A stretch of DNA of 64,000 nt, from positions 1-64,000 of the forward strand of contig MCFE01000337.1 in assembly GCA_002104905.1 (NCBI GenBank), in the 5' to 3' direction. A program made the translations under genes and the position numbers. Below the pieces are notes generated by a model. That model saw nothing but the letters and a program-made list of their open reading frames with translations, was not told the origin of the DNA and made no database searches. Source of the stretch: Basidiobolus meristosporus CBS 931.73. Lineage: Eukaryota; Fungi; Basidiobolomycota. Each line of letters begins with the position of its first letter. The first letter of the stretch is position 1. Of this stretch, positions 1 to 64,000 are shown in pieces.

Positions 1-372
1 CAAGCTACAGGCTGCACTGCAGTAAGTGATACTTGCTATCAAGATGCTGTGAAAATGACTTTTAAGGAAGTCAATGTGGCACTATCCAACAGTGTAGTGG
101 GTCACAGTGACACCCACTGACAGATCTGCTCATTCCTATATTTGCTACTTCCCTATTTCTCTACTTCACTTATTTTAGTTTTATCCCATTTGTCTTACTT
201 GATCAGTACTATCCCATAAGCTGGCTGATTATCACACTTGCTTACCTTATTGCATAAGTTATCCCTCACTCTATGTAAGATTACCAGCTGTAAGTCCTTC
301 TATATTAGGCAAGTACCTGTGCCTGTACCTATGACACATGATACCATTTCTATACCATATATGGTATCCTTA

Positions 373-605
373 TGTTACACAGGTTTCAGAGTACTAATTT
401 CTGATTGTTGACTTAGCCAGTGAGAAAAGTATATAAGGGAGGCAATCCCTCAACAATAAATCTTCATCCCTTTTATCAATATACCAACTTGTTGATTAGT
501 GTGATCACTGCTACCTGCTTCTGCCTGAACTTCCAACCCCAGACCACAGGACACTCCCAGGAAACCATGCTGACAGCCAACTGACCTTGGAGGCACTACT
601 CAACA
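373..605 (+). mobile_element. LTR-like fragment of an unidentified retroelement
   Basis: Begins TGTTA and ends CAACA. Contains a TATA-like GTATATAAG (~428-436) followed by AATAAA, in a CpG-free context. No partner LTR found. Confidence 0.3.
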
Positions 606-1329
606 GGTATACTCAGAGTAGCTATCATTTTTTATATTTGATTCTTGCCCAAGTTTGTTCTTGTACAGGCAAAGATACTTTTCTGTCTTTGTAGCTATTG
701 GCCATAGCTGCATTCTTATCAAGTCCCTGTAGGTGGAGTTTACAGTTGTTTTGACTTTGGGAGCTTTAGTACATTGTCATCTCAAAGAATGCTGAACCCA
801 GCACATACTTTTGTTAAGACACCAACTAAGTTGGGGATTGTAGCTGAATAGTTTTCCTTTGACAAGCTTGTGGCCTTATTCCCCATCACATTAGATTAGA
901 GACAGAACCCAAGTATTCCTAGCAAGCTTTTGCCAGAGGTTGTTGCACCCAGTGAACACCCCACACACAAAACACTTGAGAAGTGTTGGATGAATCTGTC
1001 CCATAGACTTATACTCCACCACAACAGTTTGAGTGTAATGGTATATATGAGAGCATATCAATCCTGTTTATTATGAAGCTCCTACAAACAGCTACTAGTT
1101 AGGCTGTGGTACTCTGTGATACCTAATAAAGCCTATCAAGATGCAAATGAAAGATCTGAGTACATATCAGAAATTTCAGTCCAAGAAAGTTATGCCTGTA
1201 TCAGAAGAATATATATGATCTATCTAAGTCAATTCAAGAAGGCAGCATGCAAAAGAAGAGGTACCTTCAGTGGGAGTACAATATCCCAGATCAGGAATGA
1301 AGAAACCTAGTCTAACTATCATTTAAAGC

Positions 1330-2260
1330 ACAAGTCAGGAAGAGGAAATATTGGTTCAACCTGTGACAATAAAGGCTAGCACAATGCTGACCAGTTATTG
1401 GTTCAAGCAGATAATATACAGAATATACCAGGAAAGTCAATGTCCAGATCCAGTTATTTGATATATGGAGAATAGTCAAGGTGAATTTGACTATGTTCCA
1501 GAACTGTGGATTATCCAGATCTATTGGAATGAAACTCCATCATAACTTTGCCAGTTATAGACCAGTTATGCTGAAATAAAAAACAGAAGAAAGCCTGACA
1601 GCACAGCTACCTAATGGTAGGCAGTATGACCAGATATAATCAGTATCTGAGCAGTTTTACTCTAAACAAGTGGATGATACTCATCCATAAATATTTTGTG
1701 ATGAAATCAGAATTCAGACTTGAAGTAATTTGATTGGAAGTATGTAATTAACACTATAGGCTTATACTTAATTATTACTGATAACATCCAATCCCTAACA
1801 TATACTAGAGAATATATTAGTCCAATAGGTTAGATGGTTATTTGCAGGTCTAGTTTAAACCAAAAGATACACATCACCACAGCAAGTTCATAAGTATACA
1901 AATATTATGTAAGTGGAAGTGTTGAAATAATTAGGAGTCCACCTAATTCTCAATATAGTATAATCTAGCACTTAGTTAAGTGACATGTTTTGGAATATCA
2001 ACTTAGAAACTAGTTTGTAAGATATTGGTTAATTATTAGAAATTATTGAAGTACAGAATCTTATGAAAATCTGCAACTTGTCCAAATGAGCAGAAACTTG
2101 GCACATGTACTCTTGAGACTCCCCTAGTGATGAACAAGTATTGCATACATGTAGTTTTGAATAAGTATAAATACTGTGTTGCAACTCAATAAATCACCAA
2201 GTGTATATTGTGGATATCTTCTAATTCTCCAATTCAATTCAAATATATCTCTTTAGTACC
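1330..2260 (+). mobile_element. Highly degenerate Ty1/copia relic (integrase and RNase H remnants plus a 3' LTR starting at ~1,920)
   Basis: A DSQGEF-like integrase remnant lies at ~1,475 and RNase H-like remnants at ~1,700-1,900. A purine tract (AAGTGGAAG) directly precedes TGTTGAAA at 1,920. The LTR has AAGTATAAATACTG...CTCAATAAA and weakly resembles the 349-bp LTR family. Confidence 0.5.
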
Positions 2261-4113
2261 TTAAAAGGCTCTTCAGCAAGATGTCAGCAGATGTACATTA
2301 GAAGATATATAACAAGACAAGTATTGTAGTATAGAATGAGCAAAGAGAGAGGGGCTTTGATGTGGAGGCTGCATGCAAACAATTCCACATGCAACTTGCT
2401 CAGTATGGAACATACACATCTGCTTTTGCCTAAACTTTGCAAACCAAGGAGATTTTGAGCAAGTTGTTACCTCAAACTACCAATGTACTGTATGATTTAT
2501 CAGCAGAGTTAGGTAGATTCTAAGAGCAATATACACAGCACTTGTCAAGGAAACATCTCCAAAGTATCAGAATAAAGGTAGGTGAATGCCTTAAGGAATC
2601 CAAAGGTGAGCTTCAAGAGGAAGAATACAGACTGCAAACAACTGCATCAAGTTTGCACCTGCATGCTCATTGGAATCCTTACCATTCATTGCAATACTAA
2701 TACACTAGTGAGTGTCAATCCAACCTACATCAATCTCCTCCTTAAGAGTACTGTGTCTCAAGCCAATATATGCAGTTCAGAGCAATACTTGAAGAACCTA
2801 CCAAGCTGCTCGATCAGACACAAATCTATTAGAGCAGGCAACATTGCATTCATGTGAAGTGTCACATTGAACTCAGCCAAGGGCCACACCAATGCATCAT
2901 GCTGAACCAGCATTTGCTGTTACTTCTAACAATCTGCAAGTGGCTGCTTGTCAACTGACTGATGAGAGTCCAATGGAGGTACCTCAGCCTCAGGAGCCTT
3001 TGGCAAGTAAAAGAAGGTGGCAGTGCACAGTACCCCAGGCTAGCTTTGTAACATCATCTGGTGCCATTCAGTGTAGCCAAGCTACAGAACTGCCCTAACC
3101 AGGATGCAAAACACTGAATACAGGTGCACAAGTAGCTAAGATAACAGTAAACAAGGAAGTAGTTTAGGTATGCAAAATGAATCATCACTATTGTATCCAA
3201 GAGAGAAGTGTAATAAAGCTCATGAATAGTTTAACTAAACCTAAGGGACAACTGAGTGCAGAATCTTAGATTTGTCAGAGAGAGGTAATATATTAGCAGA
3301 GAGATTCTAGTCTAATATTGGTCCTGTATATAGCTGGGCTTGGCTATGCAGGCAATAGAGCTGGTTGTCTATGCAGGCTAGGCTTGGTGTTCTTGGGAAT
3401 GCTAGATATGCTAGGATTGGGTACAAAGTAGAACAAAATTGTCTATTATGAATTTTGCTGAGACAAAATCTTCATTTTGTTGAAAACACAATTAACCAAA
3501 TGACTCAGTAAGCTCTATTTATACTTTTCTGATCAAGTTCTATTAGTATGCACCAGGAGACTGGACTAATTGAGATCAGTTTGGATATTGATAGGTGCAT
3601 AAGAAATATGAAAATTGCATCACCAATCAGCTGATGTCTTGGCAGCTGCTAAGTGATTGAATATATCTCAGATGACTAATCAGTTAGAAAGCCTTAGGAG
3701 AGCAGTTGAGGATATAATGACCACATGAAACTGATCAGGTATGACAGCTAAAAGTAGATCTCAAGGTAGGATAAAATAAATCATAACTGGGATTAGTCAT
3801 GTTTGGTTTAGAGAAAATCAGTTAGTGAACTTGATTTTCTCATGCAGCCAACTGGCCAAGTTTTCAAATGTTGATGCACCACAACTACTATGTATTTCAG
3901 TAGTACTATCTGTGAGAAAAAGTCTAGGAGGCAATGGTAAAACTGTCCTGAATTACTAATATTTGTCACAATCCAAACAGCAGAAATATTCTCTTTGCAA
4001 TATAAATCAAACCATAGCAACCCAAGGATTACAGAATATTTGATATAAGTAGAACTAAGGTCATTTCACATTTGAGACAGAACCCCTGTAAGTATATGCC
4101 CTGCATATATATT

Positions 4114-4610
4114 AGACTTGTTCTGTTGGATAGTGCTACATTAAGCCATGAGTGCCAATTGATGCCATAATGTGCCAGGGAGGCCAAGTAAGCCTGTACT
4201 TGGCCACAGAGTGTGAAACATAGCTCTTCATCTTTATGCAAAGCAGCCCCTGTGTTTTGCTCATTAACCGGAAAAAATCAAATTTTTGACCTTTTGTTTA
4301 GGTCAATGTTGTGCAGGATATGTAAGAGAACAAAAGGACTGAAGACATGCATCTGGCACTCAATACCCCTAGTACTCTGAATCTAGCTCCTGTGGCTTGC
4401 AACATGTCTCAAAAATGCATGGCACTATCTTGATCCACTGGTACTATCTGGCACCATAATCAAACCTTAGCCCTAAAATAAAACTTATACAAAGCACTTA
4501 TAGTGCCTGATAGAGCCAGTGGTCCAAGACAGTGGTATTATCATGCACAATTACTCTTAGAGACTGCAGATTGCTCCACACACTCTGGCATGGTGCTATG
4601 GAACAAGTCT
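4114..4610. mobile_element. Non-autonomous TIR element (MITE), longer copy
   Basis: Termini AGACTTGTTC (4,114) and GAACAAGTCT (4,601-4,610) match the TIRs of the element at 13,392-13,602. There are subterminal GTGCC repeats on the left and GGCAC/TGGCA repeats on the right. Confidence 0.7.
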
Positions 4611-4859
4611 AATATTCCTGCTTTCTCACTCACTTTCAATATCTTCAAAGCATTGACAACAAGCAATTTCTAGCCATGGACATCAAGACAACAGCATCAT
4701 GGGACTCTAGTGGCTGATCTGGATATAATCCTCCAGAAGTGATTACCACTATATGATAAAGCAGAAGATCCATCAGGACTAGGAATAGCCCAAATTACCA
4801 TTGCAATAAGGATACAAACTTACCTTTTGCCTATTTAGTCTATATAGATGATGCCCAGA

Positions 4860-5660
4860 CTGTAAAAGCGGCACCAAATAGACAGCAACCCAAGTTTTGG
4901 AGCTCAGCAATGGCTGATGGGTAAGAGGGCTGGATGAGAAATCAAACTTGAGACTTAGTCAGATTACTGATGAGCTAATATTAATTTGATGCAGATAGGT
5001 CTACAAGATAGGACATGAGGCTGATGGTGAAATGGAATAATACAAGGAAATACCTGTGGCCAAAGGATGCTTGCAAACTCAAAGACTAGACTGCACTGAA
5101 ACCTATGCACCATTGGCCAGGTGTAATCCATCAGACTCATGTTGGCTGTTGCAGCCAAATGAAAGTTTTGTATTTCTTGAATGTATTTGAACACTTCATT
5201 TTTGAGTGGTGAACCTGATATGTATATGCACATGCCCCAGTCCAATGGGTTTGCTGACCAAGACAATCCTCCTTTAGCTGCAAGACTAAAAAAATCTGAA
5301 CAGTCTTCAACAGTTACCAAGAGCCTGGAACAGTAAGATAGATTCCTATTTGGAATCTCTAAGTTTCTAAAGGAGTACTGCTGATCTTAGTATTAGCTGT
5401 AAGTCAGATAGAGAAATCCCAGTGTTATTAGCTCTTTATGTGGTTGAACTTATCAAAGCCATCAATAATGGTGAGAAATTAGAAGTGACTGAATCCAATA
5501 TACCTAATTTGCAAATGTGAGATCTAGTAGAACTCAGTTACTACTTAGGGATAAAGTTCTCCATAAACAGAAGTGCCAAGAGTACTACTCTAAGCCAGCC
5601 CAATTATATTCCAGATATATTTACAAGGTACTAAATACAAGACTGTAAACCAGTAGCTAC
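4860..5660 (+). pseudogene. Degenerate Ty1/copia reverse transcriptase fragment
   Basis: By eye it aligns with the reverse complement of the RT region at ~10,950-10,050 (e.g. GACCAAGACAATCC, CCAAGAGCCTGGAA, AAGATAGATTCCTATTTGGAATCT). It has many stops and frameshifts. Confidence 0.75.
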
Positions 5661-5899
5661 TCCAGAGGAGACCCTATGAAAATCTCAAACTTGGAATTCA
5701 TCTGATTTTAGCTGGTATTCTGCCGGTAATCTGATGATATTTTGCTGGTATTCAGCTGGTGTTTTGGGCTCAAAATTTCAAATGCAATTCTTGATAAAAT
5801 AATGGGCAGCTAATTACCAGATTTGGTATGGATGCTAGTTTGCCTAGTCTCCTCCTGGAGAACTTGTTTTCTTCCCTTCCCATCTGCTCAGAACAGAGA

Positions 5900-8800
5900 T
5901 ATTGAGAGTTGTCAGTTTTGAGAAATTTGGAAATCAGCCAACACTATGATAGTGTTTTACTGGCCTTTTCTCAGTTTTTTTTCTTAGGGAGACAAAACAT
6001 AACTTGCTCCAAAGTCCAATAAATCAATTGAGCTTAGTGCTGTCTGAAAGCCTGGACTTCTCTCACCAATATGTCACAGACATTCAAATTGATATCATGC
6101 TTGGGACACACACATATATCACATATTAAGTGGGAGTTGTCAACTCATGAAAGGTCACAGATGTCATGTGAGCATGATACTACTCTCCTCTTCTGAAGAG
6201 CTTTCCTCATGCTTTTAGCTTTGGCTTGTTAGGGTATGTCTGATGAGATAGCACAACTGGATCTTGGCAATTTGTTAGGTTTGTAGCTTGTTCCCAAATT
6301 TTATCATTTACGCTTGGGACTAGACTGCCATTTGTTGTCTGCAAACTTCTTTTAACCCTCATGGGCTAAGGATAGTACTTTCTTAAGTGTTTCGTAAACT
6401 TCAATAATTACTGATGCATGCTCAGGTGCTTACCAGACCATTGCTGCTCTTCCTCTCCTAAGACCCTACCAGAGAATGCCTCCTGCAAGCCCCCACCCCC
6501 TTTCTTTTAGGGGAGGAGGTTCTTACAGCCCTCTGGTGCTCTGGGGGGGTGGGGGTAACTGGGCAAATTGTTGGCCCCCAATTGGCAGGGGCCCCCCTTC
6601 CCCTCTCCTACACCAATCAAAGGCTTGCTGGGTGGCTCATTGGGCTTGTTGGAATCTAAATATTAAATTGTGGATCAAAACCATTATTTCCATAGAATGG
6701 GTTGCACTATCACATAAGTTGTTATAGGCAAATTCTGCAAGTGGTAGCAGCCAAGTTCAGTTGTCTTGCTGATAGTTAATATAGCCTTGAAGGTATTGTT
6801 CAAGGATCTGGTTAATTCTTTCAGCCTGACCATCTGACTGAGCATGGACAGCAGTTGAAACTTGACCTGCTCACCAAGATATTGCATGAAGTGTTTCCAG
6901 AACTTTGATATGAGCTGGGGTCCTCTATCCAGTACAATGCTACTGGGGATACCATAGAGCTGGAAAATATTCTTAATTACTAAGTCTGCTTGGCATCTAA
7001 GTTCTTAGAGCAGGGAATCAAATGAGCCATCTTTGTGAGTACATCTGCCACTACTAGGACTGAACTGAATTGGATAGATTCTGGGAGGTCTGTAATGAAG
7101 TTCATTGAAATTGACTTTCATTGCTGGTTGGGGACTAGCAAGGGTTGGAGAAGCTCATTTAGCTGGTGTCTGGCAGATTTTGCACAATTACATGTATCAC
7201 ATGATTGGAGGTACTCCTTGACAAGGGATATCATCTTGGGCCACCAGAGGTCTCTCTTGATTCTATTCATGGTTTTGGCAATACCAAAATGTCCTGCAGC
7301 CATTGAATCATGGTGAGAATGGATGCTGTCCAACTGGGTATCATGGTCTGGGACAGTCAGTTGGTGCTTGTGATGGATGATGTCAATGAATAGGTGTAGG
7401 TACCAGAGGTTTGGGAACTTGGGTGGTGGATCAGTGGAAGACTTAAAGCATCTCTTCAATGTTGTGGCTGTGAGATTGATGGCTTGCCTGGTCTTGACTT
7501 TCTCAACAAGTAAGGGAGCAATAATGCTGAAGGACTGGGTTGCAAGAAGTTCAAAGTTTCTTTTGGTGAGTACAGGGTTTTTAATTTCTTAGCAGGAATC
7601 ATCCCGATCTGCAATGCTTTTACTATTGGATGTGATTATTAGCCATAAGCCCCATCAGGTCTATTGTCAGCTTGTAGAAGAGATTTGTGTTCATTTGTTT
7701 GTGCCAACAATACCTCCAAAGTTGGTCCATTGGCAACAACAAAAAAGAGAGAAGTAACCCTGATTCCTCCAATTTCAATTGGTACAGAGTGACAAAGTAC
7801 AAACATGTTCTTTGTTGCCACTGTTGTAGCTCCCATTTTCCAATCAACTTCTGTCAATGGCAATTTGGTTTTTCATAGTCATAGCAGTCCTGGAATTGAT
7901 CACTGATTTAGAGTCACAAATACATTCCACTTCATCATTGTTGATTGCAGCTGCATAACATCCTGTTGTGTTAGAGTAAAAGGCTCTTGGACCTGCCCTG
8001 ATGGGTCTGATATTGCAAGTACATAATGTTTAGTGCTTGGAATTTCTGTGATCTTTTGGATGTGTATATACATTGATGTTGTGGTGCTTTTAGGTGGTTC
8101 TTCTTGAGCCAGTACATAGGATCTCATTCTACCATAACATCTGTTGATAGGCAAGGGGTTTCTAGTGGTATCAGAGATCTTCCCATAGCCATTAATCATA
8201 ATTTTATGACTGACAATATCAATATTCAATAGTTGACAACCACAATAGCTGTGTTCAGCTGATTTGCTGTAAACACAATACTTGATTTGCTGTTGATGGT
8301 TATTGGTTGTTTTGGGACTTTCTGTTCCAGCTTTGTTCAAGCTACATGACAATGTATCTTGAGAGTCCAACTTAAACATCAGTTTTCCTAATGCATCAAT
8401 TAATCTAGTAACCTGATCACTTTGCAGCTTATTTGTACAATGAAGAATCTGTTTAACTGGAGTAGAAGCCCTCATTTAATTGTTTTTAGAATTCATGACC
8501 TGTCTCCCTGATTGATAATTTAACACCATATGTTTAACATTGTTGTAGGAGCTTGTAGCCTGAACTTGATGGCTAATTGCATTACATATTGCAGGAGGCA
8601 TATTCATCAGAAAATAGCTTCTTTGATAAAATCTTGAAATTCCAGTAGCTCTTTGACATGCCTTGCTTTTGACTCAAGCTTTTGAGTGTACTTTTGAAAG
8701 GGTTTGGTTCTTATTGCAAGGCATTTCTAGCTCATTTAGTATAGCAAACTATGCCTCCTTTTGGTACTCAGCTAAAATAGCTTGTTGGGCAGTGTCCTTG

Positions 8801-8988
8801 TTAAAATAGCACTAACAGGTATCTTAAATGGGTCTATACTAAGAATCTTGATACCTCAACCTCACAGAGAAAAGGAAACAACTGGATTTTGCACTTAGGT
8901 GATAACTCAAACACTGCCGCTATATCATCAAATGCTTCTAGAAACTTAGTGACATAAACTCCTGTGAGTTTACTGGAATAGCATCTTT
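5900..8988 (-). mobile_element. Ty3/gypsy (chromovirus-type) relic, 3' part: gag, protease, integrase, chromodomain, PPT and start of 3' LTR
   Basis: ORF 7118-7459 has the gypsy integrase HHCC region (HDSMAAGHFGIAKT...WWPKM...CDTC). Integrase core remnants lie at 6,700-7,100. The chromodomain end KIWEQATNLTNCQDPVV..HQTYPNKP is at ~6,210-6,310, and a purine tract precedes an LTR start at ~6,179. A protease-like ORF is at 7639-7863 and gag-like remnants at 7,900-8,988. The left boundary is uncertain. Confidence 0.75.
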
Positions 8989-9337
8989 TGTTGTAAGAGT
9001 CTTGGAGATATTGGAAGTGATTTGGAGAACAAGTAGATTATGTGGTTTTCACTTAATGATTTATTGAATGTAAAATTAGTATTTATACTTTTACCTGGCC
9101 TTGGCATTACAAACACATAGCATAGGTTAAGAAAGGTCCCAGGAACATGTGTGCAAAGTTTGGGGCTGTTTGGACAACTTTGAGAATTTTCATGTTCTGA
9201 GTACCTGGTATTTTGGTGAAAATATTCTAAGTAAATCCCAACAAGGAATTTGGTCAGTATTCTCTAGGATTTGAAGGTGATGATCTAAGTGACTAAGTTA
9301 GGTGAATATTTAGGTGGAATTACAAATTTTTACAACA
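8989..9337 (-). repeat. 3' LTR of copia copy 1 (349 bp)
   Basis: Runs TGTTGTAAGAG...TTTTACAACA and is near-identical to the LTRs at 13,323, 16,611 and 21,276. The polypurine tract TGAGTGGGAG (minus strand) is at 9,338-9,347. Confidence 0.95.
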
Positions 9338-9348
9338 CTCCCACTCAG

Positions 9349-12300
9349 CTAAATGTTCATACTGACTAGTCCTAATTTTGACCTAAGATATTCAAACTTG
9401 TCTCTAGCTAATGGTTTGGTAAATATGTCTGCAATCATTTCATCTGTAGGACAGTATACTAAGCTAACTAAGTTATTCTCTATAGCTTCACGTATGAAAT
9501 GATGTCTAATATCTATGTGCTTGGTTCTAGCATGAAAAGTTGGATTTCTACCTAATTGTATACATCCTAGATTATCTTGAAATAAAGTAATAGGCGTTTT
9601 TTGACATAGGCCTAAATCTGTTAAGAGTTTTCTCATCCACATTGCTTCTTTTGTTGCTTCACAGGCTGCCATATACTCTGCCTCTGTAGTAGAAAGTGCT
9701 ACGGTTGGTTGCTTTCTTGAATTCCATGAAATTGCTCCTTTTCAGTAAAGAGAGGTATATCCTTTGGTGGATCTTCTGTCTTCCATATTTCATCCCCAAT
9801 CAGCATCAGAGTATCCCACAAGGTCCTGTTCTGAATCCTTATAAGTGTATCTTAAGCAGATATCAGCAGTTCCTTTTAGGTATCTAAAAATCCGCTTAAC
9901 TGCTGCAATATGATCAGATCCATAGTTCTGATTATGTTGGCTGACAACTCCCACTAAATATGAGATATCTGGACGTGTTCCAAGCATGATATACATCAGA
10001 CTGCCAATCATAGATTGATAAGGAAAGTCAGGGCTTTCAGATGGCACCAAGCTCTCTTGATTTGGTTGAGTTTTGACCAAGTTAAGGTTTGTCTCCATTG
10101 GGGTAGCTGCCAGTTTACAGTCTTTCATTTTGTACTTCTTTAGTATATCTTGAATATACTTAGATTGGCTTAGGGTGATAGTCTGGGTACTTCTGTCTAT
10201 GGAGAACTTAATCCCTAAGTAGTAACTGAGTTCTCCTAGATTGGACATCTTGAACTCCCTAGATAGGTTGGATTTAGTCTCTTCCAATGTTTCTAGGTTA
10301 TTGGTGGCTATAATAAGATCATCCACATATAGAGCTAATAGAACTGGATTTGCTCTACCTGGCTTATAGTATATACTATAGTCAGCATTACTCCTTTTGA
10401 AACTCAAAGATTCCAAATAAGAATCTATCTTGCAATTCCAGGCTCTTGGTGATTGTTTGAGACCATATAGTGACTTTTTAAGCTTGCAGACCAAATGGGG
10501 GTTATCTTGGTCAACAAACCCATCAGGCAGGTCCATATACATGTCCTCATCAAGTTCTCCATTCAAAAATGCAGTTTTTACATCCATTTGATGAATAAAA
10601 AACTTATATTTGGCTGCAATAGCCAATATTAATCTGATGGAATTAAACTTGGCTACTGGTGCAAAGGTCTCAGTATAGACAAGTCCTTTTGTTTGAGAGT
10701 ATCCTTTGGCTACAAGTCTTGCTTTGTATCTTTCAATTGTGCCATCAGCCTTGTATTTTGTCTTGAAGACCCATCTGCTTCCAATTGATTTTCGGTTGAT
10801 TGGTTATTTGACTAAGTCCCAAGTTTGATTTTCCATCAGGGCCTGATATTCCTCAGTCATTGCAGATCTCCAAAACTTTGTCTGAGGGCTATTTGGGGCC
10901 TCTTTTACAGTCTGGGGTTCATCAATATGGACTGAATAGGCATAGGCTAAGTTTGTATCCTCATTGATATAGTAATTTGGGCTATTTCTTGTCTGATTGG
11001 ATCTCCAGGCATTTGATACTGGAATGCTCACTTCTGGGATATTCCTGGGCACTGATTCTGGCTGAACCACGGTTGTAGAGTCCTCTGGAGTGAAAAAATT
11101 TCATTGTTTTGCTCTGATTCAATTCTGACAATTGGTGGACTTGAGATCAAATTTTTGTCATCATCTGATGTCATTTTTTGTGAAAATTTTGAATTTTCAT
11201 CAAACAACACATCCCTGGACTTGATCAGCTTCTTTGCTTTGGTATTGTAGAGTCTGAATGCCTTACTCTCATTGCAGTAGCCCAAAAATATGCATTTTAC
11301 ACTTTTTGGCTCAAATTTTGACTGATTTCCGGCCAGTTTTTTGGCATATGCTGTACACCCAAATATTCTTAGATGTTCTGCAATTGGTCTGTATCCGTAC
11401 CATGCTTCAAATGGAGTAGAATCACAAAGTATTCTGTTATAACTCCTATTTTTAAGATATTCAGCAGTGGCAATTGATTCCACCCAAAAATCATAGGATA
11501 ATTTTTGATCATGGATCATAGATCTTGCCATATCAATTATTGATCTGTTAGCTTGTTCTGCTACTCCATTTTGCTGTGGGGAGTATGGTACAGCAGTCTC
11601 TTGCTTTATCCCATGAATTTTGCAGAAGTGGATGAAGAGTTTTGAGGTATATTCTCCACCATTGTCAGAGCATATTTTCTTGATTTTTTCACCAGTTTCT
11701 CTCTCCACCATGGCTTTAAGCTCCCTGAACTTAGACATAGCATCTTCCTTTTTCTCCATGAAGTAGACCCATGTGTATCTTGTATAATCATCAATAAAAG
11801 CAATTACATACTTCATCCCGCCTAAGGATAAATTTTGCATAGGTCCACACAGATCTGAGTGAATGAGATCTAATTTTTTCTTAGTTTTGATTAACCCAGA
11901 GCTCTTAAACGGTTGTCCGGCTTGTTTCCCATATATGCAGGCTTCACAGTGCTCTAAATTAGCTGGGGGATCAATTTTCACTCCAGAATTTGCTGATCTT
12001 TGATCATTTTACGCAAATAATCAAAATTGATGTGTCCAAATCTCCTGTGCCAAAGCATTGGTGTTTCTTCATTTAAGTTACTTATATTGGCTTCCAAATA
12101 TGATGGAATATAAATCAACTTGTATAGATTCTGATCTCTGATGCCCAAAGCAATATGGGCACCATTTTGATCAGTGATCCTGCATCCAGAATTGTCAAAA
12201 CTGAAACTGAGTCCTTCTGCTGTGGCCTTGCTTACAGGGAGTAGGTTCTTGGCTATTTCTGGTACATAGAGTACTTCTTTAAAGATCAGTGTATGGCTTC

Positions 12301-13291
12301 CTTTACTGCTTCTAAGGTTTACTTGGATAGTTCCTTCTCCCACTGCATCAAGTGCTCTATTGTCACCCATGAAAACCTTCTTAATTGGAATTTCTTGATA
12401 TTGGGTAAAAAGTTCTTTTTGGTGTGTAAAGTGTTGAGAAGCTCCAGAGTCAATATACCATGTCTGAGAATCCTTGTTTGTGGTCATATTTAGTGCAGAT
12501 ATGAAAAGTCTATCTTCAGTTGTTGCAGCATTTCCATATTCAGGCCTCTTTTGCTGACTATCTCTCTTTCTCAAGCACTGGTCTATTGTGTGTCCTTTCC
12601 TTTTGCAGTAGTTGCAAAATAGGTTGCTGTTGCCTTTGTAGGGTCTTGGGTACCTCCTTTGTTGGTTATCATTGCTTATTAAAGCACTTTCTTCTTCCTT
12701 CTTATTGGCGCTTGATTTTCTTAATTCTTCATCCAGGAGCCTTCCTTATACATAATTTAAGGTCAAAACTTCAGTTCTGGACTCTAGGGCTGATACAAGG
12801 CCCTGAAACTTGTCTGTCAGGCTATTCAGGATGGTAACTATCACATCCTCATCAGTAGTTGGTACGCCCACTGATTCCATCTCATCTACCAGCAGGGTAA
12901 TTCTGTTAATTAGATTTTTCATTTCTTCTCCTAGCAGCATCTTTGTAGTAAAGAATTTTTGTCTCAGATACATCTTCTTAGCAGCTGAACATGACTGGTA
13001 GGTGACCTCTAATGCTTTCCAGGCATTCTTTGCCGTTTTTGCTCTTGAGCATTGAATTAGCAATTTGTCCTTGACATTGAGGCAAATGCAGTTAAAGGCA
13101 CTTTGTTCTTACTTCTGGTACTTTAAAGCTTCCTCTCCCACGTTTTTAGGAGGGCATTCTGCTCCCTTGACAATATCCCAAAGGCCTCTTTCTTGTAGCA
13201 GCATCTTCATCTTCACCTTCCACACTTGGTAGTTAGATCCATCCAACTTTTCAGCAGAGGGAAAAATTCCATTAATAGCAGTAGTAGACAT
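9349..13291 (-). pseudogene. Copia gag-pol, broken by stops and frameshifts
   Basis: The fragments encode: gag (KLDGSNYQVWKVKMKMLL), protease (WYIDSGAS), GAG-pre-integrase (LWHRRFGH...CEAC), integrase core (IHSDLCGP...SDNGGEY...PQQNGVAE), RT (QMDVKTAFLNG, LYGLKQSPRAW, LYVDD) and RNase H (GYSDADWG, TKHIDIRHHFIRE). Confidence 0.93.
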
Positions 13292-13310
13292 TGCAGAGAG
13301 TGACAGCTTG

Positions 13311-13322
13311 GGGCTCATAACC
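13311..13322 (-). other. Primer binding site GGTTATGAGCCC (half-tRNA-iMet, Ty5/copia type)
   Basis: Directly abuts the CAACA end of the 5' LTR on the minus strand. An identical PBS is at 21,264-21,275. Confidence 0.85.
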
Positions 13323-13885
13323 TGTTGTAAGAGTCTTGGAGATATTGGAAGTGATTTGGAGAACAAGTAGATTATGTGGTTTTCACTTAATAGACTTGTT
13401 CCATTGTGCCATTTATCATAGTGCCAGAAAGTGCTGTATATTTTGTTATTAATTTGATATTTTAGGGTCATATGCATGTCAATTTTGATCCCAAATTGGC
13501 ACTGTATGGCACCATCTGGCACTCTGTGGCATGATCAGGCACCATCTGGCATGCTAGGGCACTATTGGGCACTATGATCAGCTGGAATGATGGAACAAGT
13601 CTAATGATTTATAGAATGTAAAAGTAGTATTTATACTTTTACCTGGTCTTGGCATTACAAGCACGTAGAATAGGTTAAGGAAGGCCCCAAGAACATGTGT
13701 GCAAAGTTTGGGGCTGTTTGGACAACTTTGAGAATTTTCATGTTCTGAGTACCTGGTATTTTGGTGAAAATATTCTAAGTAAATCCCAACAAGGAATTTG
13801 GTCAGTATTCTTTAGGATTTGAAGGTGATGATCTAAGTGACTAAGTTAGGTGAATATTTAGGTGGAATTACGAATTTTTACAACA
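13323..13885 (-). repeat. 5' LTR of copia copy 1 (563 bp, including the MITE insertion)
   Basis: 563 = 349 + 211 (MITE) + 3 (duplication). Both flanking parts align with the 3' LTR. Confidence 0.93.
13392..13602. mobile_element. 211-bp MITE inserted in the copia 5' LTR
   Basis: Perfect 12-bp TIRs AGACTTGTTCCA/TGGAACAAGTCT, flanked by AAT on both sides. The empty site ACTTAATGATTT is seen at 9,051-9,062 and, as reverse complement, at ~20,130-20,141. Confidence 0.9.
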
Positions 13886-14100
13886 CCTTTAAAGGTGGAT
13901 ATTAACTCTTGGAGTGGTGTATTTGTCATTTTTGTAAGGTTTCCTGATGCTTGTATAGTGAAAGGTTCAAACTACCCAGGTACTCCACCAAATTTTTGTT
14001 GTGCTGTAATATGATTAGTTTTGAGGTTTGTACTAAAATATAGATGCTAATCGACAATATACAACAACTGCCAGCATGCAACTACTGAAGTAGTTTATTG
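13886..14100 (-). pseudogene. 5' continuation of the gypsy gag interrupted by copia copy 1
   Basis: Joining across the target duplication gives a gag-like stretch (...STFKG / ...VTKFLEAFDDIAAVFEL...), with degenerate frames. Confidence 0.5.
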
Positions 14101-14309
14101 GAAGTTTGATATACAGATAGAAAATATAGCTTTCACTAATATGCGCAATCTTAGGCTCAAAATATAATATAGGCAGTGTTTCTCTCTTCTACAGCAGTGT
14201 TCTGACCTTCTGTTGAACATTGGGCTGATTAATTCTTAAAGTAACTTTTCCTTGTTTCAAAGTAACTTTCCTAGTTGAGAAAGTATATCCTAATATGGAA
14301 GTTCTGACC

Positions 14310-14560
14310 TCCCCTTTAGCCTAAAGGGTGTGGTGTAGGAGTTTCTGAAGGGGTCTTTAGGCCTAAAGGGGGGGTCTAAAGGGGTGTCTTTGAAGTAAAG
14401 GGGCTTCTTACAGTGGTCTCTAAAGTGGACTCTACACTAAATGGGTGCCTAAAGAGGCTTCTTTAGAGTAAAGGGGTTTCTTTAAGGGGTCTCTAAAGGG
14501 GTGCTTAGACTAGAGGGTTGTCTAAACGGGTGCCTTTAGAGTAAAGGGGCTACTTAGAGG
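14310..14560. repeat. Degenerate minisatellite-like array (AAAGGGG / TTTAGAG / CTCTAAA motifs)
   Basis: Recurrent 10-17 bp units such as TTTAGAGTAAAGGGG and GGTCTCTAAAG. Confidence 0.65.
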
Positions 14561-14949
14561 GGAATTTTCTAACAGAGAAGTGGTAGTTTTCTTGTAGAAC
14601 TCAGATTGGATTCATGTGAGCTTTGCAGTCCCTTTAATGATGTAGTACCAAGCAAAGTCAGAATACTCAGCAGTGCAGGTGATGCAGGGGAAGTCTTATA
14701 ACCTTTATACTTGTAATTATAGTGTGGAAACTCTGGAAAGAGAGGCTCCCTTTATTTTTCAGCTGTGAAAGTCATATATATGAAAATTCTGAAGGATCAA
14801 ATTTTTTGGGGAATTGCATAAGCAATAAATGTGATACAAAGCTAAAATTCTCAGTGGCACAGATTGGGGATAGGCACAGCACCAGTGAGAATATCATTTG
14901 ACTGGATTGGCTGGCTTGAAAGTTACATGCAATCAAAGTCACCATAGTA

Positions 14950-16399
14950 TTCCTAGCAATAGAGGCCTAGAGTATATGGCTATTGGACTCTTTTGATCAG
15001 AACACCTTAAGTACTGCTTCAAATGAGTTGTAATTTGAAGCTTGTGTTGGCTACCAAGTGTCTTACATAACATAGTATTTTTGGGTGGATTGCTTGACAG
15101 GGTCTTGAGCTTTTGTCCCTCAGGGTTGAAATTTCCCAATCTTTCATTTGTGTGTTACAATAGCAAAAGCAAATTAAAGAAATGAGTGTAATATTGGTTT
15201 TGAGATATTGTAGTAATGGATTACTTTCCTTTACTACAGCTCCTTTAGTCATGATGAACTTCTGGATCTGTGGTAGTTTGGGAAACAATACTGTTTTACC
15301 TGTAAAGTCAGGTGCTTTTACAAGATGTAACCAACTTTTGCTTGATCTGTAGTGAGCTAATTGGGTTGTAGCAATAAGTGGTGTTTAACTATGTTGATGA
15401 AACCTTAGAGCTCATTTTGGGAGCCACTGAGCTTAGTAATGGAAGGGATTGTTGGATCATGGTAGGAGGGAGTATGGATAGACTGTTGAGCATTTTGGCC
15501 CTCAAGCTGAGCAACAGAGTTTCTGAGATCAGCATTGTCATGTTATAGCTGGGCATAGGCAGCCGTGAGACTTGCAAAGTTGTACTCTTGACTGGACATG
15601 TCAAGGTAGCAGGAGGCAGGGAGGCTTCTTGAGCATGTTCAGGAGTACTGAGCACTACTAGCTAATATGTTGGTATTAAAGCCACTAGTTTGTCAAGAAT
15701 ACAATGTTTGAGCTACAATCCCCAACTGTGAATAAGTTAGCATCACTGATAATGTATTGTACTAAAGCTTAGGGGTGATATCTTTGGTAGGTATTCCTTG
15801 ATAAGTTCTTCTCAAGAGCTTTGGGTAGAAGGCAGAGATCCACAGGAAGTCAAGAGCAGTCTGATGAAACTGTTAAGAATAGACACAGAGCAGGAGAGTA
15901 GAGCTAGGTAAGGCAGGACCAGGAAAGGACTTAGGTGTGGATTAACCAAGAAAGGGAAGTTCCAAGGCAAGGCTGTTTATTCAAGACCAGTGTATATCAG
16001 ACTGAGAAATGCATAAGGGGTGATAGGACTATGTATACATTTTGGCAATATGGATGTCAAGAGATATTGGCTAAAACTGATGGAATTCTGGGATGCTGTG
16101 CAGTAAGTGAGCCAAGATAGAATTATACTAAAAACCAGACTGGAATATCACATTAGGATAAGCCAAGGGTCAGCTGAACATGTGATTGTGTCATGTGACA
16201 TGCATTTATCATATATGGTACTCAACTGCATAGGCTCCAATAGGAAGCTACCATATAATATTCTATTATGTAACATTGACTTGGAGCTTTCAAGAAATTG
16301 CTAGAATGTAGTAGTGCTTTCAAGAAGGAACTGGGATTTCTTTGCCAACTTGATTTGGCCAGATCATGAAAGGTCAATAATAACTTGTGATCATGACAG
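14950..16399 (-). mobile_element. Second degenerate LTR-retroelement relic (gag-like remnants and an LTR-like end)
   Basis: There are gag-like remnants at 15,000-15,655. The end ...CATGAAAGGTCA...TGTGATCATGACA (~16,365-16,398) resembles the gypsy LTR start at ~6,145-6,179, but similarity fades after ~40 bp. Confidence 0.35.
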
Positions 16400-16419
16400 A
16401 TTCTGGGACAGCTTAAATG

Positions 16420-16610
16420 AGCTATGGATATCTCATTAATGCACCCCTATATGGATTCAGAACAGGATCTTATAGGATACTCTGATGCTGATTTGGGTAA
16501 GGACTTAGAAGAAAGAAGATTAGCCACTTGATGCACCATTGTTAACCATAAGGAGCAATATCATGGAATTTGGGAAAGCAATCTACTAAGACACTTATCA
16601 TTACCGAGGC
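16420..16610 (+). pseudogene. Plus-strand copia RNase H relic, left part (host of copia copy 2)
   Basis: Encodes DSEQDLIGYSDADLG... and ends ACCGAGGC, equivalent to the ...TTEA region of copy 1. Confidence 0.75.
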
Positions 16611-19600
16611 TGTTGTAAGAATCTTGGAAATATTGGAAGTGATTGGGAGAACAAGTAGATTATGTGGTTTCCACTTTATGATTTATTGAATGTATAAGTA
16701 GTATTTATACTTTTACATGGTCTTGGCATTACAAGCATGTTGAATAGGTTAAGAAAGGTCCCAGGAACATTTGTGCAAAGTTTGGGGCTGTTTGGACAAC
16801 CTATCCAACTCTCATGTTCTGGGTATGTGGTATTTTGGTGAAAATATTGTGAGTAAATCCCAACAAGGAATTTGGACAATGTTTCTTGGGACTTGAAGGT
16901 AATGATATAAATGACTAAGCTTGGTGGATATTTAGGTGGAATTACAAATTTTCACAACACTCCCACTCAGCTAAATGTTGATACTCACTAGTCCTAATTT
17001 TGACCTAAGTTATTCAAACTTGTCTCTGGCTAATAGCTTGGTAAACATATCTGCAATCATTTCATCTGAAGGACAGTAAACTAAGCTAAAAAAGTTATTC
17101 TCTATAGCTTCATGTATGATATGATGTCTAATATCTATTTGCTTAGTGCTAGCATGAAAGGTTGGATTTTTACCTAATTGTTTACATCTTTGATTATCTT
17201 AAAATAAAGAATAAGCATTTTTTAACCTAGGCCTAAGTCTGTAAAAAGCTTTCTTAGCCACCTTGCTTCTTTTGTAGCTTCACAAGCTGCCATATACTCT
17301 GCCTCTGTGGTGGAATGTGTCACAGTTGGTTGCTTTCTTGAATTTTATGAAATTGCTCCTTTACATTAAAGAAAAGTGTATCCTGCGGTGGATCTTCTGT
17401 CTTGCAAATTTTGTCCCCAATCAGCTTCAGAGTAGCCCATAGGATCCTGTTCTGAATCCTTATAAGTGTATGTTAAGCAGATATCAGCAGGTCCGTTTAG
17501 GTATCTCAATATCAGCTTAACTGCTGCAATATGATCAGATCCATAGCTTTGATTATGCTGGCTGACAACTCTTACTGAATATGAGATATCTGGGCATGTT
17601 CCAAGCATGATATACATCAGACTTTCAACCATAGATTGATAACAAAAGTCAGGGCTTTCACATGGCACTAAGCTCTCTTGATTTGGTTGAGTTTTAACCA
17701 AGTTAAGGCCTGTCTCCATTGGGGTAACTGCTGGTTTACAGTCTTCCATTTGATACTTCTTTAATATATCTTAAATATACTGGGATTGACTTAGGATGAT
17801 AGTCTGGGTACATCTATCTATGGAAAACCTTATCCCTAAGTAATAACTGAGTTCTCCTGAATTGGACATCTTGAACTCTTTACATAAGCTGGATTTAGTC
17901 TCTTCCAATATTGTTAGATTGTTGGTGGCTATAATAAGATCATCCACATATAGAGCTAATAAATTTGGACTTGCTCTGATAGGCTTATAGTATATACTAT
18001 AGCCAGCAATACTCCTTTTGAAACTCAAAGATTCCAAATAAGAATCTATCTTGCAATGCCAGGCTCTTGGTGATTGTTTGAGACCATATAGAGACTTTTA
18101 AACTTGCAGACCAAGTGGGGTTATCTTGATCAACAAGCCCATCAGGCTGGTCCATATACACATCCTCATCACGTTCTTCATTCAAAAATGCAGTTTTTAC
18201 ATCTATTTGATGAATAAAAAAATTATATTTGGCTGTAATAGCCATTATCAATCTGATGAAATTAAACTTGGCTACCAGTGCAAAAGTCTCAGTACAGTCA
18301 AGTCCTTTTGTTTGAGAGTATCCTTTAGCCACAAGTTATGCTTCTAATCTTTCAATTGTACCATCAGCCTTGTATTTTGTCTTGAAGACTCATCCGTATC
18401 CATTTGATTTTTAGTTGATTGGTAACTTGACTAAGTCCCAAGTTTGATCTTCCATTAGAGCCTGATATTCCTCAGTCATTACAGATTTCCAAACTCTGTC
18501 TGAGGGCTATTTAGGGCCTCTTTTACAGTCTGGGGCTCATCAATATGGACTGAATAGGCATAGGCTAAGTTTGTTCCCTTATTGATATAGTAATTTGGGC
18601 TATTTCTTGTCTGGTTGAATCTCCAGGCATTTGATACTGGAATGATCACTTCTACATTATTCCTGGGCACTGATTCAGCCTGAACCACTGTTGTAGAGCC
18701 CTCTGGTGTGAAAAAATTCTCATTTTTTGGCTCTGACTCAATCCTGACTATTGTTGGACTTCAGATCAAATTTTTGTCCTTATCTCATGTCATGTTTTGT
18801 GAAAATTTTGATATTTCATCAAACAACACATCCCTGGACTTACTTAGCTTCTTTGCTTTGGTATTGCAGAGTTTGTATACTCTACTCTATTTGCAGAAGC
18901 CCAAAAAAATGCATTTTACACTTTTTGGCTCAAATTTGGGCTGATTTCCAGCCAGTTTCTTGGTATATGCTGTACACCCAAATATTCTTAGATGCTCTGC
19001 ACTTGGTCTGTATCCATACCATGCTTCAAATGGAGTAGAATCACAAAGTATTTTGTTATAACTCCTATTTTTATGGTATACAGCTGTGGTAACTGATTCC
19101 ACCCAAAAACATAGGATAATTTTTGGTCATGGATCATTGATCTTGCCATATCACTTATTGATCTGTTTGCGCATTTTTCTACTCCATTTGACTGTGGGGA
19201 GTATGGTATAGTAGTCTCTTGCTTTATCCCATGAATTTGCAGAAGTGGATGAAGAGTTATGAGGTATACCCTCCATAATTGTCTCAGCATATTTTTTTGA
19301 TTTTTTCACTGGTTTCTCCTTCCACTATGGCTTTAAACTCCCTGAGCTTAGACAGGGCTTCTTTCTTTCTCTCCATGAAGTAGACCCACATGTATCCTGT
19401 ATAATCATCAATAAAAGTGATTAAATACCTCATCCTGCCTTTGAATAGGTCCACACAGATCTGAGTGAATTAGAACTATTTTTTTTTAGTTTTGATCAAC
19501 CCAGAGCTCTTGAATGTTTTTCTGGCTTGTTTCCCATATATGCAAGCTTCACAGTGCTCCAAATCAGCTGGGGGATCAGCTTTTACTCTGGAGATTAGCT

Positions 19601-21623
19601 GATCTTTATTCATTTTGCACAAATGATCGGAATTGATGTGTCCAAATCTCCTGTGTCAAAGCATTGGTGTTTCTTCATTTAAGTTACCTATAATGGCTTC
19701 CAGATATGATGGAATATAAGTTAACTCATAAAGACTCTGATATCTGAAACTCAGAGCAATATGAGCACCATTTTGATCAGTAATCTTGCATCCAGAATTA
19801 TCAAATCTGAATCTGAGTCCTTCTGCGGTGGCCTTGCTTACAGACAGTGGGTTCTGTTGTAAAAATTTGTAAATCCACCTAAATATTTACCTAACTTGGC
19901 CACTTAGATCATTACCTTTGAATCCTAGAGAATACTGACCAAATTCCTTGTTGGGATTTACTTAAAATATTTTCACCAAAATACCATGTACCCAGTACAT
20001 GAAGATTCTCAAAGTTGTCCCAACAGCCCAAAACTATGCACACATGTTCTTGGGACCTTTCTTAACCTATTCAACATGTAAGTAATGCCAAGACTATGTA
20101 AAAGTATAAATACAACTTTTACATTACATAAATCATTAAGTGAAAACCACATAATCTACTTGTCCTCCCAATCACTTCCAATATCTCCAAGACTCTTACA
20201 AAAGGTTCTTGGCTATTTCTGGTACATCAAGTACCTCTTTAAAGGTCAGTTTATGGCGTCTTTTACTGCTTCTAAGGCTTACTTGGATAGTTCCTTCTCT
20301 TACTGCATCAGGTGTTTTATTGTCACCCATGAAAACCTTCTTAAATTTCTTTGTATGGGGTAAAAAGTTCTTTTTGGTGTGTGAACTGTTGAGATGCTCT
20401 AGAGTCAATGTACCACATCTGAGAATCCTTGTTTGTGGTCATATCCAGTGCAGATATGAATAGTCTATCATCAGTTTTTGCTGCATTTCCATATTCAGGC
20501 TCTTTTGCTGACTATCTCTCTTTCTCAAGCACTGGTCTATTGTGTGTCCTTTCCTTGTGCAGTAGTTACAAAACAGGTTGCTGTTGCCTGTGTAGGGTCT
20601 TGGGTACCTTCTTTGATGGTTATTATTGCTTATTAAAGCATATTTTTTCCTTCTTATAGGTGCTTGATTTTCTTAATTTTTCATCCAGGAGCCTTCCATA
20701 TACATAATTTAAAGTCAAATCTTCAGTTCTGGACTCTAGGGCTGATACAAGGCCCAGAAACATATCTGTCTGGCTATTTAGGATAGTAACTATCAAATCC
20801 TCATCAGTAGTTGGTACACCCACAGATTCCATCTCATCCACCAGCAGGGCAATTCTGTTAATTAGATTTTTCATTTCATCTCCTGGCTGCATCTATGTAG
20901 TACAGAAATTTTGTCTCAGATACATCTTCTTAGCAGCTGAACATGACTGGTAGGTATCTTATAATGCCTTGCAGGCATTCTTTGTTCTTTTTGCTCTTGA
21001 GCATTGAATTAGCAATTTGTCCTTAACATTAAGGCAAATGCAGTTAAAGGCACTTTGTTCTTTCTTCTGGTACTTTAAGGTTTCCTCTCCCACGTTTTTA
21101 GGAGGGTATTCTTCTCCCATGACAATATCCTAAAGGCCTCATTTTTGTAGCTGCATTGCCATCTTTGTCTTCCACACTTGGTAGTTAGATCCATCCAACT
21201 TTTCATTGGCGGAAAAGATTCCAGTAATAGCAGTAATAAACATTGCAGTGAGTGAACAGCTTGGGGCTCATAACCTGTTGTAAGAGTCTTGGAGATATTG
21301 GAAGTGATTGGGAGAACAAGTAGATTACATGGTTTTCACTGGATGATTTACTGATTGTGAAAGTAGTATTCATACTTTTACATAGTCTTGGCACTACAAG
21401 CATGTAGAATAGGCTAAGGAAGGTCCCAAGAACATGTGTACAAAGTTTGGGCTGCTTTGGGCAACTTATCTATTTTCATCTCTGGGTACCTGGTATTTTG
21501 GTGAAAATATTCTAAGTAAATCTCAACAAGGAGTTTGGTTGGTATTCCCTAGGATTTGAAGGTCAATGATCTGAGTGACTAAGCTAGGTGAATGTTTAGG
21601 TGGAATTACAAATTTTTGCAACA
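16611..21623 (-). mobile_element. Ty1/copia copy 2, more decayed, same family as copy 1
   Basis: LTRs at 16,611-16,959 (349 bp) and 21,276-21,623 (348 bp), PBS at 21,264-21,275, PPT at 16,960-16,969. The gag, INT, RT and RH fragments are colinear with copy 1. The flanks GAGGC and AAACA do not match, so there is no TSD. Confidence 0.9.
19855..20203 (+). mobile_element. Solo LTR (349 bp) of the same copia family, antisense inside copy 2
   Basis: Reverse complement of the family LTR, with a perfect GGTTC duplication (19,850-19,854 / 20,204-20,208). The empty site GTAGGTTCTTGGC is at ~12,241-12,253 in copy 1. Confidence 0.93.
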
Positions 21624-22209
21624 AAACAAGGATGCATAGAATTAGGTAGAAATCCAACATTTCATGCTAGAACTTGGCACAAAGATATTGGACACCATTT
21701 CATATGTAAAGCTGTGGAAAATTTGTCAGTTAACCTAGATCACTGTTTTGCATATGAAATGATTTCAGACATACTTACCAAACCATTAGCCAGAGGCAAA
21801 TTAAATTATCTCAGAACACAATTTGGACTGGAGTAATATGGATGTTTAGTTCAGTGGGAGTGTTGTAAGTTTAGTAATAGCAGCCAAAGTCTCCTCCTAG
21901 CTTAGTCACTTAGATCCTAACTATAAATCTTGGAGAATACTGGCCAAACTCCTTGTTGTGGCTTACATTGCAAATATCTTACCAAAAGATCAGGTACTCA
22001 GAATGTGCAATTCCTCAAAGTTGTCCAGACAGCCCTAAACCTTGCACACATGTTCTTGGGACCATCCTGAGCATATTATAAGAGCTTATTTTGCCAAGAC
22101 AATGTAAGAGTATAGATACCACTTTGAAACTCAATATGTCATTAATTGAAAACCACATAATCCACTTGTTCTCACTTTCACTTCCAAATTCTCCAGAGCT
22201 CTTACAACA
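21624..22209 (+). mobile_element. Plus-strand copia relic, right part: RNase H end, PPT and 3' LTR (21,861-22,209)
   Basis: ORF 21600-21836 reads GRNPTFHARTWHKDIGHHFI...DILTKPLARG. AGTGGGAG precedes TGTTGTAAG at 21,861, and the LTR ends CTTACAACA at 22,209 (349 bp). Confidence 0.85.
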
Positions 22210-24496
22210 TTGAGAAGTATTCTGTCAGTATTATTGTGGTGGTCATTGCAAGGATAGTAGTACAAAGATATATTTTTGTAAAGTCTACAGCAAATCAGCA
22301 ACACAATGCACTTAGAGTATACCCATTGAATCCAATGCAGAGGGCTGTCATACACAGTATCCACTAAACTGACTTATACAATATCTGGATAGGTTGAAAA
22401 AGCCCAATTTATGCTGGGATATTTAACAACTTGTCCCCCAAAGTGCTTGAACCTTAGGCATTGGAAGTTAAAACCTTAAGGACCATTATATATCTGCAGG
22501 ATCTGTGCAGTTATTCAGCAGTTAATCTGCTGGTCTTTAGCTGCTTTGATTTATAGGGAACTCTGAGTAAGCTGGACTGGATTTTTTTGCAGGGAACAAA
22601 GAGCTTCTGCACCTTTGGTTTGACTTGGTAGGTTTGCTTACATATTTGTGTGCATCCACTGGATCCATGGGACATGCCATATGTGGTGAATGTTTGAGAA
22701 GTACAAAGCTAGTTTGAACTTGCCAATTTCCAGTATCAGACAATATGAAGATGATATAAATTGAGGGCATGGTTTGACTTATGTTAGCTTCTGGTGGAGA
22801 CTGGTTTGAGACATTATGTTGCCTGAAATGGTAAACTTGAGGATTTCTGGATAGGCAGTGTATAGCAAAGGTATTTCATGCTTGGATGGTATTATTGGCT
22901 TTGCAGGATCAATATTCATTGGCAAGAGATACTGTAAGTAATTGCATGTAGATTTTAGGCTTCTCAGCATATCTCTAAATAGCAACACTCATCTGGCTAA
23001 TGCTCTTGATAAGTTGATGAATTGCTGTAGTAGGAACATAATTGACATTCCTCAAACCTGCCATTGCAAAAATGCCACATCCAGGTTTAGATATGCATAC
23101 ATGGTAAGGTGGCAGAGTAGTTGCTTCCATAGGAATTCAAATTCAAATAGGAACAAAAGTTCAGTAGCAGGTGGACTATTTTTCTTTATAATGGGAGAGC
23201 TCATTGGTGGGAGCATTCAGAAATCATCCATGATGAAAGGCAAAATGACCTTTCTGGCAAGGCATGGCTTAAGCTGACAGGTTTTACACTGGAGCCAGCT
23301 GTAAAGCACAAGCTAACTTTTGTGGATTTACCAGCCTATTGTAAATTTCCCAATGCCAACTTCCAAGATTCATCAAAGCGCAGGACATCACCAAGAATAT
23401 CAGAGTTGCCCAAAGGACCTTAGAGCCTGTACACAGCACCTGGGGATCATGCTCAAAGCATTCCTGAGCTTGATTTAGCAAGGTTGCGCCAAAATTAGAA
23501 ACACTTCATCTCCGCTTGACAAATCAACACGGGAAAGCCCGCACCGCTCACAGCTACAATCCCCAGGCCCCAGGCCCACTCCAACCAAGACCAAGTAGCG
23601 CACCTCTACTCCCAGCTAAAGAAGGGATCTATGCTGCTGATCACCCCGAACTCCTGGAGTACAATCACCTAAGACTTGGTTTATACACCGACCAGGTTTT
23701 TGTGGTTGGAAGCGCCATACATTGCTGACAGGTGTGCTCATCGTGAGTAGTGTAGAGTGGGTAGGATTTGCCAAGTCAGCGTGGGAACATGTATTTGTAG
23801 TATCCTTGTAGCTGCGATGGCGCAATGCAGTCTAGCTGTCTAACAACAGCACCTGACCACAGTGGGAGCTGAAGGCTTGCGACGGATCATCTCGCAAAGA
23901 GCCATCAGAAGGGGAAGACTGTATGAGGAGCGAGCAGTCAGTTGCTTTCCACGCAACTTTCCTTGTGGTCATCACTCGGGGCCCGGTGGATCGGTACACT
24001 AGCGAACATCCGTTGACAAACTCTCATTTTTTGATCGAGCCGCCACCACTTGGCCATGCACAATCCCGGGTCCTGGACCATGACGACCAACACTAGCGCA
24101 ATCGATCACAGGTTGGCGTAGGAATGAATTGGTCATCCGGATGCAATGTTCACGGCCACTACCAGCACGCGTTACTGAGCTAAGCAGCACCGATCCACTG
24201 GGGACACACTTAGAGACAAAGGCCCTCACGACCGATGGCTCAGGTGATCTTCGTTGGAGGCCCATGCGATGCGAACATGAACCTCACATGCATGCATAGA
24301 CTCGCGTCGCCATGATCGCAATCACCTAGGAGGACCATACGCATTGAAGATCATCCATACCGCTGCATAAGGCCCAGTACAAATACCCTGGAGGATCGCA
24401 ATGGCGGATCCAGAACTTCACTCCCCTTCACCTCACGAACTTCAATTCACTCGCCTTCCCACTTCTGCTTCCCGTTGACCCACCCATTCCTCGGCA

Positions 24497-25588
24497 ATGT
24501 TGACGATGAACCGGCAGCGTATGAGTCTGGACTCGTTCTCGGTGAAATCAAGGATCGAGGCGACGCTGAACGAACTGGAGATCGATACAGCATTCGCCCT
24601 GAATTCCACTTTCGACAAGGTCCCCCGCCGTCTGGCCATGCTCTTGACCTCCCCGCGTCCCTTGCTAACCACCGTTGCTTAGTAGGTAGCTTACCTGGAG
24701 AATTTGTGCTCCTCCTTGAACAGGCTGCTGGACCACTGCCCCTCAGATCTAATCCAGGGCACTGACCCGGTTACAGCTATGGCTATGCCCATGACGACGC
24801 CTACAGAGTAAGCCCTAGTGCGCTTATCACCACCAGTCTTTAGACTCACCATCCACACAGGACCAGACCCGAGTCGAATAGGACTTCGGCCGTCCGGCAA
24901 GAGCCGAAGCATTCGGTTAGTATCTGGGCAGGGAATTTCTTTGGGTGCGCTGGCTAACACCATCTGTTAGGGAGCCCCATTTTTGGAGAATGATGCCAGC
25001 TACCGACGAGTCTGCCATCTGCTGGAGCACCTGATCTCTGACGCAAGCAACGCGGTGCGCTCCGAGGTCGTGTTGGAGGGGGCCTCGAGCGACGACTGGG
25101 AGGAGGTCGGGACCCCCACCGACGAGGATCTACCTTCCACCCGGAGCCTCTCAGTGTTTATCCACAGCGAGATGGACCCGTCTCCGTATGCGAGGGGAGC
25201 ACCTCCTTTGGAAGAAAAGACACCCTATGGGTGGGCCAGCGCAAGGGAGCATCCCTCGTTCGCGCCGGGCTTATCGGTCAGCATGTACCTCGATATGAGC
25301 AGGCCCGCCACCATCCAAACCACCATGCACCTGCACAGCCATAGCAGGATCCTGATGTCCATTGCATATTGGCTTCTCCTGTTCATCTTGGGAGTGGTAC
25401 TGTTGGATCGGTACCTGTGCAAAGTATCTAGCCAGCAGGTGGCCATTGCCCTAGATCAGCTGGTGACCGGGCGGGAGTCCCTTGAGATCGACCCGGCCGA
25501 TTATGACAGGGATGGCTGCTTGAGGATTCAGCATGAGACGCTTAGAGCGAACCTCCGCAAAGCCCTCTTCCGACGTAAAAGTTTCTAA
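24497..25588 (+). CDS. Hypothetical multi-exon protein with a C-terminal transmembrane segment
   Basis: There is a 201-codon terminal ORF with a hydrophobic stretch (ILMSIAYWLLLFILGVVLL). Plausible introns at ~24,620-24,684 and ~24,808-24,970 link it to upstream coding-like segments. The start is uncertain. Confidence 0.5.
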
Positions 25589-25810
25589 CCGCCGGGGAAC
25601 AGGGTTTGTCCGCTATGACCCAGGGTGCTTCCACCCCCCCCCTCTCCCCACCTATCCTATCCTATTCATCATAAAAAAGCGATATCCCCGCCCCCTCTCG
25701 GCCGGACAACACGCTGTAGACTGTCCGGGTTGTATACCTACACAAAATAAACCCATCTGTTTCGAGAATTTATTCGGTTGCGATGGTCGGGTCACGTGAA
25801 ATGAGGGGAG

Positions 25811-26553
25811 TTAGTTGTGGGATTTGAACAGCAGCTTGTTCTCCTTGGTGGCTTGCTGGTACTCTTTGGTCAGCTTGGAGATGCCCTTGAATTTCTCGTG
25901 CTTGGCATCCCCCAACAGCTGGAACAGGATCGATTCGGAAGTGGTGATGGAGGCGCCGGCCTGACGCATACGGGCCAATGCGATGTCGATCTCCGGGTAG
26001 TTCATGGAGGACACCCCGTCCGCCAACACGTGGACATCATAGTCGTGCTCCAGAAGCTCCAAACACGTCTGAAGAACGCACACATGGGACTAAAAGAACA
26101 AGGTGAATCAGGGGGGGGGAACCGACCGGAGTCCCAGTCAACCAGAAACCACCTACCTCGATGCCGAACAGGACCACCGACTTCGTCTTCAGCTCCTTCT
26201 CCAACAGCTCCTTCACCTCCGGAAGGAACATGGAGAACTTGTTCTTCTCCAGGTTGCACCTGGCCCGGGAGATGTCCAATTCGCTGACGGTGTTCCCTAA
26301 TGCCTTGGGGTTTTGCTCGGTCACGACCACTGGGATGTCGAGTTGTTCGGCCGCGGTAACCTAAAAGAGTGAGTGGTAAGTTGCGAGGGCGGGGGGTGGC
26401 ACGCTTCAAGAGACTCACCATCTTCTGGGCAGTGGTGACGACGTTGGGGAAAGCGTGGATGAGGTTGCGGAAGCGCTCCTGGATGTCGCAAACGAAGAAT
26501 GCGGTGGTGTTCGGACGGATCCTGGAGATGGTACGAGCGACGGTGGCAGACAT
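25811..26553 (-). CDS. Isochorismatase-family hydrolase (ISOC1/ISOC2-like), 2 introns
   Basis: Motifs [50 protein letters not shown] and [14 protein letters not shown] introns join the frames. Confidence 0.9.
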
Positions 26554-26889
26554 GGTGACTGAACAGAGAGAGAAAATCAGGTGGCGAAGGGAACCGGCAT
26601 CAATATATATACCCTGCAACCATCAATATATACCCTGCGTGGGACTTTTTGGATCTCCTCGGACATTCCCATCATAAGCCACAGCATTCGTGGTGGACTG
26701 GCCCGAATCAGCTTCGGATGGGTATTCATCGTGATCTCGTCGGAGGGACGGATCTTCGACCAAGGGGCCGATGGTCGATGGTCGATGGTCGAAACACTAC
26801 CAAATTCCCAGCATCGTGTTACTAAAAACATTGAAAAAATCCAATTTGTATCGTCTGTCCTACGGGCGTTCAGTAGTATTCGCATCCTT

Positions 26890-29800
26890 ATGGGAACCAA
26901 ATCGCACCGTCGTCGTAGCCGCCTCACTCGCAAGAAGAGACGTCTGGAAGTTCCGAACGAGATCAAGGTTCAACCGACCAGCAGGCCCACCACGGGCCTA
27001 GTGTATGATGTTCGTTTGGCGTATCATGCGCCGGCAGTATCCGGGCAACCGCATCCAGAGGAATCCCTTCGAGCGTATCATATTTTTCAGAAACTCGTCT
27101 CCACAGGATGCCTATCTAGATGCGTCAGAGTCAGCTGTAGAGAGGCTACCGTCGATGAGCTTCTACTGGTCCACACCAAACGGCACGTTACTGAGATCAC
27201 CGATTCTGCAGGTAGAATTCCCCTGATCAATACCGTGGGAACCACAGTTGGTACTGACGTGTATCTATCCATACTTTCCCAAACCATCAAGCGCTCCCGG
27301 AAGAGAAGCTCTGTGCACTAGCTAAGCAACACGATTCTTTGTACTTGAATTCCATGTCATCGCATTGTGCCCGACTTGCTTGCGGCGGTGTGATAGAGCT
27401 TTGTAGAACAGTGTACCAAGGGAAAATCAAGAATGGAATGGCGATTGTCAGACCACCGTAAGTGACTCCTTCCCGTGTAGTCAAGGGACGTTCCCCTCCT
27501 TCGAGACACTAATATCCCCTTCGTTAGAGGACACCACGCAGAGCCCGACGAGGTACCAGGACTGAGTTGACTTTACCTAGGCTACGATACTTACGATCCT
27601 TCACCCCTGCGCCCCTTCACGACAAACCCAACCCTTTCAACAGCCAAGGTTAGTACAGAGACTGCGATTGCTGAAACAGTAGCTTACATTCTCGTCTCGC
27701 CAGGGGATTTTGCCTGTACAACAATGTGGTATGTTTTCCGACCCGGTGATCACGTGTCGACGGCCAGCTAAGGTTTTCCCACTGCTCTAGGCAGTAGCCG
27801 CAAGATGTCTTCAGAAACAGCACCACGTGCAACGGATCCTCATTGTCGATTGGTAAGCAGCATTTAGGGATGCTCAGTACTCGTCGTTCCTACTAAGTGA
27901 ACGATCTTAGGGATGTTCACCACGGTTGATACTTGCTAAATAAGTGATCGCTCGAGTATCCCTTGGTTCTCATAAGTTACGATTTAGGGAACGGGATCCA
28001 GAAAGCGTTCCTGACCGACCCGAACGTGCTCTACTTCTCCATCCATCGCTACGACGACGCCAAATTCTACCCCTACGAGACCGCCGCCGCCCACTACGTC
28101 GCAGGGGAAGGCGAAGGCAAGGGAAGGTAGGTGCTCGGCCCCCCTTTCCGGCCGTCAAATCATCTAACCCCCTTCGATAGAACAATCAATGTTCCTTGGC
28201 CGTGCGCCGGGATGGGGGATTTCGACTATCTACATGCGTTCAACAAGCTGTTGATGCCGATAGCCTACGAATTCGACCCGGAGATAGTGATCGGTTGGTA
28301 GTCGAGATGTACTTGGTTGCTAAGGGATGCCAGCTAATGGAATTGAACGGGAATTAGTGGCCTCGGGATTCAACGCGGCCTCAGGTTTGGCGGAAACTTT
28401 GGACATCGGAAACACGTGCTAAGCTAACCCACCGTACAAAGGGGACTTGATGGGGGGATGCTTCGTTACCCCCGCGTGCTACGCGCATCTCACTCACAAG
28501 CTGAAAACATTGGCTGGAGGGAAGGTGGTGCTAAGCCTGGAGGTGAGGATCACATTCAAGGGACTTGCGAGATCGGTCTTGCTAACCAGCAATTTGATCA
28601 GGGCGGGTACAACTACGACATCATTTCCGAGTCCGCGCTAGCGTGCGTGCGCGTGCTTATCGGAGAAGACCCGCCTCAATTGCAACCGGGAATCCCAAGC
28701 CCGATATGCGTGGAGACGGTGGAGAAAGTGGCGCAGATCCACTCAGTTTATTGGAAATCCCTACGCGAGCTCAACATCAAATCCTCCTTCGCCGGTATGG
28801 AACCACATGGAGACACCGACCAGAGAACCCTATAGCTAATCTTGACTCGCTTAGATGGCCTGAAAAAGAGGGTGGAGCAGCGTCAGAGTAAGCCAACCTG
28901 TGCCGAATTTCCCAGCTGCCTATCCCCCTGACCCCGTTTGAACAGAGTTATCTGCAGAGCGATCGAAGAAGCTCATCGATGAGTTCGGTCTCCTGAAGCT
29001 TCCCATCGCTGGGTCCAATGTGCCCGAGTTCTTTCACGAGGAAGTATTTCAAACGTACGTAGACACCCGCAAAAATGGGGCGAGGGAGCGGACCTAACGG
29101 ATTACATTCTTCGCAGCGACCGAACACTCACCTCGTCGGTTTTGGTGGTGTTTATTCACGACATGTAAGCATCGATCGCTGTCTCGATCCGAACTGAGCC
29201 CGATCTAACCTAGTCCCGCTCGCAGGAACCACAAGCAAGCTACATCGGCGCAAGAATCTGGCTTTGTATGTCCAGTTGACAATCACCCGTTGGCCGCGGC
29301 GATATACTAACCAGCCCGGCAGTTTGACATTGCCAACAGAATCCTAGGGAACATCCTCGTCAACAATTGGGAGCTCATCGACGTCAACATCCCATATTTG
29401 GTATGACTGCCAATGGACATGTCTCCACCACATCTGACTCTTCTCTGCAGGACGATTTCCAGGACGAAGATAGAAGAATCGTAGATCGCCTGATAAGCTA
29501 CATCTGGGATCGATATATCAAGTAAGTGCCCATTGAAGCCTAGTGGCACAGCGAAAGCTCACGAAGCTGTTTTCCATAGAACCACAACCCAGAAGAAGAT
29601 CGTCTTTGTTGCCACCGGATACGGCGCCGTATCAGTCGGGCATCTTATCACATTGATAGGTAGAGAAGACGTAGGCAGGAGTTTCGCGCGCCACTTACTG
29701 ACGCAGGATTTGTTTAGACGATGTACAGAAGTATTCCATGTTCATGGCGCTGATTCCCGGCGACGAGTTGCCCATGGTACCGCCAGAAAAGAGCGACTGG

Positions 29801-30098
29801 TTTTCGAAGGTATGCATCGCCGGTTCGGTTGTACGTGTGCGAGATACTCATCCACATCCCTCCTCTGCCGCCACCCCTAGAATACCTATATTATGGTTGA
29901 CCCCACGATTGCGAAGCAGCATCATTCAAGCTGCTTTGGCAGACTGGTTTCGAATGGTAGGTCGGCCACGTCCACTTTGCCGGTCAGCTACCTGCTAATC
30001 CTTTCTCTTCAGGAAACCTCCATGAATTTCCCATGAACACTCTGGCGCGGCTTGCCCAAGATATGTTTACACAGATCAAAGAGTGGCTCACTAGATAG
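26890..30098 (+). CDS. HDA1: Class II histone deacetylase, HDA1/Clr3-like, with a putative C-terminal Arb2-type domain; many introns
   Basis: Motifs [70 protein letters not shown] and SLEGGY. The post-HDAC exons end ...QIKEWLTR*. The C-terminal exon structure is approximate. Confidence 0.88.
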
Positions 30099-30256
30099 TC
30101 CCGGTGTAACCCCCCACCACCCTAATCCCCTACACATTGTATCATAGTGATATGAATGTAGCCGAAACTAATCAACACCTCAACTCACTTCCATTATTTA
30201 TTGATGCAGTAAATTGACTTTTTAATCCTTCGTCGGAATGGCTGCTGTTGGTTTCC

Positions 30257-33200
30257 CTAGCTAAGATCCATGAATTCTCCCAAACCACCATTCAGATAGC
30301 TCTCTTTGGCATCCATCTCCTGCAAGACGGTCTGGTATTCCTCGGCCAACGCGCCACTCTTTAGCTCGCTCAGGAACCCGACGAACTTGGGAGAGCTTGA
30401 TGCCTCGGAGAGTTTCGAGATCACCGCAACGGCGCGAAGCGCAGATCTGACAAGCTCCTGATGCTTTTCGACCTCCTGTTTCACCGAGGATTGTTTGATC
30501 TTGTGCTCGATGGTTGCTTTAAGTGGGTCCACACAATCGTCCAGCTTCTGCGCCACTGCAGCTGGAAGCACGCGCGCAAGTCGGATAAGCATGAGATGGG
30601 CAAGCACCTTGATGTCTTGTTGATCGCTAAGTCCCATGACCACCCGCTCCAAAAAGCCGAAAATCTCGATTCGATCCAGACAGTGGTCAAGAAGGGTGTA
30701 CATGCACTCGAACGCTGCCTTTCGAATCTCAAGGCCCTCGTCGACCTTGTGTTTGAACGGGCCCATCTCGACCGTGTGGATTAGGTTGTCACGAACCACT
30801 GTTTCCTCGTACAGCAATGGAAGGAGTTGGTCGAGCACATCGCGAATCAAATACGGCTTGTTGTGGGCGGCCGAGTTGAGGGTGGATAACGACATCTTGC
30901 GTACGTTTAGGTCGCCATCATGCATCAATGACAGGAACTCCACGATCAATGGATGAAGCAAATCATCGAAACTCTGGGTTTGGTCGGTGAATGTATACCG
31001 GATTGCGGTAACTACGGTGCCTCGGGTGTGTGGCGAGGCCGACTGAAGCTGCGCTTTCAGATCGGGCAAGAATCTCTGTGGGCTAGTCAAGGTCATCTTG
31101 CCGATGCACTCGGCAACCACATTGCGTGTCCCTTCCTCTTGGGTATCGCAGTTGGCAAATAGGAGCTCCCATATCTCGGTGTTGAATTGCTTGAGCACCT
31201 CGGCATCCTGCTGGTGGGAATGGCGGGTGATCAGCTCCTTCAAAGAGTGGAACAGAAGGTACTGCTTCTTGCTTTGTCCTTTAATCTCATCAATGATGAT
31301 CGGAAGATATTTGGGAACATTGCCCACAGCAACGTTACCCAAAGCGAAAGCCGCTGCAGACTTGATTTCCTCCAATTGGGATGAGAATAGAGAAAGGATC
31401 AAGCTGTGAAGCTCCTCATTCTGACTTAGGTCAATCTTACGACCGATCTCTCCCAAAGCCAGTAAGGAGAAGCACTTGAGAGAATCGGACGATGAGGGAT
31501 TGTTGATTTCGTTGATGAAAGTGTTGACCGTCGCTTGACAATTGCTGGGCGAGTTTAGACACAAGGTGGCTGCACACTGGGCAATGATGGAATGCGATTG
31601 AGTGGTTGCACTAGGCTGCTCATGCTCGCCATCAGTGCGTACCAAGTTCATAAGACTATTCATCAACGGGGTGAAATCCCTCTCGTCCGTACGAACCAGG
31701 GTTGCGTATATCTTGAGAAGGCTATCCAAAGAGGTTCCTTGAATAAGAGGTGATTTGACCAGGTTGAGCAAGGACTCCAGAATGTCCTCCTTGACTTGCA
31801 CCAACGAGCCGGGATTTACCTCCAATACAACACCAAGGGTGCTCAGAGCAAGGGGGAGCAAATGGAGATCCGAATCGGAGAGCAGTGGCCGGAGCTCCAC
31901 AAGCACGCTGGTAAATGTTTCGGAATTAACATACTCGCCATATCTTTTCAGAAGTGCCTTGAGACAGATGAGACTCGAAGCCTTGATTTGTCGGTTGTTC
32001 TTTCTCAACAATAGGGCTACTTCGGAGATGGCCTCTAAGATTACGTCTTTGGTATCCTCATTACCGATGACTGGTGACTCCGCAATCATTGTGAAGGCTT
32101 TTACGGTGGTTAATCTAGTAATCTCATTCTTAAGTCTCTCCAGCAGCAATGGCATGCATTCCTTTAATTCGGGTTTCAACTCATCGCCTGTCTGGGAGAG
32201 CAAGACTCCTAAACAAGTTATCGAACGCTCCTTGACTTCTTGATCAGCATCCGAGGTAAATAATCTGGCTAAGGTGGCTTTACAAATTTGCTGGATGTAC
32301 GATTTGGAATTCTCTCCCAGAGGTGAGAGGTTGTAAGAGTCGGTGCTGGGAATATACACAATGGGACGAATCACCTTGATAAGCTCGTTGCACACCAACA
32401 ATGCCTCGGAGGGGATCTTATAGAATTTGTCGTTGACAGAGGCAATGATAGGCGGTGCAAGGCGCTCCAGGTGAGAGTTGAAAACGTGTGGTGGATGTGT
32501 GCGGAACAGTTGTCTCAAGAAAGAGAGAACCTCTATCTTCAGGTTGGAGCTGGTCCCAGAGCTCTGACTGGCGATTGTGGTTTCTGACCCGGCTAGGGAG
32601 GAACTGATTGCGGGAATGAATAGCGAGATTTGATAATCCAGGCCTCCGCGAAGTACCGTGATAAGTTCTCTTAGAAGGACGAAGCCGGTCTGTCTTGTTT
32701 GAATCGATTTCGAAGTTAGCTGCTTAGACAGGCTTTTGGCTAGCTTGGGCACCTGTTGACGAAGGAGTTGAGGCATGCTGTCATCAGTGTCCATTGGGTT
32801 GTGAAGTTTCCGGCGCTTAGCCTCGAAGACAATGTCATCGGCGTCTTGTGCCTCTTGCTCGTCTTTGGCATAAACGATTGTTTGTCGTAATAGAGTGATA
32901 AACGTCTGGAGAATATCCACACGTACGGTCTCTTCTCTTTCCTTGAATCTGGCGATCAGAGCTGGAGCTACGGTCTCGTAAAGCTTAGGCAGTAGTTCGT
33001 GTCGAGTTGATATAATGGCAGAGAAAACTTTGGAAGCGGATCTTCTCACTTTCCACGAGATGTCATCGTCATCGGAGAACTCGCTGTCAAGATGGGGTTA
33101 GCAGCCGATCTTCTCGAATGGATTCAGAATTCGCCACCACATACTCATCAAACTCATCTTCTTCATCCTCATCTTCATCCTCATCCATAGCATTCTCGTC

Positions 33201-34656
33201 GGCCTCGTCATCATCATCCGGATCCTCGAAGTTTGGATCGTACTTGATATATTCTAGGCACAGGTCGATGATAGTAGGAATGTAGCGAGTGATCTCAGTG
33301 GGGCATCTCAGCACCAATGACTCCAAAGCCTTGTTTCACCAAATTCACAGCGCACTTTAGTAACGAACAACGCAAGATATATCGCTCAAAGCTTTGATCC
33401 TACCTGTAGGCAGTATTCTCTGAGTTCGTCATCCTCCTCCTTGGCGTAAACAATCACAATAGGAAGGATCTCCTCCAGATACTTGCCCAATCTTTGAGCA
33501 CTGAAGCGGCTGTATAATATAGCGGAGCTTAAGAGCGTGCTTTAGGATGAAACTGTAAACCTATATCAGACTCACCTCACAGTTCCCACACAATAGATGA
33601 GAGTCTTGGATTTATCGTGAGAATTCTCGGTTCGCTTGAGCTCCACCAAGAGTTTCTGTACAAGCTCGTTGAATAAATCGTCACCGATGTTAACAACCAA
33701 ATTACCTAAACAGTAACGTATCATTGGTAAATGATTGACACGACTAACCATGATTCTGATTCAGTGCTTACCGATGGCGACGGTGGCCCTCTTGCGGATC
33801 GCTGGTCGGGAATGATTCAACAGCAGAATTAGCGCGTTTTGGATGGAGCTTTGTAGTTGTGGATTGGCGACAAGGAGAATTCCGAAGCGAGACAGGACTT
33901 CGATCATCACATCCAGTGTATCTAGCTGAATTTCATAGATAGTGTTCTATCGTACACGGCATTTTAGAATAGGCAGGAGCACATAATAGCAAGAGCAACA
34001 AAAGTACATTATCGAGCTGTGAGATGAGTCGGGGGATAAGCCGTTGACAGATATTCAGAGCTACAGTCGAATTGGATGGGATTTCAACAATCACAGTCTT
34101 CAGCCCTAAGAGTCATGGATTTCAGTACGTGTATGTCAGCACTTGCTCAATAACCACGCTGGTCTAAACGGAACATTACCGATGCTACCAATATCACGCT
34201 TTTCTTCGCGCTTCTGCACAGTGAACCCGCAAAGCTCGTCGACTATTTCTTGAAGTTGCGCTTCATGTAACTTCTTAACTAGAGGGCCTAAACTATAACA
34301 CCGCCACAAACAGGCGTATGCTTGATAAATCTTCCATATATCTGCTGGTGGTAAGCCAAAAGGAGAACTAACCACTTGATGGCAAGATTCTGCACCTCGC
34401 CATTTTTATCGTCCAGTAGTTTCAACACAGCAGCAACTACCTTCTTTTCAGTCGACTCCTCTAGTTGAAAGCTGTCCTTCTGGAGCTCGTTGGTCAGGTC
34501 GTTGGTGGCCATGTACCGAAAATCCGTGTCGCTGGAGGTCATCTATGTTCAACATGCGGGTGGCAAAAAAATGAATAGCGGTTTCAAAGGTCAAAGGTGC
34601 ACAGTAATTACTTTTTCCAGCAGCGAGGCCACCATGTACGCACTAGTATTTGCCAT
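30257..34656 (-). CDS. CAND1: Cullin-associated NEDD8-dissociated protein 1 (TIP120), HEAT repeats
   Basis: N-terminus [31 protein letters not shown], then [23 protein letters not shown] and [25 protein letters not shown]. There is a 930-codon terminal ORF and several 5' introns. Confidence 0.96.
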
Positions 34657-35539
34657 TTTTATTAGCAGGAAAACTTGAAAGGGCGTGGTCAAGAACCGAT
34701 TCAGGTATACGTTGTTGTTTTTAACCTCTGTAATGAAGAGGCTTAAGCTGGATTTGTCCACATCACCATAATTGTGGCATAAAAACTCGTTTAATTGGGA
34801 AACGTCATCTGGGATAAACCGTGACGTCATGTTTAAATGCCGGGTACCTTTGGCATAGCAACTAAATGATGTCTAGATGCTCGATGACTGTTTGATGTTG
34901 GTCAGATGTTTTTGGCTAGACTTGGTTATCTTTAACGGTAAGATTTAGGCTAAATGTTGGTTATCTTATACGGCAACAATGTAGTACGAATTAATATGTC
35001 AAGTAGAGTATAGGGTTTGGGACTTAGGACTTGGGATTTGGGACATATCAATAAGACCAGGCTAGGGTTCCACAAGGAATCATTGCACATGGACGCACAT
35101 CCAATAAGTGCATCTTTCTGATATGAAGACTCACATCTGGTGCGAACCCTGCCTAAAACATACCATCAATGTGCACCAATTCATGGAAAGGGTTAACTTC
35201 ATGGCGAGCGCATTAATGTGTGCCTGATAGACCACATAGATTAGGTTTCGCATGTATAGATCTGTGACTTTAGTACCTGACCCCCAATATTCGAGTGTTC
35301 CAAAATTAGATGGTTATCAGCGCTATTTTTACACCATTCGACAGCAGTATTGGTGGATTGGTGGATTGGTGGATGTTGACCTGAACTCCACATGAATCCT
35401 CCTATAAAACCTCCAGATTCGCTTCGTTTATTGCGATTTCCTGACTGAGAAGCTGAACCCCTTTAAATCATTCTTTCACTCAACCAACAGACCTGGATTC
35501 ATCAAACGACCATTTTGTGAGCCCAGTTAATCCTTAGAT

Positions 35540-36696
35540 ATGAAGTTTGGAAGCTTTGATCAAGTCTGTCGTGAGGTTCCGCTCACCGTGTGCTCCTTGC
35601 TGGGCGCCGACGGAAACGGAATAGAGCCCCACTGTTATGCGCGTAACTTCGAATTTGCTGGCAAATTATTCTTCGAGTTCGGTTGGTTCACCTTGTTTCT
35701 CTATTATCCATTTGTACCTGGGCCTCAACGTTTTCTTTCAACAGCTGTCATGGTCATCTACATCGCCGCACTCGTGATGGGAATTATCATGATATATCAC
35801 ATCAAAACCAAGTATACGGCCGTCGGTGAGTCTTGGCCAAACCCTCCCCTTTATTCTTGTATCATTCTCACCCAGATGTTTGATAGGCCGAAAGGAAATG
35901 GTGACCTTCTTCATCTTGTATATGCTCACTACGCTTGTTGAAGCACTTGTGGTCTCGGGGATTGTGCCGGCTTCTTCTTCAATCCAACCGGTACGTGTTA
36001 TGCATTCAGCTTCAACCGCTTTTCACGACTTGCTCACAACACCATGTATCTGTAGTGGTTTGTTGCTGCCCACGTTGGTTTGCTCTCCGCCTCCATTTGG
36101 TGCCTGCTATTCAATGGCTTGGTCGGCTTCCAGATCTTTGAGGACGGAACCGCGCTGTCACTTTGGGTAAGTTCAGCGGAGTCCCCACGCGCGCACGCCA
36201 CTCTATTTCTAAACGATGATATCATAAGGGCATCCGAATCTCTTCCCTGATCGTATTCGGAGGGGCATTCTTCGTTGCCATTGGCACTTTCAAGAACATG
36301 GTTGGCTTTCTTAGCCCATCCAACCCAATTCTGCTTTGGATCATTTATTTCATCTTCAATGGTGCCGGGGTCCTAATCTATTTCATCCTTCAGCTCATCC
36401 TTGTCTTCAAAACCCTGGATGATCGTTGGCCTCTGGGCGACATTCTCTTTGCAATCGCGTTCTTCGTCATTGGTCAAGTCATTCTCTACATCTTTTCACA
36501 AGACATCTGCAACTACGCTACCCACTACATTGACGGCATGTTCTTTGGTGTCATGTGCACGCTCCTATCGGTCATGATGACCTACAAATACTGGGATTCC
36601 ATCACCAAAGAGGATCTCGAGTTTTCGGTCGGGGGCAAGACCGCACAGTGGGATGTCAAGTACGACATGGGCGGCTATAACAACGGCAGATACTAA
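35540..36696 (+). CDS. CHS7: Chitin synthase export chaperone, paralog A
   Basis: Motifs MKFGSFD.VC...PLT.C, CYARN, TAVGRKEM, CLLFNGLVGFQ..EDGT..SLW, LDDRWPLGD, HYIDGMFF and YKYWDSITKEDLEFSV. Multiple transmembrane segments. Confidence 0.93.
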
Positions 36697-36938
36697 GCGA
36701 CAAATCAGCCCATGAATCCCACCATATCTATCTTTAATCTGTCTCACGCCAATAGACTGTTGTACATTCATAAGCAATTCTATCTCCAGCCTCTCATGCA
36801 AGAATAAATTCCTCCTCATTCGCTTCGTAAACCTTGTATCTTGCCAGATCGTGAGCCAAAATTCAATGGAAAAGCTGATTTCAGGGATGCATTGAGTTTA
36901 ATGATTGAAAAGTCCTATTGAGATGTACTGAAGTGAAT

Positions 36939-38161
36939 CTAGAGCCGGGCGCTGCTAAGGGGCTTTTCCGGGTTCTTGTGGTAGATTTCGTCCATAGCGG
37001 CATTCTGCACCTCCCACTGGTCGGATTTCGAGTCGACCAGGTATTCGAGGTCGTCTTTGGTAATGGAGTCCCAGTACTTGTATACCATCATGATTGAAAA
37101 CAGAGTGGCGGCCGAGGCGAAGAAGAGCCCGTCTAAGTAGTGGGTGACTGCCTCGCATATCTCGTGCGAGAAGCCCAAGAGTCCAACTTGCCCTGCGATA
37201 AACGAGATTCCTGCAATCAGGATGTCCCCTACGAGCGAGATCAGCTCACGTGGCCCAATCGACGCAATCGACCCAATCAACCGACTGCTTACCTAATGGC
37301 CATCTATCGTCCAGAGTTTTGACCACCAAGATCACTTGCAAAATAAAGTAGACAGCAATAGCGGCACCATTGAGCACCACCATCACGATCCACAGGCCGA
37401 CTGGGTTGGTCGAGTCCAAGTTGCCCCGGAAAGTCAGGATGGATATGGCGAACACCCCGCCCCATACGAAAACCGAAGAAATCCGGATCGACTAGACAAA
37501 CGCAGTTAGTTACCCAGGGGATTTCAGGTTATGACTGGCTCGCTTACCCAGAGCGACAAAGCAGTTCCATCTTCGGCAAATTGGAAGCCCACGAACCCAT
37601 TTAGTAACAAACACCAGACAGTGGTGGACATGAGGGCCACATGAACCGCTGTAAACCACTGTGACATATACGGGATTAGGGCGAATGAATGGGAACAATT
37701 GCGCTGACGCTTACTGGATACACTCCGGATCCAATGGGTATAATACCGGTAATCAGGAGCATTTCCATCAGTACCGTGGACGCATAAAGATAGAAGAACA
37801 TGACCATCTCCTTTCTCCCTATCAGCCAAAAACATCTCATTAAACTCGAGTGGCTTTGGTTTGGCCTGATATGGGAAACCCACCGACTGCTGTATACTTC
37901 ATTCTGATATTGTAGATCATGATTATTGTCATGATCAACGCCACCGCATAGACCGTAAACGTTCCTTAAACGAATTTAGCTACATCGGCCGTGTGGAAAG
38001 CAACTGAAGTGGCTACCTGGTTGTAGAAGGATGAAGCCCCCAATGTCCACGTTTCTAGAGTAGCAGGTGGGCACTGTTCTACGATCTAGTGGGCCAACTA
38101 GAGGGCACACTGTGAGGGAAATTGTGCGACAGATATTGTCGAAGCGGCCAAGCTCAGCCAT
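36939..38161 (-). CDS. CHS7: Chitin synthase export chaperone, paralog B
   Basis: The same family motifs are present: LGRFDNIC, CYSRN, TAVGRKEM, LLLNGFVGFQFAEDGTALSLW, LDDRWPLGD, HYLDGLFF and YKYWDSITKDDLE. Confidence 0.92.
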
Positions 38162-38853
38162 GATACTATAAAAACAGAAAGTAACTCGACTCCTGCCAAT
38201 TGCTCAAAATCTGAGAACCAACCAGTCTATGTGATTTAACGACGATGTTGCGAAACCCTTGAAGAACCGGCCACTCGAGGCATATAAATGATCGATCGAG
38301 ACACGGGGCTGGTTAAGGAGTAGCAAGTGTTTGTTGCGCAGGGGTCCCTGATTTTCCATTTCTCCTTGAGAAACAACAGCCTGAATGCGTCACTCCCACC
38401 GTCAACTGTACCCCTTTGCGAAGTAGATCGAAGATAGGCGTTGTTGCCTGTGTAGTCCGCCCCACTGTGTGCTTATTTTGAACATGCAAGCAAGCCTGTT
38501 ACCGAGCCTATGCATTTAATATCAGATTGACCTTGCTAATATAGGCTAATTTATCCATCTAAAGCCACTGATTAATCTGGACATTATCCGGTGCTTGGTA
38601 TGGGAAATTTTGCAGAATAGATTCCATATTTACCACCTGAATACAACCATATATATTCAACCATGCTCGTGATTTGATGGTTGATGTGCCACGGAACGCT
38701 CGGATTACCATATCCTGTGATTTGGTCTTGGTAGAAGATTACGAGTCCCACCTTAAGCTAGATGAGTGGTGTGTCATGGAATTCAAGAATAGCATAAATA
38801 GCTTCTGCCACATAGGTTGGTTTCCAATTTTCTGAACCACTGGTGCTATCAAG

Positions 38854-40516
38854 ATGACTTCCTCCTACCGTATTAATTACCAACTCCGGGCACACAAGCG
38901 TGACCCTTTCATCGAGTTTATCAAGGGAATGTTGCTCACTCCCTTCACGCTTCACTCGAAGCCTCGCTACGAAGATACTCAAAGCGTCAGCGAAACGCAC
39001 GATCAGAATCTCAAGAGATACACCGAAATCATGGCGAACATCGAAGTCCTCATCAACGTAGGTCTTCTTCCGTCCAGCCTCAGCGGTTACGGGTTCGCTA
39101 ATCGAGATGTTTCCCATTGCAGGAACACATTGTCAAGCAAAATCAGGGTCTTGCTGATCACTCTCAACTATTCCGATTGATCCCCTCCATCGGTTCATTC
39201 TTCACACCGCTTCCATTGAAGGACGCGTTCTTACAAGCAAATGCCAAGCATTCGATTGCTGCCAGAAGATTTGTGCCACCCAGTTTCAACGATATCAGAA
39301 GGTATGTTTGCTTTGGGCAGATCGCATCTCGTTACCCGATGCTAAAACATTCCCTGACCCCGATAGAATGCTGAACACAGCACAGGCTTCAGCCATCGCC
39401 CCACAACTGAAACTCATCACCTTGTACGTGGTTTAGTCTCGATCATTTCCCACTTTTCTTACTAACTCGACCTTCTTTATCAACAAAGTGATGGAGATAT
39501 GACGCTGTGTAAGTTAAACCTTGGAATTGCTTAAACTCCAGTTCGAACGTATGCTCATTCAACCTAAAAATAGATGACGATGGAAAAGATTTCGCCAAAG
39601 ACAGTGAACTGGTCTTGCTGTTGATCGAGCTATTGAGAAACAATCTATATGTTGCTATTGTTACCGCCGCAGGCTATGGAAATGCTCACATCAAGTACGA
39701 ATCCCGTCTGTCCGGTCTATTGGAGGGCTTCAGACAATCCCAGCTCACTAAAGAGCAATTGTCGCGCTTCTACGTACTCGGTATGTTGTTCATTTGGGAT
39801 TGGTGTGCACGATCTTTGGATAGCCACTAACCAGTCGACTGCCCTTCAGGCGGAGAGTGTAATTACTTGTTCCAATGCACCGAGTACTGTCGCCTTCAGT
39901 ATATCCCCGAGGAGACCTACCAGCCACAGGAAATGAGAGCCTGGCGCCAGGATCACATACAAAGTTTGTTGGACGAGGCATTTAAAAATATCCAACAGTG
40001 CGTTGATGATATGAAGCTGCCAGTGAGTGTGATGCGCAAGCCCAAGGCAGTTGGTAAGTAAATCTTCGTAGCGTACGTTCCGAGCCAGCCGTTCTAAATT
40101 GCACCATAGGGCTATTGCCAAAGCCTGGAGTCAAGATCTTCCGCGAACAACTGGATGAGTGTGTACTGTCGACTCAAGCCAGCATTCTGGAACATCAGCA
40201 CGCCCATAACTACACCTTACCGTTCTGTGTATTCAACGGCGGCAGCGATGTTTGGGTTGATATCGGTAACAAGCTCATCGGTGTTCAAGTCTTGCAGCAT
40301 TTCCTAGGGGCTGCTCCATCGGAGACACTGCATGTTGGTGATCAGTTTTTGTCCACTGGAAACGACTATGCCACCCGGCGAGCCTGCTGTACACTCTGGA
40401 TCGTAAACCCAGAAGAAACCAATCAAATCCTCATTGAGCTTACACAGCTTCTCAACCAGCATCCCAATAGAAGCTCTCCAAAAATAGCCGCCGAAGAGTC
40501 AGTAAATGAGAACTGA
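38854..40516 (+). CDS. ISN1: IMP-specific 5'-nucleotidase, multi-exon
   Basis: Motifs MTSSYRINYQLRAHKRDPFIEFIKG, FFTPLPL..AF, RRFVPPSFNDIR, DGDMTLY (HAD motif on a short exon), IVTAAGY, GGECNYLF, FNGGSDVWVDIGNK and LHVGDQFL..GND. Confidence 0.93.
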
Positions 40517-40859
40517 ATGTTCGATCACTCACACATCTGTCATCCCAATCATAGCCTCCTCTCCATCCGCTCTCCACCCCCTCTCACCGTGTACGTAGGA
40601 AAATAAAACTTGAATGCGAGTCAAACTTTGTGCACCAAACAATCCAATTATTTGGATAAATTTAGGAAGCAAAACAAACCTAAGCCTCCTGAAGTTTGTT
40701 CTCAGCAGAGGTGGTATAATATGAATAAGCAGGCCAATCAATTGGCTTCATCATCCTTGGTGATACCTTGCACACAATTAGTCACGAGCTATATATAACC
40801 GAATATAATTAACCCGCCAGAGTATTATAAGTAGTTGCTGATTTCCAATTCACCGCCCA

Positions 40860-42147
40860 TCACAGTTTACCCCCTCCTTCCCCTACTTCAAGCTGACTTC
40901 GCACGTTTTGCCCAGATACCTTCGCTCTCTCTTGACAAGTATGTAAATTGCTTGCTATGTTTTCTCCTCAAAAAGATTCTGCTGCTGCGACCATCCAAAA
41001 GATCTACCGTGGTTATTGGTTAGTGGTATTTCCTGAATTTTGTCCCAATCACGCTACTTTTTTTACCACGGCGGGTCCCCCCTCAATAGCCCCATCATCT
41101 GAAATACTGATTGCTTTCTATAAAGTCTTCGACGAGAACTTCAAGGTCTTACCCTAACTGCAGCCCGGTGGCATGAGATCCTTGAGTTCATCCGAGCTCA
41201 TATGTTGAGTAATCAACAGCTTCAGAAAGATATATCGAAATCGGAGCGTGCTAGAAGACGTTGGCAGAAAGCGATCTTCTTCAGTGCGCGATTGGGAAGG
41301 GTAGCTGAACATTTTCTTCTGAACCCGGAATGAATGGATCCTAAACTATTGAATTCTACCATAGGGAATCCTGGATGGCGACGCGGATTCTGCCTTACTT
41401 TTGAAAACCGAACACTGGCTAGAGTCGGTGGACATCGAACACCGGTATGGCTCTAACTTACGGGTAAGCATCTCCCTAGTGATCTCTGGGACCGGATCTG
41501 TTGCTCACAAAATTGCTCTCGCTGTTCAGGCGTATCATGACCATTGGAAAGTGAAGGAGGACACCGATCAAAACTTCTTTTATTGGCTTGATTTCGGTAA
41601 AGGAAGAACGTTGGATTTGCCGGAATGTCCACGTAGCAAGCTGGACAGTCAAAAGCTGGTGTACTGCTCGCTAGAGGAGCGAGAAAAGTTTCGCGTTACA
41701 GTGGATCCGGAAACACGCTTATTGGTTTACGCTAACTCCGGCCTTCCGGTTCATACCTTTCCGGAACCCCAGCCAGAATTGGCACCGGACGGTGCCCATG
41801 CCGACTCCATCGGATCGAATGGTGCCGACCAACAGAAAGCGCCCAAGGGCTTCAAATTCATCTACGTCATCTCGCCAGCAGGGAATCTGTACATTCATCG
41901 CAAGATCCGAGGCCGATTTCAGCACTCGAGTTTCCTGGCTGGACAGAGTGTGTGGGGTGCTGGTGGGATCGAGGTGGACCAAGGGAGGCTGCTCAAAGTC
42001 ACCCTCCATAGTGGGCACTATCGGCCCACGGTTAAGCATTTGGATCGATTCATTGAATACCTCAAGGCTCAAGGAGTCGAGTTGGACCACGTTGTGAGGG
42101 AAACCTTTAAAAACAAGGCTATGAAAGGCACCGAGCCTAAAGTGTAG
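40860..42147 (+). CDS. IQ-motif protein of the IQM-like family; start not located
   Basis: IQ motif AAATIQKIYRGY, then EHWLE.VD..HRYG.NL, YHD.W, FFYWLD.G.G, YCSLEERE, IYVISP, FQHSSFLAG, AGGI and HSGHYRP, which are typical of IQM-type proteins. Confidence 0.75.
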
Positions 42148-42287
42148 CCTTCACTTGGCACAATAAATGATTTTCTGGATGTACACATTAGTTACTGGTT
42201 TATTTTAAAGCCTGTCTTCGACCTGGGTATGATGAGGAGGGATGAAATACATATATAGTTTAGGTTGGTTGGTTGGTTCGTGCCCGG

Positions 42288-42718
42288 TTACTGCTTTTGC
42301 TCAGCTTCAGGGGCAGCCTCTACTTTGGTTTGCTCGGTAGCTCCACCGTTACCGTACAGAACTTCGTAGCGCTTACGGTTGGCTTCCTGAACCTGTTGCG
42401 CGCGGTTCTTTCTTTCAAAACCAGTCAAAGCAGCTTCAGAGCCGTTAGCAAATCCAGCGAGGGAAATGGCAATCAGCAACCAAGACTATGGGAATGCGAG
42501 TTAGTACCGGAAAACTGGACCAAAGAACATGTCGACGTAGCTAACCTTTTGTACAGTGGGGAGACGGTTGAAGTAAGGCCAGGTGGCGTTGGCGACAACT
42601 CCGGCAAAAGAGGCGACAGCGGCATACTTTACAGCACCAAAAAAGCCACTGCGATACAGAAAGGTAAGTAAACGCTCAAGGCTGGAGCCTAGCAATCGAC
42701 GGATTCTTACCGGGTCAT
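42288..42718 (-). CDS. Small two-TM protein, tentatively Rcf2 N-terminal/Rcf3-like (mitochondrial)
   Basis: Three-exon model MTR/SGFFGAVKYAAVASFAGVVANATWPYFNRLPTVQK/VLLLIAISLAGFANGSEAALTGFERKNR...*, with canonical introns. The family assignment is from motif resemblance only. Confidence 0.6.
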
Positions 42719-43490
42719 GGCAGAGTCGGTAACCTCCTCACCCTCGGTTCTAGTGACGACACGCATGTTGTGTATATAGAGAGAAGTATAAATGTAACAA
42801 AAATTACGAACGAACACTTCCGCCCTCAACTGAGCATTGTATTTATAGTCAATCCGCCAGCCAGCGCTATTATCAATCCATGTCAGATTACCTAAATTAG
42901 GAGATAAACATGCTATTAGCAATCCATATTCTTTAAATGACTTCTTTTCTCGATTTCGGAGCCGTATTTGTCCCCATCGTCGTGAAGAACCACTGATCCC
43001 GGAGTCTGGACTTGACCGTTGCCTTATTTGTTCCGCATGGTCCTAATTCACCCCTCCGTCTACTTTCGATTATTGGCGACAAGTGGTTTGCTTTTGAATA
43101 AGCTTTACCTTGGGCTCCTGTTGTGGCAAGTCAAGCCCTCCTAATTTGGATGACCGGAAATACCGTTTACCACCCCGAACCTGGTGAATGAGCTGCCCCA
43201 CCGGGATCCCCACTAAACCCCACTCAGATTAGCTTCTCCCTCGATTGGACAAGCTGTCGATCGCTGGAGTGTTTCTGATATATAAATAATAAGCTACGAA
43301 TCCGCGAAATATCGGGAAATTTGCTGTTGTTCGTGGGATTCCCCTAATTCCCATTTTCCCGTAATTTCCTTTGATTGTTCTTGTCGTTGATCAAGTGCTG
43401 GCGATGTCAATACCCTCCTATAAACCGCATTCATTATACTCTGCAACATAGTTATTGCTATCTTCCCCTCCCCCAGATATTTTTGGTGAC

Positions 43491-46400
43491 ATGGATTGGG
43501 AATTCGAATTAAAGGAGCTTCTTGACTTCTCCATATTAAAAGTGCTGGCGCGCACTACAGGCTCCACCCTATGCGAGGCACGGGACACCTGCACACAGGA
43601 AGTCAAATGGTTAAAGGCCTTTTCGTCAAGGCGGAATCTTAAAAGAGACCGGTTTTTTTCAGAGTCAATCATAAGGTCAGGTGGCGACAGTTTGGTTCCC
43701 ACCCTACTTGATACCATCCATACTGAAGATGATGGCGATTTCCTCATCCTTGAGCCGGCAGGGATTCCTTTAGACACATACAAACCAACCAGCCTCGAAG
43801 ATTTCCTGTTAATGGCCATACGATGTTGTGACTGCTTGGAGAAGCTCCACTTGTTGGCGATTGTTCACGGAGGCGTGTGTAGGGAGTGCTTCTTGTGGGA
43901 CGAGACAAAGGAGCAGTTGAGGATTTCGGATTTTTGCCACTCACGAACCAATTCCGTACAAAGCCAACTGCACATTACTTCCACCATGATAGACAGAATC
44001 CAAAGTCGCTCCCCGCATAAAGCTCTGGACTTCACCAGTGACATACTAGATTTAGGTAACTATTCTCTAAGAAAGTATTGCTCCACTGCTAGCTTTAGCC
44101 TTTTGACATTGACATAGGCGAGCCATTCTCTTTGCATAGGTTCGGCATTGTTCAAGTTGCTGGTTAATGAACCCCAAGTCGTGGGCATGGATACCTTTGC
44201 CAAAACGGGTATCCGGGCATTCCTCGATCCACAACGATATCCAGTTGCACTGTCCGACTTGTTTGTCAAGTTACTGGTAAGCAGCAAGCAGCTCTCATGT
44301 TTGGCACGGGATATAAACGAGTGATTGAATTTGTAGTCGCCCACGACAACCTACAAAAGCGTGACCGGCCTGAAAGCCGACCTGGATCGGATCCTCTCTG
44401 CCTGCAAGGATCCCAAGAAAACCAACCAAATCCCCCCTGAGCTGGGCAGATACGATTGCCCAGTTTCCTTGCAGCTCCCTAACAAACTGTATGGGCGCGA
44501 GGCGGAGAGGGCGCAGCTGAATACCATACTCGAAAGGATGAGTCATCAAGTGCACGAAGGAAGCCAGTCCTCGGAGCTGGTGATTATCACCGGAGACCCA
44601 GGGATCGGCAAGACAGCCCTTGTCAACTCAGTACTAAACAAAGCGTGGAGGCAGGGTATCTTCGTGTCGTGTAGATGCAGGCGGCATTTCCCACTCGGAG
44701 CAATCACCCAGTGTTTGCGCAGCACCATCAAGAAGATCATCAAATACTCCGACGAGGATCTACAAAGGCTACGGCTCTCGATCTTATCTCAGATCCCTAA
44801 CAACATGAGACTGCTGCTGGATGACATCCCCGAGTTAAAGCTGGTCGTTGGCGTCCACCACCCGCCAGTGGAGCCTCTACCGCCCGCACAGGCCCATATG
44901 CGCTTCTGTATCACTTATCTCAAGCTTGTTCGCGCAATCACCAATCTGGAGATCAATCTGACCTGCTTTCTGGATAGACTGGAATGTGCTAGTCAGGCGA
45001 CGCTGAGTTTGTTCTCGTTCTTGATGAGGAACAGTTGCGGACGCTTGCTGGTGATTGCCGCGAGAAGAGAGTCCGATAGAGAGAACCAATGGATCCGGGA
45101 GCTGCTCGAGTACGACGTCAAAGTCACCGAGATCCCGCTGAGGCCCTTAAGTACCCAGGATGTTCGAGAGTTTGTTGCTGACACGGTTTCGTTAAACACT
45201 AGCGCGGTAGAATCATTAGTCGCTAGCTGCTCTACCGCCGAAGGGAATCCATTTGCGTTGACACAAATCCTGATCGCTTTGTATCGGGAGAAACGAATTC
45301 AGTTCAACCGTGCAAGCAGCCGATGGAGTTGGCAGTTGGATGCCAACAGCAAAATCGTGGATTTCCTGGACGTTGACCTACTCGTACGCTGTTTGCGCAG
45401 CCTCAGCAAAGGCCTACAGACGTTGCTTGCTCATGCTTCTATCATTGGCTACAGCTTTACAGCCAACCTCTTGCACGCCCTGCTCAAGCCGCCGTATCCG
45501 CTGGAGGAAAATCTTCAGATCGCCCTTCGTGAGGGATTCATCAGATACGCCCCAGAAGAGGAGTGCTATTACTTCTTCCACGATATAGTTCAGGAAGCGT
45601 CCCAGAAGCTGTTGGACGAGGATGCCAAGAGCCAGCTTCACCTAAACATCGGTCAATTGCTGTTAAAAGAGACGGGCACGAATGTGTTCCTGATTGCAGA
45701 GCACTTCACCTATGCCGCGGGGATCATCCGTCGTCTAGAGGATCGTGCAGATTACAAGCGATGCTTGGTGGCTGCGGGTGCGAAGGCCAAGTCTTTGGGT
45801 GCTCTGGAGAACTCTCTCATTTACTACCAGAAGGCCATTACACTGGTGGAGCCGCTTCCTCTTCGTGGCCATGCGGAAACCAACTCTTCCTACGAAGAGG
45901 CGTTTTCCTTGATGCTGGAGTGTGCAGAGATGTCCAGCGCATGCCAAGAATTCACAACGGCCTCCGAGATATTGAACCAGCTACTTCTCAAGGCAAGAAG
46001 CCTGACTCACAAATGTCAAGTGTACATACATATCTATCATATTCAAATGGCAACAAATCAATTCGAAGATGGGGTTCAAACAATCCTGAATTGCCTCCGG
46101 GATTTCGGGTTCGATGTCGCACGGGACCCCAAGGATGCCAAGTTGGGCCCCTTACTGGAGGAGCTCCGATACTCGACACTTCTAGCCGACACCAGTGCAT
46201 TGGAGGATCGCCTTAAATGGTGTGACGACCCTCAGATGTCGACGCTAATGGATTTCTTGGCCCCGGCTCTCTACTCCCCTTACATTTCCTGGCTCCGCCA
46301 CATACACATTGCCATCAGCGCCATCATGGTACGCTTGACGCTGAAACATGGGCTTAGCGCACATTCGTGTGAGGCGTTTGTGTACTTCGGTGCTCACTAC

Positions 46401-49400
46401 GCGCATGTGTTTGAGAGCGGAGAGTTTGCGTATGAGTGCGGCAAGTTTGGAGTTCGGGTGGCCAAAAGGTTTGCCGGTCCCAACATCCAGGCCAAAGTGT
46501 ATTTGGTGTTCGCCACGTTTTTGAACCACATGAAGAACGATCCCCACGACGGCCTGACTTTGCTGAAAGAATCCCAGGAGCTCGCCTCGTCGGCCGGTAA
46601 CTTGAAGATCTCTGCCTTGTCGTCGGGTATGGCAGCAACGAAGCAATTCTTCCTGGGCCTTCCGCTTGGCGAGGTGCTCAAAAACGCCAGGGCTAGCAGC
46701 CTGGAGTTGTTGAAGGTACATCCAGACAATAATCTGACGTATGCCATCACCAGCATCTCCAGACTGGTCTTGGCTCTACAGGGGAAGTGTATCCGAGGCT
46801 CAGCAAATCTAATCTTTGACGACGGCCAGTATTCGGAAGAAAACCTCCTTCGTGTCATAACGAGCGAGGCTAGATTTAACCGGTCCATGGTGTGGCACTC
46901 GCGAGTTCGTATCTTCGCATTCTACTTCTTAGGGTATTACCCAGAAGCCCTACAGGAAGCTCAGAGAAGTGAGGAGATCTCGGACAGTAACGAATCCATT
47001 GACAACTTCAAAAAGTGGGCCGTTAGCTTTCACTCGCTGACTCTGGCGGCGCTGATTCGCAAGGGTCAGCTCAATGATAACCAAGCAAAACAAGCTCTGG
47101 AGACCATACGGCAAAACCAGCTGACAACTCAGAAGTGGATCGTCCACCAGGTGTATGGGCCACATACTACGCTCTTCTTGATTGTGGAAGCGGAGCTATA
47201 TGCCTTGAATGGCGAGCCGATGAAAGCTCTGGATCTTTACGAGCAGGCAGCCCAACAGTCACGCCAGTTGAAGCTTGTCCACTACGAAGCATTATCCTAC
47301 GAGCTATATGCCGAATTTCTTTTGCGTCGAGGTTACATCACCACCGGCATGATGATGTTGGAGCAATCCATCAAGACCTATAGTAAATGGGGAGCATACG
47401 AAAAAGCCCAACTGCTTCAGCGTATGCAAGACAATTGGGTCACTAGTCTGCCTGCACTCTCCAAAACCCCCAGCTCCGCCTCAGTGGCGTGCCAAACAGA
47501 CGAGGCGCTAGAGGAGGATGACTCTTCTCGGTTTGCTACAAACGAGATAGTGGCCACTCCTCCATCGCAACAGCCTTCCCCAGGCGGCAGAACGCTGACC
47601 GATTTCATAGAAACTCTGCAGCATCTCTCATCCGAGCTGGAGTATGAGCCGCTGATCCATCAAATCCTTGAACAGACTCCTCGCTTCGTCTCTATACACT
47701 CGGGCAGTCTGATCCTGTTGGACCAGGGAAAGCTAACTGTATCTGCTAGATGGGAACATGACGAGGGTGCGTTTCTGCTGAGCCCGGCCATCCCACACGA
47801 TGACGTGAGTTTCGTATGCAGCGCTTTGGTAGACAAAGCCCTTGCAAGTAAATCGGTGGAGTTTTTTGACTATGACACAACCAACCCTCTGGAAAACGTA
47901 TCCGCTAAGGTCCGCGAACACATAGACAGGAGGTCGGCTGGCAAGAAGTTCACCGCGGCGGTGTTCCCGCTGATTCACAAGAACACCCTGGTCGGCGCCC
48001 TCTACTTCGAAAACACCGCCCTCCCAGAGCCCGATTTGCAAGAGATTGAGCAGCTATGCAAGCACATTGCGCTATGTCTGGTGAACGCGTCCCTCTTAAG
48101 AACCACGCAGCTCAAGTTGCGAGAAACCGAGCAAGCCAAGAACCACTACCTCACCCTTGTGAATGCACTTCCATGTGTTGTGTGGATTGGCAACCGAGAT
48201 GGCTCCAGTTGGTTTGTCAACGAGAAAGTCGAGGAAATCACCGGGGTTACCTCGAATCAGTTTCTGGGGTGGGGGTGGTCACAGTTCATTCACCCAGACG
48301 ATATTGACTCGATGATGAGCAAGTGGCGATCATGCATCGCCAAGCTGCAAGCCTGCGAGTTGGAATTCCGAATGCTCTCGAGAGATGGTACATATAGGTG
48401 GGTGCTAGGTCGCCATGTCTGTGTCCGCGACACGTACGGAAAATACACATGGTACAGCATGTGGATGGATATCGACATCCACAAGCAAGCGTTGTACCAT
48501 GTCGAGGAAGGCAAAAGACGCTACTCGTTGCTTTTGGAATGCATTCCTTGCCAGGTGTTTACTGCTCAGCCAGATGGGATCATTGACTACGTCAACTCAT
48601 CATGGTGCAAGTACACCGGACAGAATATCCAGCAAGCCACCGCGTCAAACTGGACCAGTTGCATCCACCAGGATGATTTGAAGGCCCACCAGGAGCAGTA
48701 TACTCAATGCCTGCAGAATGGACTGACGTTGGAGTGCGAGTGCAGAATTCGTGGGGCCAGTGGAGCCTATCGCTGGTTCATCATCCGCGCCATGCCTTTG
48801 AAGGACTCTTGCGGTACGCTCATCAAATGGTTTGGCATGTGCACGGACATTGACGAACAGAAGCAGCAGCAACGGCTAAAATCCAACTTCTTGGCGAACA
48901 TGTCCCACGAGCTACGCACCCCATTCTCCGGGGTGATTGGGATGCTCTCCTTGCTTCTGGATACGTCTTTGAACAGCGAGCAACTTGAGTACGTGGAGAT
49001 GTGCAAGCAGTCATGCGATGTGCTGATGCAAGTCGTGGACGACCTTCTGAATTTTTCGAAGCTCGAGGCGGGAAAGGTGGTGCTCGAGCAGCTACCGTTT
49101 CACGTAGAAGATCTTCTGGGAGATGTGTGCGAACTGCTGACCACCCTGGTAAGTAAAAAGAACCTTGAAGTTGCGTTCTATGTGGACCCCCGCATCCCGA
49201 GTACCTTAATTGGAGATGGAAATCGCCTGAGGCAAATCCTGCTCAACCTCCTAGGCAACGCAATCAAATTCACCCCCAAGGGGTATATTGTGGTTCGATG
49301 CCACGTCGCTCAAGAGCCATCCCAGGACGGGGAGCTGGTGGTAAAGATCGAGGTGGAGGATACCGGGATTGGTATGACCATTGAGGAACAGGCCTATCTG

Positions 49401-50498
49401 TTTCAACCATTTTCACAGGTCGACGGCAGCACCACACGGCTGTACGGCGGGACCGGACTGGGGCTATCCATCTGCTCGCAACTGGTCAAGCTGATGCATG
49501 GGCGCATTGGGGTGATCAGTCAGAAGGGGAAGGGCTCGAATTTCTGGTTTACAGCCACGCTTAAGCAAGAATCCGACGCTGTGTCCGTCGAGAACGCACC
49601 TGAAATCCTGCAACTCATCAGTCGGATCCACTCGCTCAAGGAGAGTCCCCGCTTTCTTATCAGCCTGCACCAGTCCATTGCCCCGATGATCACGAATTAT
49701 CTCGGCCCGTTTGATTGTGTCACTTGTGAGAACGCACTGGAGATTTCGGAGGGAATCAACGCTGCCAAGGAGGCGAATCAGCCGTTTGACATTGTGATTT
49801 TGGATGCTGCAATGGACCAGGAGCAGTGGGAAATGCTCGTTGAAGCGAGTCTACTAGATGGGGTCAAGACGTTGGTGCTGACCTACCCATCGTCCGTAAA
49901 GATGGATGAAGAGGCCCCTAGCTTTAAGGGGCTGGAAATCCGCCGCATCACCAAGCCAGTGAGGCGATCCAAGTTTCTCAAGTGTGTGGTCGATTTGTTT
50001 GATGGCAATTCGTCCCCCGATGGTGCGCAAACTTTGTCGACCGCCACATCCAGCACCATGCCCGCCGAACCGAATACGGCGAATGAGCCCAATGGTGAAG
50101 GAACGATGCATGTCTTAGTGGCGGAGGACAACTTCATTGCACAACAGCTTATCACTCGAATGTTACAGAGGATGGGACACGACGTCACCGTGACCAACAA
50201 TGGACTTGAGGTGGTAGACGTCTACAAGAGCCAGCCATACCTGTATGCCTGTATATTCATGGACAAAATGATGCCCCTCTGCGACGGATATGAAGCTACT
50301 CGCAGAATCCGCGCTTTCGAGAGCGAAAGCAGCATAACCCGCAGAATACCCATTGTTGCCTTGACTGCGGATGCCCAGTCCAAAACCAAGAAGGAATGTC
50401 TGGGGGTAGGAATGGATATGTGGCTGACCAAACCCTGTGACAAGAAGAACCTCATGAGAGTGCTGGCCGAGGTGGCAGCCCTTCAACCGGAGTTGTAG
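43491..50498 (+). CDS. Hybrid histidine kinase (fungal group X type): degenerate Ser/Thr kinase, AAA ATPase, helical repeats, GAF, 2 PAS, HisKA, HATPase, receiver
   Basis: P-loop GDPGIGKT, H-box [13 protein letters not shown]-box [31 protein letters not shown] and receiver IFMDKMMP...IVALTA...WLTKP. Two 5' introns (~44,056-44,140 and ~44,277-44,336) link the kinase-like exons to the 2,045-codon ORF. Confidence 0.93.
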
Positions 50499-50736
50499 TG
50501 CCTTACTATAGAGCTGATCAATAGAGCGTTTCTGTACAGACATCAATACCCATATCATATATCCAAGTCATGTAAACTAATGTAAATAAAATCCGTCCAA
50601 ATGAATGATTAATCGAGATCATTCACCAAATCGACCTGCTTGACTCGGAAAAAAAAAAGAAAAAGAAAATTCAGGAGGATCCTCATCAGTGGTAAATGCC
50701 GAATTGTGGTACTCCTGTTGTTCGCCTTCTATAGAC

Positions 50737-52211
<1,475 letters not shown>

Positions 52212-52335
52212 TCAATTCCCTATAGCTCACCTATCTTAGACGCATTCTGATACATTTGTTATATAAAGAAGTCCGGTTGGGTTGAATATATCGGCAACTA
52301 ATACAATATCCTTTATTAAGAGTTATATCCCCCGG

Positions 52336-55300
52336 TTACCTGTAGTAACGTTGGTGAATGGGATCATCCTGAGGCAGATGGTGGTAACGGCCTGCTGGAG
52401 GCTTAGGTAATGGTCGACTGTAGGGTGTGTACATTGGCATTTGCATTGGTTGACTGGATTGAGGCATTGGTGGTGGGGGTTGTGGTCGAGCCATGGGTGT
52501 TGGTGTGGCATAAGGGTGAGGATTAGAAGAGTAAATGTTCGGGTTCATGTTGGGGGTAGAAGTCATCCTCGTAGCATTGGAGCGGGGATGATTTGGCATG
52601 TAGTGCATTGGGTCTGGGAACGTATCAGGGGAATCTCGAGCATAATCCGTAGTGAGTGGTGCAGGGTATGCCTGGGGCATGTATACATCAGGCATTGGAA
52701 TCCCTGCACCTGGGTCATACTGGGCCTGAAAGGGGTAGACAGCGTCAATCGCACCTGGGCGCTGAGTCTTTGGGGGAAGGGGTTTAGGTGGAGGAGTAGG
52801 CTTGGGCCTAGGAGGATGGTTGTATGACGAATTTGAGGCTACATTAGACGTGGTAAAAGAGCTTATCGAAGGGTAGTTCACTGGCTTTTTAGGCAGAGGT
52901 GGACGGTACTCCTCTGATCTTGTGCTGTTGTAAGCAGATCTGCTGCGGTTTTCGGGTGGCCGGTTCTGGTCTTCGTTGCCTCGATTCCCGCTAAAACTAG
53001 CGTAAACTCGCTGGTTTTCCAATCGAGGATGGACCGGTAATGGAGGTGGAGAGGGTGATGGTGATGGATATGATTCAACATGTTGAGGAATATGAATCGA
53101 GTTGAGGTTTCCTGGACGATTTTCGGTAGTCGCATTGCTTGTCACTGATGTCTTGTAGTCAGGACCATTTGAAGAACCCCCGCTTAGCATGGGGTCCGGA
53201 AGAGCACTACGTGGCCGGGGGCGTTGCGAGTGCCTAGTCAACACATTTGCACTACCCGATTCAGCAGAATGATTTCTACCTGAAAGATCCGATTGCGGAG
53301 GTCGGGGATTATTGGGCGTAACAATGGGTGGCGATTTCGAGGCTTCCCGAGAAACGAGCACCTGCTCTGGCTCCACTTCTCTAGACTTTGGAGAAACACC
53401 TCGAGACAATGAGGCAACACCCTGGCCGGATGATTTTGCATCCTTCACATTCTTTGGATCATGGGTGCCTTGAGCCGCACTCGTATCGATTGGTGTCGAT
53501 ATTGTCACTGGAGCTGTAGGTTTTCTATGCGACGTAGACTCGTCGTTGCTGCTGGGCTTAGAGATCGAGGCCACGCTTACGGTAGACTCCTCCGCAATAT
53601 GAGGTTGAGTTACAGCCGGTGGTGGGGCTTGTATCTTGGGGATTGAAGTTGATGAAGTAACGGGGTTAGGAGCTGCCCCTGCAGGAGGCTTGGATGTCTC
53701 CGACGCGCTTGGAATAGATACATCTCTTTTGCAGGTCGGGGTGGGAATCCGTTTGTTTTCGCTTAGGACTGATGGTGGAGGTGGAGATGGAGATGACTTG
53801 CGTACTACTGTTGGCTCAGGAGGGAAGGAGGATTCTGAATTCGCAGAGGATAGCGGTGCAGGTGACTGAGACTTAGGGATAACCAGTGACCTAGGGATTT
53901 GCACCGTTTGTGCGTTCGGGGACCAGGATAGGCGTTGTTCTGAGCTGATGCTGCTAACGCTGAGACTTCGCATGCCGGTAACAATCTCGCTCTGCTCCAC
54001 CTGGGTTTTCAGTGTTCGCAAAGAATCCAAAAAGCCCCATGGAGGCAGAACATGTGTGGAGCCAATGATCACCTCTCTGTTCAATTCTTTCGAGATTTCG
54101 TACACCGACCTCATCTCTGAATGGGTCATGCCGCCGATCATAAACAGGATGATCCGCCCCTTCTGGTTGACGCTCTCCCCTAAGGTGCCTTTCTTCCTCT
54201 TGGTCCATTTCGGGGCCTGATGACGAAATACCTGGGCATTGGCACCCTGCCCATTTGCTCCACCTCCGTGATGATTGCTGGTCATAATGGGGAACATGTC
54301 CGGTGGAAGGGTATTTTGAACAAGATTCTCCACGATTTGTTTGACCATTGGGACGTACCGAGCAATCATCAGGAAGTCCGTTGGTTCCTTGAAAGTTTTC
54401 AGCTTTTTGCTCAAGGTGCTTCCTTTCTTACTGCTCTTGTTCAGTTTCACGCCCAGCCGATCTAGGCTTTGGATCGCGGCACTATCCTTCTTGTTCAAGT
54501 CCAACTGCGCATGAAAATTGATCTCTTGCCAAGTTTCTTCGCGCAAGCCGTCCTTCGATAAGATGTAGAGGATCAAAATCCGCAACTTGTTGTCGGGACT
54601 GATCGACGGATCATCAAGGACAGGCACTATCTCGTCCACCATGTGCTTGGAGGCTTCGCCATTCTCACGCACGCCCGTAGCCAGATCCTAGCAAGTCAAG
54701 AAGATTAGATTTGGGTGAATCGGCTCGAGAGCGCTCCTTACCTGCTCCAACAGGGCAAGTCTCTCGATATCTAGCTTGGTAAATAGCTCCGTGCACTCCA
54801 GCGAAAGTGACATGTGCAGTGAACATTTCTCCTTGATATCCTGGTATTCCGGGAGTGAATACAAAGTCTCTCGAAGCTGCCGTAACTTGGCGCTTGCACT
54901 CATATCGGGATTGTTGACCATCTTCTTGTTCCCCAGCTTGGTGATTTTCGCGACCAGGCCTTGAACACACTGGTCAAAAGGGACGTGTCGGTACTCAACC
55001 CAGATAGGGTCATCCTCATTCAACGCCCCCTCCTTGTCGATTTCGGCGCCTTGGGCATCAATGTACTTGTAGGTGTAGGTAGCCTCTTCTGGCAAACACA
55101 TCAAATCGTGGACTATCGCTTGGTAAGTGACTTCATGCAGCAAGGGTGCCCGAAGATCTACCGTGCGATCCAGCACGAGCAAGGTGGCCCGGGGTTGACG
55201 AGGGTCGATGGTCTAATGGAAATGGTCAGCAGGAGCTTGATTTGTCGGCTGGCTGTCTCCCTCACCTGTAGGTATTGCTTTCCACGCTGCAGTGAATCAA

Positions 55301-56239
55301 ACTCCTCTTGCACCAGCTCGGCCAAGTCATAGGAAAGCTCGGTGGTGTTCAATTCCCCATCAGGCTTGTAATATTTAATGATCGGGTTTTCGCCCAGAGC
55401 CACATTCAACGACACAATCTAGGCAGCTTCGTTAATCCACCAGCTTCAGATCTTTGCTACCAGAGCATACGTACTTTCTTGGCCATGTCTTTGAGGATCA
55501 GGTGCCTGTTCTTAGTGGGAGTCGTGGAGTATAATTCGGATATGGCGTGTGGTGTTTTGGTCGTGAATACCTGTGCTTCAGGCACTGATTGGCAATGATG
55601 TTAGCGCGGGACGAGGGGCCTTTATGTGCACGAAGACCGTACCAAAGAAGTCCACAAAGTATTCTACAATATTCTGGATATACGAGGCCGCCGGTGACTG
55701 GGTTAAATACTGATACATATCATCACCAAGCTCTACATAGAAATCCAGTTACGATCTTGACTGGATTGTGTGTTCTCGAGATTGGTTACCTGTAGTGAAA
55801 TATAAATATGCTCCTCCGTAGAGAGGGCCAGCATGCAATTTACTGCCTTCTGTAAAATCCTTCACTAGGCATTCAATCGATTCCCAAGTTGGGGTAATGA
55901 GATATAAGACGTCGACCTCTGGAAATCCATTTCTGGGTAATTCTAGCTTCTCGTACACTATCCAAAGTTAAGGTTAGTAGCCAGATAGTACTGTCCCCAA
56001 TCGAACGGAGGCACCCACGTGACACTTCAGTTAGAAACAAATCCTTCTGCTCAACACACGCGTCTAAATAGGTCCTGGCAGCTTCATCCACAACCAAAAT
56101 GCGCCCCATCTTTGGAGCAGGCAATGAATTGACCATGTCAAGAAATCCTAATAGAAACAACAAACATTTAGCCCATCGACATCTTCCCTGTTGCGCGAGG
56201 AAGGAGTATTGTAGGAAAAGACTCACGCTGCCTGAGCAT
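52336..56239 (-). CDS. SEC1: Sec1/Munc18 family protein with a ~550-aa Pro/Ser-rich C-terminal extension
   Basis: Motifs RILVVDE, FPEVDVLYLITPT, LLVLDRTVDLRAPLLHEVTYQA, KCSLHMSL, KLRILILYIL, ARYVPMVK, RIILFMIGGMTHSEMRSVYE and EVIIGSTH. The start is approximate. Confidence 0.9.
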
Positions 56240-56789
56240 TCGGCGGATAGAAAAACCATGGTTGGTTTGTTCTAACATTTTTGAGCAAAGTTAAGTGAAA
56301 GAGTAGCAAACCAAGTCCAAGAGCAGTCGTCTTTATGTTCGATATGGTACTTCGGCGCGAATTTAATCTGGATTCTTGGCTTTGTTAGACAAATCAACCC
56401 ACATTCGAGACCTGGCGCTGGTAATCATATAGGATGTGCCAAACTTTATTTATTAGTAAACATGGAGTAGATTCTATTGGATCTGCAATCTTCAGATTCA
56501 TTTATATTGTCCTACTGTGTACGACGGCATACCATGAATGAATTAACTGCAATGGCTTGCTGATCGTGCTCATCTCCCTTGGTACCGGTTGCCATTATTT
56601 CGCTTTGTGTTAGGGGCTTTGTTCTGTGATTGATGGGTGGTGCCAACTCTCTACATCAAGATACTGTAACATTTATTTATTTACTTTGAAGAAATTGCTA
56701 TTTCTTGTCTTTTGTACTTGCAGAGTTCCCGCACAAACAAGAATACTTCATCCCAGCTTCATGGTGGTATGTGGCGACTGTTTAGTTTA

Positions 56790-57110
56790 TACCCAAATTA
56801 CTCATATATCCCAAGTTTGTATTTATCTTCTAGCAAAGTTGTGTTATTTACTTAGGATTCAGTTCGTAAGATATTAGCTGATTCTTTCAATTAGTGAGGT
56901 CCTGAAAGTTGTAAAATGCTCAAACTCATCCAAAAGGCCCCAATATTTGTACATCACTTCCTGAGACCCTTCTGACACCCTTATCATTAGTTTGTGACAT
57001 TCTTCCAAAAGTATAAATACTGCAATTGAACTCAATAAAGCAAGTGAGTATCATGCAATTCTTCTAGTTCTCTAAATCACTTTCAATACTTGTCAGAATA
57101 TTGAAATATG
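56790..57110 (+). mobile_element. Diverged solo-LTR relic in the SEC1-PTR2 intergenic region
   Basis: Aligns by eye with the LTR at ~2,010-2,240 (GTAAGATATT, TGAGAC, AAGTATAAATACTG...AACTCAATAAA, CTTCTA.TTCTC). Boundaries are uncertain. Confidence 0.55.
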
Positions 57111-57612
57111 GTAAACTTATCCACAATTTTACAAAGATAATAAATGAAATCAAGAAAGGAAGTTCATGTAAAAATGGGGGTTTTCTTTCGTTTGCAGTAA
57201 GCTTAGTTCCAATAACCGTTGGTGAAATTTCTAACAGCTTTTGCTAAACATCAACCACGCGTATAACAGTTGCATAACAACTAATTTGTGATGGATCCGT
57301 TATCCTTCGAAAATCAAATTCTATATTTTGTCCAGCGAAATATTGATCCCGGAAGAGCTTTGGCATTCAATACTATCCAAAATGAGATAAATTGATATCG
57401 CAATATTGGGCAACGGTTGAACTATAAGGAACAGTATATAATAACGCGATGTTTTGCTTAAAACTCGAAAATACAACGGCAAGGATCTTTCACATTAATA
57501 CTGTTAGGTTGCCCAAAGAAACATTCATGATTAATTAAAATGCTATTGCTTTTATTTTACATCCTATTTATACTAATGTTACAATCAGGAAAACACCTTC
57601 TGGCACTTCCTA

Positions 57613-59199
57613 TCAACACTCAATGGCATCAAACTTCCGGAAGATCCAGTAGAAGATGACAGTCATGACTCCCATCAGTCCGGTTTGGATGCCGAACACG
57701 TACACAAAGTTGGGGTCGTTGCTCCACACTGCAAGGATCAGGCCAATCAGACTGCCACCACAGTTGGTGAACAGGAAAAGAGAGGTCACCACCGACTTGA
57801 GCTCGGGGGCGGCTTGTCGGAAGGCGAACTCCAGGCCGGTGACTGAGGCGAAGATCTCGGAGATGGAGATTCCAATGAACGGGATCACTTGCCACCAGAT
57901 GGAGATGTCGTTGACTGGTTGCTCACCCTCGGGCAGGCCACTCAAATCGGTGAAGTTGTAGTAGGGGCCGGTCTTGTAGACCTGTGCTTGGAGAACGGTG
58001 ACATAGACAAAGGCAAGTGTGGCAATTGTGAACCCGATGGTGATGCGTGTGATGGGACCAAGACGGCAGCCCATTCTTCTCAGCAATGGGAAGATGGCCG
58101 TGTCAAAGATAGGGATGGCAACTACCAGGACAAGGCTGTTGACCAGGTTCAGCTGCTCGGGCCCACTGATGAACGATGGTCTTTGCATCGTCAGTCCCAT
58201 GTTGATGAAGTTGTCGGACATGTTGTAGTACAGAGCCCAGTAGAAGGGATAGAACAGGAACACCAAGCAGGCGCGCAGGGTTTTCTTGAGATCCTCGATG
58301 AACTGATCGTCCCACTCAAAGCCATCCACCTTGGCGTAGTCAAGCCAGTGCTCGATGGGCCCATTGGTCTTGGCATTGTCCAACGGGGTCTTGCGATGGG
58401 ACAGAGCATACTTGATGCAGGAGTAGGTCTTCGAGAGGACAGTGCCGGATGGAGGCTTGACATAGTACAGCTTTTTGGCGGACACGAAGATCACGAGGCC
58501 AATCACGAACATGATCGCTGGCAGCGAGTAGGCCAGGGGATAGGATCCGTAGTCGTTGGCAACGATGGGACAGATGAACTGGCCCAACAAGGCGCCACAG
58601 TTGATGGCCCAGTAGAAGAAGCGGAAGATGCGCTCAACGGTGAGCTGTGAGTCGGTGTAGACACCAGGGGTCTTGGTCGGGAAGATTCCTTCCTTGATCT
58701 GCTCAGCGGCAAAGGAGGAAACATTGGACTTGATGCCGCCGGTGCCGAAGGAGATGAAGACATACAGGGCAATCACGAAGCCGATCACACCGAAGCTTCC
58801 ATCCAGAGAGGTTGGGAGGGAGCTGACTGCCAGGAACACCAAGCCCACCATGTAGAAGAGGGAGAATATGACGATGGTCTTGAACTTTCCGATGTAGCGG
58901 TCAGCAACGACGGCACCAAGAATAGTGGTGCAATAGGCCAGAAACTGGAAGCCTCTGTTCACGGCGGTGGCAGTGCTCTTGTTGAAGCCAAGAACCTTGA
59001 GCATGTAGGGTTGGAACAGAAGCGAGGCACCGTAGAAGGCAAAGCGCTCGCACAGCTCGGTGATGATGATGAACCAGGCCGCGAGGGGGACCTTTCCAGC
59101 AACGCGTAGCTTGATGTCATCGGAGTTGGGAGGATCATCTTGTGCAGCATCGATGTGCTCCACTTGGGTAGACTTTTCGAAGGGCTTTTCTTCGCTCAT
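57613..59199 (-). CDS. PTR2: Proton-dependent oligopeptide transporter (POT/PTR family), copy A, intronless
   Basis: ELCERFAFYG (ExxER motif), GAVVADRYIGKF, GTGGIKSNVSSF, FYWAINCGAL, EIFASVTGLEFA and APELKS. The ORF extends to 59,232, but the ATG at 59,199 (MSEEK) is the more likely start. Confidence 0.96.
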   Translation of the reverse strand: MSEEKPFEKSTQVEHIDAAQDDPPNSDDIKLRVAGKVPLAAWFIIITELCERFAFYGASLLFQPYMLKVLGFNKSTATAVNRGFQFLAYCTTILGAVVADRYIGKFKTIVIFSLFYMVGLVFLAVSSLPTSLDGSFGVIGFVIALYVFISFGTGGIKSNVSSFAAEQIKEGIFPTKTPGVYTDSQLTVERIFRFFYWAINCGALLGQFICPIVANDYGSYPLAYSLPAIMFVIGLVIFVSAKKLYYVKPPSGTVLSKTYSCIKYALSHRKTPLDNAKTNGPIEHWLDYAKVDGFEWDDQFIEDLKKTLRACLVFLFYPFYWALYYNMSDNFINMGLTMQRPSFISGPEQLNLVNSLVLVVAIPIFDTAIFPLLRRMGCRLGPITRITIGFTIATLAFVYVTVLQAQVYKTGPYYNFTDLSGLPEGEQPVNDISIWWQVIPFIGISISEIFASVTGLEFAFRQAAPELKSVVTSLFLFTNCGGSLIGLILAVWSNDPNFVYVFGIQTGLMGVMTVIFYWIFRKFDAIEC

Positions 59200-59968
59200 A
59201 GTTGTTGTGGGGAATTTCTGAGGAAACAGCATGGAGGATGAGGCAGCTTTTATTAGTTGTCAGCCAAACTTAATTCAACCAAGTGACAGATTTGGCAAGA
59301 TTGACATATATAAATATAGCCACTTACGGAAAGAAGATTTTTTAGCTGTACGATTGACCATTAAACTTGATTGGGAAGTACATCCAGATATACACCAAAA
59401 TACGTGATTGCGATCAGCTGGTATTGTGGATAACTCTCTGCTATATGGAATGACAACAGGAGTGTTGATAGCCATTACCAAAGACAGACCATTGAAAATA
59501 GCCAGATATGGGTGGCCGTTGTGATAGTCGAATATTCTCCAGAGGCGAGCCTGATGATAGCAGGAAGCAATATTCGTCCTTATATATTCTATTTAGCATA
59601 TAGTATTTACGTGTTAGTGCACCAGAAGGGTTTGCTTTGCTCGTAAAGTTGAGTTTTATTGATTATCAGATGGTTCAATAGTAGAGTGTCAATATGAAGT
59701 TACCAATGTGCAGGAAATGGGAAAGTATGGCTCACTACACGACTGCTAATGCTCCAGAAGTTAAACAAACCATATATTTCAATGCATAATTCAACTCGAA
59801 ATGAAAAGTCACACAGTCAATAGATCGCTTTGCTCAATACCAATATCATTGGACAACTAGAGTTGTTCAACACTGAAATTGCGGAACGGTTTGATATGGT
59901 GATAGGATTAGAAATCTGCAATTAATTCTAATAAATCCGAAACTTTGCTGTTGTCCTTTACTCACAAC

Positions 59969-60433
59969 ATGCTGAGGGTCGAGAGAACAGACAGTAACGG
60001 TAAAGGCTTCAAACAATTGATAGCTGCCTTAGACGAGTATCTAGCCATCGCTGATGGACATTTAAGTGAGGAGGAGCGAAATGCCTATGTGGAGCTAAAT
60101 ACTATCGAATACATAGACACAGTAGTTATGGCATACGATGATGAGGAGCCCGTTGGCTGCGTCTGTTTCCGACCATATGATGCTCAAAAGGCCGAACTAA
60201 AAAGAATGTTTGTCGCCCCTGAAAAGAGGAAGTTGGGCGTTGCTTCGGCCGTAATCGCTGAATCGGAAAACTGGATCAAAGAATTAAACTTCAAGGAGAT
60301 TATACTGGAAACTGGCCAGAACATGCAAGCAGCAATCAACTTTTACACAAAGCAGGGATATGAACCTACTGACAGATATGGGGTATATGTTAATGCTCCG
60401 AACAGTGTTTGTATGAAGAAAGAGATTAAATAA
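59969..60433 (+). CDS. GNAT-family N-acetyltransferase, bacterial-type, intronless (154 aa)
   Basis: PVGCVCFRP, AELKRMFVAPEKRKLGVAS (acetyl-CoA binding motif A), LETG.....AINFY...GY and NSVCMKKEI. Confidence 0.9.
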   Translation: MLRVERTDSNGKGFKQLIAALDEYLAIADGHLSEEERNAYVELNTIEYIDTVVMAYDDEEPVGCVCFRPYDAQKAELKRMFVAPEKRKLGVASAVIAESENWIKELNFKEIILETGQNMQAAINFYTKQGYEPTDRYGVYVNAPNSVCMKKEIK

Positions 60434-61029
60434 AGGTTGTGATATACTGATCTACAAATATAAGCCCTTAAGCCCTGTTATCATGGTAGACGTATTTATT
60501 TCGCGTGTAAAAAACCTTTCGTAAGAAAGGAATCGTTGAATGTTTATGGGAATTAAGCAAGAACGATAGCATCTTTATGGTAAGTAAATAGGCGACCAAT
60601 ATCATGGAAATTATACCGAATTTTCGTGGTTCCTTATTACTGCTTATTTCTCGAGATTGCCATATTAGAGTTGTGGTCCTGGAATCAATTAATTCCTATA
60701 TTTTAGTTTTCTCTCTAGTAGACCAAAACCATCATTGGTTTTACAAAGCTCAGAGAATTTAACAAATAAACCACCCAATCGTGTTGAGCAACGCAGTGGA
60801 AAGTAGCTATTTATTAGAGGTATATGCTGAAATCTAATATACATATTTAATATATTGGCACTCAACTCTGCTACATACCTCTGAAATATTCAAAGCACAT
60901 CCCTGAAATTCTGAATGCCAGCGATATTACCAAGTAAACACTCACGAATAATTGAAACGCTATTGCTTTTATTTTACATCCTATGTATACTAATGTTACA
61001 ATCAGGAAAACACCTTCTGGCACTTCCTA

Positions 61030-62616
61030 TCAACACTCAATGGCATCAAACTTCCGGAAGATCCAGTAGAAGATGACAGTCATGACTCCCATCAGTCCGG
61101 TTTGGATGCCGAACACGTACACAAAGTTGGGGTCGTTGCTCCACACTGCAAGGATCAGGCCAATCAGACTGCCACCACAGTTGGTGAACAGGAAAAGAGA
61201 GGTCACCACCGACTTGAGCTCGGGGGCGGCTTGTCGGAAGGCAAACTCCAGACCGGTGACTGAGGCGAAGATCTCGGAGATGGAGATTCCAATGAACGGG
61301 ATCACTTGCCACCAGATGGAGATGTCGTTGACTGGTTGCTCACCCTCGGGCAGGCCACTCAAATCGGTGAAGTTGTAGTAGGGGCCGGTCTTGTAGACCT
61401 GTGCTTGGAGAACGGTGACATAGACAAAGGCAAGTGTGGCAATTGTGAACCCGATGGTGATGCGTGTGATGGGACCAAGACGGCAGCCCATTCTTCTCAG
61501 CAATGGGAAGATGGCCGTGTCAAAGATAGGGATGGCAACTACCAGGACAAGGCTGTTGACCAGGTTCAGCTGCTCGGGCCCACTGATGAACGATGGTCTT
61601 TGCATTGTCAGTCCCATGTTGATGAAGTTGTCGGACATGTTGTAGTACAGAGCCCAGTAGAAGGGATAGAACAGGAAGACCAAGCAAGCGCGCAGGGTTT
61701 TCTTGAGATCTTCGATGAACTGATCGTCCCACTCAAAGCCATCCACCTTGGCGTAGTCCAGCCAGTGCTCGATGGGCCCATTGGTCTTGGCATTGTCCAA
61801 CGGGGTCTTGCGATGGGACAGAGCATACTTGATGCAGGAGTAGGTCTTCGAGAGGACAGTGCCGGATGGAGGCTTGACATAGTACAGCTTTTTGGCGGAC
61901 ACGAAGATCACGAGGCCAATCACGAACATGATCGCTGGCAGCGAGTAGGCCAGGGGATAGGATCCGTAGTCGTTGGCAACGATGGGACAGATGAACTGGC
62001 CCAATAAGGCGCCACAGTTGATGGCCCAGTAGAAGAAGCGGAAGATGCGCTCAACGGTGAGCTGCGAGTCGGTGTAGACACCAGGGGTCTTGGTCGGGAA
62101 GATTCCTTCCTTGATCTGCTCAGCGGCAAAGGAGGAAACATTGGACTTGATGCCGCCGGTGCCGAAGGAGATGAAGACATACAGGGCAATCACGAAGCCG
62201 ATCACACCGAAGCTTCCATCCAGAGAGGTTGGGAGGGAGCTGACTGCCAGGAACACCAAGCCCACCATGTAGAAGAGGGAGAATATGACGATGGTCTTGA
62301 ACTTTCCGATGTAGCGGTCAGCAACGACGGCACCAAGAATAGTGGTGCAATAGGCCAGAAACTGGAAGCCTCTGTTCACGGCGGTGGCAGTGCTCTTGTT
62401 GAAGCCAAGAACCTTGAGCATGTAGGGTTGGAACAGAAGCGAGGCACCGTAGAAGGCAAAGCGCTCGCACAGCTCGGTGATGATGATGAACCAGGCCGCG
62501 AGGGGGACCTTTCCAGCAACGCGTAGCTTGATGTCATCGGAGTTGGGAGGATCATCTTGTGCAGCATCGATGTGCTCCACTTGGGTAGACTTTTCGAAGG
62601 GCTTTTCTTCGCTCAT
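61030..62616 (-). CDS. PTR2: Proton-dependent oligopeptide transporter (POT/PTR family), copy B, intronless
   Basis: The translated ORF is identical to copy A in the supplied track. Confidence 0.96.
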   Translation of the reverse strand: MSEEKPFEKSTQVEHIDAAQDDPPNSDDIKLRVAGKVPLAAWFIIITELCERFAFYGASLLFQPYMLKVLGFNKSTATAVNRGFQFLAYCTTILGAVVADRYIGKFKTIVIFSLFYMVGLVFLAVSSLPTSLDGSFGVIGFVIALYVFISFGTGGIKSNVSSFAAEQIKEGIFPTKTPGVYTDSQLTVERIFRFFYWAINCGALLGQFICPIVANDYGSYPLAYSLPAIMFVIGLVIFVSAKKLYYVKPPSGTVLSKTYSCIKYALSHRKTPLDNAKTNGPIEHWLDYAKVDGFEWDDQFIEDLKKTLRACLVFLFYPFYWALYYNMSDNFINMGLTMQRPSFISGPEQLNLVNSLVLVVAIPIFDTAIFPLLRRMGCRLGPITRITIGFTIATLAFVYVTVLQAQVYKTGPYYNFTDLSGLPEGEQPVNDISIWWQVIPFIGISISEIFASVTGLEFAFRQAAPELKSVVTSLFLFTNCGGSLIGLILAVWSNDPNFVYVFGIQTGLMGVMTVIFYWIFRKFDAIEC

Positions 62617-63465
62617 AGTTGTTGTGGGGAATTTCTGAGGAAACAGCATGGAGGATGAGGCAGCTTTTATTAGTTGTCAGCCAAGCTTAATTCAACCAAG
62701 TGACAGATTTGAGAATATTGACAGATAGGGATATAGCCAATTTAGGTAGTTGACCCACTGATTTATTTCAAGCAAAATCCAATCAATTATACTTAAATAG
62801 GTAGCTCTTTCAGAAGATAGTTAACCTGAATCAATTTTTAGTCATCTGTTTACTTATCAAGATTTGCCAATCATTTAACCTTTTATGTACTGAGCATTTG
62901 CCTAGAGTAATTATCGGTTTGAGATCTTGGCCATATTCCAATCCTGACCCCTAACCCCATCCAAATACAGATAACAACCAATCATGCCCTCTAGGCAACG
63001 ACATCGGAAAGCTTTGATAGTTGTTTTGTAAGCACACGGGGCAAGGCCAAATTAGCAGCAATATTACCCAGCAGCTTGGCCATGGAGCTTATTGTAAGTA
63101 ATTGGTGGTACTTCAAATCCAGTGATTTCTATTCTAATTTTATAACTAAAGGCTAATTGACTGCTACTCTAAAGATATAAAAGTCACTCTCTCACTACAT
63201 ATGTAGCTTAACCATATTGTACATCTCTCCAAGCTTGGTCGGAAGGATAAGTGCATTATCAATTAATCAGTGAATGTAACATCCACTCCCATATGCTCGG
63301 AATTAATTGCTTATTATGTGGAGGGAAATTCTCTTCTGGAATAGCACGCGGCATTATTACTTTGTTGGGCTGGCTGCTTCCCCTGCATTTTCGTATCACT
63401 CCGAGCCCTTTATATTTGGCGGCCTTCGTTCTTCAGGCGGTAAGTACGGCACTATTGGAGCAACT

Positions 63466-64000
63466 ATGGCTAGGTTAATCACCCTTTTCATTGCAGTTGC
63501 TATTGTTCACCCAACCTTTGGTGCCGTTCTTCCTCGTGGAAACGAAGTTTATACACTTCCGATTCGTCGTTCATTTGCCCATGCGTCCAGTATATCGCGT
63601 AGAAGTGTGTATGCTAGAGCAGTAGGAAGCATCCCAGCTCAAAGTAATGTGGTCCATGTAACTACTTTTTTCATTCCACTATATCGTCGATTCTGAATAG
63701 TAATGAAGCATACCTATATATACACAGTATACCGCCTCCATTGGGATCGGAACTCCACCTACTTCCTATGATCTTCTGATCGATACCAATTCTGCCAATA
63801 CATGGGTAGGAGCACAGAAGGCCTACGTTCATACCAGCACCTCCACCCAGACTGCAGATTCGGTTTCCGTCACTTATGGAAGTGGTTCATTCTCGGGAAC
63901 CGAGTTCAGCGATACGGTGACGATTTCGCCTGGATTGGTGGTTCAATCTCAATCAATTGGGGTAGCTTCCTCATCTCAAGGGTTTACCGACTGCGACGGG
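63466..64000 (+). CDS. Secreted pepsin-family (A1) aspartic protease, polyporopepsin-like; truncated by the window end
   Basis: Signal peptide MARLITLFIAVAIVHPTFG and a propeptide, then one intron (~63,653-63,728). After it: YTASIGIGTPPTSYDLLIDTNSANTWVGA..., VTYGSGSFSGTEFSDTVT and QSIGVAS. Confidence 0.88.

Follow-up and report, generated by a model that had tools for sequence, protein, structure and literature searches.

A Bacteroidota-type GNAT acetyltransferase gene, probably acquired by horizontal transfer, between peptide transporter genes of the fungus Basidiobolus meristosporus

The stretch of DNA analysed here (the window, 64 kb in length) is 100% identical to contig MCFE01000337.1 from the genome assembly of Basidiobolus meristosporus CBS 931.73 (GCA_002104905.1). 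Within it, an intronless gene for a GNAT N-acetyltransferase lies in an AT-rich spacer between two genes for peptide transporters of the PTR2/POT family. The features of this locus are as follows.

57613..59232, minus strand: PTR2/POT peptide transporter gene, upstream copy, 539-aa ORF (Pfam PF00854, E 9.8e-78)
59323..60931, no strand: unique AT-rich 1.6-kb spacer between the PTR2 repeat units, which holds the GNAT gene (self-blastn)
59920..60454, plus strand: sole stretch that can be aligned to the Basidiobolus ranarum locus, with 87% DNA identity (blastn and pairwise alignment)
59969..60433, plus strand: intronless GNAT N-acetyltransferase gene, an uninterrupted ORF from ATG to stop (154 aa plus stop)
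61030..62649, minus strand: PTR2/POT peptide transporter gene, downstream copy, 539-aa ORF (Pfam PF00854, E 9.8e-78)

Our profile search assigned the 154-aa product to Pfam PF00583 (Acetyltransf_1; E 2.4e-17, 63.7 bits against a cut-off of 20.7) and also to PF13508 (Acetyltransf_7; E 1.5e-14, 54.5 bits against a cut-off of 27). The two flanking transporters are of the eukaryotic type, as they score 316 bits with TIGR00926 versus 86 bits with the model of the bacterial subfamily, a typing that is a relative comparison in that 316 bits is below the TIGR00926 cut-off of 821.6 bits. Both belong to a tandem duplication (57516-59322 and 60932-62739) having 98.7% DNA identity over 1808 bases by self-blastn, which found no second GNAT copy within the 64-kb window.

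Elsewhere in the assembly, the picture is one of repetition. The GNAT gene is found on three contigs of GCA_002104905.1, MCFE01000285 and MCFE01001194.1 being the other two, and its protein sequence, which is letter for letter that of P0168, is identical on two of them. In all three copies, the gene order PTR2-GNAT-PTR2-aspartic protease recurs, and the segment common to them is about 99% identical over 4.7-4.9 kb. Because of this near identity, we take the three copies as recent duplicates and count them as one observation rather than three. The third copy, on the 13.8-kb contig MCFE01001194.1 (L002:681-1249), bears the gene model ORX64581.1 ('N-acetyltransferase GCN5', 149 aa), whose 92% identity would at first suggest a divergent copy. 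This was ruled out, as only two single-base homopolymer indels separate the underlying sequence from the coding sequence in the window, and the gene model spans them with a false intron. The indels are either an assembly or polishing error or the mark of a very recent pseudogene. As a separate observation, tandem arrays of PTR2 and aspartic-protease genes, with units that are 97-99% identical, occur on at least three assembly contigs (the window at 57516-59322 and 60932-62739, and L056 and L057), and these look like the expansion of a nutrient-uptake gene family.

Upstream of the GNAT gene on MCFE01000337.1, genes for a hybrid histidine kinase, KRR1, and Sec1 are located within 15 kb. The sensor kinase is encoded by an uninterrupted ORF of 2045 aa at 44361-50498 on the plus strand and is annotated as a protein of 2083 aa with NACHT, PAS, HisKA, HATPase_c, and response-regulator domains. 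In the main text of the published survey of this strain, phosphorelay sensor kinases also rank as a top category of transfer candidates (Tabima et al., 2020; PMC7466969). Further out, the first part of the window (1-23000) is AT-rich, with a GC content of 0.35-0.41 versus about 0.50 further on. Copies of a repeat are scattered over these 23 kb (e.g., 9011-9187, 16633-16789, 20003-20218, and 22015-22156), and the same repeat recurs in B. ranarum, where it lies just 3' of the GNAT gene with about 70-72% identity (L001:11504-11722). This repeat is probably a transposable element.

At the level of the protein, the acetyl-CoA motif A, (R/Q)-x-x-G-x-(G/A) after strand 4, is present as R87-K-L-G90-V-A92, where R87 and G90 each reach 90% conservation or more in a 50-sequence alignment. 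Moreover, 46 bacterial homologs define 36 columns with a conservation of at least 90%, and the Basidiobolus GNAT retains 33 of these, including, besides R87 and G90, the invariant residues E76, K78, R79, E114, and Y126. The three conserved positions that have changed are G65V, L99S, and A103I. An AlphaFold2 model built with the 50-sequence alignment (pLDDT 93.2, pTM 0.87) predicts a mixed α/β fold of standard GNAT topology, and the top PDB matches listed by Foldseek for this model are all GNAT-type acetyltransferases, with a probability of 1.00. Foremost among solved structures is a putative acyl-CoA N-acyltransferase from Klebsiella pneumoniae (PDB ID: 3LOD; Foldseek E 4.8e-11, TM 0.81-0.86; sequence E 5.7e-08), and by sequence Bacillus subtilis YsnE (PDB ID: 1YX0) is also one of the best matches. 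However, the identity is only 24%, and both are structural-genomics entries without an established substrate, and thus give no functional assignment. We therefore rejected solved structures as a guide to function, the best matches being uncharacterised. The eukaryotic N-terminal acetyltransferases Naa50/NatE and Ard1 share the GNAT fold (Foldseek TM about 0.6) but give no significant match at the sequence level, whereas the Basidiobolus protein aligns end-to-end with stand-alone bacterial GNATs.

We also compared the protein with the NCBIfam models, none of which reached its own cut-off. The ribosomal-protein S18 acetyltransferase RimI (TIGR01575) fell short with 40.6 bits against an equivalog cut-off of 86.4, as did the streptothricin acetyltransferases Sat2 and Sat4, the best of which (Sat4) scored 37.6 bits against a cut-off of 380. 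The aminoglycoside acetyltransferases AAC(6') and AAC(3) likewise fell below their cut-offs (27.2 bits against 140 for AAC(6') group E). By sequence, then, these models place the GNAT in none of the known detoxifying families.

A second species carries the same gene. In B. ranarum, the 154-aa protein KAK9766065.1 (P0001) is an ortholog with 90% protein identity, and its gene is on a contig that also bears septin, CRAL-TRIO, and Aha1 genes. The stretch that can be aligned between the two loci extends beyond the ORF by about 50 bases upstream and about 20 bases downstream, and no PTR2 gene is found beside the B. ranarum GNAT in the 12.4 kb examined. Given this 90%-identical ortholog, the gene is older than the split between B. 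meristosporus and B. ranarum. Comparison of the two genes gave a dN/dS of 0.10-0.15 by three methods, and of the 53 nucleotides that differ between them, 38 occupy third codon positions; the low ratio and the excess at third positions point to purifying selection. From the letters of the DNA, the original prediction had described an intronless 154-aa GNAT between two fungal PTR2 genes, embedded in a fungal gene block and intact enough to be under selection. The ORF, the Pfam assignments, and the TIGR00926 comparison agree with the first of these points, and the linkage to fungal genes holds for KRR1, Sec1, and PTR2 on the same contig, on three contigs in all, and in a second species. Selection is borne out by the dN/dS, and the family motifs that had been named match the consensus of the 50 aligned homologs.

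In base composition, the GNAT gene stands apart from the flanking PTR2 genes, with a GC of 0.43 and a GC3 of 0.46 versus 0.54 and 0.74. The spacer on its two sides is lower still in GC (0.38 and 0.35), and among the remaining long ORFs of the window's gene-rich region, GC3 ranges from roughly 0.36 to 0.74. The B. ranarum copy (GC 0.42, GC3 0.41) and several Bacteroidota homologs are similar in this respect. According to the main text of the published survey, the transfer candidates of this strain show no GC difference as a class (Tabima et al., 2020; PMC7466969), unlike the GNAT in the window, whose GC3 is clearly below that of the neighbouring genes. Such a composition fits a foreign origin or low expression and proves neither.

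To identify relatives of the GNAT, we performed an exhaustive HMMER search of 1.84 billion representative proteins, which returned 4147 matches at E 1e-3 and 773 at 1e-10, though only 4 at 1e-30; outside Basidiobolus, none exceeded 50% identity. A word-index search gave a similar result, as only two Basidiobolus proteins were above 50%. Among the matches listed, all of the named ones outside Basidiobolus are bacterial (Dyadobacter, Pedobacter, Flavobacterium, Pontibacter, Ulvibacter, and a Pyrinomonadaceae genome), and the best named relatives are from Bacteroidota, with 39-50% identity. Most matches are unnamed metagenome proteins, and in three large searches no named fungal protein besides those of Basidiobolus was among the matches listed. 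Moreover, a scan of one genome per species for 185,579 bacterial and archaeal species yielded 51 loci, of which the full-length matches were from Bacteroidota at 39-44% identity (Bacteroidales, Flavobacterium, Saprospiraceae, Dyadobacter, and Mucilaginibacter) and from Paenibacillus at 31-34%. The nearest clusters in the ESM Atlas are 91-100% Bacteria and are most often assigned to Bacteroidota. Closest in kind are the compact Bacteroidota GNATs (annotated as 'GNAT family N-acetyltransferase' or 'putative N-acetyltransferase YsnE'), which are about 150 aa long and can be aligned end-to-end at 39-50% identity. Unlike these, however, the Basidiobolus copy is in a fungal chromosome, has a long branch, and is altered at three conserved positions.

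The closest metagenomic relatives (P0021, P0175, P0176, and P0287) are encoded on bacterial contigs. The gene for P0021 (50% identity) is preceded by an ORF whose translation reads as a putative LytTR-type response regulator, those for P0175 and P0176 each have a MarR gene downstream, and P0176 is surrounded by genes with T9SS Por_Secre_tail and CHU_C domains, which are markers of Bacteroidota. P0035 and P0287 represent a tandem-GNAT fusion adjoining a GH115 gene. Many of the bacterial relatives are in fact about 300 aa long (P0024, P0031, P0035, P0036, P0044, and others), and some match the query twice in a GNAT-GNAT arrangement. Other bacterial homologs are fused to GyrI-like effector-binding, YjbR, DUF3291, or nitrate-reductase-associated domains. 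We found no conserved bacterial gene neighbourhood, the neighbours being different in all seven Bacteroidota genomes (carbohydrate-binding modules, TruA, DUF202, PMT_2, GMC oxidoreductase, Mur ligase/RadC, TetR, ALO, AI-2E, and DUF1287). With no shared neighbours, and with MarR downstream in only two metagenomic contigs, we rejected the neighbourhood as a source for a functional assignment.

The highest-scoring protein outside Basidiobolus is P0020 (49% identity), which has a relative, P0174 (46%); the two are 73% identical to each other. Their genes come from a second eukaryote, and are located on Logan contigs from SRR25833176 and SRR25833172 as follows.

L054:5026-5490: intronless GNAT gene
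L058:3727-4191: intronless GNAT gene

An intron-bearing IucA_IucC/FhuF (siderophore synthetase-like) gene lies about 1.5 kb away from one of these genes, and an M28 peptidase gene that was called in collinear pieces lies about 600 bases from the other. The introns in the IucA_IucC/FhuF gene are about 60-90 nt long, with GT..AG ends and GTAGG or GTAAG donor sites, and the intergenic DNA of the two contigs is about 30% GC. Since the neighbouring genes bear GT..AG introns, we regard both contigs as eukaryotic. Neither L054 nor L058 has a PTR2 gene. All four eukaryotic copies of the GNAT (the two from Basidiobolus, P0020, and P0174) are intronless, though the genes next to them have introns.

For the phylogeny, we began from a FastTree overview of 272 domain-trimmed rows, in which Basidiobolus and the second eukaryote are joined (support 78) within metagenomic bacterial rows. 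In a quick tree of 87 rows, the four eukaryotic rows are not joined, and four long bacterial rows attracted Basidiobolus; P0160, P0103, P0063, and P0153 were dropped, together with redundant near-identical rows. The final IQ-TREE analysis covered 61 rows and 150 columns under LG+C20+F+G4, with bootstrap values that are rough, as they had not fully settled. Here, Basidiobolus, the second eukaryote, and all Bacteroidota rows form a 58-row clade (support 100/99), outside of which are the three outgroup rows from other phyla, and the named members of this Bacteroidota-type clade are Bacteroidota plus one Acidobacteriota genome. Within it, the bacterial fusion protein P0035 groups with Basidiobolus and the second eukaryote (81/83), and in the best tree the four eukaryotic rows make up one clade, weakly (76/48). 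A broader quick tree, for which rows from Paenibacillus, Actinomycetota, Acidobacteriota, Chloroflexota, Verrucomicrobiota, and Proteobacteria were added and ten redundant Bacteroidota-type rows removed, again recovered the Bacteroidota-type clade (SH-aLRT 99), with the Paenibacillus, Actinomycetota, Chloroflexota, and Proteobacteria rows outside. In this tree, the eukaryotic group joins that of the T9SS-context contig (SH-aLRT 93). The branch leading to Basidiobolus is 1.1-1.25 in length in the tree of 150 columns. As the backbone of the Bacteroidota-type clade lacks resolution, the trees name no donor below the rank of phylum.

Taken together, we consider it probable (roughly 0.8) that the GNAT gene came into the Basidiobolus lineage through horizontal transfer, with a Bacteroidota-related bacterium as the donor. 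As to direction and age, we infer that the gene would have passed from such a bacterium into the fungus before B. meristosporus and B. ranarum separated, and that it would since have been retained intact as a working single-exon gene, which in B. meristosporus would now be part of a multi-copy array of peptide-transporter and aspartic-protease genes. An acquisition from bacteria is what the original prediction had proposed, naming a compact GNAT type of Bacteroidetes and Firmicutes and calling for a maximum-likelihood tree. The relatives, the trees, and the linkage to fungal genes in two species favour it; the relatives are mostly from Bacteroidota, with Paenibacillus (Firmicutes) more distant, and the trees nest Basidiobolus in the Bacteroidota-type clade with a support of 99-100 and leave other bacterial versions outside.

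The second eukaryote groups only weakly with Basidiobolus, which bears on the age and number of transfers. As a variant of the main explanation, it is possible, if tentative, that the two eukaryotes made separate acquisitions from related bacterial donors. In keeping with this, the clade that unites their four rows has the low values of 76/48 and is missing from the 87-row quick tree, the two groups (46-49% identical) are no closer to one another than to the best bacterial matches (up to 50%), and the bacterial P0035 belongs to the same clade (81/83). On the other hand, both the best maximum-likelihood tree and the FastTree overview (support 78) join the groups. Seemingly unlikely, by our estimate, is one ancient acquisition by a common ancestor of Basidiobolus and the second eukaryote, after which the intronless gene would have been kept in working order. 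We give less credence still to vertical descent, that is, an old eukaryotic or fungal gene lost in most lineages, whose bacterial look would come from the sparse sampling of eukaryotes. It would explain the homolog in the second eukaryote, on contigs with spliceosomal introns in the neighbouring genes (L054 and L058), and the weakly supported clade (76/48) that this forms with Basidiobolus. However, no named fungal protein besides those of Basidiobolus was among the matches listed in the three large searches, bacterial rows enclose the eukaryotic ones at two successive levels (SH-aLRT 93 and 99) with other phyla outside, and the four eukaryotic copies are intronless next to intron-bearing genes. 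Least credible is bacterial contamination or an assembly chimera. The small size of the gene, its lack of introns, and a GC below that of the genes around it would suit this reading, but the gene lies well inside a 92-kb contig, with PTR2 genes of the eukaryotic type on either side and KRR1 and Sec1 nearby, has the same arrangement on two further contigs, appears beside septin, CRAL-TRIO, and Aha1 genes in the independent B. ranarum assembly, and, with no bacterial match above 50% identity, has no plausible contaminant source.

With regard to the biochemical role, we infer by analogy that the enzyme most likely N-acetylates a small molecule with acetyl-CoA, as is presumed for its bacterial relatives, and this target could possibly be a xenobiotic. 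A bolder alternative is that the GNAT shields the fungus from toxic peptide antimetabolites imported by the flanking PTR2 transporters. More generally, the enzyme might cooperate with these importers and the secreted aspartic protease, for example by acetylating toxic amino-acid analogues from imported peptides, which we think improbable. The order PTR2-GNAT-PTR2-aspartic protease on three B. meristosporus contigs would suit such cooperation, and some bacterial homologs adjoin MarR or TetR genes or carry ligand-binding fusions, which fits the handling of small molecules. Yet the three copies, as recent duplicates of about 99% identity, count once, PTR2 is absent from the 12.4 kb in B. ranarum as well as from L054 and L058, and by sequence the protein is a member of no known detoxifying GNAT family.

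Basidiobolus is a rare case of a fungus with a large load of bacterial genes, which is thought to be due to its life in the gut of amphibians and reptiles. For the same strain, CBS 931.73, the main text of Tabima et al. reports 806 candidate transferred genes, or 5% of its genes, chosen as having no fungal BLASTP hit, a normal coverage, and fungal genes on the same scaffold (Tabima et al., 2020; PMC7466969). Introns are absent from 61% of these candidates, the sources named there include CFB/Bacteroidetes, and one of the top ten GO terms is N-acetyltransferase activity, with 28 models across the candidate lists. That main text is without a gene-level analysis of the GNAT in the window, and the main text of a further paper treats acetyltransferases only in general terms (PMC11291939). 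Most likely, the GNAT is one more case of bacterial gene transfer into CBS 931.73, a process already published in bulk for this strain, N-acetyltransferases included. It is nonetheless a clean single-gene case of a Bacteroidota-type family, intact, under purifying selection, present in two species, and multiplied in an array, which adds detail to the picture of transfer in Basidiobolus and no new principle. One lead beyond the published picture is new, namely the related GNAT in a second eukaryote, which could date the transfer or reveal the repeated uptake of the same bacterial family. Were a single ancient acquisition to prove true, the GNAT would be a bacterial gene that became fixed long ago in a fungal lineage of early divergence, and not one picked up recently in the gut.
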